Source: Lytechinus pictus (lineage: Eukaryota). From it: DNA of 64,000 nt. The notes under the pieces are model-generated. The model was not told the origin of the DNA. It saw only the letters and a program-made list of their open reading frames with translations, and ran no database searches. The position numbers and the translations under genes are program-made. Shown one piece after another: positions 1 to 64,000 of the stretch. The DNA is taken from positions 23,500,001-23,564,000 of the forward strand of contig NC_087251.1 of the NCBI RefSeq assembly GCF_037042905.1. The letters run 5' to 3'. The stretch's first letter is position 1. Each line of letters begins with the position of its first letter.

Positions 1-1334
1 TCGAAATGCTGAATTGTCTGCTTTTGAGACACCCTGTATATAAGATTGAAGTTTTGTGGCTAAGATTAGTGAGGAGTTGCATCCCTTGAGCGTGTTAATT
101 AAAAACAAACCTAGACGACAACACTGATGAAATCGATGTAACTACACTTAACTCTGACCAATCACAGAGGAACAGGGCACAAAATGCTCTTTGCACTAAA
201 TAAACAATATTGGTACAATTTGTTTCAATAAGTGATATGAGAAAAGGCAACGAGGAAGGGGTGAAAATCTGCCTTTGCCGGTGGGCATTTCTTCCAAATC
301 ATATACTGGAGATGTAATTGGTTAGTGTCAGACCTTAGGCAAAAATTATTGTCAACGGGGAAATTAATCTCTGCAATAATTGTGCTGAAATCGTGAATCA
401 GATGCAGAGGCCGTCATACTCTTGTCTGGAATCAGACATTGAGCGTTTCGTAAAGTTTAGATGATTTTTTTACTCTTTCTATATAATCTCTCTCCCTCTG
501 TCTGTCTGCCTCTGTCTGCCTGTCTCTCTCTCCCCCACGCACACACACACCCTCCCTCATCCTCATCCTCATCCACACAACACATACACACACACACCCA
601 CTCTCTATCTCTTACTCTCTCTCCCCAATACAAATTGATGAAAGAAAAATGTCTTCTACATCGGTTTTGATTTTGCGTACATTTATCCACAATGCCTTTC
701 TTTTTTTTTTTTTTAGTCAATTGAAGACTTACTTGAAAGAATTATTGCCGATCAGTAAATACATTACTTATGAAAATCGGAACACAGAACCTCCCCAAAC
801 CGCCGACCTTGGAAAATATATCATAAGACAGAATTTCAATTTGACTTAAATTCGAGGGTCCAGATCTGGAATAACAAGTTATGTATGAATTGGCCATCTG
901 TATATCGTCATGGCCATGTACGATAAAGATTTCCTTAGAAGGAAAGAGAAGAATTGAAAAACATCATCGGACGTCATTCCTGGCTGGACTGCCTCAGGAA
1001 TTATTCTCATCTTGGTCAGGAGCTTGACCAAGGCGACGGTCAAATTCAGGAAGGCTTTAAACTTTGCCGATGGTCAATTTAGAAAGCTGATTACTCCAGA
1101 CGCTCTGCCTGTTTTAACCCCTCTTTTCAATTTTTGAGAAAATATAAATAACGCGTCTGGAATGGTCATGTTAGATGCATTGCATTTGACACGAAGAATG
1201 TGTCATTGACTTAAGTTCAATTGAAAATATATAGGTGGATATTATTTTGTCTTGATTATTTATGTTATGTTTTTCTAATAGCAAGCATATTGTATAAATT
1301 TTCTGTAATTCTTGGGGTAGAGGAAGTGAAATGG

Positions 1335-1620
1335 GGATGTTAGAAAATTTATCCTTAAAATAAAAGAAGTTCCTGCAGCAGAGTCTCGAGAACACCTGTA
1401 ATCTTACCAGATTGCGTAATCTTACATGAAATTGGTATTTGGTGTATGGAATCTTACAAATTTCCTTGAATAAAACACCCTTTCCCCTTTTTAAACAGAC
1501 CTGTTCTGTTAAATTGCAGAAAAATTCCTGTTTTATGAATTTACAGAATGATTCTGTTATTGCTTTCTGCAAAATCTTCTTTTTTTTCCCCTGTAAAATC
1601 ACGGTTTTTTTTAAACAGTG
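1335..1620 (-). mobile_element. Half-copy of a CACTG-terminus MITE; second half-copy at 24724-25045 (+)
   Basis: Both share GATTACAGGTGTTCTCGAGACTCTGCTGCAGGA and a CACTGTT(T/A)AAAAA terminus, in opposite orientations. Confidence 0.7.
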
Positions 1621-3670
1621 TAGGATGTAAGAGAGGTAGATGTTCAAAGACTCATAATCTGAAATTACAAACGAGAATATTATTCTTGGTAGTAGCTGCC
1701 CAAATTAAGACCAATGAAAACAATGAGAAGATAGAAAAGACAGAACACTGCTTGAGGATAAGCACTTAAAATGCATAAATTCAAAACCTCCAACTCCATT
1801 TAAACACATATAGGGCAGCTAGGGAGTGATTACCCGATCCCATTCTAATATTCATAATGCCTCTCACATGCTTTAACTAGCAATATGGACGTTAAGTCAT
1901 TGCCATTCCAGAGGGGGCACGAATCTTCCTCTCCTTGATTGAGTTATCGAGTTTTGGTGGTACACACGAGACACAACCAACCAACTTCATTGCCCATATT
2001 CATAATTAGTTTAAATCAGTTCTTCTATTCTAATATGTATCGGATGACAAAAAGGTCCTCGCCTGCGTCTTTTCTTTATACCTTAATCTCTCTCGCATAA
2101 TTTCATAGTAGACATACAGCAGCAAGGAGCATACTCCAAGAACCAACTCCCCTCATCCCTTTACTCTCTCTCTCCCTCTTTCTCTCTTATTCCCTCTTCT
2201 TTTTTTACCTCTTCTTCTACCTCTACCCCTCCCTCTTTAGGAATTAAATGACATGAGTGGTCATCGTTGGTCATCGAGAACTCGACCCTTTGCATCTTTA
2301 AGTAGCATACCTAGGGGCAAAGAGCGCATGATAAGAAACCGTGTTATGAGAGATTTGGTAAAAAGCCCAAACAGCCCCCAGGGGGTACACACACCACGTG
2401 CTGCCCCCTTTCTCGCCGTGGCGGAGTAAAGACACCATTATACCGGGCAATAGGTTTACGTCCACTTCCTTTAAAATGGAATTCAAGTGATGTAAATCAT
2501 TATCTTATGAAGACAGCTGGTAGGTCTTACATTATTTAAATACCGTATATACCTGTATGTATATCGAAACAAAAAGTATATAGCCCAAGATTGAACTTAA
2601 CTGAGGTGAATATCATAAAGCTGTCATTACTGCGTCTTTCATGTACAAAATGCCTTCATAAACTTGACACCTAACCGAGTTCCGAGAATCTGCCTCCTTG
2701 GCTTGCTTCGAGCTTGGTCGAACCCTGGAGCAGACTGGAGGCAGTACAGTTGAAATGCGTGTAAATCAAGCAGTGCTCCCAAGGTTCTGGCCGCAGACCG
2801 CAAGAGATTGGGTCAAGCGCTAAGAACAACGACGGGGTCAATGCCATCTAAAGTTGACCATTATCAGCGGTCATCGAGCCCTGGATGGTCACCCAGTCCG
2901 CAATCTTACTAAGGTAAACATACAGATTAACTTCATCGAACTCAATAAAGAAATTATGATTATTAAGGGGCCTGTTCTTGGCAGGATTTGACGGGTGATG
3001 ATTGGGGTTGAGTATCGCGACAGTGATTGAATCGTATATAATATATGCTGATGCAATGGGACATGGAGTGCGTTTATGCGCCCCTTTTTACCATAGAATC
3101 ATGATTTGAATCATGATTCAAAAGACGATTCAATCTGCAGAATTAATCATGTTTCAAATCACAAACATGAAGAACGGAAAGGGGGCGTTTGAAAAGACGA
3201 TTCCGCAGAGGCACGTTTGAAAAATATTTCCCTTTCAACTCGGCAGTGATAAAACTTCTTACGCGATAAAATAATAAAAGTTTCCCGAATAATTATGAAT
3301 TAAACATCCTTCCCTCAAAGTACTTCATAGATTTCAGGCATATTTAGAGCCAGAAGTTGGCATTTTATATTCCATTTTGTGTCAACTGCCAGTTCGACAT
3401 ATAATTATTTAATACTTCATGATTTATTAACGTTACATCGCGAAATTACTTCTAATTAGTTTGGTTTTTTGTCCGCAATTTGCACAATCCATTCATAAAA
3501 CGCTTAATCATTAACTTGCTTTGATAAAAATATGATTCATTCTATCCCAGTTTTTTAATGGAGACATTATTTGTCTAACAAGTGAAAATCCATGCAAAAT
3601 GTAATACAATTATTGTTCTTATTATTATCATTATTAATATACCTATCATTATCGTCGTCGTCATTTTATC

Positions 3671-4030
3671 ATTCAATTCAATTCATTTATTCTTTTCCAT
3701 TAAAAAAACATCAAAATATGTGCTGTTGAAATACACATGTATATACAAAAAATAGATCAAATACATAAGCATAGCAAATTATTATTGTAAGTGAGAGAAA
3801 TAAATGGAAAATGGAACACATGTAGAAAGTTTTTTTTAAAGCTTGTAAATAGAAGGAGTAAAAAAGTTAACAATACAAAATATAATAATGATAATAATAA
3901 TATTAGATGGCGCATGTATTTGAATTCAACGTCTTGCCCCCCTGTCCCCACCCCCTACCCCATCTCTCTCAGGTAGAATTCAAAATCAATATAGGCTAAA
4001 ATTTAAATTGAAATGAAATTAATATCTTAA
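3671..4030 (-). mobile_element. Probable minus-strand LINE 3' tail
   Basis: ATTCAATTCAATTCATTTATT is the reverse complement of the AATAAA(TGAAT)n tail at ~8690; extent uncertain. Confidence 0.45.
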
Positions 4031-4259
4031 CAAATAAACTTTAAGATTTTTTATTTTTTTTCTTATAATTATACATCACTAAACTTATGATGACTGTTGT
4101 TGTTGTTGTTAACGCGCTAATGAGGCACGATTCCGTTGCGACGACAAATAAACACATATCTTTTCTTACCATTGGTTGTCAACAAGACATATTTATAGGT
4201 CTGCTGTTCTTCAATCAAATCATAAGTATTGTTATAATCATGCCTGCGCTAAAATCTTG

Positions 4260-5197
4260 TTTAACGTTTAGTTCCGCGACGTACAGATGCTGTGATGTGC
4301 ACCTGGGCCACGAACCAAAGCGTTGAAATGCACCGTTGCAACGATGTATTCCTCGAACGGTATGGAGAGATGGCCGAATTTCGACAACGCTCGTCACCGC
4401 TTACAAAATGGGAAGAAAAATCGACAACACGGGCGTTGCCTCAGCGGTGCACCGCTGAAGCCGGCGTTGCTTTACCGTTGGTTTATCGGTAGCGAGCGTT
4501 GATAGAGCGGTATTCTGCCCTTGCGGGCGTTGGCTTGGCGGGGGTTTAAAGTTGGTTTAGCGGCACACCGCTTTTGACTACTAAGCTGAATGGATCGCTG
4601 TTATAGAAGTTCTGATAGATTCTAAATGGGCTCCTGGTCCATTTCTCCCCGTATTCATAGCCAAATTCTGGTCCCGATCCGACACATCTATACCGATGCC
4701 AAGCCAAAGTTCATCACTGCAATGGATCACTGCTTCAACGCCCGACGTCGTTCCAGCAATCCCGTGTCCGCTCGTAAAACGCTTACAACCGCCCCACCAA
4801 AGTTTGTGCAACGTTTAATCACCGCCCTGGCAAAGCTGCCGAAGCAGCGATGCACGGTCCAGCGTTCAAGATTTCTGCGTTGGCCTAGCGGACCCAAGCG
4901 TCCACGAACTTGCGTCTAGCGGAGCCAAACTTTGACTGGGCGTTGTTGGAGCGGTGGTGAACTTTGCCAGAGCGCAAAATTTCCCGCTCCTCACCGCTCG
5001 CAATATTTTGTGCAGCTCAAAACTTTCGGAGCGGTAGGCGAGGGACCGTCAGCGGTGTATTCGGCGTTGCCTTTAACGGGGGCCAACTACTGTTAAACGG
5101 TGCTGAACGGTAACGAGCGGTGATGATTTTTTTTTCACCGCTCCAGGAACGCTCCAGGGACGCTCCAGCAAAGTTCTCGCGGTGTGACCGGGCCTTA
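4260..5197. mobile_element. GC-rich, one-ended Harbinger-like non-autonomous element
   Basis: Ends GGTGTGACCGGGCCTTA, the same terminus class as 13601. Shares TTTTGTGCARCTCAAAACTTT with ~14245. Left TIR not found. Confidence 0.6.
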
Positions 5198-5253
5198 TTT
5201 ATCGGTTGGTGTATTACCACTTGATCGAATTCTCAGTGCGTTCAACTTCAAAA

Positions 5254-6370
5254 GGTCTAACTCCATTTCGTCTACAACCATTTCGTCTATTAGCCATATA
5301 ATTCCCACTTGGTCGAATATCCAATCCATCTAATGACCAGTTGGGCTAAAACCATTTAGTGTAATTCCCAATTGGTCTAACACCACTTGGTCTAATTTGT
5401 ACTTCGGTTAATTTCCACTTCAGCTGAATTTCACTTTGTCTAATTTCCAGATAGTCTAACAATCACTTCGTCTGCATGCCAGTTGGTCTAACAGCAATTT
5501 GGGCTCACCCAATTTGGCTAATATCATATGGTCTACCTATCCACAATAGTCTAATTTTTGTTTAGTCTATTTGTCACTTTGTCTAATAACCAGTTAGGCT
5601 ACTTATTATTTAGTCTAATTGTATTATGGTCTAATGGTCTTTTGATCTAAATCACACTTGGTCTATTGTTCATTTCGTCTTTGATCTGAAATTAAGATTA
5701 TGGTCATGAATAATTTAATACACCATGCATCAATTAATGCCTGCCGCCATCAAGGCTATGGCTGGTGGTGGGCACAAAACCTCTAAACCGTCATCATTAT
5801 CATCATCACCACATGCACAATTCGAAGTATAGTGTTAAGGATAAGTTGGGGACCTTTTAATGGCCGAATGACGAGATTCATTAGCATAACATTATTGTGA
5901 AGAAAATAACGAAATTTTCGTAATGGATTGAGTGGATACGCATCTGGTAAACGTGTTTAAGCATTTCTATAATTATTATAATGCACCATTACGGACGATA
6001 CTGGACGGGAGGTAGGTACATAAAACATAGTTAGGAATTCAGTTTTGAGGGTTTCTAAAAGTTACCAAGCCGTTAGATCATGATTGTAAAATGTGGGTGT
6101 GAAGGCATAATGGGAATAGCCCAACAGGTCATTAGTTCAAGTGGAAATTAGAATAAATGATGCTTAGACAAAGTGATATTTGGACCAAATGCAATTAGAC
6201 CGAGTGCAAAATGGCAATTAATCGAAATGATAATTATACCAAGTGACAACTAGTCCAAGTGATCATTAGACCAAGTGGCATGTAGACCGAATGAGAAGTG
6301 GACTAAGTGGGTTTAACCCCAATGTTTTTAGCCCATCTGAAGATTAGTCCAAGTGGTTTTAGACCAAGAG
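5254..6370. mobile_element. GGTCTA/TAGACC minisatellite-armed foldback MITE
   Basis: (G/C)GTCTA every ~16-18 bp over 5254-5685 and TAGAC(C/G) over ~6100-6370. Same family at 6738-7098, 11722-12082, 55841-56173 and 56275-56536. Confidence 0.65.
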
Positions 6371-7147
6371 CCGGACTAAGAGTCCGTAAACCCATGGACC
6401 TATTATGGTAAACCGAATCAATTTCTGTAGTATCAGCGTTCCCGCCCCAACTCTGACATAAGGTTGGTTCCAACTTGTAAATTTATAAGCATCCCGCAAA
6501 TCTAATGTAGGCACATGCACACAAGCACGCACACACACTTACCCAATACCCTCGCACCTTATGGTGGCCCTGAAGGGACATCGCAAATAGACCAAATCGC
6601 GAATATTCACGACGAAATTGGCGACGAAATTCACGACATCGTGAATTTCGTCGCCAATTATTCACGACGAAATTTGACGTCGTGAATTTCGTCGCCAATT
6701 TCGTCGTGAATTTGTTTTGCTTGCCTGGGCGGTATGCGGGTTGAAACCAATTCGTCTGCTGCCAATTCCTCCACTCACAACAGGGTCTACATTCATTTAG
6801 TCTAATGCAATTCTGTCCATTAACTTTTCGCCTAACAACCATATGGTCCAATAACCATTTGGTCCAGTCATCACTTCGTCTATGACCATTTCGTCTCATA
6901 ACTAGTTGGTCTAATATCAATTTTATTTCCTTAATTTCGCCCAATTAACACTTAGTTCAATTAGACCAAATGGCATATGGAATAAATGGCAATTGGACCA
7001 ACTTGGTTATTAGACGAAATGGCAGTTAGACCATGTGGATACTGGACGAACTGATGGTAGACCAAATGATAGCAGACGAGTTGGCATTAGACCAATTGAA
7101 AATAAACAATTGAAACTACAGAACGATGTCCACTGCTATCCATATGC

Positions 7148-9526
7148 ATAGGCGGATCCAGTGGGGAGGGGGGCCGAGGGGCCCGCCCCCCCCCCTATTG
7201 GCGGAGCAAAAAAAAGGAAAAAAGAAAAGAAAGAAAAAAACATTAAAAAAAGAGGGAAAAGAGAGTAGAAAAAAAGAAGAGGAGGAGACGAGTGAATAAA
7301 GTAAGATGAGGGGAAGACATGGAAATAAAAAGAATCTTTCATGTCACTATATAAAATTTTCGCTCGCGCTTCGCGCTTAAATTGCATGTTAGGTGATTTT
7401 CATATCTTGTTCAATATGGAGTTTAAATATCAAGTTTGGAAGTCAATATACAAAACATATTTCATCTCGAAATTCAAACTTTCATTATTTTGCGTGATTT
7501 ACAAATTGATTTTTAAAAAGTGCTCTGTAAATATGACAGTTTTATGGTCTGAATATTAACATTTTCCGCTCCCGCTGCGCGCTCGCAAATTTCGATTTAT
7601 CAGGTACCTATTATTTTTGTGTATTCCATAAAGTTTTCAAAATATCCCTTTTCAGGTCTGATTGTCAAAACGTATCAGCTAGCGCTGCACGCTCGCTTTT
7701 TGATTGTATGTCTCAATATTGATTATACAATCCCCTTTTCATGACAATGTATTCAAAGATTTAGGCTCGCATTAATTGTTAAAAATATATTAACTGATGC
7801 ATCCTATTTTTAATTACAAAAGTGCTTGAAATGTCCAGTTTTCAGGCCATAATATCATCAAACTTCGCGCCCTCATTAGGCATTAATGAATAAGATATTA
7901 ATTTAATAATTGAATTGTCCCTTTTGTTTCATCTCGCGCTTAGCAAGAGGAATAGGAAGAAAGTCATCATTTTCATATGATGACATGTCCTACATGTCCT
8001 AAGGATGTACCGGTCCTATTACAAAAATCAAAGTAATTATAATGAAAAAATCAGCTCTGTGCGATCCATATCCACCTTACAATTTTCTTACAAAGTGCTT
8101 GAAATATAGAGCTGAAATTGACTCTTTTTTTCAGATCGGAATATCAAATAATTTAAGCTCGCGCTCCGCGCTCGCTTTGATTTTCATGATAAAAGATGTA
8201 TTTAGAATGCCTAAATTCTATGTCTAAATATGAAACACGCGCGTGCATGTTTATATTGTTTATACGCTTTCTAAATCTACAATTCGTTATAAAGGACCAA
8301 ACTTGTGGAATAATTTACCCGATACTTTAAAATTATCTGTTACATTCTCATCATTGAAACGTAGATTGAAACAAAACCAACTGTCTACTTATAGTTAATA
8401 ATTCCAACTGCCTATCTGAGGGGGGGGGTTGTTTTCGATGTGTTCGTGTCTGTTTTGTTTGTTTGTTTTTTGGCCACTATTCTATTTGTGTTTTTAATCG
8501 TACCATAATGTAGTAATCAAGGGAGTCGGCTTTGACAGGTCAATGGCCTTTCTGACTTCCTACATCCGCTACATTTTATTTTCATTTCTTTTATATTTTG
8601 ACAATTTTGTATCGCTTATACTGTGATTTAAATTATTGTACTCCTTTTTTTGTTGTATACTTGTACATATGTTTTTAAAGGATGTCAAATAAATGAATTG
8701 AATTGAATTGAATATATTCAACTTGTTCTCTATTTAAATCATTATCCAGTTTCAGATCACAATATAAACAATTTTCTGCTCGCGCTTTGTGCTCGCATCA
8801 TTAATGTAGGAATTACTCATTCTTTTCAAAATTTACAAAACATGAATAGAGTGTCCCCTATTTAGGTCTAAATCTCGATTTTTTCCGCTCGCGCTTCGCG
8901 CTCGCATCAATTGTTTAATTATATAGCTATCCTGTTCACGATTACAAAAATTAATAATAATTTTCCATTCTTTATGTAGAAATGTCAAAATTTTTCAGCT
9001 CGCGCTTCGCGCTGGCATCAATTGTTTATTATATACCTATTCTGTTTAAGTTACAAAAAGTCCATAGAATTTCCATTCTTTAGGTAAAAATGTCAAAAAA
9101 ATTCAGCTCGCGCATCGCGCTCGCATTATTTGGTTTTTAAAATATATAACGTCTTCATGACTAACTGCATGCAGTTTTTAACAGGTACTTTTTCCACCAG
9201 TTCATTTCTGCTCGCGCTTCGCGTTCGTAGTAATTATTTATTTGCATACACATCTTTTTTACGAAAACAAACATTGCCCAGAATGTTCAAATTTTAGGAA
9301 AAAATACATAAGATTTCCAAAAAAAAATTAGCTCGCGCTTCGCGCTCATATTATATAAATAAGGATTATGATATATGTTTATGTTGATTTATAAGAATAA
9401 AGCTAAGAAGACTACCCCTTCACAGAAACCAAAAATCATCTTCGAGCGGCCGATCGGGGAAAATATGGCTGAAAAATAATTCCGGCCCCCCCCCCCCCCT
9501 ATTGGCGAAGGCTGGATCCGCCCCTG
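7148..9526. mobile_element. hAT-like MITE with an internal degenerate ~110-bp tandem repeat
   Basis: TIRs CATAGGCGGATCCAG / CTGGATCCGCCCCTG; subterminal CCCCCCTATTGGCG at both ends; recurrent GCTCGCGCTTCGCGCTCGC motif. No TSD retained. Confidence 0.7.
8263..8713 (+). mobile_element. Short 3' fragment of a CR1/L2-group LINE nested in the MITE
   Basis: Translates TLSKSTIRYKGPNLWNNLPDTLKLSVTFSSLKRRLKQNQLSTYS* (typical ORF2 C-terminus), followed by a UTR hairpin near 8520-8560 and AATAAA(TGAAT)n. Confidence 0.8.
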
Positions 9527-9689
9527 GAACACCTAACAGGCAATGCAAGCGAAAATTTTATATAGTGACATGAAAGATTCTTTTTATTTCCATATCTTCC
9601 CCTCATCTTATTTTTTTCACTCGTCTTCCTCCTCTTCTTTTTTTTCTCCTCTCTTTTCCCTCCTTTTTTTTATTTCTTTCTTCCCTTTT

Positions 9690-10751
9690 AACAAACTTAA
9701 CAAATTACATCATTATGGAGTGCGTGGGAAGGCCTTGGAGTGGTTCAGGAGCTACCTCTTGAATAGGAAGCAATATGTCTTTTTAAACGGTTGCAATTCT
9801 CAAATGAAAAAAATTAATTGTGGAGTTCCCCAGGGTAGTATTTTAGGCCCGATTTTGTTTATAGTTTATATTAATGATTTTTGTAGATCATCAGATATTC
9901 TTTCTTTCATTCTCTTTGCGGACGACTCTAACTTATTTTTTTCACATAAAAATCCTCTTCACCTTGCTAATATAATCAACTCTGAACTAGAAAATGTCAC
10001 CGAATGGATAAGAGCAAATAAATTGTTACTAAATCTTCAAAAAACAAAATATATGTTGTTTAGCAACTCTATAAATACACTTCCTGTTGATATTATTTTA
10101 GATGGAACTCCCTTGGAAAATGTATCCCATATTAAGTTTATTGGAATAACAGTCGATAATAAGCTCTCATGGAAATTTCACATAGATAACATATGTAAAA
10201 CTATTTCACGCAACATTGGTATAATTAACAAGCTTAAATTTTGTTTACCATTATCGTCCCTGCTTACACTATATTCATCCCTTATATTGCCTTATTTAAA
10301 TTATGGAATTTTAGCGTGGGGTAATACACAACAAACACTCTTAGACAAATTACTCCTATTACAAAAGAAGTCTCTACGTATTATATGTCACACGACATAT
10401 TTGTCTCATACTGACCCATTATTTTTTTAACATAAAATATTGAAAATTAAAGACTTATATTTGTTTAATCTCGGTCAGTTTATGTATAACTATAACAACA
10501 ACAACCTCCCAAATGTATTTAATTCAATGTTTCCAAAAAATCAATCCATTCACAACTATCCAACAAGGCGATTGGGTGAATTTCATTTACCACTTTTAAG
10601 AACTTTGCGGGCTCAGAACACATTTATATATGATGGACTGAAGTTATGGAACTCACTTCATAATGATATAACAAATGCAAAATCTTTGAACTCTTTTAAG
10701 ACTAAATTCAAATTATCTCTATTAAAACCTTATAATATACTCCCAAAATAA
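9690..10751 (+). pseudogene. LINE ORF2 reverse transcriptase C-terminal half
   Basis: Motifs YGVRGKALEWFRSYL, GVPQGSILGPILF, YIND, FADD, LNLQKTK, YLNYGILAWG and KLWNSL. ORFs 9543-10430 and 10440-10751 are in the same frame, separated by a single TAA at 10428-10430. Confidence 0.93.
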
Positions 10752-11600
10752 GTTTAATTCATCATCTCTGTCAAGTCATCATTATTACTTTAAAGACTAC
10801 AATTAAAACATAAAATAATTATTATCCTTTTTTATTAAAAAAATAAAAATCTGACACAAGTCCTTCTCAGATGTGCTCATTATTGAACCTCATACATTAT
10901 TGTGTCTATCCTCTCTATTTTCTCCTCTCCTGTCCGCTTATCCGCCTTCCTACCGGTTATTTGTTCACGGCATCAATCCCATTCTTCGTGCATTATATTC
11001 TTTCCAGGTTATTTTATATATATTTTTTTCCTTTTATACACATCATTGAATCCAGTTTGCTTGAGTCCACGACGGCATGTGTTCTATCTACGTACAGCAG
11101 CACCCATCCATCTTCTCAGGGCATTCTCCCCTTTTTTCTTCTCTTTTTCTGGGGGGGGGGTGGGGTGGGGAAGGGTGGATATTTTTAGGACGGGTTGTTT
11201 TGTCCTTTATCAAACTATATATTTTTGATAACTTTGTATTTATTTTGTGAGCATTTCCCTCTCATGTATTTATTTTTTTCTCATTTGATTATCTGTATTT
11301 ATACTTTGTTATTTTGTTATTTGTTGTGTTATCTATTTTTTGAGGGGCCCACATTGTACAAGCATTGCTTTTTAGTGGGTCCCCCCATTTCCATCTTAAT
11401 TTAATTTCTATTGAAAAATAGTATACATATTTAAAAACTACAATGTGTTGCCCAAATTGTCTAAGTGTTTTTTCACAACATATGTATCATTAATTTTTTT
11501 TGCAACGGATACAAATATTTATGTTTATATATGGTATACAATTTGTTTTTGTTTGATGGAAGTGAAATAAATAAATTTGAATTGAATTTGAATTTGAATT
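9690..11600 (+). mobile_element. 5'-truncated CR1/L2-group LINE (Crack/Daphne-like) inserted in the right arm of the foldback
   Basis: RT-encoding frame, 3' UTR with a stem-loop at 11344-11384, AATAAA and a (TTGAAT)n tail. The flanks rejoin into sequence that is contiguous in the left arm. Confidence 0.9.
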
Positions 11601-13600
11601 TCCTTTTTTTTTTGCTCCGCCAATAGGGGGGGCGGGCCCCTCGGCCCCCCTCCCCCCTGGATCCGCCTATGCATATGGATAGCAGTGGACATCGTTCTGT
11701 CGTTTCAATGGTTTATTTTCAATTGGTCTAATGCCAACTCGTCTGCTATCATTTTGGTCTACCATCAGTTCGTCCACTATCCACATAGTCTAACTGCCAT
11801 TTCGTCTAATAACCAAGTTGGTCCAATTGCCATTTATTCCATATGCCATTTGGTCTAATTGAACTAAGTGTTAATTGGGCGAAATTAAGGAAATAAAATT
11901 GATATTAGACCAACTAGTTATGAGACGAAATGGTCATAGACGAAGTGATGACTGGACCAAATGGTTATTGGACCATATGGTTGTTAGGCGAAAAGTTAAT
12001 GGACAGAATTGCATTAGACTAAATGAATGTAGACCCTGTTGTGAGTGGAGGAATTAGCAGCAGACGAATTGGTTTCAACCCGCATACCGCCCAGGCAAGC
12101 AAAACAAATTCACGTCGAAATTGGCGACGAAATTCACGACGTCGTTAATTTCGTCGTGAATAATTCGCGACGAAATTGGCGACGAAATTTTACGATGTCG
12201 TGGATTTCGTCGCCAATTTCGTCGTGAATATTCGCGATTTGGTCTATTTGCGATGTCCCTTCAGGGCCACCATAGCACCTTCCCTTCCTCGCTTTTGAAC
12301 ACAATTTGCAAGATTGCAGAAGGGCATTAACGCCGTGCCGGCCGAATCGGAGAGCGAACTGTCATGTATGCTGTCATACGCCTCCTAACTCTCTCTGCCA
12401 CGGCACCACGTCCACACACCCTCACAAACATTTACACTTTGTTAGTTTCGGTCCTTGCTACCAAAGCATGAAAAGCTTCAATAGAGTAGCAAAGTTATCA
12501 AATTGAGCCATTTTGGGGAAATTTGTTCAATATGAATTGTGTCATCGGAAAAAAATACATGTTAACTGTATGTTGTCTTACATAAAGAAAAAGAATAAAT
12601 TCATTATCTTTATTCATTTGGTTGTTCGTAACTTCAGAGATTGCAGGTTGCAGATGAGAAATTATCCAGGCCCGGTTTTTAGACCAAAATTTTGATAGGG
12701 CTTCTGGGGGCAACCAATAAAAGGAGTACTTCTGAAGCTACGACTGTCTCATAGCACATTTTTTGCACCTATATATATATATTCTTTCTTTGTGGTCGAT
12801 TTTTTTTTTGGGCGGTGGCTTGGTCGTTTTTGAGTGGGTTTCAGATCCCAAAGCCCAAAGCTCCCTCTAGAACAGCGCCTACTTGCTTGCTCATTTCCGT
12901 CGATTGCAAAGTAAAAAATAGCAACTTCCGTAATAGCATAAAGCATTATTTCTATATATATTTACAAAGATACGAGGTCGCAAACATCTTATTGATCCAA
13001 TGTTGCTTTCCAGAGTGGGGGAGTGCGTTAGTTTGTCTACGGTGTAGATTATACCGTGTACCTTCATGATTATACATAATTACCTTCACTCATCATCCGG
13101 GAGACTGTCGGCAAATCTCAGCCAAATACAATATTAAGTATTTCACAAAACTACGTAATATTATCATTCCTTTTTTAAGAACCCGATAATGGCAATTAAT
13201 AATAGCCTTCGAAGTATCAGTTACGCATTCATTATGCTTAGACATGAATGAATAGACAGACAGATAAATTAATATATAATATTAATAGATAAACAAGCTG
13301 AACACCTCTGGCAGTCTCGACTGTATTACACATTTACACGACTCAATATAGTAGCAGTTCCGACTTTGAAAACAACTTAGATGAATAATTCTAAAAAGAA
13401 AAACGCCATTCATATGATAATAAAATGCTTCACGACCTTCGACCTTTGTGATGTGACCTGCATACTCGTGAAAAATTAGCATTGATACTTTAGTACTCTT
13501 CTGTCAAAGTTTCACGCTATAGAGCAATTTAATTCCAAAGTAATGATGACATTTTGTGTAGAGCGAGACAACAAATGAATAGATGAAAAAATAGTGACTT

Positions 13601-14429
13601 AAGGCCCGGTCCCACTGCAATTACGGATGCGAAGAGGATGTCAAACGGAAAAAAAATAGTGCCGACCTTTGGAAAACGCTATGCATCCGTTGTGTACTCA
13701 TTGCATATGTGGTTCATACGCTCTATCCATCGAGCATCCGCGCAAAAAAGTTTTAAAGGTCCCACCGTGGCTAATGGCCGCAGAACGTATTCAAACAGAT
13801 ACAGCGTACGAGCAAAATGTCGGGGCTGGCTCTATCCGTTTTCATCTGCTTAAGAAATGGACAAAGTTGCGAAAACATAACGGAAAATAACAGACGTTGG
13901 TAGTATAGCGGGGATGTTAAAAGGATGTTCATCGGAAGCCCAGCGATGAAAGCGGATGGAAGTGGATGACAGCTCCGAAGGGGTTACTGGGGGCGATACG
14001 AAATGCATACGCTTGCATCCATTCTATTCCCCCGCTACTAACGATGGCTAACGATGTATATTCGTTCCATGTACCTTATCTTTCTTCCCTCTTTCCGTTG
14101 TTCAGCTGTGGTGGATATGAGCTGCGAGGATGCAGAGAAGATACAGCGGACGTTTAACGGATGATAACGGACATGTGACGTTTCTTGCTCGTTTATGTTG
14201 CGGATTTAAATGGCACACTGCGGAAAGTTCAACCGTTCTAAAAGTTTTGTGCAACTCAAAACTTTTTGTGCGGATGAAATCACAGTGGACGGATGTTCGA
14301 TAGCGTATGTAACACGTATGTAGCGAGTACACAATACAACGGATGCATAGCGTTTCCCAACGGATGGCAAGACTTTTTTACGATTTACATCCGCTTTGCA
14401 TCCGTAAGCTCAGTGAGACCATGACTTTA
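13601..14429. mobile_element. PIF/Harbinger-like MITE
   Basis: TTAAGGCCCGGTCCCACTG..TTACGGATGC at the left is matched by GCATCCGTAA..CAGTGAGACC at the right; inner IR AAACGCTATGCATCCGTTG. Confidence 0.7.
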
Positions 14430-14865
14430 GCTGCACAAAACTTACAGAACGGAAGAACTTTCCGCCGGTACGATGTAAACCCGTAACATATACGAGCAAT
14501 AAAGTTCAATGCCAGTTAACATCCGTTTAACGTCCGCTGTATCCTCTCTGCATCCTCTGGGCATCCTCGCAACTCAGATCCACTGAAGCTGAACAACGGA
14601 AAGAGGGAGGAAAGATAAGGTACACGGAATGTCTATACATCGTTAGTAACACCGAAATAGAAATGCATCTCGTAAATGAAGTATTCAAAAACCCCGGTAA
14701 CCATTTCGGAGCTGTCATCCACTTCCATCCGTTTTCATCCACAAGGTTTCCAATGTACAGCCTTTAACATCCACGCTACATACTAACCAGGTGGAGCCTC
14801 CCGTGAAATTTTGCTCGTCCGCTGTGTCCTTTATGAATACGTTTTGTATCCGTCGGCCTTACGAA
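14430..14865 (-). mobile_element. Inverted internal fragment of the same Harbinger-like family
   Basis: Reverse complement of ~13790-14255 (e.g. TTCGGAGCTGTCATCCACTTCCATCCG versus CGGATGGAAGTGGATGACAGCTCCGAA). Confidence 0.7.
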
Positions 14866-14902
14866 TAATGCTCATGGGGACAGTTATCCATTGAGAGTTA
14901 TA

Positions 14903-15578
14903 CAGTGCGTCCCACGATTTCGAAACCGAGATTTATCGATGATTTATCATAACTTAATCCCAAATAAAATAGACCAATGACCTACTTTGGTAAAGCATGA
15001 GTGAGCAAAAACAATTTGAAAAGGGGATACCAAAAAGTCACTAGGCGGGCTGTATCTAGGTTTCATAAAGAAAACCACATTTTTAAAAAGTTTAATATCT
15101 GCCCTCCAATATGATACCTCAATTACAGAAAATGGTCAAGAAATAACAACGTCCTAGTTATTTGAAATAATGCTTGAATTTCAATAATTTCATAAAATGA
15201 ATAGGTTTTACAGGCTAGCGTTCAGCCTCACTCGACACTCCGTTTTGTTGACGATCAGCCATGCATTAAGTCTTTTGTTAACCGTACGATAGCTTCTGTG
15301 GGAAACCGGTGAAAACACGTATATTTAATTAAATTATGGAAATACAAGCAATGTTTCGAGGGAACAGAACTTTTTACATCCCCGCCAAATTATTTTTGGT
15401 ATCACTTCTTCGAATTGTTTTTGGTCACTCATGCGTGAATGAGGAATAATCTAAATGATTATAGATGAAAGAGGAGATTCTAAGATTTACATTGGTAGGT
15501 CATTTGTTTCTTGTATTCATGATTAAGTTGTGATAAATCATCGCTAAATCTCGGTTTCGTTTTTTGTTGGACGCACTG
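14903..15578. mobile_element. Tc1/mariner-type MITE
   Basis: TA|CAGTGCGTCC...GGACGCACTG|TA; the inverted match extends through AAACCGAGATTTA..GATGATTTATC and much of the interior. Confidence 0.85.
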
Positions 15579-16325
15579 TACAATATGGTTGCGGATAGAA
15601 TCTCTTCCGATAGAAGCCATAAATTCATTTTAATTGCTCTAAGCTGGGTCAAAATGCTCACGTTCTTTTTTCAATGTATATTCTATGTACCTTCACTATA
15701 TTTAGCGTTTGATAAAACGACGTAATACACCATAATTTGTGTCTGCATGATATCTATTTTTTTTTAAGTACCCGGTAAAGACATTTTACCCGATAAAGCC
15801 TTGAAAGTATCAATAAAGTACTCGTTGTGAATTTACAGTGTGAAATATTCATGTCAACGGCTGCATGAGGGAATCTTTGACACGACTCCAGTGGCGTAGC
15901 CAGTAGTTTTCAAAAGGGGTATGAAGCGCAAACACCAATCAATGACTTTTTGTATTTTTCCAGTAAAACTTTTTCTTTGGACCTACTAGATTACATCAAA
16001 TCTAGCATAAAAACAAAACATAATTTTGCTTGACAAGTTGAATTTAAAAACGAAATTGATATTTGAAAAGAGAAAAAAAGCAAAGCGTGAAATTACATGA
16101 GGTCCTAAAGTAGAAATCGGATAAAAATAAAGTAAATTATGTTACAGAGTAAGGTATAAAACAACAGTTCGCAATAGAGTTGCTTTTAAAGTATTATTTT
16201 TTGACGTCACATATGAACAGTTCCCTCCCCTCACGTTTCCAAATATTAATAGCATCAAATACCAAAATTACAAAAAACTGAAGATGATTTTAACTTTACA
16301 TTCAATAAAATTTCATACAGGTTTT

Positions 16326-17803
16326 TTTCTCACCTGCATAGCAGAGTGAAACTATAGGCGCCGCTTTTCCGACGGCGGCGTCAACACCAAATCTTAACCG
16401 AAGGTTAAGTTTTTGAAATGACAGCATAACTTAGAAAGTATATGGACCAAGTCAATGAAACTTGGCCATAAGGTTAATCAAGTATTACTAAACATCATGC
16501 CTGAGTTTCAGGTCACATGACCAAGGTCAAATGTCATTTAGGGTCAATGAACTTAGACCATGTTGGGGAAATCAACATCAAAATCTTAACCTAAGGTTAA
16601 GTTTTTGAAATGTCATCATAACTCAGAAAATATATGGACCTATAGTTCATGAAACTCGGACATAAGGTTAATCAAGTATTACTGAACATCCTGTTTGAGT
16701 TTCACATCACATGATCAAGGTCAAAGGTCATTTAGGGTCAATGAACTTTGGCCAAATCGGGGGTATCTGTTGAATTACCATCATAACTTTGAAATTTTAT
16801 TGGTCTAGTTCATAAAACTTGGACATAAGAGTAATCATGTATCACTGAACATCCTGTGCGCATGTCAGGCCACATGACCAAGGTCAAAGGTCAATGAACT
16901 TTGGTCATAATGGGGGGTATTTGTTGAATTACCATCATAACTTCGAAAGTTTATTGATCTGATTCATGAAACTTGGACATAAGAGTAATCAAGTATCACT
17001 GAACATCCTGTGCGAGTCTCAGGTCACATGATCAAGGTCAATGAACTTTGGCCAAGTTGGGGGTATTTGTTGAATTACCATCATAACTTTAAAAGTTTTT
17101 TTATCTAGTTCATAAAGCTTGGACATATGAGTAATCAATTATCATTGAACATCCTGTGTGAATTTCAGGTCACATGACCAACATCAAAGGTCAATGAACT
17201 TTGGCCATGTGGGGGGGGGGGGTATCTGTTGAATTACCATCATAACTTTGAAAGTTTATGGATCTGATTCATGAAACTTGGACATAAGAGTAATCAGGTG
17301 TCTTTGAAGATCCCGTCCGAGTTTCAGGTCACATGACCAAGGTCAAATGTCATTTAAGGTTAATGAACTTTGGCCATGTTGGGGGTATTTGTTGAATTAC
17401 CATCATAACTCTGTAAGTATATTGGTCTAGTTCATAAAACTTAGACATAAGAGTCATCAGGTATCACTGAACATCTCATGCGAGTTTCAGGTCACATGAC
17501 CAAAGTCAAAGGTCGTTTAAGGTCATTGAACTTTGGCCATTTTAGTGGAAATTATTAGATTGCTGTCATAACTTTCAAAGTTTATAGATATAGTGTATAA
17601 AATGTGGATATAGGGGTAATCTAGTATCACTGACATGTGTTAGGTCACATGATGAAGGTCAAATGTCAATGAACGTAGTATTGTATCATTATATGAATGG
17701 TGTTTTTAGTGAATAATTATTTTATAGTAGTTTTCAAAGTCAGCACTGCTGCTATATTGAATCGCGTGATACAGGTGAGACCGCCAGAGGCATTCCACTT
17801 GTT
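16326..17803 (+). mobile_element. Helentron/Helitron-like non-autonomous element (HINE/pearl-type) carrying a satellite array
   Basis: 5' subterminal IR TCTCACCTGCA with a nearby partial IR and GGC microsatellite; about 8 tandem units of ~145-195 bp; 3' ACAGGTGAGA then CCACTTGT; T-rich flanks with no TSD. Confidence 0.75.
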
Positions 17804-18559
17804 ATGAAAATAAATTATGCATAATCAACTTTATAAAAATGGCAATTTGTCGGATGCACTTAAAATGACATAGTGAGTGGGAGCTACTCGCGTGTGACGT
17901 CACGAAATTAATATTTTAAGTTCATCAATCCGTTATTTTTTATGGATTATTTGAGGAAATTGTAATTACGATGATAAAGAGATAATGTTCTCGAAGCAAT
18001 GTGAGAGACAGTAAAAACATTGGTGTTTATTACACAAAATCATGTCAATCATGTCAATGACTTCAATTAAAATATGGATTAATATATACGGATTAAGGAA
18101 AGAGACGGATAGAACTCAGCCTCACACTAGCCTCGTTCAGACAGAGGTTCCTAGTCGGTGTAGAATTTATTACGCATGGATCAAAATTCCAAAGATCTTA
18201 TGACGACCCAGTGTCCACACGACCGATCACGAGGGAAACTCCGACTAGTTTACGACGAACCCACTGGGGTCATCACGGGGGGGGGGGGGGGAGCCGCGTT
18301 TTTAGGGACCTTTGGGGACTGAAGCCCCCCCAAAAAAAAAAAATCGCTCAAGTCCCCCTAAACCTTTCGACCACGTCACCACAAAGAAAACAAAAGATGT
18401 ATGATTATGTAGGCCCTATATGCGTATATATGTATTGATTAATGCAGTATTCCATTTATGTCGTCAAGTGCTCTAGAATACAAATTTTCGAAAAATTTCT
18501 CGCTCGCTCGCTAAACACTCCCTCGCAAATATAAAATGATAGCTAAATGCTGAATACAT

Positions 18560-19330
18560 TGTTTTTGTTTAACCAGTACTGGTATTCTTTATTTGAATAA
18601 AAATATACACACATAAGTACACAAACAAAATTTTTACAGGTTATTCAGCATTAAATTCCATTTGCTAATATTCATATACACATTTTCCTTTCGTTTACTT
18701 CTCTAATCATCATATCTATTTTCCAGAACATTTATGAACATAATTTTCAAATCATAAAACTTCATCTCTTTCATTGTAACTAATGTTATCTTGTGACATT
18801 TGTAAATAGAAAATAATGAATAATTCAATATTAAACTAATTTCTTTTTCTTTTTTTTTTTCTTAAATCGTAAACAATATGCTGAGGCTTCAAACAAAAAT
18901 TTTGAACTAGACATTTTCTTATGAGTGCTTCGACGTATTTCCAAAACCTATTAACCTCTGTATAAACCAAAACAAATGTAATAAATCCCTCAATTTATTG
19001 CACTCACTACATATATCCGTGTTTCTTAAATTCCATTTTTTTTTAGTTAGAGAGAGTAGGTAGTAAGTTATACATAAAATCGAAATTGAAATGGGCTATT
19101 GTATTATTTTGAATATTTTTAAGTTCCAGCGTCCATGAAATACATTAATGCTCTCTTAAATTGCGAGTATAGGAAGTCAATGATCTCCTAGACTACCTTG
19201 TAACTTTTTTTCAATCAACCTCCCTAAATACTTCACCCACCACGAATATAACAATACTAATACCATGAAATTGTTTTGTCAAAAGCACAAAAAAATTTGT
19301 CATTCTTTAGAATATTTTTTGTAATGGCTC
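18560..19330 (-). pseudogene. Decayed L1/Tx1-clade LINE ORF2 3' end with CCHC zinc-finger region
   Basis: Minus-strand translation with a stop and a frameshift: IQNNTIAHFNFDFMYNLLPTLSN*KKWNLRNTDICSECNKLRDLLHLFWF / EVNRFWKYVEALIRK ... LILNYSLFSIYKC. AATAAA near 18590 and an A-rich remnant follow. Confidence 0.75.
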
Positions 19331-20399
19331 TGTCGCTATATATACCCTGATTGAGGGTAAATTTATTTAAAACATAATTATTTAGAGTCAGGAGTGTCAA
19401 TCCATATCTCGAATGGCGAGAGGGGGTTAAGACAATGTCCACAATTTTCGGCGCGCTCTGCGAGTCATATTATAATCCAGAATTTGGCAGGTGAAGCACA
19501 CCAAAAAAAAAATTATATGTTTAATAGTATTTTGATGGTTTTATGGCGCTTTCAGATTTTTTTTTCATACACATTTTTGCAATGGATACATAAATTTTTC
19601 ATTTTGTCAAAATGATTGGGCAGGAAATATCGATATGTTTGCCGCATCTCCAATATTTTCATGGCGATCGCCCCCCTGCCCCATGATAGAAGCAACATGT
19701 AGAATGATTTGACTCTATTCTCTTTAGTACTCTATTATGTAGCCTTTCGCATTATACCATGGGGGTTAGGCAGGGCATGCAGTGATCATTGCGTCGTTTT
19801 CTTTTGCAGACTATAGTATGCATATGGAGTATCCCAATCAGTAAATTAACGATGTTGCAGATGTACATTTGGAGGTTCATAAAGTGTTCCAATTGCTAGG
19901 TTTCAATTTTAAAAAAACTTTTCCCTTGTCACCACACTCCCTCTTAATATTTTAATGGGTGTCATTGACATTAAAACCCCATCTCCTGCTGCGTTCTATT
20001 TTACGTTTAAAGTCTGAAAATTATGAGAATATCGCTCTTTTGAAAAAAGCCTAGAGAGAGTAACAACACAAACCAATTTCCTGATAACCAATCCTACCCC
20101 CTCCCCTTATCGTTAAATGACCTCATCTACATATATAACACCCAACTGGCCCTGATGCATATTATAGATGAAAAATTCTCAAGCATTTTGAAAATGTGAT
20201 TTTTTATTATTCGCTCGGTCGCTACTTTCCGTCGCATGATATTAGAAGAAAAAAAATTGTGTTGTTATAGGAGGGGGGACTAGCTCCTTGGTCAGTATAA
20301 GGCTACCCACAATTGCGGCCATTTTAATTAATCTATACAGCAGGGGTATATATGATATAATATTTTATGTTACTTGTAACATAGTAGGCATAAAAAGCT

Positions 20400-20645
20400 T
20401 GACCCCACTAGTATTCTTTTTCATTGTACAAACCTTTTTAATTTACGATTTGAATTTCATTGATCAAAGATATACTTTAATTAACTATTTATTGCAGGGA
20501 ACCCATACTAACAAGCTTTGCTTTCCAGTGGGTTCCCTTTTTTCATTTCTGTATATTATATTTTTGTGTTTTGCTATACATTGTAACCTTTGTTAAATTT
20601 TGGAATGAAAAAGAATAAATGCAATCAATCAATCAATCAATCAAT
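20400..20645 (+). mobile_element. LINE 3' UTR fragment (or LINE-tailed SINE)
   Basis: Stem-loop at 20496-20538, AATAAA and (CAAT)n tail; left boundary approximate. Confidence 0.65.
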
Positions 20646-20759
20646 TGTATTGAATAAACCAAGTCGAAAATTTCTCAAGCCCCCAGAAGCACCCTAAAAC
20701 CATTTAGTCTATACAACCGCGCATGGGGGGGGGGGGGGGGGACAGGTTGGCTTATGTGG

Positions 20760-21340
20760 AAACAGTAAAATCAAAGAATAAGATCAAATCACAGTTTGAG
20801 AAAAATATGACAAATAATGAGAAACTTATGAGCATTTGAGTATTGCGATCACTAATGCTATGGAGTTCCTTCCATTAGCAACGCGACAAATATTTGCGAT
20901 GTCACATGTTAACAACTTTCCCTTTGATGGACTATAAAATATCCCAAAAATGTATCTTTTTGCTCTTTCCTATGGTGATACAAACTCTTTATCCAAAATG
21001 TATTCTTTGAAAATCTGTATTACATGCCCTCGTATAGAAAGAATACATGATCTACTGATAGATGTGATAAAAGAGGCATTTTAAGTGAAATATATAGAAA
21101 AGTAATGGGAAAGTTGTTCACATGTGACATCACCACTGATAGTATTCAAATCAGTGGACATCGCATACCTTTGTCGCATTGCCAATATAGAGGAACTACA
21201 GTACAATAATGATCTAAACTTCAAATGCTCATAACTTTCTTATTATTCATTCAATTTTTCACAAACTTTGGTTTATATGTTTCGTTGATGTTTCTGTTTT
21301 TGCACAAGCTATCCTGTTTCAAGGGTTTCATTTTCCTTTA
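20760..21340. mobile_element. Old inverted-repeat MITE (TTAA/Kolobok-like family)
   Basis: GATGTCACATGTTAACAACTTTCCC versus GGGAAAGTTGTTCACATGTGACATC; TTATGAGCATTTGA versus TCAAATGCTCATAA. Relatives at ~16100-17960 (split) and ~34300-34670. Confidence 0.6.
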
Positions 21341-23746
21341 TGTAGAGAGTTAAACCCCGGTTTTACGTTTTAAGTTTTACGCGAGGTCGTAAGATTATAC
21401 TCGGGCGCAGCTAGATACTCCGGCTGCAGTCCGCACGAGCAATTTACTCCGGCGGCTGGTCATGATAGTGAGATACTCTTGGAAAAATCTAGGAGTATCT
21501 TGGTCGGAGGAAGATCGGAGTACCTTGCCACGACCCTGTCCAGATGGGCACTGTTCCGACATTTCCTCCGACCATATACTGACTAGGCTTCGTCCGACCA
21601 TTCCTCCGACCTTACTCCGACCAAAACTGTTTATGTCTGAACGAGGCTATTGATTCACAAGAAAGAATGACTCGCAATGAGAGAGAAGAAGAAAATGAAG
21701 GAGGAGAGAGTGAGGGATGTATTAGGAAGAGCGTGAGTGAGAGATGGGGGTGGGGTCTAAATCTTGTGGAATTGCGCCCACGCGTCGAAGGTTAAGTAAG
21801 GGCACTTGGCGCGTGGCTCGCCTGTCAGATCAAGTCGCTGTCTTCTGATTACTGGATCTCAAATCATGAATGAAAAACCATCCCTGGTCAAATCATGACC
21901 ATTGCTTTGTGGACACGTGCCGCTCCTCTCCTTTTCTTCATCCCCTCCATAATACCATTATCATCGGTCCTCGTTAACAGCTGGAAAGGGGTCTTGCATT
22001 GTGCGAATAAGAGCGAGCGGCGGTCGGGTATTCATCTTAACTCGTGATGGTTTTTTAAGGTCTTTCGTCTCTTAATATTGAGCAGGGTAATCTGGTAGAC
22101 CATTCTTAACATCATGAAGTACGGTAGTGTCATCACATTAGGAAACAGGTGAACGTGTTGAGCTTTTAATATCGAGATGTCAAGGAAAGATCCTTGGAGA
22201 ATAGACTATGGCGAGATGAAAGATTACCCCCCCCCCCCTCTATCACATTCTTTACTTGTTCATTTGAGGTATGACATGGATTCAATAAGCAAGTTTGGAG
22301 ATACAATCCGATCATGTGTATCTTGAACCATGTTATGGGATGTCCTGACATAGCAACGACTAATTTATAATCAATGCGTACAATTTATTTTGTCTTACGG
22401 GGAACTAACCCACAAACCTGTACATGTCGAGTCATCCACTCGATCAACATTTGACTACTTTTTTATTTCATTGTTGCTGAGGGTACCACTTTAGATATTC
22501 AGTTATTTCTCTTCCCCTTTTCCTCATTAAAATTATTTGATTTTTTTTCCCAGGTCATATGAACTTCTGCCTGTCCCGTCAAAAGTGTTTGTAACAATTC
22601 GTTTTTGATCAAGTTTATTTCAATATTATGGGTAAAATGAGAGGTGAAATTTGGCCTTTTATGAGCGTAATAAAGAGGAATGAAATAGAAAGTAAAAGAA
22701 GGAGAAAGAATAAAAAAGTAAAGACAAAGTAGAAGGGGGAGGAGTATGAAGAAAATGATATATGAAAAAGAACAGGAATTTATGGACATCAAATGAAAAG
22801 AAGCACAGGAATGTAAACTATAGAACAGAAACCCGAAAAAAGTTAAGGAGTTGACACACCAAGAAGGAAATTTGGCTGTGGAAGAGTACGTGTCCCATCG
22901 TAAACTAACTTTTTTTGTGTGTGTGAAATTAGATGTAAATGGAATAAGCAGGATTACCCGAAAATAATCTTCGCTAAAGTAATTCAAAGACGAGAGACAA
23001 GGTTAAGGTTCGGGTCAATTTAACAACCGTAAGGCTGTCGTTAAGTTTGATTTGAGATAATTCAATACACCAAGATTCATAGGCAGAAAGGGTTTGCCGC
23101 CAAGTCTGCTCATCAATGACTTAGGCAGACCACGTTGCTTTTGTATCGGCAAATGACGAAGACATGATGAAATTGAAACGACCTTCTGTCAGTAATTAGT
23201 TTCCAGTGCCTTTTTCGTTTTGCATTTTTCTTCTTCCATATATTTCGTTTTGTTAATGAAACTATCATTCTGAAGTCCACAAACCAACTCTGATTTTTGT
23301 GCGCCACTACGATGACTTCTGTAAAGTAATCGAACTAACACTACAAGTCGTAGCGCTCGAACAAAGATTTTAAACTGATGATGATAATTTCGTGTCGCCG
23401 CTGCTTGATTGAATTTTTATTACTTGTTGGTTTCGAAAAAAAATATTCGCTTGCCAAAAGCGCTGATTCGACACAAAAAAGCTTAGCTAAACTAAATCGA
23501 ATTTTAGGAGAAGTCTTTACTTCAAAAACAATTATAAAAGTCCAGATGAAGGAAATTGGAGATGATTACCGTCTGTATAAGGCAGTTAGAACCAGCTGTC
23601 AATACTTGATCATCTTGGGCCATCTCAAGATACTCAATTACTTGCAAACTAAGAATATAAAAAATGAGAATGTAACGAGTTCAATGTCAGCTGTTTTAAT
23701 TGAGAATGAGTATATGAATGCCAATCCTTAATCACAAACGTTCATC

Positions 23747-23980
23747 CATGGCCGTACGCATAAATTTTTGCTGGGGGACGGGACGCGTAAACTTTTCAAA
23801 AATAAAATCGAAAGTAAGGGAGCGAAGCGGCCGAGATTGTCAGTCGGGCGCTTTTGCAAATTGAAGGATTTTGTGCATACATTTTTGAGAAAATTTGCAG
23901 TAAAAAATGTAATAATAAAATTATTTGAAAACTTCTGGGGACAGTTGCCCCCCCCCCCCCCCCCGTTGCGCTCGGCCACG
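23747..23980. mobile_element. hAT-like MITE
   Basis: CATGGCCGTACGCA ... TGCGCTCGGCCACG with a perfect 8-bp TSD CGTTCATC (23739-23746, 23981-23988). Confidence 0.85.
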
Positions 23981-25799
23981 CGTTCATCTTGTCAATGCCA
24001 TTTAAACTATCGTTTGATTAAGTTTATACCCAGATTATATACTTACTTAGATGACTATATATGGAGTAGAATGTCATGAAAGACAAATATAACACCTTCT
24101 CATTTGTTGGCTGAAAAAGGAGGGAAAGAGGAAAATATCAATACAAAATAGACACACTCCTAAATTCGTTAGTATCCTATCATATCCAATTCTTGATGCA
24201 TTATAATATAGGCTCGTGTTTATTTTTTTTATCATAGTTATCCTTGGTAAAAGATTGTTTAAAAAATATTTGAATAAATAAATGATTTCATCATCTGCGT
24301 CATCAATGTATATAACGAGTGGAGTAGAAATAAATGAGTTGATTTGAATGCATTTATTACTCAAATAAGCATAATAATGAAAAAAATCTCAACATTACTG
24401 TTTTGTGTTTTACCATAGAATATTCAGGTCAGGCTTAGTTTTAAAAAGCAGTAATGTGTAGCGAAAGGGCGGTATTTAAATGATGAAATTGGAGGCGTTA
24501 CCCACACACACCAAACCCACCCGCACACATTATATTTTTTTCTTTTGTATCCATTACAGTTTAATAAACTCGATAATAGAGGTAGAATTTTTTTTTAAGG
24601 CCGCGATTTCCAAGTTGATGTTGATAGGTTGCTAAGACGGAAGGGGGGAAGTTGGAGTTGCGGTGGCTGAACACGCGTGAAATCACTATTGGATGTAATG
24701 GTCATTTCACGTTTTCATACACACACTGTTAAAAAAACAAGATTTTACAGAAGAAAAAATTAAAAAAATTACAGAAAGAAATAACTAAATCATTCTGTAA
24801 ATTGTTATAACAGGAAAAGATTTTTTTTTACAATTTTTCTACAATATTTACAGAACAGGTCTGTTTTAAAAAGGGGGAAACAGTTTCATTACAATAAATT
24901 CGTAAGGTTACATACACCAAATACCAATTTTTTGTAATTTCACACAAATGCATGTAAGATTACACAGTGCAGTAAGATTACAGGTGTTCTCGAGACTCTG
25001 CTGCAGGATTTTTTTTTTTCAGTTGAAATTTTCTAACAGTCCACTTACTGGAGTTCCGCGACTCCTGCATCTGTTGATCAAGGACATTTTTTTAATCAAA
25101 ATAATATACAAAAATCATAAAAGAAGGAGTGAGTGCGGTATTCTGATCCCTCTCATTTTCATATCACTGTTTTGTGAAATTAAGCAAAACTTTAAAATAA
25201 TGTCATACGGTTCCAATTTTACATCTGATATTTAGTTTTTTCAGCATTATGCTATTAGATATTTTAATCGATTGCTATTATAATTTGGATATTTTAATCT
25301 GCAAGAATTGAAAATAACTGATTACGTAGAAGTACCTATAAATCGCGTGCATTGTATAATGAGGAAGTTTATTCTTTTCTAAGGTTTCAAAGAAATGTCA
25401 ATGAGAATTTAATTAGTTTGTTCAAGAATATACGACTATTTTTGGGAATGTTTGTGATATGATTATAAGCCATCTCCTTTCTATTGTTTAACCTGCTTAT
25501 GTAGTTACATCTTTCTCTACCACCCCTCATTGCTGTTCTCCCAATGTGTAAGATGAAGAAACTTAAATAAAATATATATATATATTTTTACTATTTACAA
25601 TTTAGTATGAAGAGCGTTCGGCCTATAAATTGTTTTGCTGCTTTCTTTAACCAGCTATCGACTTATTTGTGTATGTCTCATTAATCGGAAATCATAATTT
25701 CATCTTTCAGAGTGATCATCGGCAAAGAAAGTGTATTAGGTTGAAGTGTCACACAAGTTTGGTTTTATCTTTGATTATTTGAAACGAGTTTTAATTTAA

Positions 25800-27330
25800 A
25801 GGGGAATCCAAACTTGGTCATGAAATAATTTGTCACATAGAAAGAAAAAAGTAAAACAGAATGGGGAAAGTTTAAAATTGAGATCCCAAAGACGATGTAA
25901 ATTTCAAAATTGGCAACTGGGCAAGTAAATTATGACAAGTGGTAGGGACAACTTTCTCATATTCCAACATGCACTACATTATCAAGGGGTTTGTGGTTCT
26001 CTCCAGTGTGGCGTAACTACGGGGGGTACAGAGGGTACGTACCCCCTCCAAAAAAAAAATAATAATAAATAAATAAAAAGGGGAGAAGGAGGAATAGAAG
26101 GAGAAAGGAGAATGGGGAAAAGAAGAAATTATTGTATATTATATTATATAAGATATATTACATAAGAATTTTTGATAACTTTATGAAACAAAATTTGTTT
26201 AGGGCCTATGTGTTCATCACTCCTGGTGCTCGCATTGTCTGTTTAATGAGATAAATAATCATGTTCAAGGGGGTTAGATTGTACTAAAACATCTCGTTTT
26301 CAAGTCAATGTACACCAAAACATATCCTCGCACTTCGAGCTTTTATAATTTTATGAAGTGGCATATGCCTCTTTTTCATAACTACATTAAGAAATTACCC
26401 CCTTTTAAGGTCTTAATATAAAACATTTCCAGTCCTTGCTGACGTTCGCATGAGTGGATTGGTGAGATTTGTCTGTTCTTCATGAATTTCTAAAAACTGT
26501 ACATAAAATGTCCCTTTTTCTGGTCTGAATTTTTAGCTAGCGCTCCCCACTCGCATCCTTTGGTTAGTGAAATACGTATGGTCTTAATGAATTCCTATAC
26601 AAACAAGCCTTAGAATGCCCCTCTTTAATATCAAAAATTTTCAGCTCGCGCTTCGCGCTCGCATTATTTGATTAGTGAGATATGTATCATGTTCATGATA
26701 ACAATCATTTCAAAAAGTGCTTCATGCATTTGGTGTAATTCTAAAAAAATAATAATAATAAAATCAGCACGCGCATGGCGCTCGCATTAGATGACTATGG
26801 TGAGATATGTATGCTCTTCATGAATTCCTTAAAATGAAGTCCTTAAAATGTCCCTCTTTGGGGTCAATTTATACAAAAAGTTTAGTGAGACAGGTACCTA
26901 TCATGATCACAAAAAATTGCTTACAATGTCCCTTTTTAGGTCTGAATATGAAAAATTGCTGGTGCCCCCCCCCCCCATTCCGTGACCCACGGTACGCCAC
27001 CTGTACTCTCCTAAGTACCTGTACTTCATCTGGGGTAATAATCAAATATAACCAAAGTAGCATTTTGTTTATGTCTTCATGAAAGAAAAATATAATTTGC
27101 AAAAAGAAATATGTATTGGAGTAAATGAAAGAGTATATTCCTTGCCTTACATCACTATGACATCATTTATTGAAATCTCCATGGGTAAAAAGATTAACAA
27201 TTTTTACAACTTGGAAAAATTCATAACTTTCTTCATTGTTTGTCCGATATTGTTTAAACTTTCACCTATCTGCTTGTCTCATTTTTATTTTCCTCTAAGA
27301 ACAACTTTTCTTAATTGGTTGGATTGCCCT
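25800..27330. mobile_element. Kolobok-like TTAA MITE with a nested insertion
   Basis: TTAA|AGGGGAATCCAA ... TTGGATTGCCCT|TTAA (RR..YY ends, TTAA TSD). Confidence 0.7.
26004..27003. mobile_element. hAT-like MITE nested in the TTAA element
   Basis: CAGTGTGGCGTA ... TACGCCACCTG; flanks TTCTCTC / TACTCTC; same GCTCGCGCTTCGCGCTCGC internal repeat as 7148-9526. Confidence 0.7.
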
Positions 27331-27789
27331 TTAATATGAAACACAATTTTGTCCGACTCGTGACTGAATGTGTTCTTGTACTGGAAAATATAATCTCTGT
27401 TTGCTCTTGAGAAGATGACATCTATAAGAAATGTTCTTGTAGTAATATCCGTTAAAATGAATAACAGTAATGTGATTAAAAAGTGAAACAATCATAAAAG
27501 ATGAAGAAATCGTTCAGTATGTCTATCAATAGAGGCTTTAATACATAACTACATCTCGAATTTGATTTGTATTTAAATTCAGACACGATAAGTAACAAAT
27601 AAGGCAAATTGGATGGCTCGTTCGAAGACATAACAATTTGTTCGCATCAACGATTCTTCATCTCAACCACAGAATAAAGTACCTCAAGGATATATCGTAG
27701 GTCGTTAACTTTGTAGTCTTTACGTCGATAACGTTCATAAATCATCCAACTTACTAACCTGTATTTATTATGTAGATACAAACATCCTT

Positions 27790-28060
27790 TTTAACGAAAA
27801 TATCACTTTCCTTCTAAAGTCTTTAAGTCAACCCTGGTATTGCAATATCTTAATTATGGAATTTTAGCATGCATGAAGAAACAGTGCATCATACCGGCGA
27901 GATCAAATTCTATCACTTAAAGAAAAAGATATATATTCCGATTATAATATTTGTTCAATAACACTTTTAAGTTAATGACAAAATCAACTCAAACTTTCAG
28001 TGCTTGCAGAGATCAAAATCACAACCTATCCCCTGTTTTTCATCATTCACATTCACAATA
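27790..28060 (+). mobile_element. Highly decayed CR1/L2-group RT fragment
   Basis: TATCTTAATTATGGAATTTTAGCATG (YLNYGILA) matches ~10294-10320. Confidence 0.5.
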
Positions 28061-28084
28061 GATATATGCATTCATCGGGGTTCC

Positions 28085-28230
28085 AAGCTTCATTAATCCG
28101 AAGGCTCGTTAATCCGGACATTCGATATTCCGAAAGTTCATTAGTCAGAAGTTTCGTTCCAGCGAGGGTTCATCGATAAAAAGGTTCGTTATTCCGAAAA
28201 AAAAAATCAGATTCGATCTTTCGAAGGTTT
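28085..28230. repeat. Degenerate ~16-bp minisatellite (GGTTCGTTANTCCGAA)
   Basis: Repeated TTCRTTA.TCCGAA units. Confidence 0.55.
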
Positions 28231-29734
28231 TCAATTTATACTTATTCTCATTTCGTCTTATATTTCAAACTATTTCATATTTGCTTATATACGTTCATTT
28301 TGTTATGTAAACATGATAACTGAAAAACGAATTATATCAGAATGTAATAAAATCTGGCCATTTTAGAATTCTGTAAGATGTTGTTAATAGAGTCCTGAGA
28401 GGATCACTTCATCACTAACTATAATGCACGCTAATGATTAGAAAAAAAAATAGTTATGATGTATCTATATAGTGGGGTTAAGGCCTAATTATTTGACCAT
28501 GTAGTTGGAGGTAGCTCCAAATCCCTGATTTGACATTTCTGCGTACTTTTCCTATAACAAAGAGTGATATCAAGATTCCCAAATTAAAAAAAAAAGGATG
28601 AATGAACTTTTCGAATGCATATTTTTGTTTTCTTTTAATAACGCCCATCTCTAGTGCTGAATATTAAATGATGATGGCACCATTGGGCATCTGAAGCACT
28701 ACAGATAGGGTAACTATGCACCGTAACAGTCGAAATCGGACACCTTGAGCTCTCGCTCTTCGTACCGCCCATTAATGAATAAATGGATGAGCTTGAGGTA
28801 TAGAGTTTGAGAGCAACGATCGGCGAGTAAATGAGCTACTATCAAATCACGCCAGCCCAACAAGCCACCAACAATAACAGTGGTCATCCGACAAGCTCAG
28901 GCCAACCAATATTATGCTCTCAGCACATTGACCCCTTGGACATGCACTTCACTAAAGGTCAATGGCTCCTGGACCCCAAGCGTTGTCTGATTGGATGAGG
29001 AGCGATGGTCTATTGACAGAAGTTCCTCAAGGAATTCACAGAATTAAGATGGTGGCATGGTGCCCATACTAACATGTTATGCAAGGAATTACAGTTTTTA
29101 CATCTCATTTTTTTAATATATAGCACAAATATCTGTAATTTCGATGCACATACTGCAGCGGAAGTCAATCACAAGCTTCTTACGTTTCGTTTTAATAGCG
29201 ATAGTTTAATAAAATGATCAATTTCGATTGAAAAATGACAAACAAACATTTCTTGAAGCAATGCACAATTTCTTTAACCCAGCCCCCTGAAAATTTCAGC
29301 CTCGTTACTCTCTTTAAAAGGATTTGTCATTCATTTCGATCTTTATTTTGATATTCAAATCTCGTATAACCCTTTTAGCTATTTACATTGCAGGGTTTTC
29401 GGATCGAAATTTTGATACTTATTTAACATTTAGGCGAAATTGTGTATTGGTGGACTTAAAAACACCAAAACCATACTTGAAATTGAAGTACCAATCAATG
29501 GTTTCACAGATATTAAGGCTTTATCACTTTGGTAAAAACGGCGGAAATTATGTCATAAGTATGGATTCAAGAGTTGTCTTCAGTTATGGGTTAATAATGT
29601 TTTAACATTTGAATAAGAGCAAAGTATTTGATTCTTGCTGTAATGACAAAAATAAAAAAAAAGAGTTAAGGACCAAGCGCCCCCGTCATTATGCACCTGC
29701 ACCCTTACGTTAAGATATGTTGGATGAATAATAA

Positions 29735-29932
29735 TTATTGTTTTCTGGGGTTGCCACGCAGTCAAGCTTAGCTCATATAGTGGCAACCTTCTAACAATCG
29801 ATATATTTTAATAGAAAATGCAATTATGTTCAATGTTTTGCTTGTCAGTTATACGTATATTATTATTGTATTTTCTTTGTTAATGTGTTTATGAAAAAGT
29901 GTTGCAGAAACCAATAAATGAAATGAAATGAA
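29735..29932 (+). mobile_element. LINE 3' UTR fragment
   Basis: Stem-loop at 29749-29788 and AATAAA(TGAAA)n tail. Confidence 0.6.
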
Positions 29933-32900
29933 GAGTTAAGTACGAGGTCACTGTTGTAATTACGCTCATGTTTTATTATACCTATCCGTGATCTATCCCA
30001 TCGGATCACATCGGCGGAGGTCGGCGAAATGTATTTATTTATCTATATATTCATTTATTTACTTCCTTATTCAATACTTATCTATTTATTCATTTGTTTA
30101 TTATTATTATATATAACATATATTTAATTAGTATAGAACGAGCTAATCAAGCACTTGTTGTTCTTCCCCAGACAGATTCATACTTTGCTTGACTCTGCAG
30201 CGGAACGAAGATGTAGTCATAATTATAATTATAATTGTAATTTTGGAAATAGCAATAACAACAACAATGATAATGACATATGGATAATCAAGATAGATGA
30301 GTATTCATCTTGCAAATGACTAGAATAATGATAATTTATTTTAGTGGAAATGACGACGGTGATAATAAAGGTGATAGTTATGATGACTATTTCCATCATT
30401 ATATTTGATTAGTATAATAAAATTGTTTAGTCTATGAATGAAGGGTTAGTCTTTAACAAATATCGCTCATTTTTTCCAACGATTGTTCGAAAATTTATGT
30501 GAAAATAAAGGAATATGATTGGCGATTTGACACAATTCACATTCACAATTTCTGATGTTATGTATTCTGTCAAAATAAGAATTTCGCTGAAAAGTTGCGT
30601 TGGGAATTGTTTGCATGACCAAGGGATATAGTGTTATAATTGTAAAAATTTATGCGTTAGATTATAATGAAGGACACCGACAAAGAATTCATAAAAAGAA
30701 GAATGACCAACAATAATAGTCCTGAGGGACGCCTCGTGATCAAGTCCCTTTTTACTGGAATTCACAGAGACACAATCACTGCCACTCATATCTGTGTTTA
30801 TCCTATTCATGATAATCTAGTATATAGGCCTAATCATTTTATGTAGAGAAAATTAATATGTCCACGTTTGCAATATAAACATTAAAAATATTATTCCTAA
30901 GAACAATCGAGCTAGTTTGCACACTGTCTTTAGTTTCCAGATACACCTCAAGCTTACATACCAGTTTATTTCATTCTTAAGTTCAAATGCTGTATCAAGG
31001 TTCATGGTGGTAGACGATAACCACACCAACATGAATAAAAGAAAGATGCCAAGCGAGATCAAATTGAAAAGGAAATCAAGCACAATTCGACAGTCTTTAA
31101 CAAAAGATAGCTGGTGTAATACCTTACGGCGATACACACAAATGAGGAAAATACCACTCATAACAAGATTATGTGTGCTCTTTTTAAGATTTTGCAACAA
31201 GACATACCGTTGACCCACTTGAGTCAACACAATAGTCTGAAACGCACAGGTGCATCCCATATATTATTGATAGCATCACGCGTGTCGCTCTATTAAATTG
31301 CAAGTTCATTGACACCGTATCGAGACCCAAACGCTTCTTCTATCATCAAATCTACAGAAGATGTTAAAGTATTCTTCGTTTTAACGCCCCCTTTCTTTTC
31401 ATTCAGCAGTTATTATACCGTTCAAAATTAAATTTTTATGTGAGTTAGTGGTTGTTGCTGTTGATGTTTATTAATTATTATTCGATAAAGAAAATAATTG
31501 ATGTTGCCAACGCACGTGGTTATGGAATCGGACCAAAAGGACAAATAACGATTACTGCATCGTAATAAACTGTGTAAATGAGTGGTGTGTGATACTTGGG
31601 AGCTTCTTTTCGTGCAGGTGTTTGATCCTAGCTTTATGATTGATTGATAATAATAATGATAATGATAATGACAATAATTATATCATTAATATTATTTCTA
31701 TTCATAGTAATAATGAAAATAACAACAATAGAATAATAATAATGATAAGTATATGATGATTATAGTAAATTTGATATATATACATTATTTTAAATGTAGA
31801 TTTTTGAAAAAAATTATGAAATATACTTTGTTTAGTAGCCCCTTAAAAGTTAATCAATGATCTCAGTATTTATAAACATGAATAAATCCATGTGTTCATG
31901 ATTGTATCCAAGATAGAAAAATGTAAATATAGTAAGACCATGCATGATATAATATTGATATTGAGGTAACCGTGTTCTTTCCATTCCTAGACTTGAAGAT
32001 GCATGATACAAGTTATGATCAATACGGGGCCCTGGTTATGTCGTACAAATCTCGTACTGTGATAATGTACCTTGGTTAGTATGATATAGGCAGAATATGA
32101 TAGGGACGCCTCCGTGAAATTTCAGACGCATTTCCCGGTCATAGCAACCGAACCATAACGAAATAGCTCTTATCCTTCGCTCTGGAAGATTTGATGGGAT
32201 GGTAAACATATTAACGACACTTAACAATTGTCGTGAGTGGGGTTCTGTAATGAGAAGATACAAAGAAACAAAATGCATGCACTACGGAGCTAAAAGTTGA
32301 AAACCTTACTATGAAGTTGAATTAAAATCATATTCTATCAATGTAAAGAAGTTAAAAATTTTCAAGAATGCCTTTATACAGTGTCAAAAACGAGATATAC
32401 AGTCGACTTTACTTTATTTCATAAGGTCATTGATTACGCGTGCGTTTTCCTTTCTAGTCATCTCATTTGTCGTCTGCACAACTCGCGTTTAGAATTTGGC
32501 GCGAATTTCGCCTGATGAAAAATGACAGGCAACTGAAGCTGTACGCTTTTCACCCGCCGTTCTTTGCTTTGTTCCCTAATTCATGTAATTGCTCACGGCG
32601 TGCTTATATCATCATCGCATCCACGCGCCAAGCTGCTAGTAGTAGCCGATGATGCAGCTAAACATGTTTTATTTCATCGGTTTTACCGAATCTACCATAC
32701 GAGATTTAAAATAGATTGATACATCACCGTAGGCACAATTTAGGCCAATTAGAATCAAATTTTCAGATACCTCAATTGAAATTTTCAAAGTTACGATTGA
32801 TTTGAATCAATTATAACTCTCAATTAGGTCATGGGCAATGGTCTTACAGAAAAAATTGAAGTGACTACACCTTTCATAATTTAATCCGATTGATATCCAA

Positions 32901-35900
32901 ACTAGTACTTTCTTACAATTACTGAAAAAGTATGTATCACAAACACTAATGAGAACACTTGTGAAAGAACAGACCTTAGAAAGATAGGCATTATAGAGTG
33001 ATTGGTCGACAAATCGATCGGTCAATATGATAGCTGAATGGATAGAATCGAAGGTAGTTAGGTAGGAAGGTATATAGTAAATGGAAGTAGTTCCAGTAAA
33101 CAATGATTAAACGAGAAAGCCTGTAAAACCAATCTTAATTATCGTCACTATATTATGATCGTGGATCTAGATCTGGTAAAGTAACATTTATCTTAACTCT
33201 GTAAAATCACGAATTCTAAGCTGAAGATGACCAACACAGATAAGATAATGTATTATCATCACCTCGAAAAGACCCGACATCGTTTTGGAGTTTTATGTTT
33301 GTTTTGCTAATTTCTCAGTTTATACACAATTTTTGCATAACCCTTTGGCACATATTTTGGGTGGACATCATTTTGATTGGGTTCTGTCCGAACTCATGTT
33401 GAAATCGTTACTACAACTTGCATTAATCTTTAAGATTTTTTTAATTCCCGTAAGGGGTCACTATTATGCGTTCCCTAAAATTGATAGAGTTGAAGACAAT
33501 TGGACATCTTAAATAAGACTATAACCCTAAAGCTAAAATTTTGACTAATATGTCAGACATGTCAGATGATACGCCGGTAAAGAATATCGGTTGCAAACAG
33601 CGCACTCTATCATTTTTGCAGAGATATGAAAATGATTCTACATTATTCATTTACTGAGATTACTTAACGATAGAATCTTTTGTAAGCTATACTAAATTAT
33701 AGTCTTTCTAGAAAAAAATAATAATAACGGACATTCACTCTTTCCCACTTTTAGAAATTTTACTTGCGCGATAATTCTCAACGTGAAAGAAAAACAGATT
33801 AAGTATCATTTTCATATAATTTAGTCAAATATCTGTTGTTATTCACGTTCTGTTTGAAGAATATGAGATGGGCTGATTTTTTTTTCATTTTGATGTTGTA
33901 TTCATACATTTTTTAAAGCCTTTGTGTCATTTGAACTCATTTCAGTTATAATTTTGACAATGTTGATTTATACGTATTGCATTACTATTGTTCAAACTAA
34001 CACAATATTTTAGGTCATATCACTGTTAACAATGAGAGCAAATTAGGATTGTTTTCAAAGTTTATTTTATTTATTCCGATAAATGTTATATTCAGTTTAT
34101 TAGTAAATTCATGGCCATCAGGACTTAATAATGACAGCATGCATGGCCCTGGGAAGCAGGTTACCTTGGGGTTACTACCTGTGTTATTCACCATAAAGCA
34201 GCACCCACTGGAAATCTGGTAGGTATAGCAAATAGCATCAGTCACCTCGATTTTGTATATATCGAATCTTTTTTCCCTTTTTTTTGCTTGTCAAATTTCC
34301 AAAGATTAAGAAAGTTATTAGAATTTTTCAGTTTTTGATTGGTGACGTCATAAACGAGCAGCTGCCGCATAATGTTATGTAATTTAGAATGTATAAATCT
34401 CTTGTTTTTTAATGGTTTGCGATGACTTATTTTTGTTTTCTTTTTACGAACGGATGGGAAATGATTTATCTATACACATACTGAAGGTAGAGTAAAAACC
34501 ATTTTCAAATTGATTGATATTTTACCATACGATATAGGAAAGCTGCTCGCACATGACGTCACAAATGAAATAAATGAAATTAAAATAACATTTTGATTGA
34601 TTTTTCTCAGACCATTATTTTTCTGCTATTTTCAAAATAAACTTTTTGTCTGGGTGAACGTTACCTTTAAGTTATGAGAAGCTTTATCTCTTTAGTCCCT
34701 GCACAAATGAGTATTTTGGCTAAGAAAGACACAGTCATGAAGATACATTTTTACTCAAGCAAAGATCGTTAATTCATAACGTATTGGAATTGATTCAGGC
34801 GTGGAAGTCCTATGAATACCTCATCATTCACTCACGCGTGGTATAGAAATGTGAGAACACAACCTCATTAAAATGAAATACTGCGGGGGCTTCATTTAAA
34901 AAAAGGGGAGTCGGCAACCGAATAAACAATTTTGAATCAGCTGCATACTCCCTTTAATATGTATTATATTTTCTATGTTTCTCTTTCTTGATTCTCTTCA
35001 TTATTTTCTTGTGTGTGTGTCTTTGTCTTCTACTTTTGTCTCCTCCTTTATACCCACTCCTTTTTCTTCTTTTTCATCTCCACCTTTTTAATCATCATCT
35101 TGTCGTTCTTCCTTGTTTTATGTTCCCCCTTGTTCCCTGTTTCGTAGTCTGCTTCTTTTCGAATCCCTAATATACCCTGTTATTTTTTTTCATTATAACA
35201 AAAGTATCCTTTTCACTTTAATCGATGAAGTAAACCTTAAAAGGGCTGTTGATTACAAAAAAAACCTGTTCTCCATTCATTTCGATGGAGCTGCTTTTTA
35301 CGTTTTTTATTTGTTGTTGGTTTCTGTACAATATGATTTTCCTACTTTCTTTCTTTGGAAAGCTACAATTTTCTTGAGTTTTTAAAATCTCTATCATGTC
35401 TTTATCCACTGTGCAATATTTTCTGTAAGACGTTTAGATATTTCTTTTTTGCCCTTTAATACATTTGATGTCAAAATTGGCATACTTGCGTTATTCTCTC
35501 ATCATTACCAGAGCAACCCGATTCCTTCGCATACTCATCCAAACGCCTCTCATCAATTTCTAACTATCGTGGTTGAGGGAGGTGACTATTTTGCGCGCGC
35601 TTCCAAAATGATGAATTTCCAGTTGTGGTTTCTGGCGTCATAATTATTGCGATATCGTCTGCTCAAAGTGGCACGAAGTTAGATCATCGGGCGAAGGTTT
35701 GCTCTAGGGGAGGGGAGTAGAGGCTTGACGGAGTGCTCAAGCATGCCTTATGAATGCTGAAAAAAGTTAGCAACTAATCATTATGATCATAGTTGATGAT
35801 GTGGTATATGGTAATCAAGATCGGGAAACCATAAGGTATTAATAAAATTTATATATATATCTGTTTGGATTTTGCTTAGCTGAGATGAAGATAATAATAG

Positions 35901-37441
35901 TCCCTATTGTTTTTGTCAGTGGTTTTATTGAAAGTTGGAAGGAAAATATATCACTAGGCAAATTTAGTTCCCTTCAGTTGGCTTTTTATAATGATTTTAC
36001 TTCAGGATACGAATATACCATTGGCGGGTTCTGAACCTCACGATCCCTCACACACTTGGCAGGCGTCTTAGCCGGGATAATCCATCACGTTACTCATTAT
36101 TTGTGTATCCCTTACTTTATATTCCCTGGTATGTAAATAAATATGTGGGGTTGTAAGGAGGGATGTGGGTGTGTGGAGGTATCCCTCTCTCTCTCTCTCT
36201 CTCCCAGTGATTCTTACTATTGAAGGAATACACCCGCACACTCACCCTCACCCCACACACACGCATATGAGCGGACACATATACATAGCGCGAAGCTCGA
36301 ACTGAAAATTTGTGATATTTCGACCTGGAAACTGGACATTCTAGGCACTTTTTGTAACTGTGAACAAGATGAAGCCAAAAATAACTTTAAAACTTAAATT
36401 CTTCATGTAGACATATTCATCTTATGCATATAATTATGTTTGCTGAAAATGCAACTACATGTATCAAGTCGTCAAGCAGCCCGTCAAAACTTGTAAATTT
36501 AGCTCTCTGTTTCATAATTACGAATCAAGATACAGTGCTTGAGAAGAAACGCTAATCAAATTATATCACTACAAATAATATGATTATACTATTTGGCATT
36601 TCCGGTAATGTATTGAAAAGATATCAATGTATAATTAGGCCTATCTGTTAGCATTGACAACAAATCTGTTTATTTTATTTTGGTTCAATCGGAATGTAAA
36701 TGAATTTCAGTTTATTGTGCATGTTAGATATTATTTACCCAGGGAATCGTATACATGAAGAACATCATTACTCGGAGAGCTTTACCGGTATTTTAGCTCA
36801 AACCATAACATGGCATTCTCGGTTATAGCAGAACGCCGAAGGCTTATCAGCTAGTTCACCACAGTTATACTTTGCCATTAATATTCAAGCATAGTTACCG
36901 GTTGTGACATCGCCTCTCCAAACATGGATAAATCATAGACAGCTCGCATAGAAACATCGCTATTATTATCATTTCGAAGAATCATCATCATTATTATTTC
37001 AGAACTCACAACAGTAGGCCGTCTATTACCGAAGGGGCTGACGGTGTTAGATTACGCCATGAATTATTAGCGTGGAATTAATAAGGTGTCGAACTTGATG
37101 TCTCCAAACTTGACTGAGGCAATTTTTCAAGTTTTATTGAGAAAATATTAGAGCTTTCATTGAAGATATACGGAATAAACAAACACGATTTATCTTGATA
37201 TTGACTTTGACTGTAACTTACACCATACATTAGTTCATCCTCATAATAATTAAGCCGATTCTTGTGGGGGAGATCTTTATCGATGTTGTCTATTCAGTCG
37301 TTCATTCAGATATTACTTAATCAATTATGTTTTATAATTTAGTAAATTGTAATTGTTGTTGACTGAGCGGTGATATAAGACACATCTGAATTTTATTTCA
37401 CGGGAGTAGGAAGTTTCATCGTTTATTTTTCTATAAAAATG

Positions 37442-37725
37442 CTGGGCCCTGGGAACTGTTTTTTTTTTACTGGGGTTGCTGAAGTCAATTTGACCAAAAT
37501 AAACGTTTCACTACAAAATGCAGGTCGTTTCGTTTCGGTCCCTAAATTTTTTTGCAAGCAATAATATAAGGGTTTCAACACTAAATGTTGATCATTTTCA
37601 ATACATTTCTCCAATTTGACACATCTACCAGAATTCCAGGGGGTGCTGCTTATGAAAAATAATACACGCAGCACCCCCTGGAAAATCTTGAGGGTGCTTC
37701 AGCACCACCGCTTCCCAGGGCCATG
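37442..37725. mobile_element. hAT-like MITE
   Basis: CTGGGCCCTGGGAA ... TTCCCAGGGCCATG; TSD TAAAAATG / TAAAGATG. Confidence 0.7.
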
Positions 37726-38672
37726 TAAAGATGTGTAGTGCAGTTAGTAATATGTAAGAACACAACAGACATTTTTTAGAGTCCTCCATTTAGAGCTTGT
37801 TTCAATAGACTATATTTATATATACATAACAACTGAATGGCAATGTTCACAGTTTTGATTTCTTACTATTATACCCGCAAATTGAAATTCCGATGAGAAT
37901 TTTTTTTACATTAACAAATAGGTAGATATCTAAAGCAAATACTCAATAAATTGTATTTAAACAACGTGTTATTGATAAGAATATAGCACATTTATCTTGT
38001 ATGGAAACCTTAAGTGAGCTATCATTTACATGGTATGGGAATGATGAGAAGAGGGCATATTAGATTAAATAGAAAGTAAAAAAATATCAGCGGGAATATA
38101 AGTCCCTTTAATCTACTTTATTTTTTTACATATATTAAATGAATAAAATTAGTTTCGTTTATGAAAATAAGACATATCAAGAGTGAAGACACATTTTTTA
38201 CAACTTGGAGAACCCCCCCTGCGATTGAATGATCAATGACTTAGGGTACAATAAACGCAGAGGTATACGTTATAATATGATGGTGTCATGATCCATCAGG
38301 CACAAGGGAGTTACTCAATTCATCAACCTATACACAACAGAAAAATAAAAACAAACGGACTTGATACGAAAGATTGATAACACAACGCTATTCCAGTCTT
38401 GGATCATGAGTATATCTTAAATACTTTGGATATGATCGTCCATCCCCCCTTTCAGCTTTTTATCCTCGTTTGGCCAAAAAGGAGAAATTTGCAACATTTA
38501 TCTCTTGACAAATTATGATAGAACTTAATCTTTCGACATTAAAAATCCATTTCATACAACTATACATTCATTTAATTTCTGATGTGATCGATTATGTAAT
38601 TAATGAATGCTTTCAAAATATGAACACATTTTTTTAACGATAAAGCTAAAAAACACTACAGTATTGTCTTGT

Positions 38673-38812
38673 ATCAGAAATCAAAGTGGATGAAAATAAA
38701 TTAGGTAAGATGCTTTTATTAAAAAAAAAACATTTGTAATACATCAGAAATCAAAGTGGATGAAAATAAATTAGGTAAGATGCTTTTATAAAAAAAAAAA
38801 CATTTGTAATAC
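38673..38812. repeat. 70-bp near-perfect tandem duplication
   Basis: ATCAGAAATC...CATTTGTAATAC occurs twice with one difference. Confidence 0.9.
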
Positions 38813-40831
38813 AACATGTAGATTAGATGAAGAACTGCAAATAAAAGTAGGCATAGTATGAAGAAAGTTTTATATTGATGGTGTCACAGAATCACAATGA
38901 ATAACATTAATGATGTGGGTATGTGTAAACACTGGAAAGACAAGTGAGTGGGGAGAAAGAGAGGGAGAGAGAAGAGTAGAGAACACAAGAAAATGTGAGA
39001 ATAAAATTTAGAAGAGAAAGAGAGACGACAAGAAAATGGAGGGAGAACATGGATGAAAATATGGAGAAATCGCCCGGAGAAATCGAAGGGGGAAAGGTGA
39101 GAATGGGAGGGGGTTCTGTAGAAAGAGAGAATAATAAAAGAAAGAAGATTTTGCTACATAATTGTCCTTCACAAATGGAATATCGGCGTCTACGCGTCCT
39201 TGCATTTACCATGTTTACGATTCATATACTCTTTACTTTTTTTACCCCCTCCTTTCTTACCCTGCACTCATAATCCACCGGTAAACAAAAAACTAACTTC
39301 ATTGCTTGGATAATTGTACACCGATATTTGTACTTGAACATGTATAATTCACTATTCATGACCTATAAGGGAGCACCCTTGTGGCTAGCCAGACAAAAAC
39401 ACGTTGTCCAATTTGCTTTGTATCTTTGACCATGAGCCTGGCAGCCAAATAAATTGGTTTTTCGTGATTACATCTTTATTATCCAAGTGGACGCTAAATC
39501 TGCCTGCGCAAGTCTATCTTCTAGGTCTATTGATAATCATATTGCCCATATCAATCAATCAATCTTTATCGGCAGTTTTCTTCTGCCACATGTATAACGA
39601 TTTATTCGCACCCAAGTTTTCGCCCCTTCCGTTGCGCATTTCTATGTAATTCATATCTTGCCTCATAGTAACTTATTTTCATTCTAAACATGACTTCGTG
39701 GAGAGATTAAATTACAAAAAAAAAATCGTTGTTTATCCATTTCCGAGATTGAGACTACCCTAGGCCCATGAAGTTGTTCTTACGAGGTGTAATGTGTGCA
39801 ATGTGCTTATCAAAGTCACGAATGTTCATTGCAATGCAGTTGATATGAATATTTTTGGTTAAATTTTGATAAATATCAATGGTAATTTCTGGGGGGAGTA
39901 GTACTCCCTGGAAATGCTATAATGTATATTATTAGGCTTGTTTCCAAAGTAACACATAGACGAGAGACACGTGACTCTTTTGGGGAGGGGTTTAACCAAA
40001 GTCTCCTTCATTTGGGAGTGAAAACCTTTTTCTTCTTCCTTTTTTGTCATTTTTCTTAACAAACAGCACCCCTTAAAAAAAAAAGTTCTCAGGCCCCTGT
40101 CTCCAATGAGATGTTGAAATCGAATTTTGATGTCGTGTCACTTAAATAAAGAAGCTGGAAAGTCAAAGTCTACAACCCCGCAATATAATAATAAAGATCA
40201 CCTTTCCGACCATTGAATTTTGTTTTCTCATCGGTGGTAAAAAGACAGAGGGTTAAGATGACTGCCCTTGATCATTTGGAAACTCATATCTATAAGAATC
40301 CCTTGGGGAGAAAATTAAAACGCAATACTGGAAATGAAGACGGAAAATGGATCCATCTCATCAAATATTTCTGATTTGAAACGCAACGATAAATACAGAT
40401 GGCACATCTATTCTATCGCCTTCCTCAAAAGAAAACAATGTATTCTCCTTTCTCTTATACGTCTGATAATCATAATCATTATCATCATCCCCGTTATCAG
40501 CATCATCGTCGTCGAAGTCGTTGTCTTGGATCTTTTTCTTCTTCTTTGTCCTCTTCTTCTTCATCTCCTCCATTTTTTCTTTTAATTTTTCTTTTTATTT
40601 TGCTTTCTTTTCTTGATCTATTCCGCTGCCAACTTAATCAAAGTTAAAAAGAACTTAAAATTATTTTTTTCTAAGATAAAATTTATATGAATTTTAAGTA
40701 ATAAATGTGTCTGATATGAGTAACCATTGGATTTGAATTTCGGTTTGTGATTTTTGCACATTCACAATTATTGCTATACGTATCGAATTAATCACATTTG
40801 GTCGACCATTATGTTAATAAATTGTTTGCTA

Positions 40832-41027
40832 CACTCTTAAAAATGTTGGGCAACATACGGTCCACACAACAATTGGTTAAAACTTTATCCAATTCTGGGT
40901 AGTTTTACACCAATAATGTGTAGTTTTCACCCAAAGTACACATTATTGGTGTAAAACTACCCAGAATTGGATAAAGTTTTAACCAATTGTTGTGTGGACC
41001 GTATGTTGCCCAACATTTTTAAGAGTG
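40832..41027. mobile_element. 196-bp perfectly palindromic MITE (CACT.. terminus, TA-flanked; CACTA/EnSpm-like or TA-type)
   Basis: 40830-40922 is the exact reverse complement of 40937-41029, with a 14-nt spacer. Confidence 0.9.
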
Positions 41028-41201
41028 TATAGTTTATTCAAAATTAATAAGTCAATAATAACAAAGAATCATTTTTATCAAAGTTGATATTCTTAAATGA
41101 TAGAGGCAAATTTTCCATGTTTTGCATACTATTATAAAAGCAGTAGCGAAAAATAAAACCTGACATCTGATCACTCATATACTCGAATGCTAGATAAAGT
41201 A

Positions 41202-41468
41202 CACTGGTGAATCCAGGTAGGGGCATATACGACCCGTGCACCCCCTCCCCTTTAAGAGAGACAAAAAATTATATAGGGGAATATGTGAAGATTTGCAAAA
41301 GCATGTGATGACCTTTGTTTGTTTGTTGCTTTTTTTTCTTTTTGCTTGTCATTTTTTACTGGAACAAAATGACCTCCATTGTGTAGTAAAATTTTTTTTT
41401 TTGCTTTGTCAAATTGTTGCTAAAAAAAATCCACCCCCCCCTTTAGAAAATCCTGAATCCGCCCCTGA
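41202..41468. mobile_element. GGCGGATCC-family MITE (decayed)
   Basis: GGTGAATCCAGG ... CCTGAATCCGCCCCTG with subterminal C-runs; a related left end occurs at ~43443. Confidence 0.55.
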
Positions 41469-41649
41469 TGAAGCATAAAGATGAAATGAATGATTTCATG
41501 ACCTACTCCTCCTACTTTGAATGTTGTTACGATTTAGAAGATATCTACATGCTCTTACAAGTGTAAAAGACAAAGGAAATGAAAAGAAAGAACACATAGA
41601 TAGGGAGCCAAGATAATGAACATGATGAATGACCAAGATCGATGAGTAA

Positions 41650-41713
41650 ATAATGATTATAATAATTATAACATCGATGATAAATGATAAATGAAAAACA
41701 ATAGTGCTTGTAC

Positions 41714-41746
<33 letters not shown>

Positions 41747-41945
41747 GACGACGACGGCGACTACTACTACTACTACTACTATACTACTAATAATAATAAT
41801 AATAACAATAATGATAAAAATAAAATGATAATGATAATAACTAGTATAATAATAGTAATGATAATAATAATGATGATGATGATGATGATAACAAAAATGA
41901 AATAATAACAATTGTGATAATGATATTGAAAATGATGAGTAATTC
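41650..41945. repeat. Compound AAT/ACT/ACG/GAT microsatellite
   Basis: Direct reading. Confidence 0.85.
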
Positions 41946-43699
41946 ATGATAATCGCGACAAAACAATTCTAGTAAACTTCATATTTAGTTTTTAGAAGAC
42001 CTATAAAATAATAAAATGATAAAAAGGTAGGAATAAGAATTGGAGAGAGAGATGGATAGAAGAGTAAACCACTGAGATAAGGATTGACTCTATGTCCTTG
42101 ACATGTTTAAAAACGTGTCTGATAATCTAGATTGTTATGTTGCTCAATATCTGTTCCAGACTAAATGCAGTATTATTGTGGGTTTTTCTTTTCTTTCCTT
42201 TTCTCTATCTCTAAGACTGTTTTGTCCTTCTATGACCTAATTTTTGTGACAAGGCCAAACATATTCCCTAGTTTTTTGTTCCTGGTCTGGGGTTCAGTAC
42301 TCACTTCTAATCTAGTTCAATGATTCCATTCAGATAACTCCAAACAATAATCACCTCAAAACAATCTGAAGTTCGTAATACCATCAACTTGTACTTGAAC
42401 TCTTTCAAAAACTTATCAAATAATTCTTAATTGAATAAACACCGATAGTCATCGTTTTGTGACCTAAGATGTATAGAATTTCGAAAGAGAAGGAAAAGGG
42501 AATTCTCTTTGTTGACATCTGAAGTGTTTTTATTGCACATTCTCCTTGACCCTTCTGCGGTAAGTAATTATACGTCATAAAAATGCAAGCTTTATTTTCC
42601 TGTTTGATCCTACACTGACCGCTCATCGAGGCAAGCAGTGCCTAATCTGAATGTCGAGAGTAATTAGGAATTGTCACAAACTACCTGCAATATCATCCTT
42701 ATATTCTCTCCTCATTTTGGCATCAACAATGAAGAGAAATGCTGGAGGCGGCAGTAATCCAATTATCTCCCATTCTTCCCATTTTTTGTTCTTGACAATT
42801 ATAAAGCAGCATGCACGCCATGGATATGCCCTCTTCATTGCCGATTTATCTTTTGAGTAATTACTGATTATGGAACACCACCCCTCCCCGCAATATTGCG
42901 CAGACGAGCCAAGCCTGGACACAGATGGTCGATTTTCTGAGACCAGAAATGACCCAGTCTCTACAATCGATTAAAGACAAATAGATATAGCCCCAGGGAA
43001 GGTCATTTCAGGTCGTCGCTCATGTCTCAAAATGCGCATGTGCAATGGGTGACGTAACCATGATCAAACTCACACTCAGACATAAAAATCGTTTAATAAA
43101 GACGGCTCAAACTAGGCCTACTAATTAGCAATGGCAATGTTTGCAGTTTTACCAGCTTTATCTGACCGTTGTTTCCAGGATAGATGATTTGCAACGGGTC
43201 AAATGACGTTTTTAATAGCATAATTAATCATTTGTGGTTTCTGAAGGGTCACGAATCTGAAAGGAAAGTCCCAATTATTAGATATTTATATTTTGAGAAA
43301 ATGTGACATGCTTCTTCACTTAAAAATAAAACTTCTTTCTATCAATTTATTATTCTTCGGCTGATACATCCCCCTGTAGGCCTGTATGTGTAAATATCCG
43401 ATCCGATCTGTTGGTAATTTTGAGATCCGTTAATCATAAACCCACTGGCAGATCCAGGGGGGGCACAGCCGGCCCCGTGCCCCCCTTGAGAGGCACAATT
43501 AAAATTTGTTATGTAAAAAAAGCCGTTAAAACAGAAGTGTGCCTCCCCCCTTTGAAAGTGAAGACCCCCCTTTTTTTTTGCTTGTCAATATTTTTCGTGG
43601 ACGAAATACCCTTAATTTTTGGTTAAATCAACATTAACAAAATTCCATCCTCAGAAGGCATATTAAGATATTCTTCAGTTACAGAAATTAATAATGATA

Positions 43700-44040
43700 G
43701 AATATCTTACAACTTAAATCTTAATTTCCGAAAATGGCTTGTAAGTTTATTATTTTTCTTGGCAATACGATATTCAATATCCTTGTTAGAAGTCAAATAT
43801 GCTTTATTAACCGTCAAAAGTTGGTGGTTTGATATAAAATTTACAAATATGAATATAATATTTAAGCAAAAGAAACAAATATGTAAGGAATTTATCATCA
43901 ATATAACCGAACATCTTTTCAAATTTTAAAACATTCTGTAAATCAGGCTTTTTGGTTTCCTAAATAATAGCTTTTATAACTTCATCCCAAATGGGTTTCA
44001 CAACAGGACATTCAATAAAAAGATGGATATGATCATTATT
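43700..44040 (-). pseudogene. Decayed L1/Tx1-clade LINE ORF2 C-terminal fragment
   Basis: Minus strand gives HIHLFIECPVVKPIWDEV and AYL..KDIEYRIAKKNNKLTSHFRK, typical of the Tx1/L1 ORF2 end. Confidence 0.7.
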
Positions 44041-44629
44041 AATGGGCTATGAACCTAATTATATTATATTACTTTATTGATCAGAAAAAGAAAAAGAAAA
44101 ACAATCACACCAAAATGCATCGTCCCGAAGATATGTAAATAAAACGAAAACTTCAAATTTTTCGACACATATATTTATTTATATAAAACACAATATTTTT
44201 ATTGACATAAAACACAGTTATGTTATGAAAGTTTTCGAATCACATTTTTACCTACATAAAACACAATCAGATTTTTTTTTATCGTTCATACACATAATGT
44301 GACCTTTCATATTTATTAAAGAAGTCATTGGACTAGCATTGTTATAAATATCAGGGCTACATTTCACATAACCATGAAATACGTTTCTTAAAAGATTTCA
44401 GTCAAAACAATAAAAATATTAACGATAAATAAGGATGTCCTATAAAAGGAAATATTTTGTCATTGATTATAATGATCAATATCATTAGCAATTAAACCTT
44501 ACTTTTATGTAATTGTGTGTAGGAACGAAAGCTGATTGAGTTGTGTGAAACCTCTCAATAAGGATATCATAAAACTTTAGAATAAATGTCAAAGTACTGC
44601 AGTAATTATCTTGATCAATATAAAAGTCC

Positions 44630-45120
44630 TCATCACAATCATCATCATCGTTATCGTCAGCGTCATCGTTATCATCATCATGATCGTCGTCATCATCATC
44701 ATCATCATCATCATTACCATGATCAACAATTATCGCCGCCGTCTCCACCACCACCACCACCATGCGGCAACACTAGCATCCTTCTCGTAGATAATATCAT
44801 ACCCATTACTACCATCATCACCATAATCTTCAACGTCATCTTCATCATTATCATTATCATCACCATCTTTAACATCATCATCGTTATCATCATTACCATC
44901 ATCACCACCACCACCACCATCTTCAACATCATCACCATTTTTATCATCATCACCACCACCATCACCATCGACACCAACATCACCAACATCACCAACACGA
45001 CCACAACCGCCTCCAAGCCCACCATCATCATCATCATCATCATCACCATCGACACCAACATCACCAAGCCTCCAAGCCCACCATCATCGTCCTCTTCAAT
45101 CACCATCAATCGTTATCAAT
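44630..45120. repeat. Degenerate CAT/CAC microsatellite
   Basis: Direct reading. Confidence 0.9.
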
Positions 45121-46159
45121 CAGAACTTCGAAAGCATCATGTGATACTCCTATTCACAATGATCCAAGAGATGGCGGTATTATAAAAACTCATGCAGCGC
45201 TATACACTGTCAGGTACCAGAAGCATCTTTGCCTGGGTGTGATTGGAGATTGATAATAAATTTATAACGGATGGAAGTCGTGTGACTGAAGACTTTATCA
45301 ATACATTATTCTCAACTTGTTTTCCATGAGGATATGTTGTTGTTGTTGATTGTGTTTTAACGGCGCTCTCATTAAAAAAAAAAGGAATATATGCGCCAAT
45401 CAAAATTATCTTATACCATTTTAATGTTTTTATTTGATTATGTTCAGTAGATAATGGCTAATATTGGCTTAGATTTCGAGAAATATAAGACACAGAATAA
45501 AACCCCGAGGTGTAGCATATAATCTTGGTGGAAGTTGCAGCTTTTGTCTTTGCGTTTACAAGTCTGATGCTGTTGTTACCCAAATCGACGGCGATACGTC
45601 TGATTCGAAAAACTATATGCACAGAGGCTGCCGTACACAGTCTTCCACATAAGACGTATTGCCGATGTTCATAAACCAGAAAAAAGAATACTTTAACAAA
45701 AATAAAGTAAGTGATATTCAAGAGGGTGGTAACATTAAACGGGGGTAAACCCCATGTGTTTGGTTGCGGGAGGAGTAAATTTTGAAAAATGTATATCACA
45801 CACAAAGATATTATTCTATTCCATCCTGGATTTTTTTTTCTTTTTACATCTGTCTGGTTTTTTTTTACAGTTTCCTAAAGAAATGGTTTAATTCAATAAC
45901 AACAAATATAGAAAAAAAATTACAAGAAACATTTGATGGTCATTATGAAATTCGATAATCATCACTCCCATCATCATGATCATTGTCTTCTACTCTCTCC
46001 TAATCATTATGATCATGTTCGTCATATGATTCATCATAATTATTATAATGTTCTACCGTAAATTATTAGGGATGATAATACAGGCCACCCCCCCCCCCCG
46101 ATCGATGCCCATGGCAACCATCGTTATCACATATCCTCCTAATCAATTAACTTAAGTAG

Positions 46160-46671
46160 TATCATCATCATCATCATCACCAGTAACATCATCATCATCA
46201 TCACTACCATCATCATCATCATCACTACCATCACCATCATCATCATCATCAGTGGCGGACCGTGACCCGGAGGAGACAAAGCATTGGAGGGGCACAGCAT
46301 TGTTCACAAACAATACAGTGCCCCTCCAATGCTTTGTCTCCTCCGGGTCACGGTCCGCCACTGATCTTCATCATCACATCATCATCATCATCATCATCAT
46401 CACTACCATTATCATCATCATCATCATCATCACATCATCATCATCACTACCATCATCATCATCATCACCACCACCATCACCACCACCACCACCATCACCA
46501 TCACCATCATCATCATCATCATCATCACCACCACCACCACCATCATCATCATCACTACCATCATCATCATCGCCATCATCACCACCACCAACACCAACAC
46601 CACCACCATCATCATCATCATCACCACTACCATCATCATCATCATAATCATCATCATCATCATCATCATCA

Positions 46672-46757
<86 letters not shown>

Positions 46758-46941
46758 CTACCATCATCATCATCATCATCATCATCATCACTACCATCAT
46801 CATCATCATCATCATCATCACATCATCATCATCATCATCACTACCATCACCATCATCATCATCATCATCACTACCATCATCATCATCATCGTCATCATCA
46901 CCACCACCACCACCACCATCACCATTACCATCATCATCATC

Positions 46942-46975
<34 letters not shown>

Positions 46976-47105
46976 TCACTACCATCATCATCATCGCCAT
47001 CATCACCACCACCAACACCATCATCATCATCATCATCATCACCACCACCACCACCATCATCATCATCACTACCATCACCACCACCATCAACAACAATAAC
47101 ATCAA
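46160..47105. repeat. ~950-bp CAT/CAC microsatellite
   Basis: Direct reading; the source of the poly-H/I/S/M pseudo-ORFs. Confidence 0.95.
46250..46363. mobile_element. 114-bp hairpin hAT-like mini-MITE inside a CAT microsatellite
   Basis: Perfect 46-bp arms CAGTGGCGGA...GGGCAC / GTGCCC...TCCGCCACTG; flanking 8-mers ATCATCAT / ATCTTCAT. Confidence 0.85.
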
Positions 47106-47739
47106 TATCCTATATAAGGGCCATTACAATAAATTAATTTTCAAAGACTCAAGCTTTATGTGATCGGAAAAAGCGAAACAGGAAAACGTAACTGTTTGTT
47201 GGTTAATAACCTCACTGTATACGGTACGTATAAACATTTTGCACTTTGTAAAGTCCTGGCAATTGTGGATATATCGTCAGACAGATCATTTCATACCTCT
47301 TTCTATATTTTTTTAGATCATATTCCGTTGAAAATTTAATTAATGGAATTTACATTACATGATAAATGGGGATGGGGATGCTCGCATATGACGATACAAA
47401 TTAAAAACTTCACAAATTCATTACTATCTTGTTCTCTGATGAATTCTCATTCACGAATTGCACGTCTTCTCTACTTTTTCTATTATTGAAACCTACTTAT
47501 TGTCAGGGTGCATTTCCCATCTAAAATTGCTCGAAAAGAAATAAAGAAAATGTCCCTGAATAAGTATTTCAGTTACGTTGGGTATCTTTCAGCACTCTAA
47601 TCAGACGTTATTATCTTTTAGATTTATAAAAAGAATGAAAGTGATACCTGACACTGAAACATATTTTCTTTCATGCAGGCCCATACAGGCTGCAGCTGTT
47701 TTGTTGCTATAACATGTCGCCTCCTTATTAAAGACAACT

Positions 47740-48130
47740 TACACCATGTTCATGTTAACCTTGATCTGCTGAAGTCATATTAGTAATAACACATAATTAT
47801 GACTGGCCAAAAACGTGACAAAAATGGAAAGTGACCGCTTCTCCCAGTATGATGCGGACTCACTCTTGCATAACGGTCACTCAAAAGCGGAACGGTCATT
47901 AACAGCAAATTAAAGACCTTGCCGCGTTGCAGCATCCTGAAGTGCCGAAGTCATTAAAGAATATCTTGTCATATTCAGTGTAATTGCGACAAACATTGTC
48001 GCCATCTTCTCTCACTGGAACCGAAAACAGAGACTTCAAAACTTGAAGAAAGCGATACTGTCTGACTGTGAACACGAAATGGGAGTCAATGAACCCAGGA
48101 TATAAACGACAGACTATCGTCAGCATGGTA
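47740..48130 (-). pseudogene. Possible decayed rhodopsin-class GPCR fragment
   Basis: Ordered segments in shifting frames: ATMFVAITLNMTRY (TM3-like), LLLMTVPLL (TM4-like), FWPVIIMCYY (TM5-like). Multiple stops; judged by eye only. Confidence 0.25.
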
Positions 48131-49450
48131 AAATGCTGTTGGGGTATATAAAGGGAGTGCGTTGGAAAGATTGAAAATACATTGTAATCACATGATTATA
48201 ATGTATTTATAATGTGTTTACATGATTTACCGAACTATACCGCATCTATTATGTCTATAAGAAATATAAATCAAATCTAAGAAGATTATCTCTTTTTAAG
48301 TTGATACAATAATAATGTCGGGATCACTAAAAGGTATACTAAAGTAATCTTCATTCGAACTAATTTTGAGGCGGCCATGGCTACAATACTCTAGAAAAAT
48401 CTCAAACAGAATAACACAAAAACAGTGATGCGTCGCAAGGGTGGTGCTACGTGAGGAAGGGGGAAGGCAACCGCTCTTTATGATTTTTTTAGGAGTCGAA
48501 AATCGATGAAAAGGAGAAGAAAGGGGAAGAAAAGGAGGAAAATATGAAGAAAAGGGAGAAACGAAGGGTAAAAAACAGGAATTTGTCGTGTAGATCTAAA
48601 TTATCCATGTTCTTCCAATTTAAGAAAAAGCTGCGCAAGCTTTTTTGAGCGAGATATGTAATAACATAACAACAATGTTAAGTAAGGGTCCAATGAGGGT
48701 ATTAGACCTTGACACACTGACATCATTGACCGGATCGTTCCGGAGAACGGTTACTCAAGAACCGAGTCATACCAAAGACTTATAGTTAGACCTTCTACCT
48801 GCCCCCCCATCCCTGTTAGAATAATTGTAGCAGAGAAAATAATGCATTCTTCCCACATCTTTGTTTCTTACTTGTCTTTGGGGGAGGGGCGTCAATTATG
48901 TCTTTCCGACAATGTTTACCTTGCTTATACAAAACAATCTGCATTAATATCTGCCCCTTGACATTAATGAAACCCTGGATCCACCGCTTGTTGCACTGTG
49001 CACACTTGTTAGTAGATAATGACAAATTGTCAGATAGAATAAAAGATTAGGCCTACATTAAGGACATGCTGTGTGACTATAACTAGATGACATCGCAAGT
49101 CTGATAGACGTATCGGAAAAAATATACAATGTAAAAAATAGATCGAACAATATTTCAGTTCCCGATTGTATTTTTGTGATATTAAAACCATTCCTCCACT
49201 GGGTCTTCCATAGCCTAGGAAATTTCAAAATGTGGGGGGGGGGGCAAGGCGAGTTAGCGAAACAACCGATCAGGGGAAGGAGTGTGTGAAAACGATTATC
49301 TATATTTGAAAAAAAAATGTGCAAATTACGGGGGCAAGAATAGCAATGTGGATGGAGGTATGTGACAGCATCCTAGAAAACGATTATGAGAGCAAGCGTT
49401 TCGAACGAGCGAGAAGATGATTCTAACGTGAAACTTGAAACATCGTAATG

Positions 49451-49713
49451 CAGGAGCGGATCCATGAATTTTTGAAAGCAGGGCCGAAGGCCCCGTAACA
49501 CGCACCAAAGGCGAAGAAAAGATTGGAAAAATTCAACCCCATACATGCGATTTCAGCATTACGAGGTCCTAAATTAAACAGGAGTAATACCTCCTTCTTA
49601 CCTTTCTTTCTGTTTTTAAGCGTTTCTTTTGAGTTAAAAAAAGACACCTTTTCTTCAGGTTGCCCCCAAAATAGGGGGCCTGGGCCGGCTTGCTCCCCTT
49701 AGATCCGCCCCTG
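49451..49713. mobile_element. GGCGGATCC-family MITE
   Basis: CAGGAGCGGATCC ... GATCCGCCCCTG flanked by the direct repeat GTAATG. Confidence 0.75.
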
Positions 49714-51466
49714 GTAATGAAGGAGATTGGGCACCGGTGAAATTCAAGTTTGAACCTACATCATGGTAGACAAGAAGGCAATCGTGCTGTTTCATGCCTG
49801 TGTGCGAGGAGATTAGCAACCGAGAGAAGAAATTTGTAGTTTTGTTCTTTTTTTTTCAATGTAAACACAACATATAATTTTATTAATACATTAAGTCAAT
49901 ACATCAAAAGAATACCTCCTGAAGCATGTCATAATCATCTGGATAAGAAAATAACTGTTTAGACATGAATGGAATGCTGCATTATTCAATATTATATACG
50001 CATATAGGGCCTACATATTGTTTTATTTTTCTTTGTGGTAAATCTCTTTTTATCTTATTTTATTTATTTATTCATTTTTTTTTTTGGGGGGGGGGCTTGA
50101 GCCCCACCCCCTGAACTGCGCCTGAGTACAATGGGCAATGGGCCCTATTGCTGCCATACTAAACTTTTCACGTGTCAATTGAACAAGGGTTTTGTAATAT
50201 CCTGTGTTATATATTTACTTGCTAACAAATACCTCTTTGTTTATAATCGTATACGAAAGCTAGTTATGTCTGGAAATTCCATTCTTGAAACGCCGATTTT
50301 CTTAGCAGTCAGGTAAAAAAACTCGGTATGTATACTCGTGAGTTTGTACGGTTATAAGACTCCTCAGTATCGTACATATTCTCCTACATCATTATAACAT
50401 TTTAACAATTAATCTCTTACAGGGTGTTATGGTGTTTTGTATCCTCTCTCCCTCTTTCCCTACCGATTGGATCTTCTGTGTACAAACTACGTCTACACAG
50501 TGCAGCTGATACAATTTATTCAATGGAAGTGGATCACAGAGGCGTAATGAGCCAAAAATACTGAGGGGGGGGGCGAGACATTGGGCGTATTGGACAAAAT
50601 TTGCGAGCGAGTGAAGCGATCGAGTGAGCAAAAATTTAACAAAAATCTAATTTTGTGATAGATTTTGACATAATATTCAGAAAACTATGTCATTGTTCAC
50701 CCTTCTCTCTTTCCTTTTCCTCTCATACCTTTTTTATATTTAAAAAATTAGGATCCATGGCCCCAAGGCCCCCCCCCCCAACCCTCGCTGCAGTCAGTGC
50801 AGTGCATTTGGATCAAAATTCTACATTCGACATGTGGATAGTGACCATTTGCTATGGTAAAAGTTCAATCCTTTCTCTGCTATTTCATGTATTCAATTTT
50901 CTGTTTCGTTCTAAAAGAAAGGAAACATTGGAAATTTAATTCTGCCTCTCGAAATAGTACAGCCAATATAGAATATGAGGTGATGGTTAATTTCATGCAT
51001 ATCTGTTTGCAAAGAAAACACACGAAATGTGACTTTATGATTACTGTTTGATAATTGCTTCTATTTTATAGTGCGGTTTTGAATACGTGCCGAGCACCTG
51101 TACTGTTTGCAAAAGTGAAGGACGCATCCATTATGTATATGGGGTCCCAATGAATTCGTTGATAATTTTATATAAAATATCAAACATTCCGAATGACACA
51201 AAAAACAATTTGATATTGTATAAAGGTGATGAATGAAAGATTATGGTTCCAGAAATATGTTGATTTATTTTTTTTAATTTAAATTGAAAATATTCACATA
51301 TTGACAGTAATTAATAATACCCCTATATAATGAAACCGCCTATAAGGGTTAACTCGAGGTCGTATCCTGGGCATGGTGTACACAAACTTGTTTTGTGGAA
51401 CAGGTGATTGATTACAAATTTCAAATAGACTTTCAGTTTTAACTCGTTGTGACGTATTTATTCACG

Positions 51467-51943
51467 ATGGCAGATTCAGAAGATCAACCTGTATTGTTAA
51501 CAGAAGGAAGCATTGCCCAAGAGGATTCTGAGAAAGATTCTGGGGACCAAGATGTGAAATCCGCGAATGAAACTGAGCCGCCGAACGATGGTGACGGAAG
51601 CGGGGACATCGTCGATCAGCCCGCCGAAACTCCTCCGACGATAAGCGAGGATGCACGTCCTTCAACAGCACCAGAAGCCGGTCTTTCAGCTAGCACTCTT
51701 CAAGAAGTTGAACGTTCTGTATTGAAAGCTGTATCAGAAACACCGTTGCCAGATAGTTTAAATGATGGAGAAGAAGGAGGTGACGATTTTAATGAAGCAA
51801 TACAGCAAGACACCCTGAGTGATAGATTAGATCAACTTCCTTGTGATTTAGGAGATGATATTGAATACATTGCCCCACCAGAAGATCCCTACATGAGAGC
51901 AGTAAACTACATGGAGAAACATAAAGTTATGCAGATGTTTCAG
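51467..51943 (+). CDS. TEX55-like: Coding exon 1 of a TEX55/C3orf30-like protein (acidic low-complexity N-terminus, start of a dimerisation/docking domain)
   Basis: ATG at 51467 (ACGATGG context) opens 159 codons, MADSEDQ...EDPYMRAVNYMEKHKVMQMFQ, ending at CAG|GTAGTT (phase 0 donor). The YMEKHxxxQxFQ motif matches my recollection of the TEX55 C-terminal domain. Confidence 0.8.
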
Positions 51944-52625
51944 GTAGTTAAAAGCGGGGGTTTTATTAATTAGTAAATTAACACAAAGTGGATCTAAAGT
52001 TGAAGATGATGAAGGAAAGAAATGTCTTTGTTACGCCGCAGTTGTAATGTAGGAAAAGACTAAAGACGTTACATGTAAGTGATGCCAAGCAGAATGACAA
52101 TGGTGGTTTCTCATAAATATTCATGACGTATTCATGAATGCGTATGTGATTGTCATAGTTGTCATTCATTTCAAATTTAACTTGGCTGCCAAAATGCTAC
52201 TACTAAAAGTACTAGCAATACAATTTGTAAGAAATGTGCAAGTAGGATGATATGTGTTCCATATAGTGTAGAAATAGGCATAGTCATAACAAGCAATTTT
52301 CCAACCCGCTTGATTTTGACAGCTTCTTTTCCAATGAGAGGTATATGTAGCCAACCTTACCCTCAGTGGGGTGGGGGTGAACAGGAGAACCTATAGATGC
52401 CACAATCTGGTCTGTTTATTCATGTATGGAAATATGTTAATAGGAAAACTAAACAATGGAATCCATATTCATATTCATTTTTTTTATAGATACACTGTAC
52501 AAATCCTTGATGATATTTGAATGATTAAGTCAAATTATCTTGTAATTGTTTTCAGAAGTATAAAGGCTTGGTTTGTGCTCATATTTCCTCAATTTCAATG
52601 CTTTGAATTGTTTTCTATCTTACAG

Positions 52626-52739
52626 AAACTGACAGCTGAAATTGTGTACCACAGACCCTCTGATCCTCTCAACCACATGCTGTCTGAATTGCAGAAAATG
52701 AAGAAAGAGAGAGATGCTCAGCTTGAAGCTAGCATCTAG
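52626..52739 (+). CDS. TEX55-like: Coding exon 2 (terminal) of the TEX55-like gene; spliced product 196 aa
   Basis: Pyrimidine tract plus TTACAG acceptor at 52625. In-frame KLTAEIVYHRPSDPLNHMLSELQKMKKERDAQLEASI* completes the YxxPxDPLxxM pattern of RIIa/Dpy-30-like docking domains. Confidence 0.8.
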   Translation, partial: KLTAEIVYHRPSDPLNHMLSELQKMKKERDAQLEASI

Positions 52740-55700
52740 TCATTCACCATCAGTCTGACTTTACCTCCAGAATCATCTTGCCTCGATAGAAGAGTTAGAT
52801 CATGAAATGCTGATATTTGAAGGAAAATGCTGTACTTCTGATATCATGGAGATTAACTTGGGAGAGTTTCACTATATGAAAGCCCTTACAACTTGGCTGG
52901 CAACCATTCAGTTTATTGATTTTAGCATATGCCAAGACAAGACTAAAAATAAAACAATTTGCTGTAATTGTCCGCTTCATTGCAAATGATTAAAAAAAAT
53001 CAGTGTCTTGTTTTAACTTAATCATTCTCAAGATGAGGGAAAAACTGAAATACTGTAGTAAAATAATTTCCTCTTCATTATATTAAAATGACTTAAAAGA
53101 AAGTGGGGCAGTGTCTATTGTACACTTCCAAAGCATCAAAGCCATTATGGCTAAAGATTCAAATCTCAGTTGTGCATACATGTGTTCAATTAATGTCAGT
53201 TCTGTTGGCCCAATGCTGTATGAATTAATATGGGATTGCACACTGGGAAGGCAGGGTCATAGTGCCCACACACAGGCTGCTCAGTTCAGACATACCATAC
53301 AAAAACTATTGTAGATGTTCAGTTTGCTAGAGAATAGTTTTTAAATCAATTCATTGAATGAAGAGGAAGTTTCATCAACATGTAAAACAGTATTAATGAA
53401 TGCTGTGCAGTCTACATTTTTGTATGCCTATCTTCTATAATTTTGTTAGTTCTTATATGTTAGGTGGTCTTTGTAATAATACCAGTGTGTGAAAATATGC
53501 CTAAATTTTGATAAAATTATTAGCAGATCGCTATTAAGCATAGCAGATGTAAATTGTGAAAATTTATGCTTAAGCATAAACAATCCCCAAAATAGCCAGT
53601 ATACAATACTCATATTATGGTGTGAAAAAATGGTGCTATGTAAACAAGCAAATAAAATCAGATGAAGTGATTACAAAAAAAAGAATTATGGCATTAGTAT
53701 TGTACAATAGTTATGAACAGATGCTGTAGTGAGCAATTGTATAAGCGACAAGCAATGTATTACTGAACATGCGCATTTACGCTGATGAGGAGAAAAAAAC
53801 TTCCTTGTTTTTTCTAAAAATATCAAAATATTGTCAAAATAGCTAATGGTTTATTTTCTTTGAATTGTAGAACTTTGGTTATTTTGTTTTAATTGTACAA
53901 CTTTTACCATAGAAAATACACATGTGGTAATGCAATACAATTTTTAAGTCATTAAAATATTGCATACTAGTATATGGGAAGAGGGGTGAAATTAGAAAGT
54001 GATAGTCTACAGAGACACTTGATATTGGCAAAAATTTACAATCTGTATTTTCTGGAGATACATGAACGTGTATGTGTGAAATCGTGCAGGAATTTTGATA
54101 AATTTTAAGAAATATTGTAACATGTTACATGTAATTTCCATTTGACATGATATTGACATATATTTGACATGATTGAGTTAATTGAGTGTTAGGCAATATC
54201 ATGTACTTCCATAAATACAACATGTAGTTTAACGCTAGTAAAAATATAGATTGAAAACTATCGTCTTTTGACAGATACATTTCTCATGTTTCATCTTCAT
54301 GTAGAAGAAGGAAGTAAAGAAGGTATCTACACTCCTTTAACAGCCAAGTTGTTTTGAATGAAAAGAAAACAATCGTACATCTACATGTAAAAATAGAAAT
54401 TTAACAAAATTAGAGGTACAATAAGTTATGCCATACTATACAGCATTACATTATTTTTTAAAAATAAAGCTTTTCATATAATGGGCAACATGCAAATGAG
54501 GAGCCAATGATGTCTCATACTCACACCAACTATTTTTGTACCCAAAGAACGTTTGAAATCACATTTAAATATGATATACAGATGTATTTCATATACAAAA
54601 GAAGTAGTGCGACACCATAGACTCTTGTTTGCATAGATCTACACATGTTGTGTACATTGTAGATGACTGTTTTGTGAAGAAAAGAAAGGTTTGAAATATC
54701 ATAAATTACTTAAATAATCCTTACTGACATTCCCCATTGTTGATCATTTAATCTTCACAGATTTATTCAAATTAACTTGCAGTTCAGATGGAATCATGCT
54801 TCAAAGTGAAGAAGTTACAAAGTATGAAATCAAAATCTCTCAAGTCACAATTGAATAAATAGATCATACCAAAGATCATGTACATGTAGCTTGTTCATGC
54901 TATATTGTATGTTATTATATTTGCATGTTATATTTTATATATATGTCAATACAGTGTTATCTCATGAATCATTGATTATATAGTGACATCAATACGAGTG
55001 TTATTCTGCTGTAACAATTAATAACTTATATTACATGTAGATTGTAACAGTATAACAGGCGTCTGTAAAGTGTAGATTGTGAAATTTTATGTTAAGTGCA
55101 ACAACACATTCAGCAGGAGTCTGGTCGTGTTTTACACTGATTCTTGGACAGATCACTGAAACACATCTGTCGCTGGACTATCTTAATGTAAATTATATAA
55201 CTAAAAGCGAACTTATATCATCACTGTGTGATTTGCATCATTTATTTTGCATTCAGGTTGATTTGCTCTCTCACAGAGCAGTCAAAACTTAAATATGCTG
55301 TGACTATTCACTCAGATTCATGGAACCTTAATTTTCCATGATAGTTATTTGTTTTTTGTTTGAATAAAACTTTGAAGAAAATATTGGCATATGGATTGTA
55401 ATAGTTATGGGACCATGGCTCGGAAGGTGGGTGGTTGATTCTCTTTTTGGCAACTTGGTGGCATACATGTAGGATGCAGTAGTTATTACCAAATTTCCTT
55501 CTGTTTTTAATAAACTGAAATGTTAAATTCTTGCTATAAAAAAAGAGTGCCATTTAATATAATTCTGCTTTATATATATTTTTTATATATTTCTAAGGAG
55601 TTTGAGTATTGGTACGTATATGTATATTCATGAATATGCAGTTTTACATTTATTTTAAAAAGTGATTCAATCATTGCTATTATTCCTATGTCTTGAAGGA

Positions 55701-55745
55701 AGAAAGCTGAAGCAGATTTACAAAAAATAAATACATGTACAATAT
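52740..55745 (+). other. Probable 3' UTR / downstream transcribed region of the TEX55-like gene
   Basis: Follows the stop codon; U-rich, no long ORF; AATAAA at 52948, 53651 and 55726. The true end cannot be determined. Confidence 0.35.
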
Positions 55746-55840
55746 ATTCAGAACTTATGGTGAAAAGATTTTGGGTATTGCTTTCAAGGTTTAGAATGAG
55801 TATGTGTGAATATCAAGTTGTGCATGGGTTTTTTTTAATT

Positions 55841-56173
55841 GGTGTAATGCCAATTCGTCCAATTACCAATTTGTCTATTATCATTTGGTCTACCATCAGT
55901 TCATCCATTATCTACAAGGTCTAATTGCCAATTCATCCATTCATCATTTCATCAAATAACCAGTTGGTCCAATACTCATTTAGTCCATATACCATTTGGT
56001 CTAATCGGACTAAGTGTTAATGGGCGAAATGAATGAAAATAAAATATTATACCAACTGGTTATGAGACGAAGTGATGATTGGACCAATTGGTTGTTAGAC
56101 AAAATGTTGGACGGAATGGCATTAGACTAAATGAAGGTAGACCGTGTGGTGAGTAGACAAATTGGCAATTTAC
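55841..56173. mobile_element. GGTCTA-family MITE, CpG-decayed copy
   Basis: Colinear with 11722-12075; several CG replaced by CA/TG. Confidence 0.8.
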
Positions 56174-56636
56174 CTTTGCATTGTTCTACCAGCAAATCAT
56201 CTAACTTGGCATAATACATATTTGTTATAATTACCATTCGGTACAACTATTATTCTACTATTATTCTAATACTCACTTGGTCTAAGGTTAGTCTAAAGCC
56301 CAGCTGGACTAACTCTCCACTTATTTTGTCTACGTTTTATTTTGCTCTTCATCAAATAAAATTGGATTCATACACAGTTAATCTAATGTGGTTTAAGATC
56401 AAGTGGCTATTAGATGAAATGGTTATAGCATAACTGGAGATTAGACCAAATGGTGAAAGGGCTAAATGGCAATTAGACCATTGAGACTAAATGGAAAATA
56501 GACAAAGTGGATGGAGACTCTAAATTGCAGTTTACCTTGTATAATAGGCAAGTATAAATAACCTTTGGTGAAGGCGATAGTATCCACATATTAACTGCTC
56601 ATGAGGATGACAATATGGTGTAAATTATCATTCCTA

Positions 56637-57296
56637 GGGTGCTTTCATACCAGCCCTTTTACCCCAAACTTTGAAAGGATATTTCGGTCTTTATAATCTT
56701 CCTGTAAACTCTTACCCTCGCTAAGATGGTTTTCCCCATCCAACTGAGTTTACCCAAAGTAATTTCATGAGCCAAGCAGTCACTCATTCACAAAGATATC
56801 TAGGATGTTGAGATAATAGTACTAACAGTATTAAGAATTCTTCCTTAGGTTAAGGATCTGTCTCTCTAGATGGTTTGAAACTAACTCGATCACAAGAGTC
56901 CCCGTTAAATTAGTTTTTCAGGCTAAAAAATACCTGTTCATTATTCACGCATTCACACCGCCCCGAAACATACCCTTCGGGATATGTTCCTGAAGTTATG
57001 AGCATGCGCACTATTCAAAATCGCTACCTCAGCAGCATACACTCACGGCGCCCGCATCCAACTTCACGCTTTGCTAAAAGTTCCCGTAATCACATTGCCA
57101 AAATACCTGTGACCTTGGAAAAATCCCCACGAAAGTTCTCATAATTTTGGCAAGTCCCCATTATTTAGCAGTTATTTTCTTTCGGGAAGATTACTCAAAA
57201 TTTGCTTTCACAGCTAAAAATTTGAAATTACCTGGTATTTTCCCCGATCAGAAAATACCTGGAACTGATGAACATCAAGGTGGTCTGAAACCACCC
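56637..57296. mobile_element. Harbinger-like MITE
   Basis: GGGTGCTTTCATACCA ... TGGTCTGAAACCACCC (14/16 inverted match). Confidence 0.55.
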
Positions 57297-57976
57297 CATG
57301 TTCCTGCATTGGGCCACCCATGCAATTTGCCTGCTGAGTGCTCAAATAATAGCTGCATGCTCAAGGCAAACATTGATTACTTGTTGCTTTTTAGATAGTT
57401 CCATTTTGTCCCCAAAAAAATCAGCTATTGTTGGTTATACCTCTCATTTTGTCGGACACAAACATTTCCTTTTTTTTTACTAAAAAAAGTTGAAGGTAAA
57501 GGAATGTAGTTGCACTGAATACTGATTTTATGGGAAAGTGTAAAATCAAGGTTGATTGTGATCATATCATGTTAGCTATATATCTGGTTTATTTTCATAA
57601 ACCTAAATCTGCAAAATCATGAAGTAAAAGCTTAAAAATGACCACATTGGACATCACCAAAACAGATATGCACATGTAGGAGCAGTGTACTGTTACTGAG
57701 TGAAAAAGACCAGACATTTTGGTGGAATACCATGCTTATGAGTTTTGTCAATTTCTCAGCAATGACACATTTTCTACCACAATCATTTGGCACTTATTTT
57801 TTATTCATACATATAAACACTGGTAGTCATATATTGGATTCTGTTCAAACTCGTATTTTTTGTTATCACAACTGATATTTATGTTTAATTCATCCCTATC
57901 ACGACCATTGAGTTTGAACCTTACATGGTTCTATGGTATTTGCTTTGGTGACACCCTAACAGCAGACTTTATTGAA

Positions 57977-58947
57977 ACAAGTGGAATGCCTCTGGCCGTC
58001 TCACCTGCATCACGCGATTCAATATAGCAGCAGTGCTGATTTTGAAAACTACTATAACTCGCACAAGATGTTCAGTGATACTTGGTTACTCTTATTTCCA
58101 CGTTTTATGAACTAGACCAATACACTTATAGAGATATGATGGCAATTCAACTAATACCCCCAACGTGGCCAAAGTTCTTTGACCTTACATGACCTTTGAC
58201 CTTGATCATGTGACCTGAAACTCGCACAGGATGTTCAGTGATACTTGATTACTATTATGTCCAAGTTTTATGAACTAGACCAACACACTTTCAAATTTAT
58301 GGCTGTAATTCAACAAATACCCCAATTTGGCCAAAGTTCATTGACCCTAAATGACCTTTGACCTTGATCATGTGACCTAAAACTTGCACAGGATGTTCAG
58401 TAATACTTGATTACTATTATGTCCAAGTTTCATGAATCAGATCCATAAACTTTCAAAGTTATGATGGTAATTCAACAGATACCCCCAATTCGGCCAAAGT
58501 TCATTGACCCTAAATGACCTTTGACCTTGGTCATGTGATGTGAAACTCAAGCAGGATGTTCAGTGATACTTGATTAACCTTATGTATAAGTTTCATGAAC
58601 TAGGTCCATATATTTTCTAAGTTATGATGACATTTCAAAAACTTAACCTTAGGTTAAGATTTTGATGTTGATTCCCCCAACATGGTCTAAGTTCATTGAC
58701 CCTAAATGACCTTTGACCTTGGTCATGTGACATGAAACTCAGGCAGGATGTTCAGTAATACTTGATTAACCTTATGGTCAAGTTTCATGAACTAGGTCCA
58801 TCTACTTTCTAAGTTATGCTGTCATTTCAAAAACTTAACCTCAGGTTAAGATTTGGTGTTGACGCCGCCGTCGCCGCCGCCGCCGCCGCCGCCGTCGCCG
58901 TCGGAAAAGCGGCGCCTATAGTCTCACTCTGCTATGCAGGTGAGACA
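57977..58947 (-). mobile_element. Second copy of the satellite-carrying Helentron-like element, opposite orientation
   Basis: Reverse complement of both termini of 16326-17803; about 4-5 units; longer (GCC)n tract. Confidence 0.8.
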
Positions 58948-59261
58948 AAAAGGGAGAAAAATTAACCAGCATAACACTGAAAATTTTGCCAAAATCAAAT
59001 ACAAAATATCCATATGATAGACTTAAAAAAAAAGTTTTGCTTGCTTTCACAAAATAGGTTTTCAAATTAGAGAGTCAATGGTGAAATACTATTTCTTTAT
59101 ATTTTATTACATAAAATATAAAATGTTCAATTTTTCGTCCAATAATGTAACATTCAACATGGTTAAATTCCTTATGGAAATTATAAAATTATTACAATTT
59201 ATTTTGATTTTGTAAAAATTTTCTTTGACAAGTCTATTAAAAGTGATATCTATCAATCAAT

Positions 59262-59415
59262 AGGGTACTCCAGGCTGAAAATAATCTATGAAGTAAATTC
59301 TTTAGAATGTCATAACTTAATATACCTTGTCCGATTTTTGATCAAATTTGTGTGTTGTTCATTTAAAAAAAAAATTATCTGTTCAATTCATATTATATTT
59401 AGCTTGGAGTACCCC
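59262..59415. mobile_element. Small MITE remnant
   Basis: GGGTACTCCAGGCTGAAA ... TTTAGCTTGGAGTACCC. Confidence 0.6.
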
Positions 59416-59421
59416 ATTATA

Positions 59422-59673
59422 ATACCCAACTTTGGCAAAAGGAAGCAAGTGACATATCAGTCAAATTTGAGTTATTGTTGTTTCTGAAACACCCTTTGTA
59501 CGTTGCACGTTCAGGCTAAATTTGAGGAAGAAATGATCGTTCTATGGAAAGATATTGAAGAAAATTTGCTGTTTAATTGCATCGACGCCTATGTAAATGA
59601 CGAACACACACTGCTCATTTACAACAAATGATACTTTTGTGACTTGCTTCCTTTTGCCAAAGTACGGCAGTAT
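59422..59673. mobile_element. ~250-bp MITE
   Basis: ACTTTGGCAAAAGGAAGCAAGT at ~59429 is inverted as ACTTGCTTCCTTTTGCCAAAGT at ~59642. Confidence 0.7.
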
Positions 59674-59939
59674 ATGTGCAACCCTATTGGCTCCCAAATT
59701 TGAATACTACACATGATGTGAATATAGCATGGGTAAGTTTTGATAAGGGAAATTAAAAAAATTACTTTGCATTTTACAAGGAATGTTGTGCTTTTTTTTT
59801 TCTATGTTGTTGGGGTGAAGTTGTTCTTAAATATTAGTGAACCAACTGGCAGCTAACTGTAAAAATAACTTTGAATAATAGCAACACCTTTTCCCCAATC
59901 AAAGATGGAAAAAAAATGCCAAAGAGACACCATATTTTT

Positions 59940-62900
59940 ATGAAAAGTTATTTAATATGACTTAATGATTAAGTCCAGATTGTACCATTTAAAATCAATG
60001 AATTGCTTCAATATACATCTAGTCTTGGAAATATATGTAACATGACATTTTATGCAATATTGTTTTTAAAAACTGAATGAAATTAACACTTTGGATGTTG
60101 ATTACAAGACAATGTGTATCTTAACCATTACGAAATTGTTAAGTTGTCCAGAATTTAATGACACTGATATACAGTTCATATTAATCTCTATTTCATAACA
60201 GCACGATATTGGGTCCTGTGCGAGAGAAAACCTGGGATATTAAAGATTTATGAAAATGTGTATTAAAACCAAGATCAAATAGTGTTCATTTACAAAGGGT
60301 TAAAAAATCTAGTGCCATCATGATGTGATACTCCTTCTTTATATTTTCATATTGACATTACAACCTTTGTAATTTTTTCCTTTTTTCTCATATTTTTACA
60401 ACATAAGCTTCATCAAATGCGTGTTCAGAACATCAATACTTTACCTTCTGAGGAATGCTGACAATTGCAACAAAAGTTCATTTCAGTTAGAATGCGTATG
60501 GTAATAACCTAGTAGAAAAAAAATCTAATCTATATGCAGCACAATACATAAGTACTTCTACTAATACTATCTAATTATATGTAATACTTTCATGCCAGTA
60601 TAATTGAAATATAAAATGTATCTACATTATTCAAAATTTACAAGATGTAAGAAAGTATAAAAATAAAAAAAGACCAGAGTGAAACTATTCACTTCAGCAG
60701 TTGTACTTCAGATATCCAGAGACACCCTGAACTACAAATAAAAAGGCATTACAATGTCAAATTTTCAAGACAGTTCTCTCCAGGAAACTTCGTAAAACAA
60801 TACAAAAAATTAAAATAAAAACAGAAGTATAAAATAATATTATCAAGCAGCCCATAGAGCTCAAAGAGAAAACATTTTACTGGGGAGAAACCCCCCCCCC
60901 CCCCAAAGAAACACACATTTAAAGTTGAACCTATTAATCTCCTCATATACGCCAATACTGCAATATTATGGTACTTTTACTAATGCACCTAGGCAAAACC
61001 CAGTTCATGTAAACCTCAGACTGAGGCATACTGGATATGTAATAGATCAGCCAGGATGCTGTACTCAACACAACAATTGTGCACCATCTACCAAAAGCAA
61101 AGCATTGTTCATTTTTTGTCACAAAAGAATGATTCATTAACAAAAATGATAGCGCACATAAAATGAGAGCATATTGTTTATCTACAAACAAGCCGCAACA
61201 TATGAAGGATAGGATGGAGCAACATTTCTGCCGAGGATCCGAGTCACAAAATAAAGAATTATTTATGCGAATAATCCATAATGTAAGAAGCTCTCACCAC
61301 ATTCTTTCATGACTTTCTATTTTTATGCTTACAATACTTTTTTGACCAAATATGAAATGCTCAGATTTACACAACATTTCATAAGTGCACTTTGGATCCA
61401 ACATTGCTAACAAAAATTAATTTAATGTAGTGATACCTTATATGGATGAACATGATTCTCTTTACTTTAATAAAAACCCTTGAAAGCTTCAATAGTTTTC
61501 ATATTTAATAGATCATCTGTTTTCATTGCTTTAAAGGTATGTATGATGCCTTTGCTTGGCTTAGACTTCATTGGAAGCCACAACATCTGCAAATACCTAA
61601 AATGTGAAGAATAAAATGTGATACAAATACAGACATTCTGTTCAAAATATTAATCAAATCCATACAAGAGCAATTAAACATATTTTTCATAATGTACACT
61701 GTCTGACTGGTACCAGAGATTGGGGTGGGGTGTCATTAAACAAAATACATGCCATGCAACCACGCGGTGACGAAGTGCCAGAATGGGATCATTTTTCCAG
61801 CCAAGAAGCATTGCCAGTGCCTTTTGGGCAAAAAATTATCATTCTTTTTAACTTCAACACAAATTGGCAGTCAGTGCAGATAAGGTAGCATTTTCTCTCA
61901 TTGATTGGTGTACATTTCAGTGTGTAGATTACAACATTCCTAGTGCATTTCTGAGATGATGTTTGCAGACCACAGTAATCCAGTATTCTTTCTCTTTCAC
62001 AACATTTTCATATCTGGGTTGTGTTTTATAAAACTGGTTTTATGCACGACTGGTGACCTATTCTTGCGTGCCAAATCAGATTCATTTCATTATAAAATTC
62101 AGGACAGGACAGGAGACCAAAGCACAAGAAAGGGTCACCAGTTGCATATAAAGTTGTACATAACTTACAGACAGATTTATGAAACAGTCTCTTGGACATT
62201 TATAATATGCCTATATCCACATCCATATCATTCTCTTTTGCTGTGTACCACAAAATGTATCATACTTCAACAAAAGTAAAATTGAATCAGAATTGAAAAT
62301 AAAAATTGAGACAAGAATTAGTAGAATTAAAAAATTAGTAGAATTATTTTTAAAATGTATACTTTACATGATTGAAGAATGGCAATATAAGTTTGAAGAA
62401 GCATTAAAAAAGCACTTAACGACAAAACAGTAATTCTATTCAACTATTCAGTTGCACAGCTCATTCTTAGAACTGATATTCCCATTTATTTTTTTAACAT
62501 TCAAAAGAACTACACATAATTTGTTCAATATGAAATACTTATGTGCCTTTATCAATTTGGTATGGTCTATGAAAGACATAAACAGACGAAAAATGGAAAG
62601 AACCAACATTCAAACCAGAATACATTCAAGTATATTGTGAAATGAGAAACAAGCAGTACTTTTTTAAAACAAAAATCTGATTGTCAATTCACATGATATG
62701 AAAAATGCCTGTAAAGAATTTTAAATACTGGGCAATTTGAGGATAATCTATGCAATTTCAAAATCTTCTCAAGTTACAAGGATATCTCAAATCGTACGTC
62801 TCCGATAATGGATTAACTAAAATTAGAAATAGAACTAGGGGAGTCATTCAGACCAGATTTACATGTGGTCCTAATGGACTAACTTCTGTGTGAGGGCAAG

Positions 62901-64000
62901 TTATCTTCATAACGGACAATTGTAATTCTAATTAACAGAATAATCCTTACTAAATACAAAGCTACGTTTACATATGCTCATAACAATTGAACTTTCCCAA
63001 GTTTTTAAGAACAGGTCACAAATTAGTATATTTACATACCTAGCTCTATACCAACAATAAGTTAAATGGCGAAAATGAATTTGAGATTTTTATATACAGT
63101 ATGAAAGATTGAATTGAACCAATTTAGGAGTATTTCTGAAAGAAATATAGCTTGAAGTTAGAGCTTTTACCTTTCACTATGAGTAGAAAAAAAAGTGCAT
63201 AGTGATTGAAAATGCTTTCACAGCATCATATTTTGAAAGCAGGTAAAATATAAGTCACTCTTTCAAATAGGGATATTGTCTACATACTGATTTTGAAGCC
63301 AAAATTACTATTGACTCTTTACAGAAAATCCTGACTAATTGTGGGTTTTTGAGCAAGACAATCACTGTTTATATATCTTGTGTCATGTTTCTAGAAATCT
63401 ACACTTTATAATACAAACCATCATTGAATTTGTAAGGCACAAAATATATTTTCTGTTTAAATTCTTCTCCATATATTTCAATCTTACTTTTTAACCTGAA
63501 AATACCATAATCCCTATTATGACTGTTGTACAGATAACATAAAGAACATGTGTTGACACCATAACAAATGCTTCAAATGTTATGAACCAGAATCTTGGCA
63601 GATTTACTGAATGATAGAACTCTGAATGAAGGCATATAGACATCCATATCTACAATCTTGTACAAAGTCTGCAATACATCAAATGCTATGAAAAAGAGAG
63701 ATAATGTATCATGGAATGAATCTTGTATATATCTCCATCAATCGACATTGTTTGATTTCAAGAAAAGAATGGTTGAAAAAATCTGATTCATCCTCATGAA
63801 CAAGAAATAGATAGTATACATTCAAGTGTTTGTTGGAAGACATTGTAAAATCATTTTCTAATATGATTTTACAAGGGGGCATAGTCCTACTAAATAAAAC
63901 CTTGAAGGGTAAAGTAATTATCTACCATAGAAACTTTGATTTTAATTGGTTAATGAGCTCTGTTACCATAGTTGTAACCTTGGATGGCAAAGTTACCATA
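59940..64000 (-). other. Possible long 3' UTR of a convergent gene beyond the window end
   Basis: 4 kb with no recognisable transposon and CpG-poor; the minus strand is U/G-rich; ATTAAA on the minus strand at 59951-59956. No coding exon seen. Confidence 0.3.

Follow-up and report, generated by a model that had tools for sequence, protein, structure and literature searches.

A gene-less insertion in Lytechinus pictus with IS3EU/GingerRoot-signature ends and long inverted arms that hold nested repeats

Results

The window, the whole stretch of 64,000 nucleotides analysed here, carries an insertion that begins with TATGG at 6560, ends with CCATA at 12274 and lies between two copies of GCACCT (Table 1). 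When target-site duplication (TSD) lengths of 2-10 were compared, only 6 bp gave a full match (6/6; runner-up 4/10), the chance rate being 0.00051 for random 6-mers of the window, and the 14-base terminus was found in the window at these two ends only, with up to three mismatches allowed.

Table 1. Features of the insertion and of the sequences nested in it
Feature	Position	Strand	Basis or remark
Left TSD, GCACCT	6554..6559	none	direct match to right flank
Left terminal segment, IS3EU-type end	6560..6604	+	first 16 bases identical to the ends of MITEs from fish-like contigs
CGACGAAATT block of 12-bp units that forms a hairpin and ends TTGCTTGCCTGGG	6605..6729	+	repeats, fold
16-bp-unit ('GGTCTA') MITE	~6739..7108	+	degenerate ends, no TSD seen
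38-bp spacer	7109..7146	+	common to both arms
Complete non-coding high-copy element M (CATAGGCGGATCCAG..CTGGATCCGCCCCTG)	7147..9526	+	internal 108-bp repeats
LINE 3' fragment within M	8258..8712	+	(TTGAA)n tail, TATATT on both flanks, contig depth drop
Inner piece of right arm, inverted M up to ~7399	9527..9689	-	starts directly at M's right terminus
5'-truncated LINE, 1909 bp	9690..11598	+	RVT_1, E 4e-17; (TTGAA/TTTGAA)n tail
Inverted left end of M	11599..11671	-	arm alignment
Mirror copy of spacer, 16-bp-unit MITE and linker	11672..12089	-	5 substitutions in 417 relative to left arm
Mirror copy of CGACGAAATT block	12090..12229	-	longer by one 13-bp unit
Right terminal segment, CCATA-ended	12230..12274	-	identical to left terminal segment
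Right TSD, GCACCT	12275..12280	none	direct match to left flank

The inverted arms are contiguous over ~660 bp (6560-7220 versus 11599-12274) and reach ~840 bp only once 9527-9689 is added, that is, with the LINE at 9690-11598 taken out. Both contain, in mirror order, the CGACGAAATT block, the 16-bp-unit MITE, the 38-bp spacer and the left end of the GGCGGATCC element M, and all cargo junctions are common to the two arms. Because these junctions are shared, both arms evidently descend from a single ancestral arm in which the nested pieces were already in place; independent MITE insertions into each arm are ruled out by the identical junctions. The outer arms differ by 11 substitutions in 650, and the whole arms by 17 substitutions and several indels. 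Divergence amounts to 4.3% in the inner versus 1.7% in the outer part, a difference that depends on the way of counting (Fisher p 0.10 by one, 0.03 by another) and so is not robust, and a firm claim of gene conversion was dropped at these values (p 0.03-0.10). The region 6560-6730 has a strong fold (z -11.1), and the CGACGAAATT block may have come from another MITE as a one-ended piece, or may be a set of the element's own subterminal repeats; MITEs that end in CCCAG may be of CMC/EnSpm type. The 16-bp-unit MITE shares 73% identity with another copy (55833-56167) and, judging from contig depth over its mirror copy, belongs to a high-copy family. Long inverted arms that are modular or internally repetitive, with no transposase found, give the whole the structure of a foldback element. 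The sea-urchin TU foldbacks are also gene-less and have modular arms with short repeats.

The preliminary description had given the arms as ~830 bp, which corresponds to their length after removal of the 1909-bp LINE that it did not mention, and not to the contiguous arms. Its inventory of a CGACGAAATT block ending TTGCTTGCCTGGG, a GGTCTA MITE, a spacer and a GGCGGATCC left end was recovered in mirror order, with the correction that the left GGCGGATCC element is complete (7147-9526). The duplication and inversion of these passengers is borne out by the shared junctions. The GGTCTA MITE, said to be complete, is present in both arms and has degenerate ends, no TSD and a start at ~6739 instead of at GGTCTA. 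That the arms are built from other transposons holds for the MITE and M and is possible for the CGACGAAATT block. Its two routes, movement of the whole composite as one unit or copying of the arms onto each other after insertion, are both compatible with the present data, and its view of the element as a vehicle would call for several cargo-bearing copies, of which the searches below found no second. Neither the two LINE insertions nor the junction formed where M's right end meets the inverted arm had been noticed.

This junction, at 9526/9527, is the most informative feature for the mechanism. Here the inverted arm begins exactly at M's right terminus, which is intact to its last base, with no filler, and a 2-base microhomology (CA) is possible. 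In four sequencing runs 153, 166, 196 and 29 contigs end loose at 9526 (24 of 7757 loose-end rows were listed), and the flanks beyond them are unrelated (agreement 0.34-0.40). Since many contigs stop there with unrelated flanks, 9526 is the true end of the M family. For a breakpoint placed uniformly, the probability of lying no more than 2 bases from 9526 is ~0.002, a post hoc value. M has 15-bp CA..TG TIRs, and an 8-bp duplication around it scores 0/8, as would be expected had its right flank been replaced. hAT elements have short CA..TG TIRs and an 8-bp TSD. A short element related to M, at 46250-46363, shows 7/8 of an 8-bp duplication inside a CAT microsatellite, and on the strength of this one copy M may be hAT-like.

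The LINE at 9690-11598 contains the C-terminal half of a reverse transcriptase (RT), with an in-frame stop at 10428-10430, and a long 3' UTR. It sits in a T-rich tract of the right arm, which it splits, and evidently inserted after the arms had been duplicated. Its RT frame is ruled out as the element's own gene, as it lies in one arm only, is 5'-truncated and ends in a LINE tail. This frame was scanned against Pfam separately; of the 41 stop-to-stop frames that reach 50 aa, 24 were compared with Pfam and none matched at the cut-off, and an IS3EU motif scan in all six frames of the window found nothing. The element is proposed to be without coding function and to travel as a passenger of transposases supplied in trans.

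The ends conform to the IS3EU/GingerRoot signature, which the available text of PMC10045372 and PMC12730594 gives as TA..TA or TAYGG..CCRTA termini with a 6-bp TSD. Specifically, TATGG..CCATA fits these termini, GCACCT is a 6-bp duplication (6/6), and the first 71 bases are the same in both arms, where IS3EU/GingerRoot TIRs exceed 30 bp. A 7-bp TSD with ATGG..CCAT ends is ruled out by differing flanks, and Polinton/Maverick elements, which have AG termini and a 6-bp TSD, by the TA..TA termini. Membership in Galileo (P superfamily, 7-bp TSD) fits only 2/7 bases, so that the element is Galileo-like in arm growth and not a member, and a Tetris/Mutator-type foldback with an 8-10-bp TSD fits 2/8, 2/9 and 4/10.

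A scan of metagenome contigs with the 16-base terminus found at least 117 loci. Among the 117 listed, 23, chosen by contig prefix and downstream sequence, form a fish-like MITE family (TATGGTGGCCCTGAAG-ended) whose upstream flanks are unrelated save for one duplicate pair. Two further loci, L107 and L135, were scored with the family for second ends and then left out of the TSD comparison, being without family sequence. Five of the 23 have both ends (L046, L050, L052, L092 and L098). Their flanks match at 5/6 or 6/6 bases in four cases, three of them at 5/6, and at 0/6 in the remaining copy; none of 20 mismatched pairings reached 5/6. No second end within two mismatches was present in any of 92 control loci. 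On the opposing side, six fish-like loci with more than 1 kb downstream also lack one, and no IS3EU transposase motif was found across the 23 loci. These MITEs share with the element the terminal 16 bases, 6-bp TSDs, inverted arms and ATC(A/G)CAA-like subterminal words; they differ in being 224-432 bp long with arms of 49-167 bp and no nested cargo, and BLAST gave no match between them and the element at E 1e-4.

Since the same 16-base terminus is accompanied by 6-bp TSDs in a separate MITE family, the ends of the element are transposon ends. Judged by its termini and duplication, the insertion is a real gene-less transposon with IS3EU/GingerRoot-signature ends. As no transposase was found, its probable place in an IS3EU/GingerRoot-type superfamily is read from the end signature. 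The preliminary description had named the same termini, a perfect GCACCT duplication, IS3EU-type ends and the lack of a transposase. The termini and the duplication are both present, with 6 bp the only length to match fully. The type of end agrees with the published signature and with a separate animal family that has the same 16 bases and 6-bp duplications, and the Pfam scan of 24 of 41 frames and the six-frame motif scan were empty. It had also allowed that such ends might never accompany 6-bp TSDs, which they do in four of the five two-ended fish-like copies.

Other searches gave few further matches. The exact 21-base terminus occurred in 0 metagenome contigs, the 20-base terminus in one bacterial contig among prokaryote genomes, and the 22-base CCCAGGCAAGC end in 0 viral contigs; 21 viral loci with the 16-base terminus were judged chance, as at most 16 of the 45 following bases match. 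No second composite copy or empty site was found in the metagenome, viral and prokaryote sequence searches or in the contigs of the four runs. The contig comparison covered 7400-13600, a span too short to show a joint across the whole element, and listed 24 of 7757 loose-end rows and 15 of 2189 joints. The runs look as if they came from a relative that has diverged: 8 differences are listed over ~105 bases of unique flank, and the word share does not exceed 0.29. No piece crossing 12274 was among those listed, and the absence of right-flank cover is itself uninformative. Summed contig depth in the bin with the last 114 bases was 14480, 34872, 18251 and 150, followed by 10, 18, 0 and 0 in the next bin; the former bin contains part of the CGACGAAATT block as well as the terminus, and the listed rows include no loose end at 12274.

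Discussion

The closest parallels to this structure are found in several transposon systems. GingerRoot elements, in the available text of PMC10045372, PMC12730594 and PMC6839031, measure 3.9-12.9 kb and have 100-150 bp TIRs. Non-autonomous IS3EU/GingerRoot members, as far as these are described, resemble the element in termini, 6-bp TSD, TIRs above 30 bp and a size within the GingerRoot range, whereas its arms of ~840 bp are made of other repeats and no transposase was found. Galileo 2T/2RT of Drosophila mojavensis, in the part of PMC3573991 available, is likewise non-autonomous, with TIRs of 18-1250 bp extended by copying internal sequence. Galileo, however, belongs to the P superfamily, has a 7-bp TSD and recruits its own internal sequence (PMC3573991); here foreign MITEs were recruited, and the inner arm boundary is another transposon's terminus. 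Tetris of Drosophila virilis is a gene-less foldback whose modular arms contain short repeats; it differs in its 8-10-bp TSDs, arms of its own 220-bp repeat and other termini (PMC4079207, available text). Ac/Ds alternative transposition and P hybrid element insertion also place a rearrangement end point exactly at a transposon terminus and yield flanking deletions and inverted duplications (PMC3744419, available text), whereas here the event is deduced from one junction within another transposon, with the reciprocal product and the 8-bp duplication not visible.

The best reading, to which we give about an even chance (roughly 0.5), is that a Galileo-like, long-armed IS3EU-type element lost its centre through aberrant transposition at M's end and then received the LINEs. 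A non-autonomous transposon, probably of IS3EU/GingerRoot type, inserted here and duplicated GCACCT, most likely with cargo-bearing arms that were already its terminal repeats. Repair between the inverted ends had probably copied one arm over the other, a mechanism put forward for Galileo, where TIRs are extended through copying (PMC3573991, available text). Both arms would then have carried M, and the element would therefore once have been longer. Subsequently, M's own transposase, probably of hAT type, may have inserted M's right end into the inverted M, ~250 bp from the latter's left end, which would delete the centre. The exactness of the junction is the reason for proposing such alternative transposition, and Ac termini are known as rearrangement end points, with sister-chromatid transposition giving flanking deletions (PMC3744419, available text). 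Afterwards the LINEs would have entered the right arm and M, and the outer arms may, tentatively, have been re-homogenised since.

The same arms could have arisen by copying in place, which we consider rather unlikely. A short-TIR IS3EU-type element would have inserted and collected MITEs one-sidedly, until a break at M's right end was repaired by the element's right end, which invaded the left end and copied 840 bp inward; in that case the composite would at no time have transposed with both arms loaded. This leaves the 6-bp duplication intact, makes a second copy, of which none was found, unnecessary, and agrees with the TIR1-F1-F1-TIR2 model of Galileo (available text of PMC3573991). However, the exact M terminus without filler would be better explained by strand transfer into an inverted copy than by end-joining, and the cargo, with ends lost and no duplications, appears far older than the 1.7% arm split, yet GCACCT is perfect. 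A hybrid of two copies, in which the M right end of one enters the inverted M of another and the two inward-facing left ends then move here as a new unit, would also account for the exact junction, for M having no flanking duplication and for the inner piece being slightly more diverged; it requires a multicopy parent with the same left arm, none of which was seen, and two separate events, and is improbable.

Two further explanations concern the shared junctions and the inverted structure itself. A unit with two M left ends (7147-11671) inserted at the centre of a 1.2-kb spacer-less palindrome would produce the shared junction without arm copying, and just outside each M left end stand the six bases CATATG in direct orientation, a ~1/64 chance in a mirror repeat. 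CATATG is self-reverse-complementary, however, so that the match is automatic once it is present, and an 8-bp duplication, the length suggested for M-like elements by one related copy, does not fit (2/8), which makes this origin very improbable. An assembly artefact, from a mirror read or collapsed repeats, could be suspected, as no read spans the structure and the runs compared are not from the source animal; yet 17 substitutions and several indels separate the arms, the LINE lies in one arm only, and the mirror symmetry breaks off on either side precisely at a transposon end, with a direct 6-bp duplication outside, leaving it the barest chance.

Going beyond the long-armed element that lost its centre, one may envisage an IS3EU-type foldback family whose TIRs consist of captured MITEs, so that other families travel in mirror pairs by means of a single transposase, while a second transposase, of hAT type, works on the passengers, removes the centre and gives rise to new, shorter palindromic elements. 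The present copy would then be a dated snapshot of a two-transposase cycle, an idea that we hold to be doubtful.

According to the available text of PMC11934779, IS3EU is little studied. A literature search found no description of IS3EU foldbacks, and Repbase entries may already hold the family. The element is a tidy example of foldback transposon growth and rearrangement and not a new kind of element, and as a single copy it shows the usual nesting together with one rearrangement. A natural test of arm-to-arm conversion is offered by the LINE that interrupts one of the arms. If cargo-bearing copies form a family, Galileo-type arm growth would extend to another superfamily, MITEs would be duplicated without their own transposase, and the added long inverted repeats could seed inversions.

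Results

The foldback, an inverted-arm insertion, starts with TATGG at 6560 and ends with CCATA at 12274, and a copy of GCACCT borders it at each end (6554-6559 and 12275-12280). Among flank lengths of 2-10, the duplication is full at 6 only, and the rate at which 6-mers match between two random sites of the window is 0.00051. The termini and perfect target duplication claimed in the preliminary description are both present, and the terminal 14 bases do not recur in the window with up to 3 mismatches allowed. TA..TA ends, with TSDs usually of 6 bp, characterise complete IS3EU families (PMC10045372), rust-fungus IS3EU carries TAYGG..CCRTA ends and TIRs above 30 bp (PMC12730594), GingerRoot has 6-bp TSDs and TIRs of 100-150 bp (PMC6839031), and a second sea urchin also has an IS3EU annotation (PMC13745590). 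With TATGG..CCATA and a 6-bp duplication, the foldback ends fit these signatures, and the element shows all three IS3EU structural features that could be tested. The scanned foldback frames hold no transposase, as originally described; since no transposase motif was found in the window or in 23 related fish-like loci, the IS3EU/GingerRoot label is a putative one, drawn from the signature.

Those loci emerged when metagenome contigs were searched with the element's initial 16 bases, a word present at 117 or more loci. Among the matches listed, 23 loci from two assembly series carry a repeat family beginning exactly at this word, on contigs that appear fish-like from their flanking frames. Both ends are found in five of them, with six-base flanks matching at 6/6, 5/6, 5/6, 5/6 and 0/6, while none of 20 mismatched flank pairings reaches 5/6; at the 92 control loci, a search allowing 2 mismatches gave no second end. 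The remaining 18 comprise twelve with fewer than 500 bases downstream and six with more than 1 kb, and these six show no close second end. The flank matches and clean controls together establish the word as a transposon terminus that is conserved and, in another animal, goes with 6-bp duplications; the association with 6-bp TSDs elsewhere, proposed earlier as a check, is seen in four of the five two-ended copies at 5/6 or better. Beyond the shared word, the urchin element and the fish-like family give no BLAST match and are alike only in short subterminal words. Conservation of the terminus across phyla suggests a constrained, putative transposase binding site.

Features of the foldback, its surroundings and related loci
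Feature	Position or size	Remarks
Terminal segment	45 bp	left arm, outermost
12-bp-unit CGACGAAATT block		left arm, after terminal 45 bp; self-folding, z -11.1
16-bp-unit MITE (GGTCTA family)	~6739-7108	left arm; 73% identity to copy at 55833-56167
Spacer	38 bp	left arm, between 16-bp-unit MITE and M
M (high-copy, non-coding)	7147-9526	complete, inner to left-arm spacer
LINE 3' piece	455 bp	inside M, flanked by TATATT
Right arm	9527-9689 + 11599-12274	mirror of 6560-7399, in two parts
5'-truncated LINE	1909 bp	splits right arm; RVT_1, E 4.4e-17
16-bp-unit MITE-like element	5254-6405	ends ~150 bp left of foldback
Two 16-bp-unit MITE pieces	55833-56512	nested or adjacent; possible degenerate 8-bp duplication at one
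Palindromic element CAGTGGCGG..CCGCCACTG	46250-46363, 114 bp	inserted in long (ATC)n microsatellite; 7/8 duplication
GC-rich palindromic elements	4315-5195; 13604-14785	flank foldback; second has internal inverted repeat, ~376 bp, 75%
Inverted arrays of 159-194-bp repeat	16322-17668; 58056-58951	~41 kb apart; outer ends up to 95% identity
Tex55-like exon	51443-51973 (+)	weak Pfam Tex55 match; 97% identity to Lytechinus pictus protein
Two-ended loci L046, L050, L052, L092, L098	224-432 bp	MITE family, fish-like contigs; terminal 16 bases as in urchin element

The inverted arms of ~830 bp hold once the long LINE is removed, but not as contiguous arms, and what had been taken for the left end of a MITE in the left arm is M in full. 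The mirror starts immediately past the last base of M. In contigs of four sequencing runs aligned to 7400-13600, 153, 166, 196 and 29 loose ends lie behind 9526 with unrelated sequence beyond, so 9526 is the true family end of M; the probability that a random breakpoint in M lands no more than two bases away is ~0.002 (post hoc). The best runs contain a share of at most 0.29 of sampled words and show 8 listed differences from the unique flank in ~105 bases, and thus look like a relative rather than the source animal. None of their listed pieces crosses the right end at 12274, reaches across the whole element or reveals an empty site, and the bin that contains the element's final 114 bases has a high summed depth but mixes terminus with repeat block. 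The LINE 3' UTR stretch 11333-11539 is far commoner in the runs than the remaining LINE, and is perhaps shared with SINE or other LINE families.

The window as a whole is repeat-rich animal DNA, and its Tex55-like exon identifies the host as a Lytechinus-like sea urchin. The two inverted arrays may represent two copies of a family, or else both arms of one very large element.

Discussion

The inner junction points to a role of the passenger M. Its own flanks match at 0/8, and the duplication at one related copy, 46250-46363, suggests that M is a hAT element. Maize Ac ends can, through alternative transposition, yield deletions and duplications with end points at the termini (PMC3744419). The simplest reading is that the right end of M moved into the inverted copy of M in the other arm, with loss of the centre, possibly at a two-base microhomology.

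Every cargo junction is identical between the arms, which therefore descend from one copy already holding the cargo; the long LINE inserted after arm duplication. Aligned to each other, the outer arms show 11 differences in 650 bases and the inner piece 6 in 138 (7/139 counting an edge column), a contrast (Fisher p 0.10 or 0.03, depending on counting) that is a hint, no more, of later homogenisation. In the favoured history (probability about 0.5), an IS3EU transposase would have acted in trans, the arms would have lengthened through copying from one inverted end to the other, a route suggested for Galileo (PMC3573991), M's transposase would have deleted the centre, and the foldback would have inserted with cargo in both arms. 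Copying in place is a weaker but serious contender, a hybrid of two copies is unlikely, insertion of a double-M unit into a palindrome considerably more so, and an assembly artefact the least probable.

The foldback behaves like Tetris (PMC4079207) and the 2RT copies of Galileo, although its TSD length is that of neither; MULEs with extra TIRs (PMC3310237) offer a looser parallel. Searches for an IS3EU foldback, a sea urchin foldback, nested insertion in both TIRs and Lytechinus IS3EU returned no description of such an element in the literature covered, which lies outside Repbase and most subscription papers. Taken together, the foldback is a real non-autonomous element with an IS3EU/GingerRoot signature, whose arms consist of older repeats and which has been reshaped by LINEs and, as the inner junction suggests, by the end of its own passenger.
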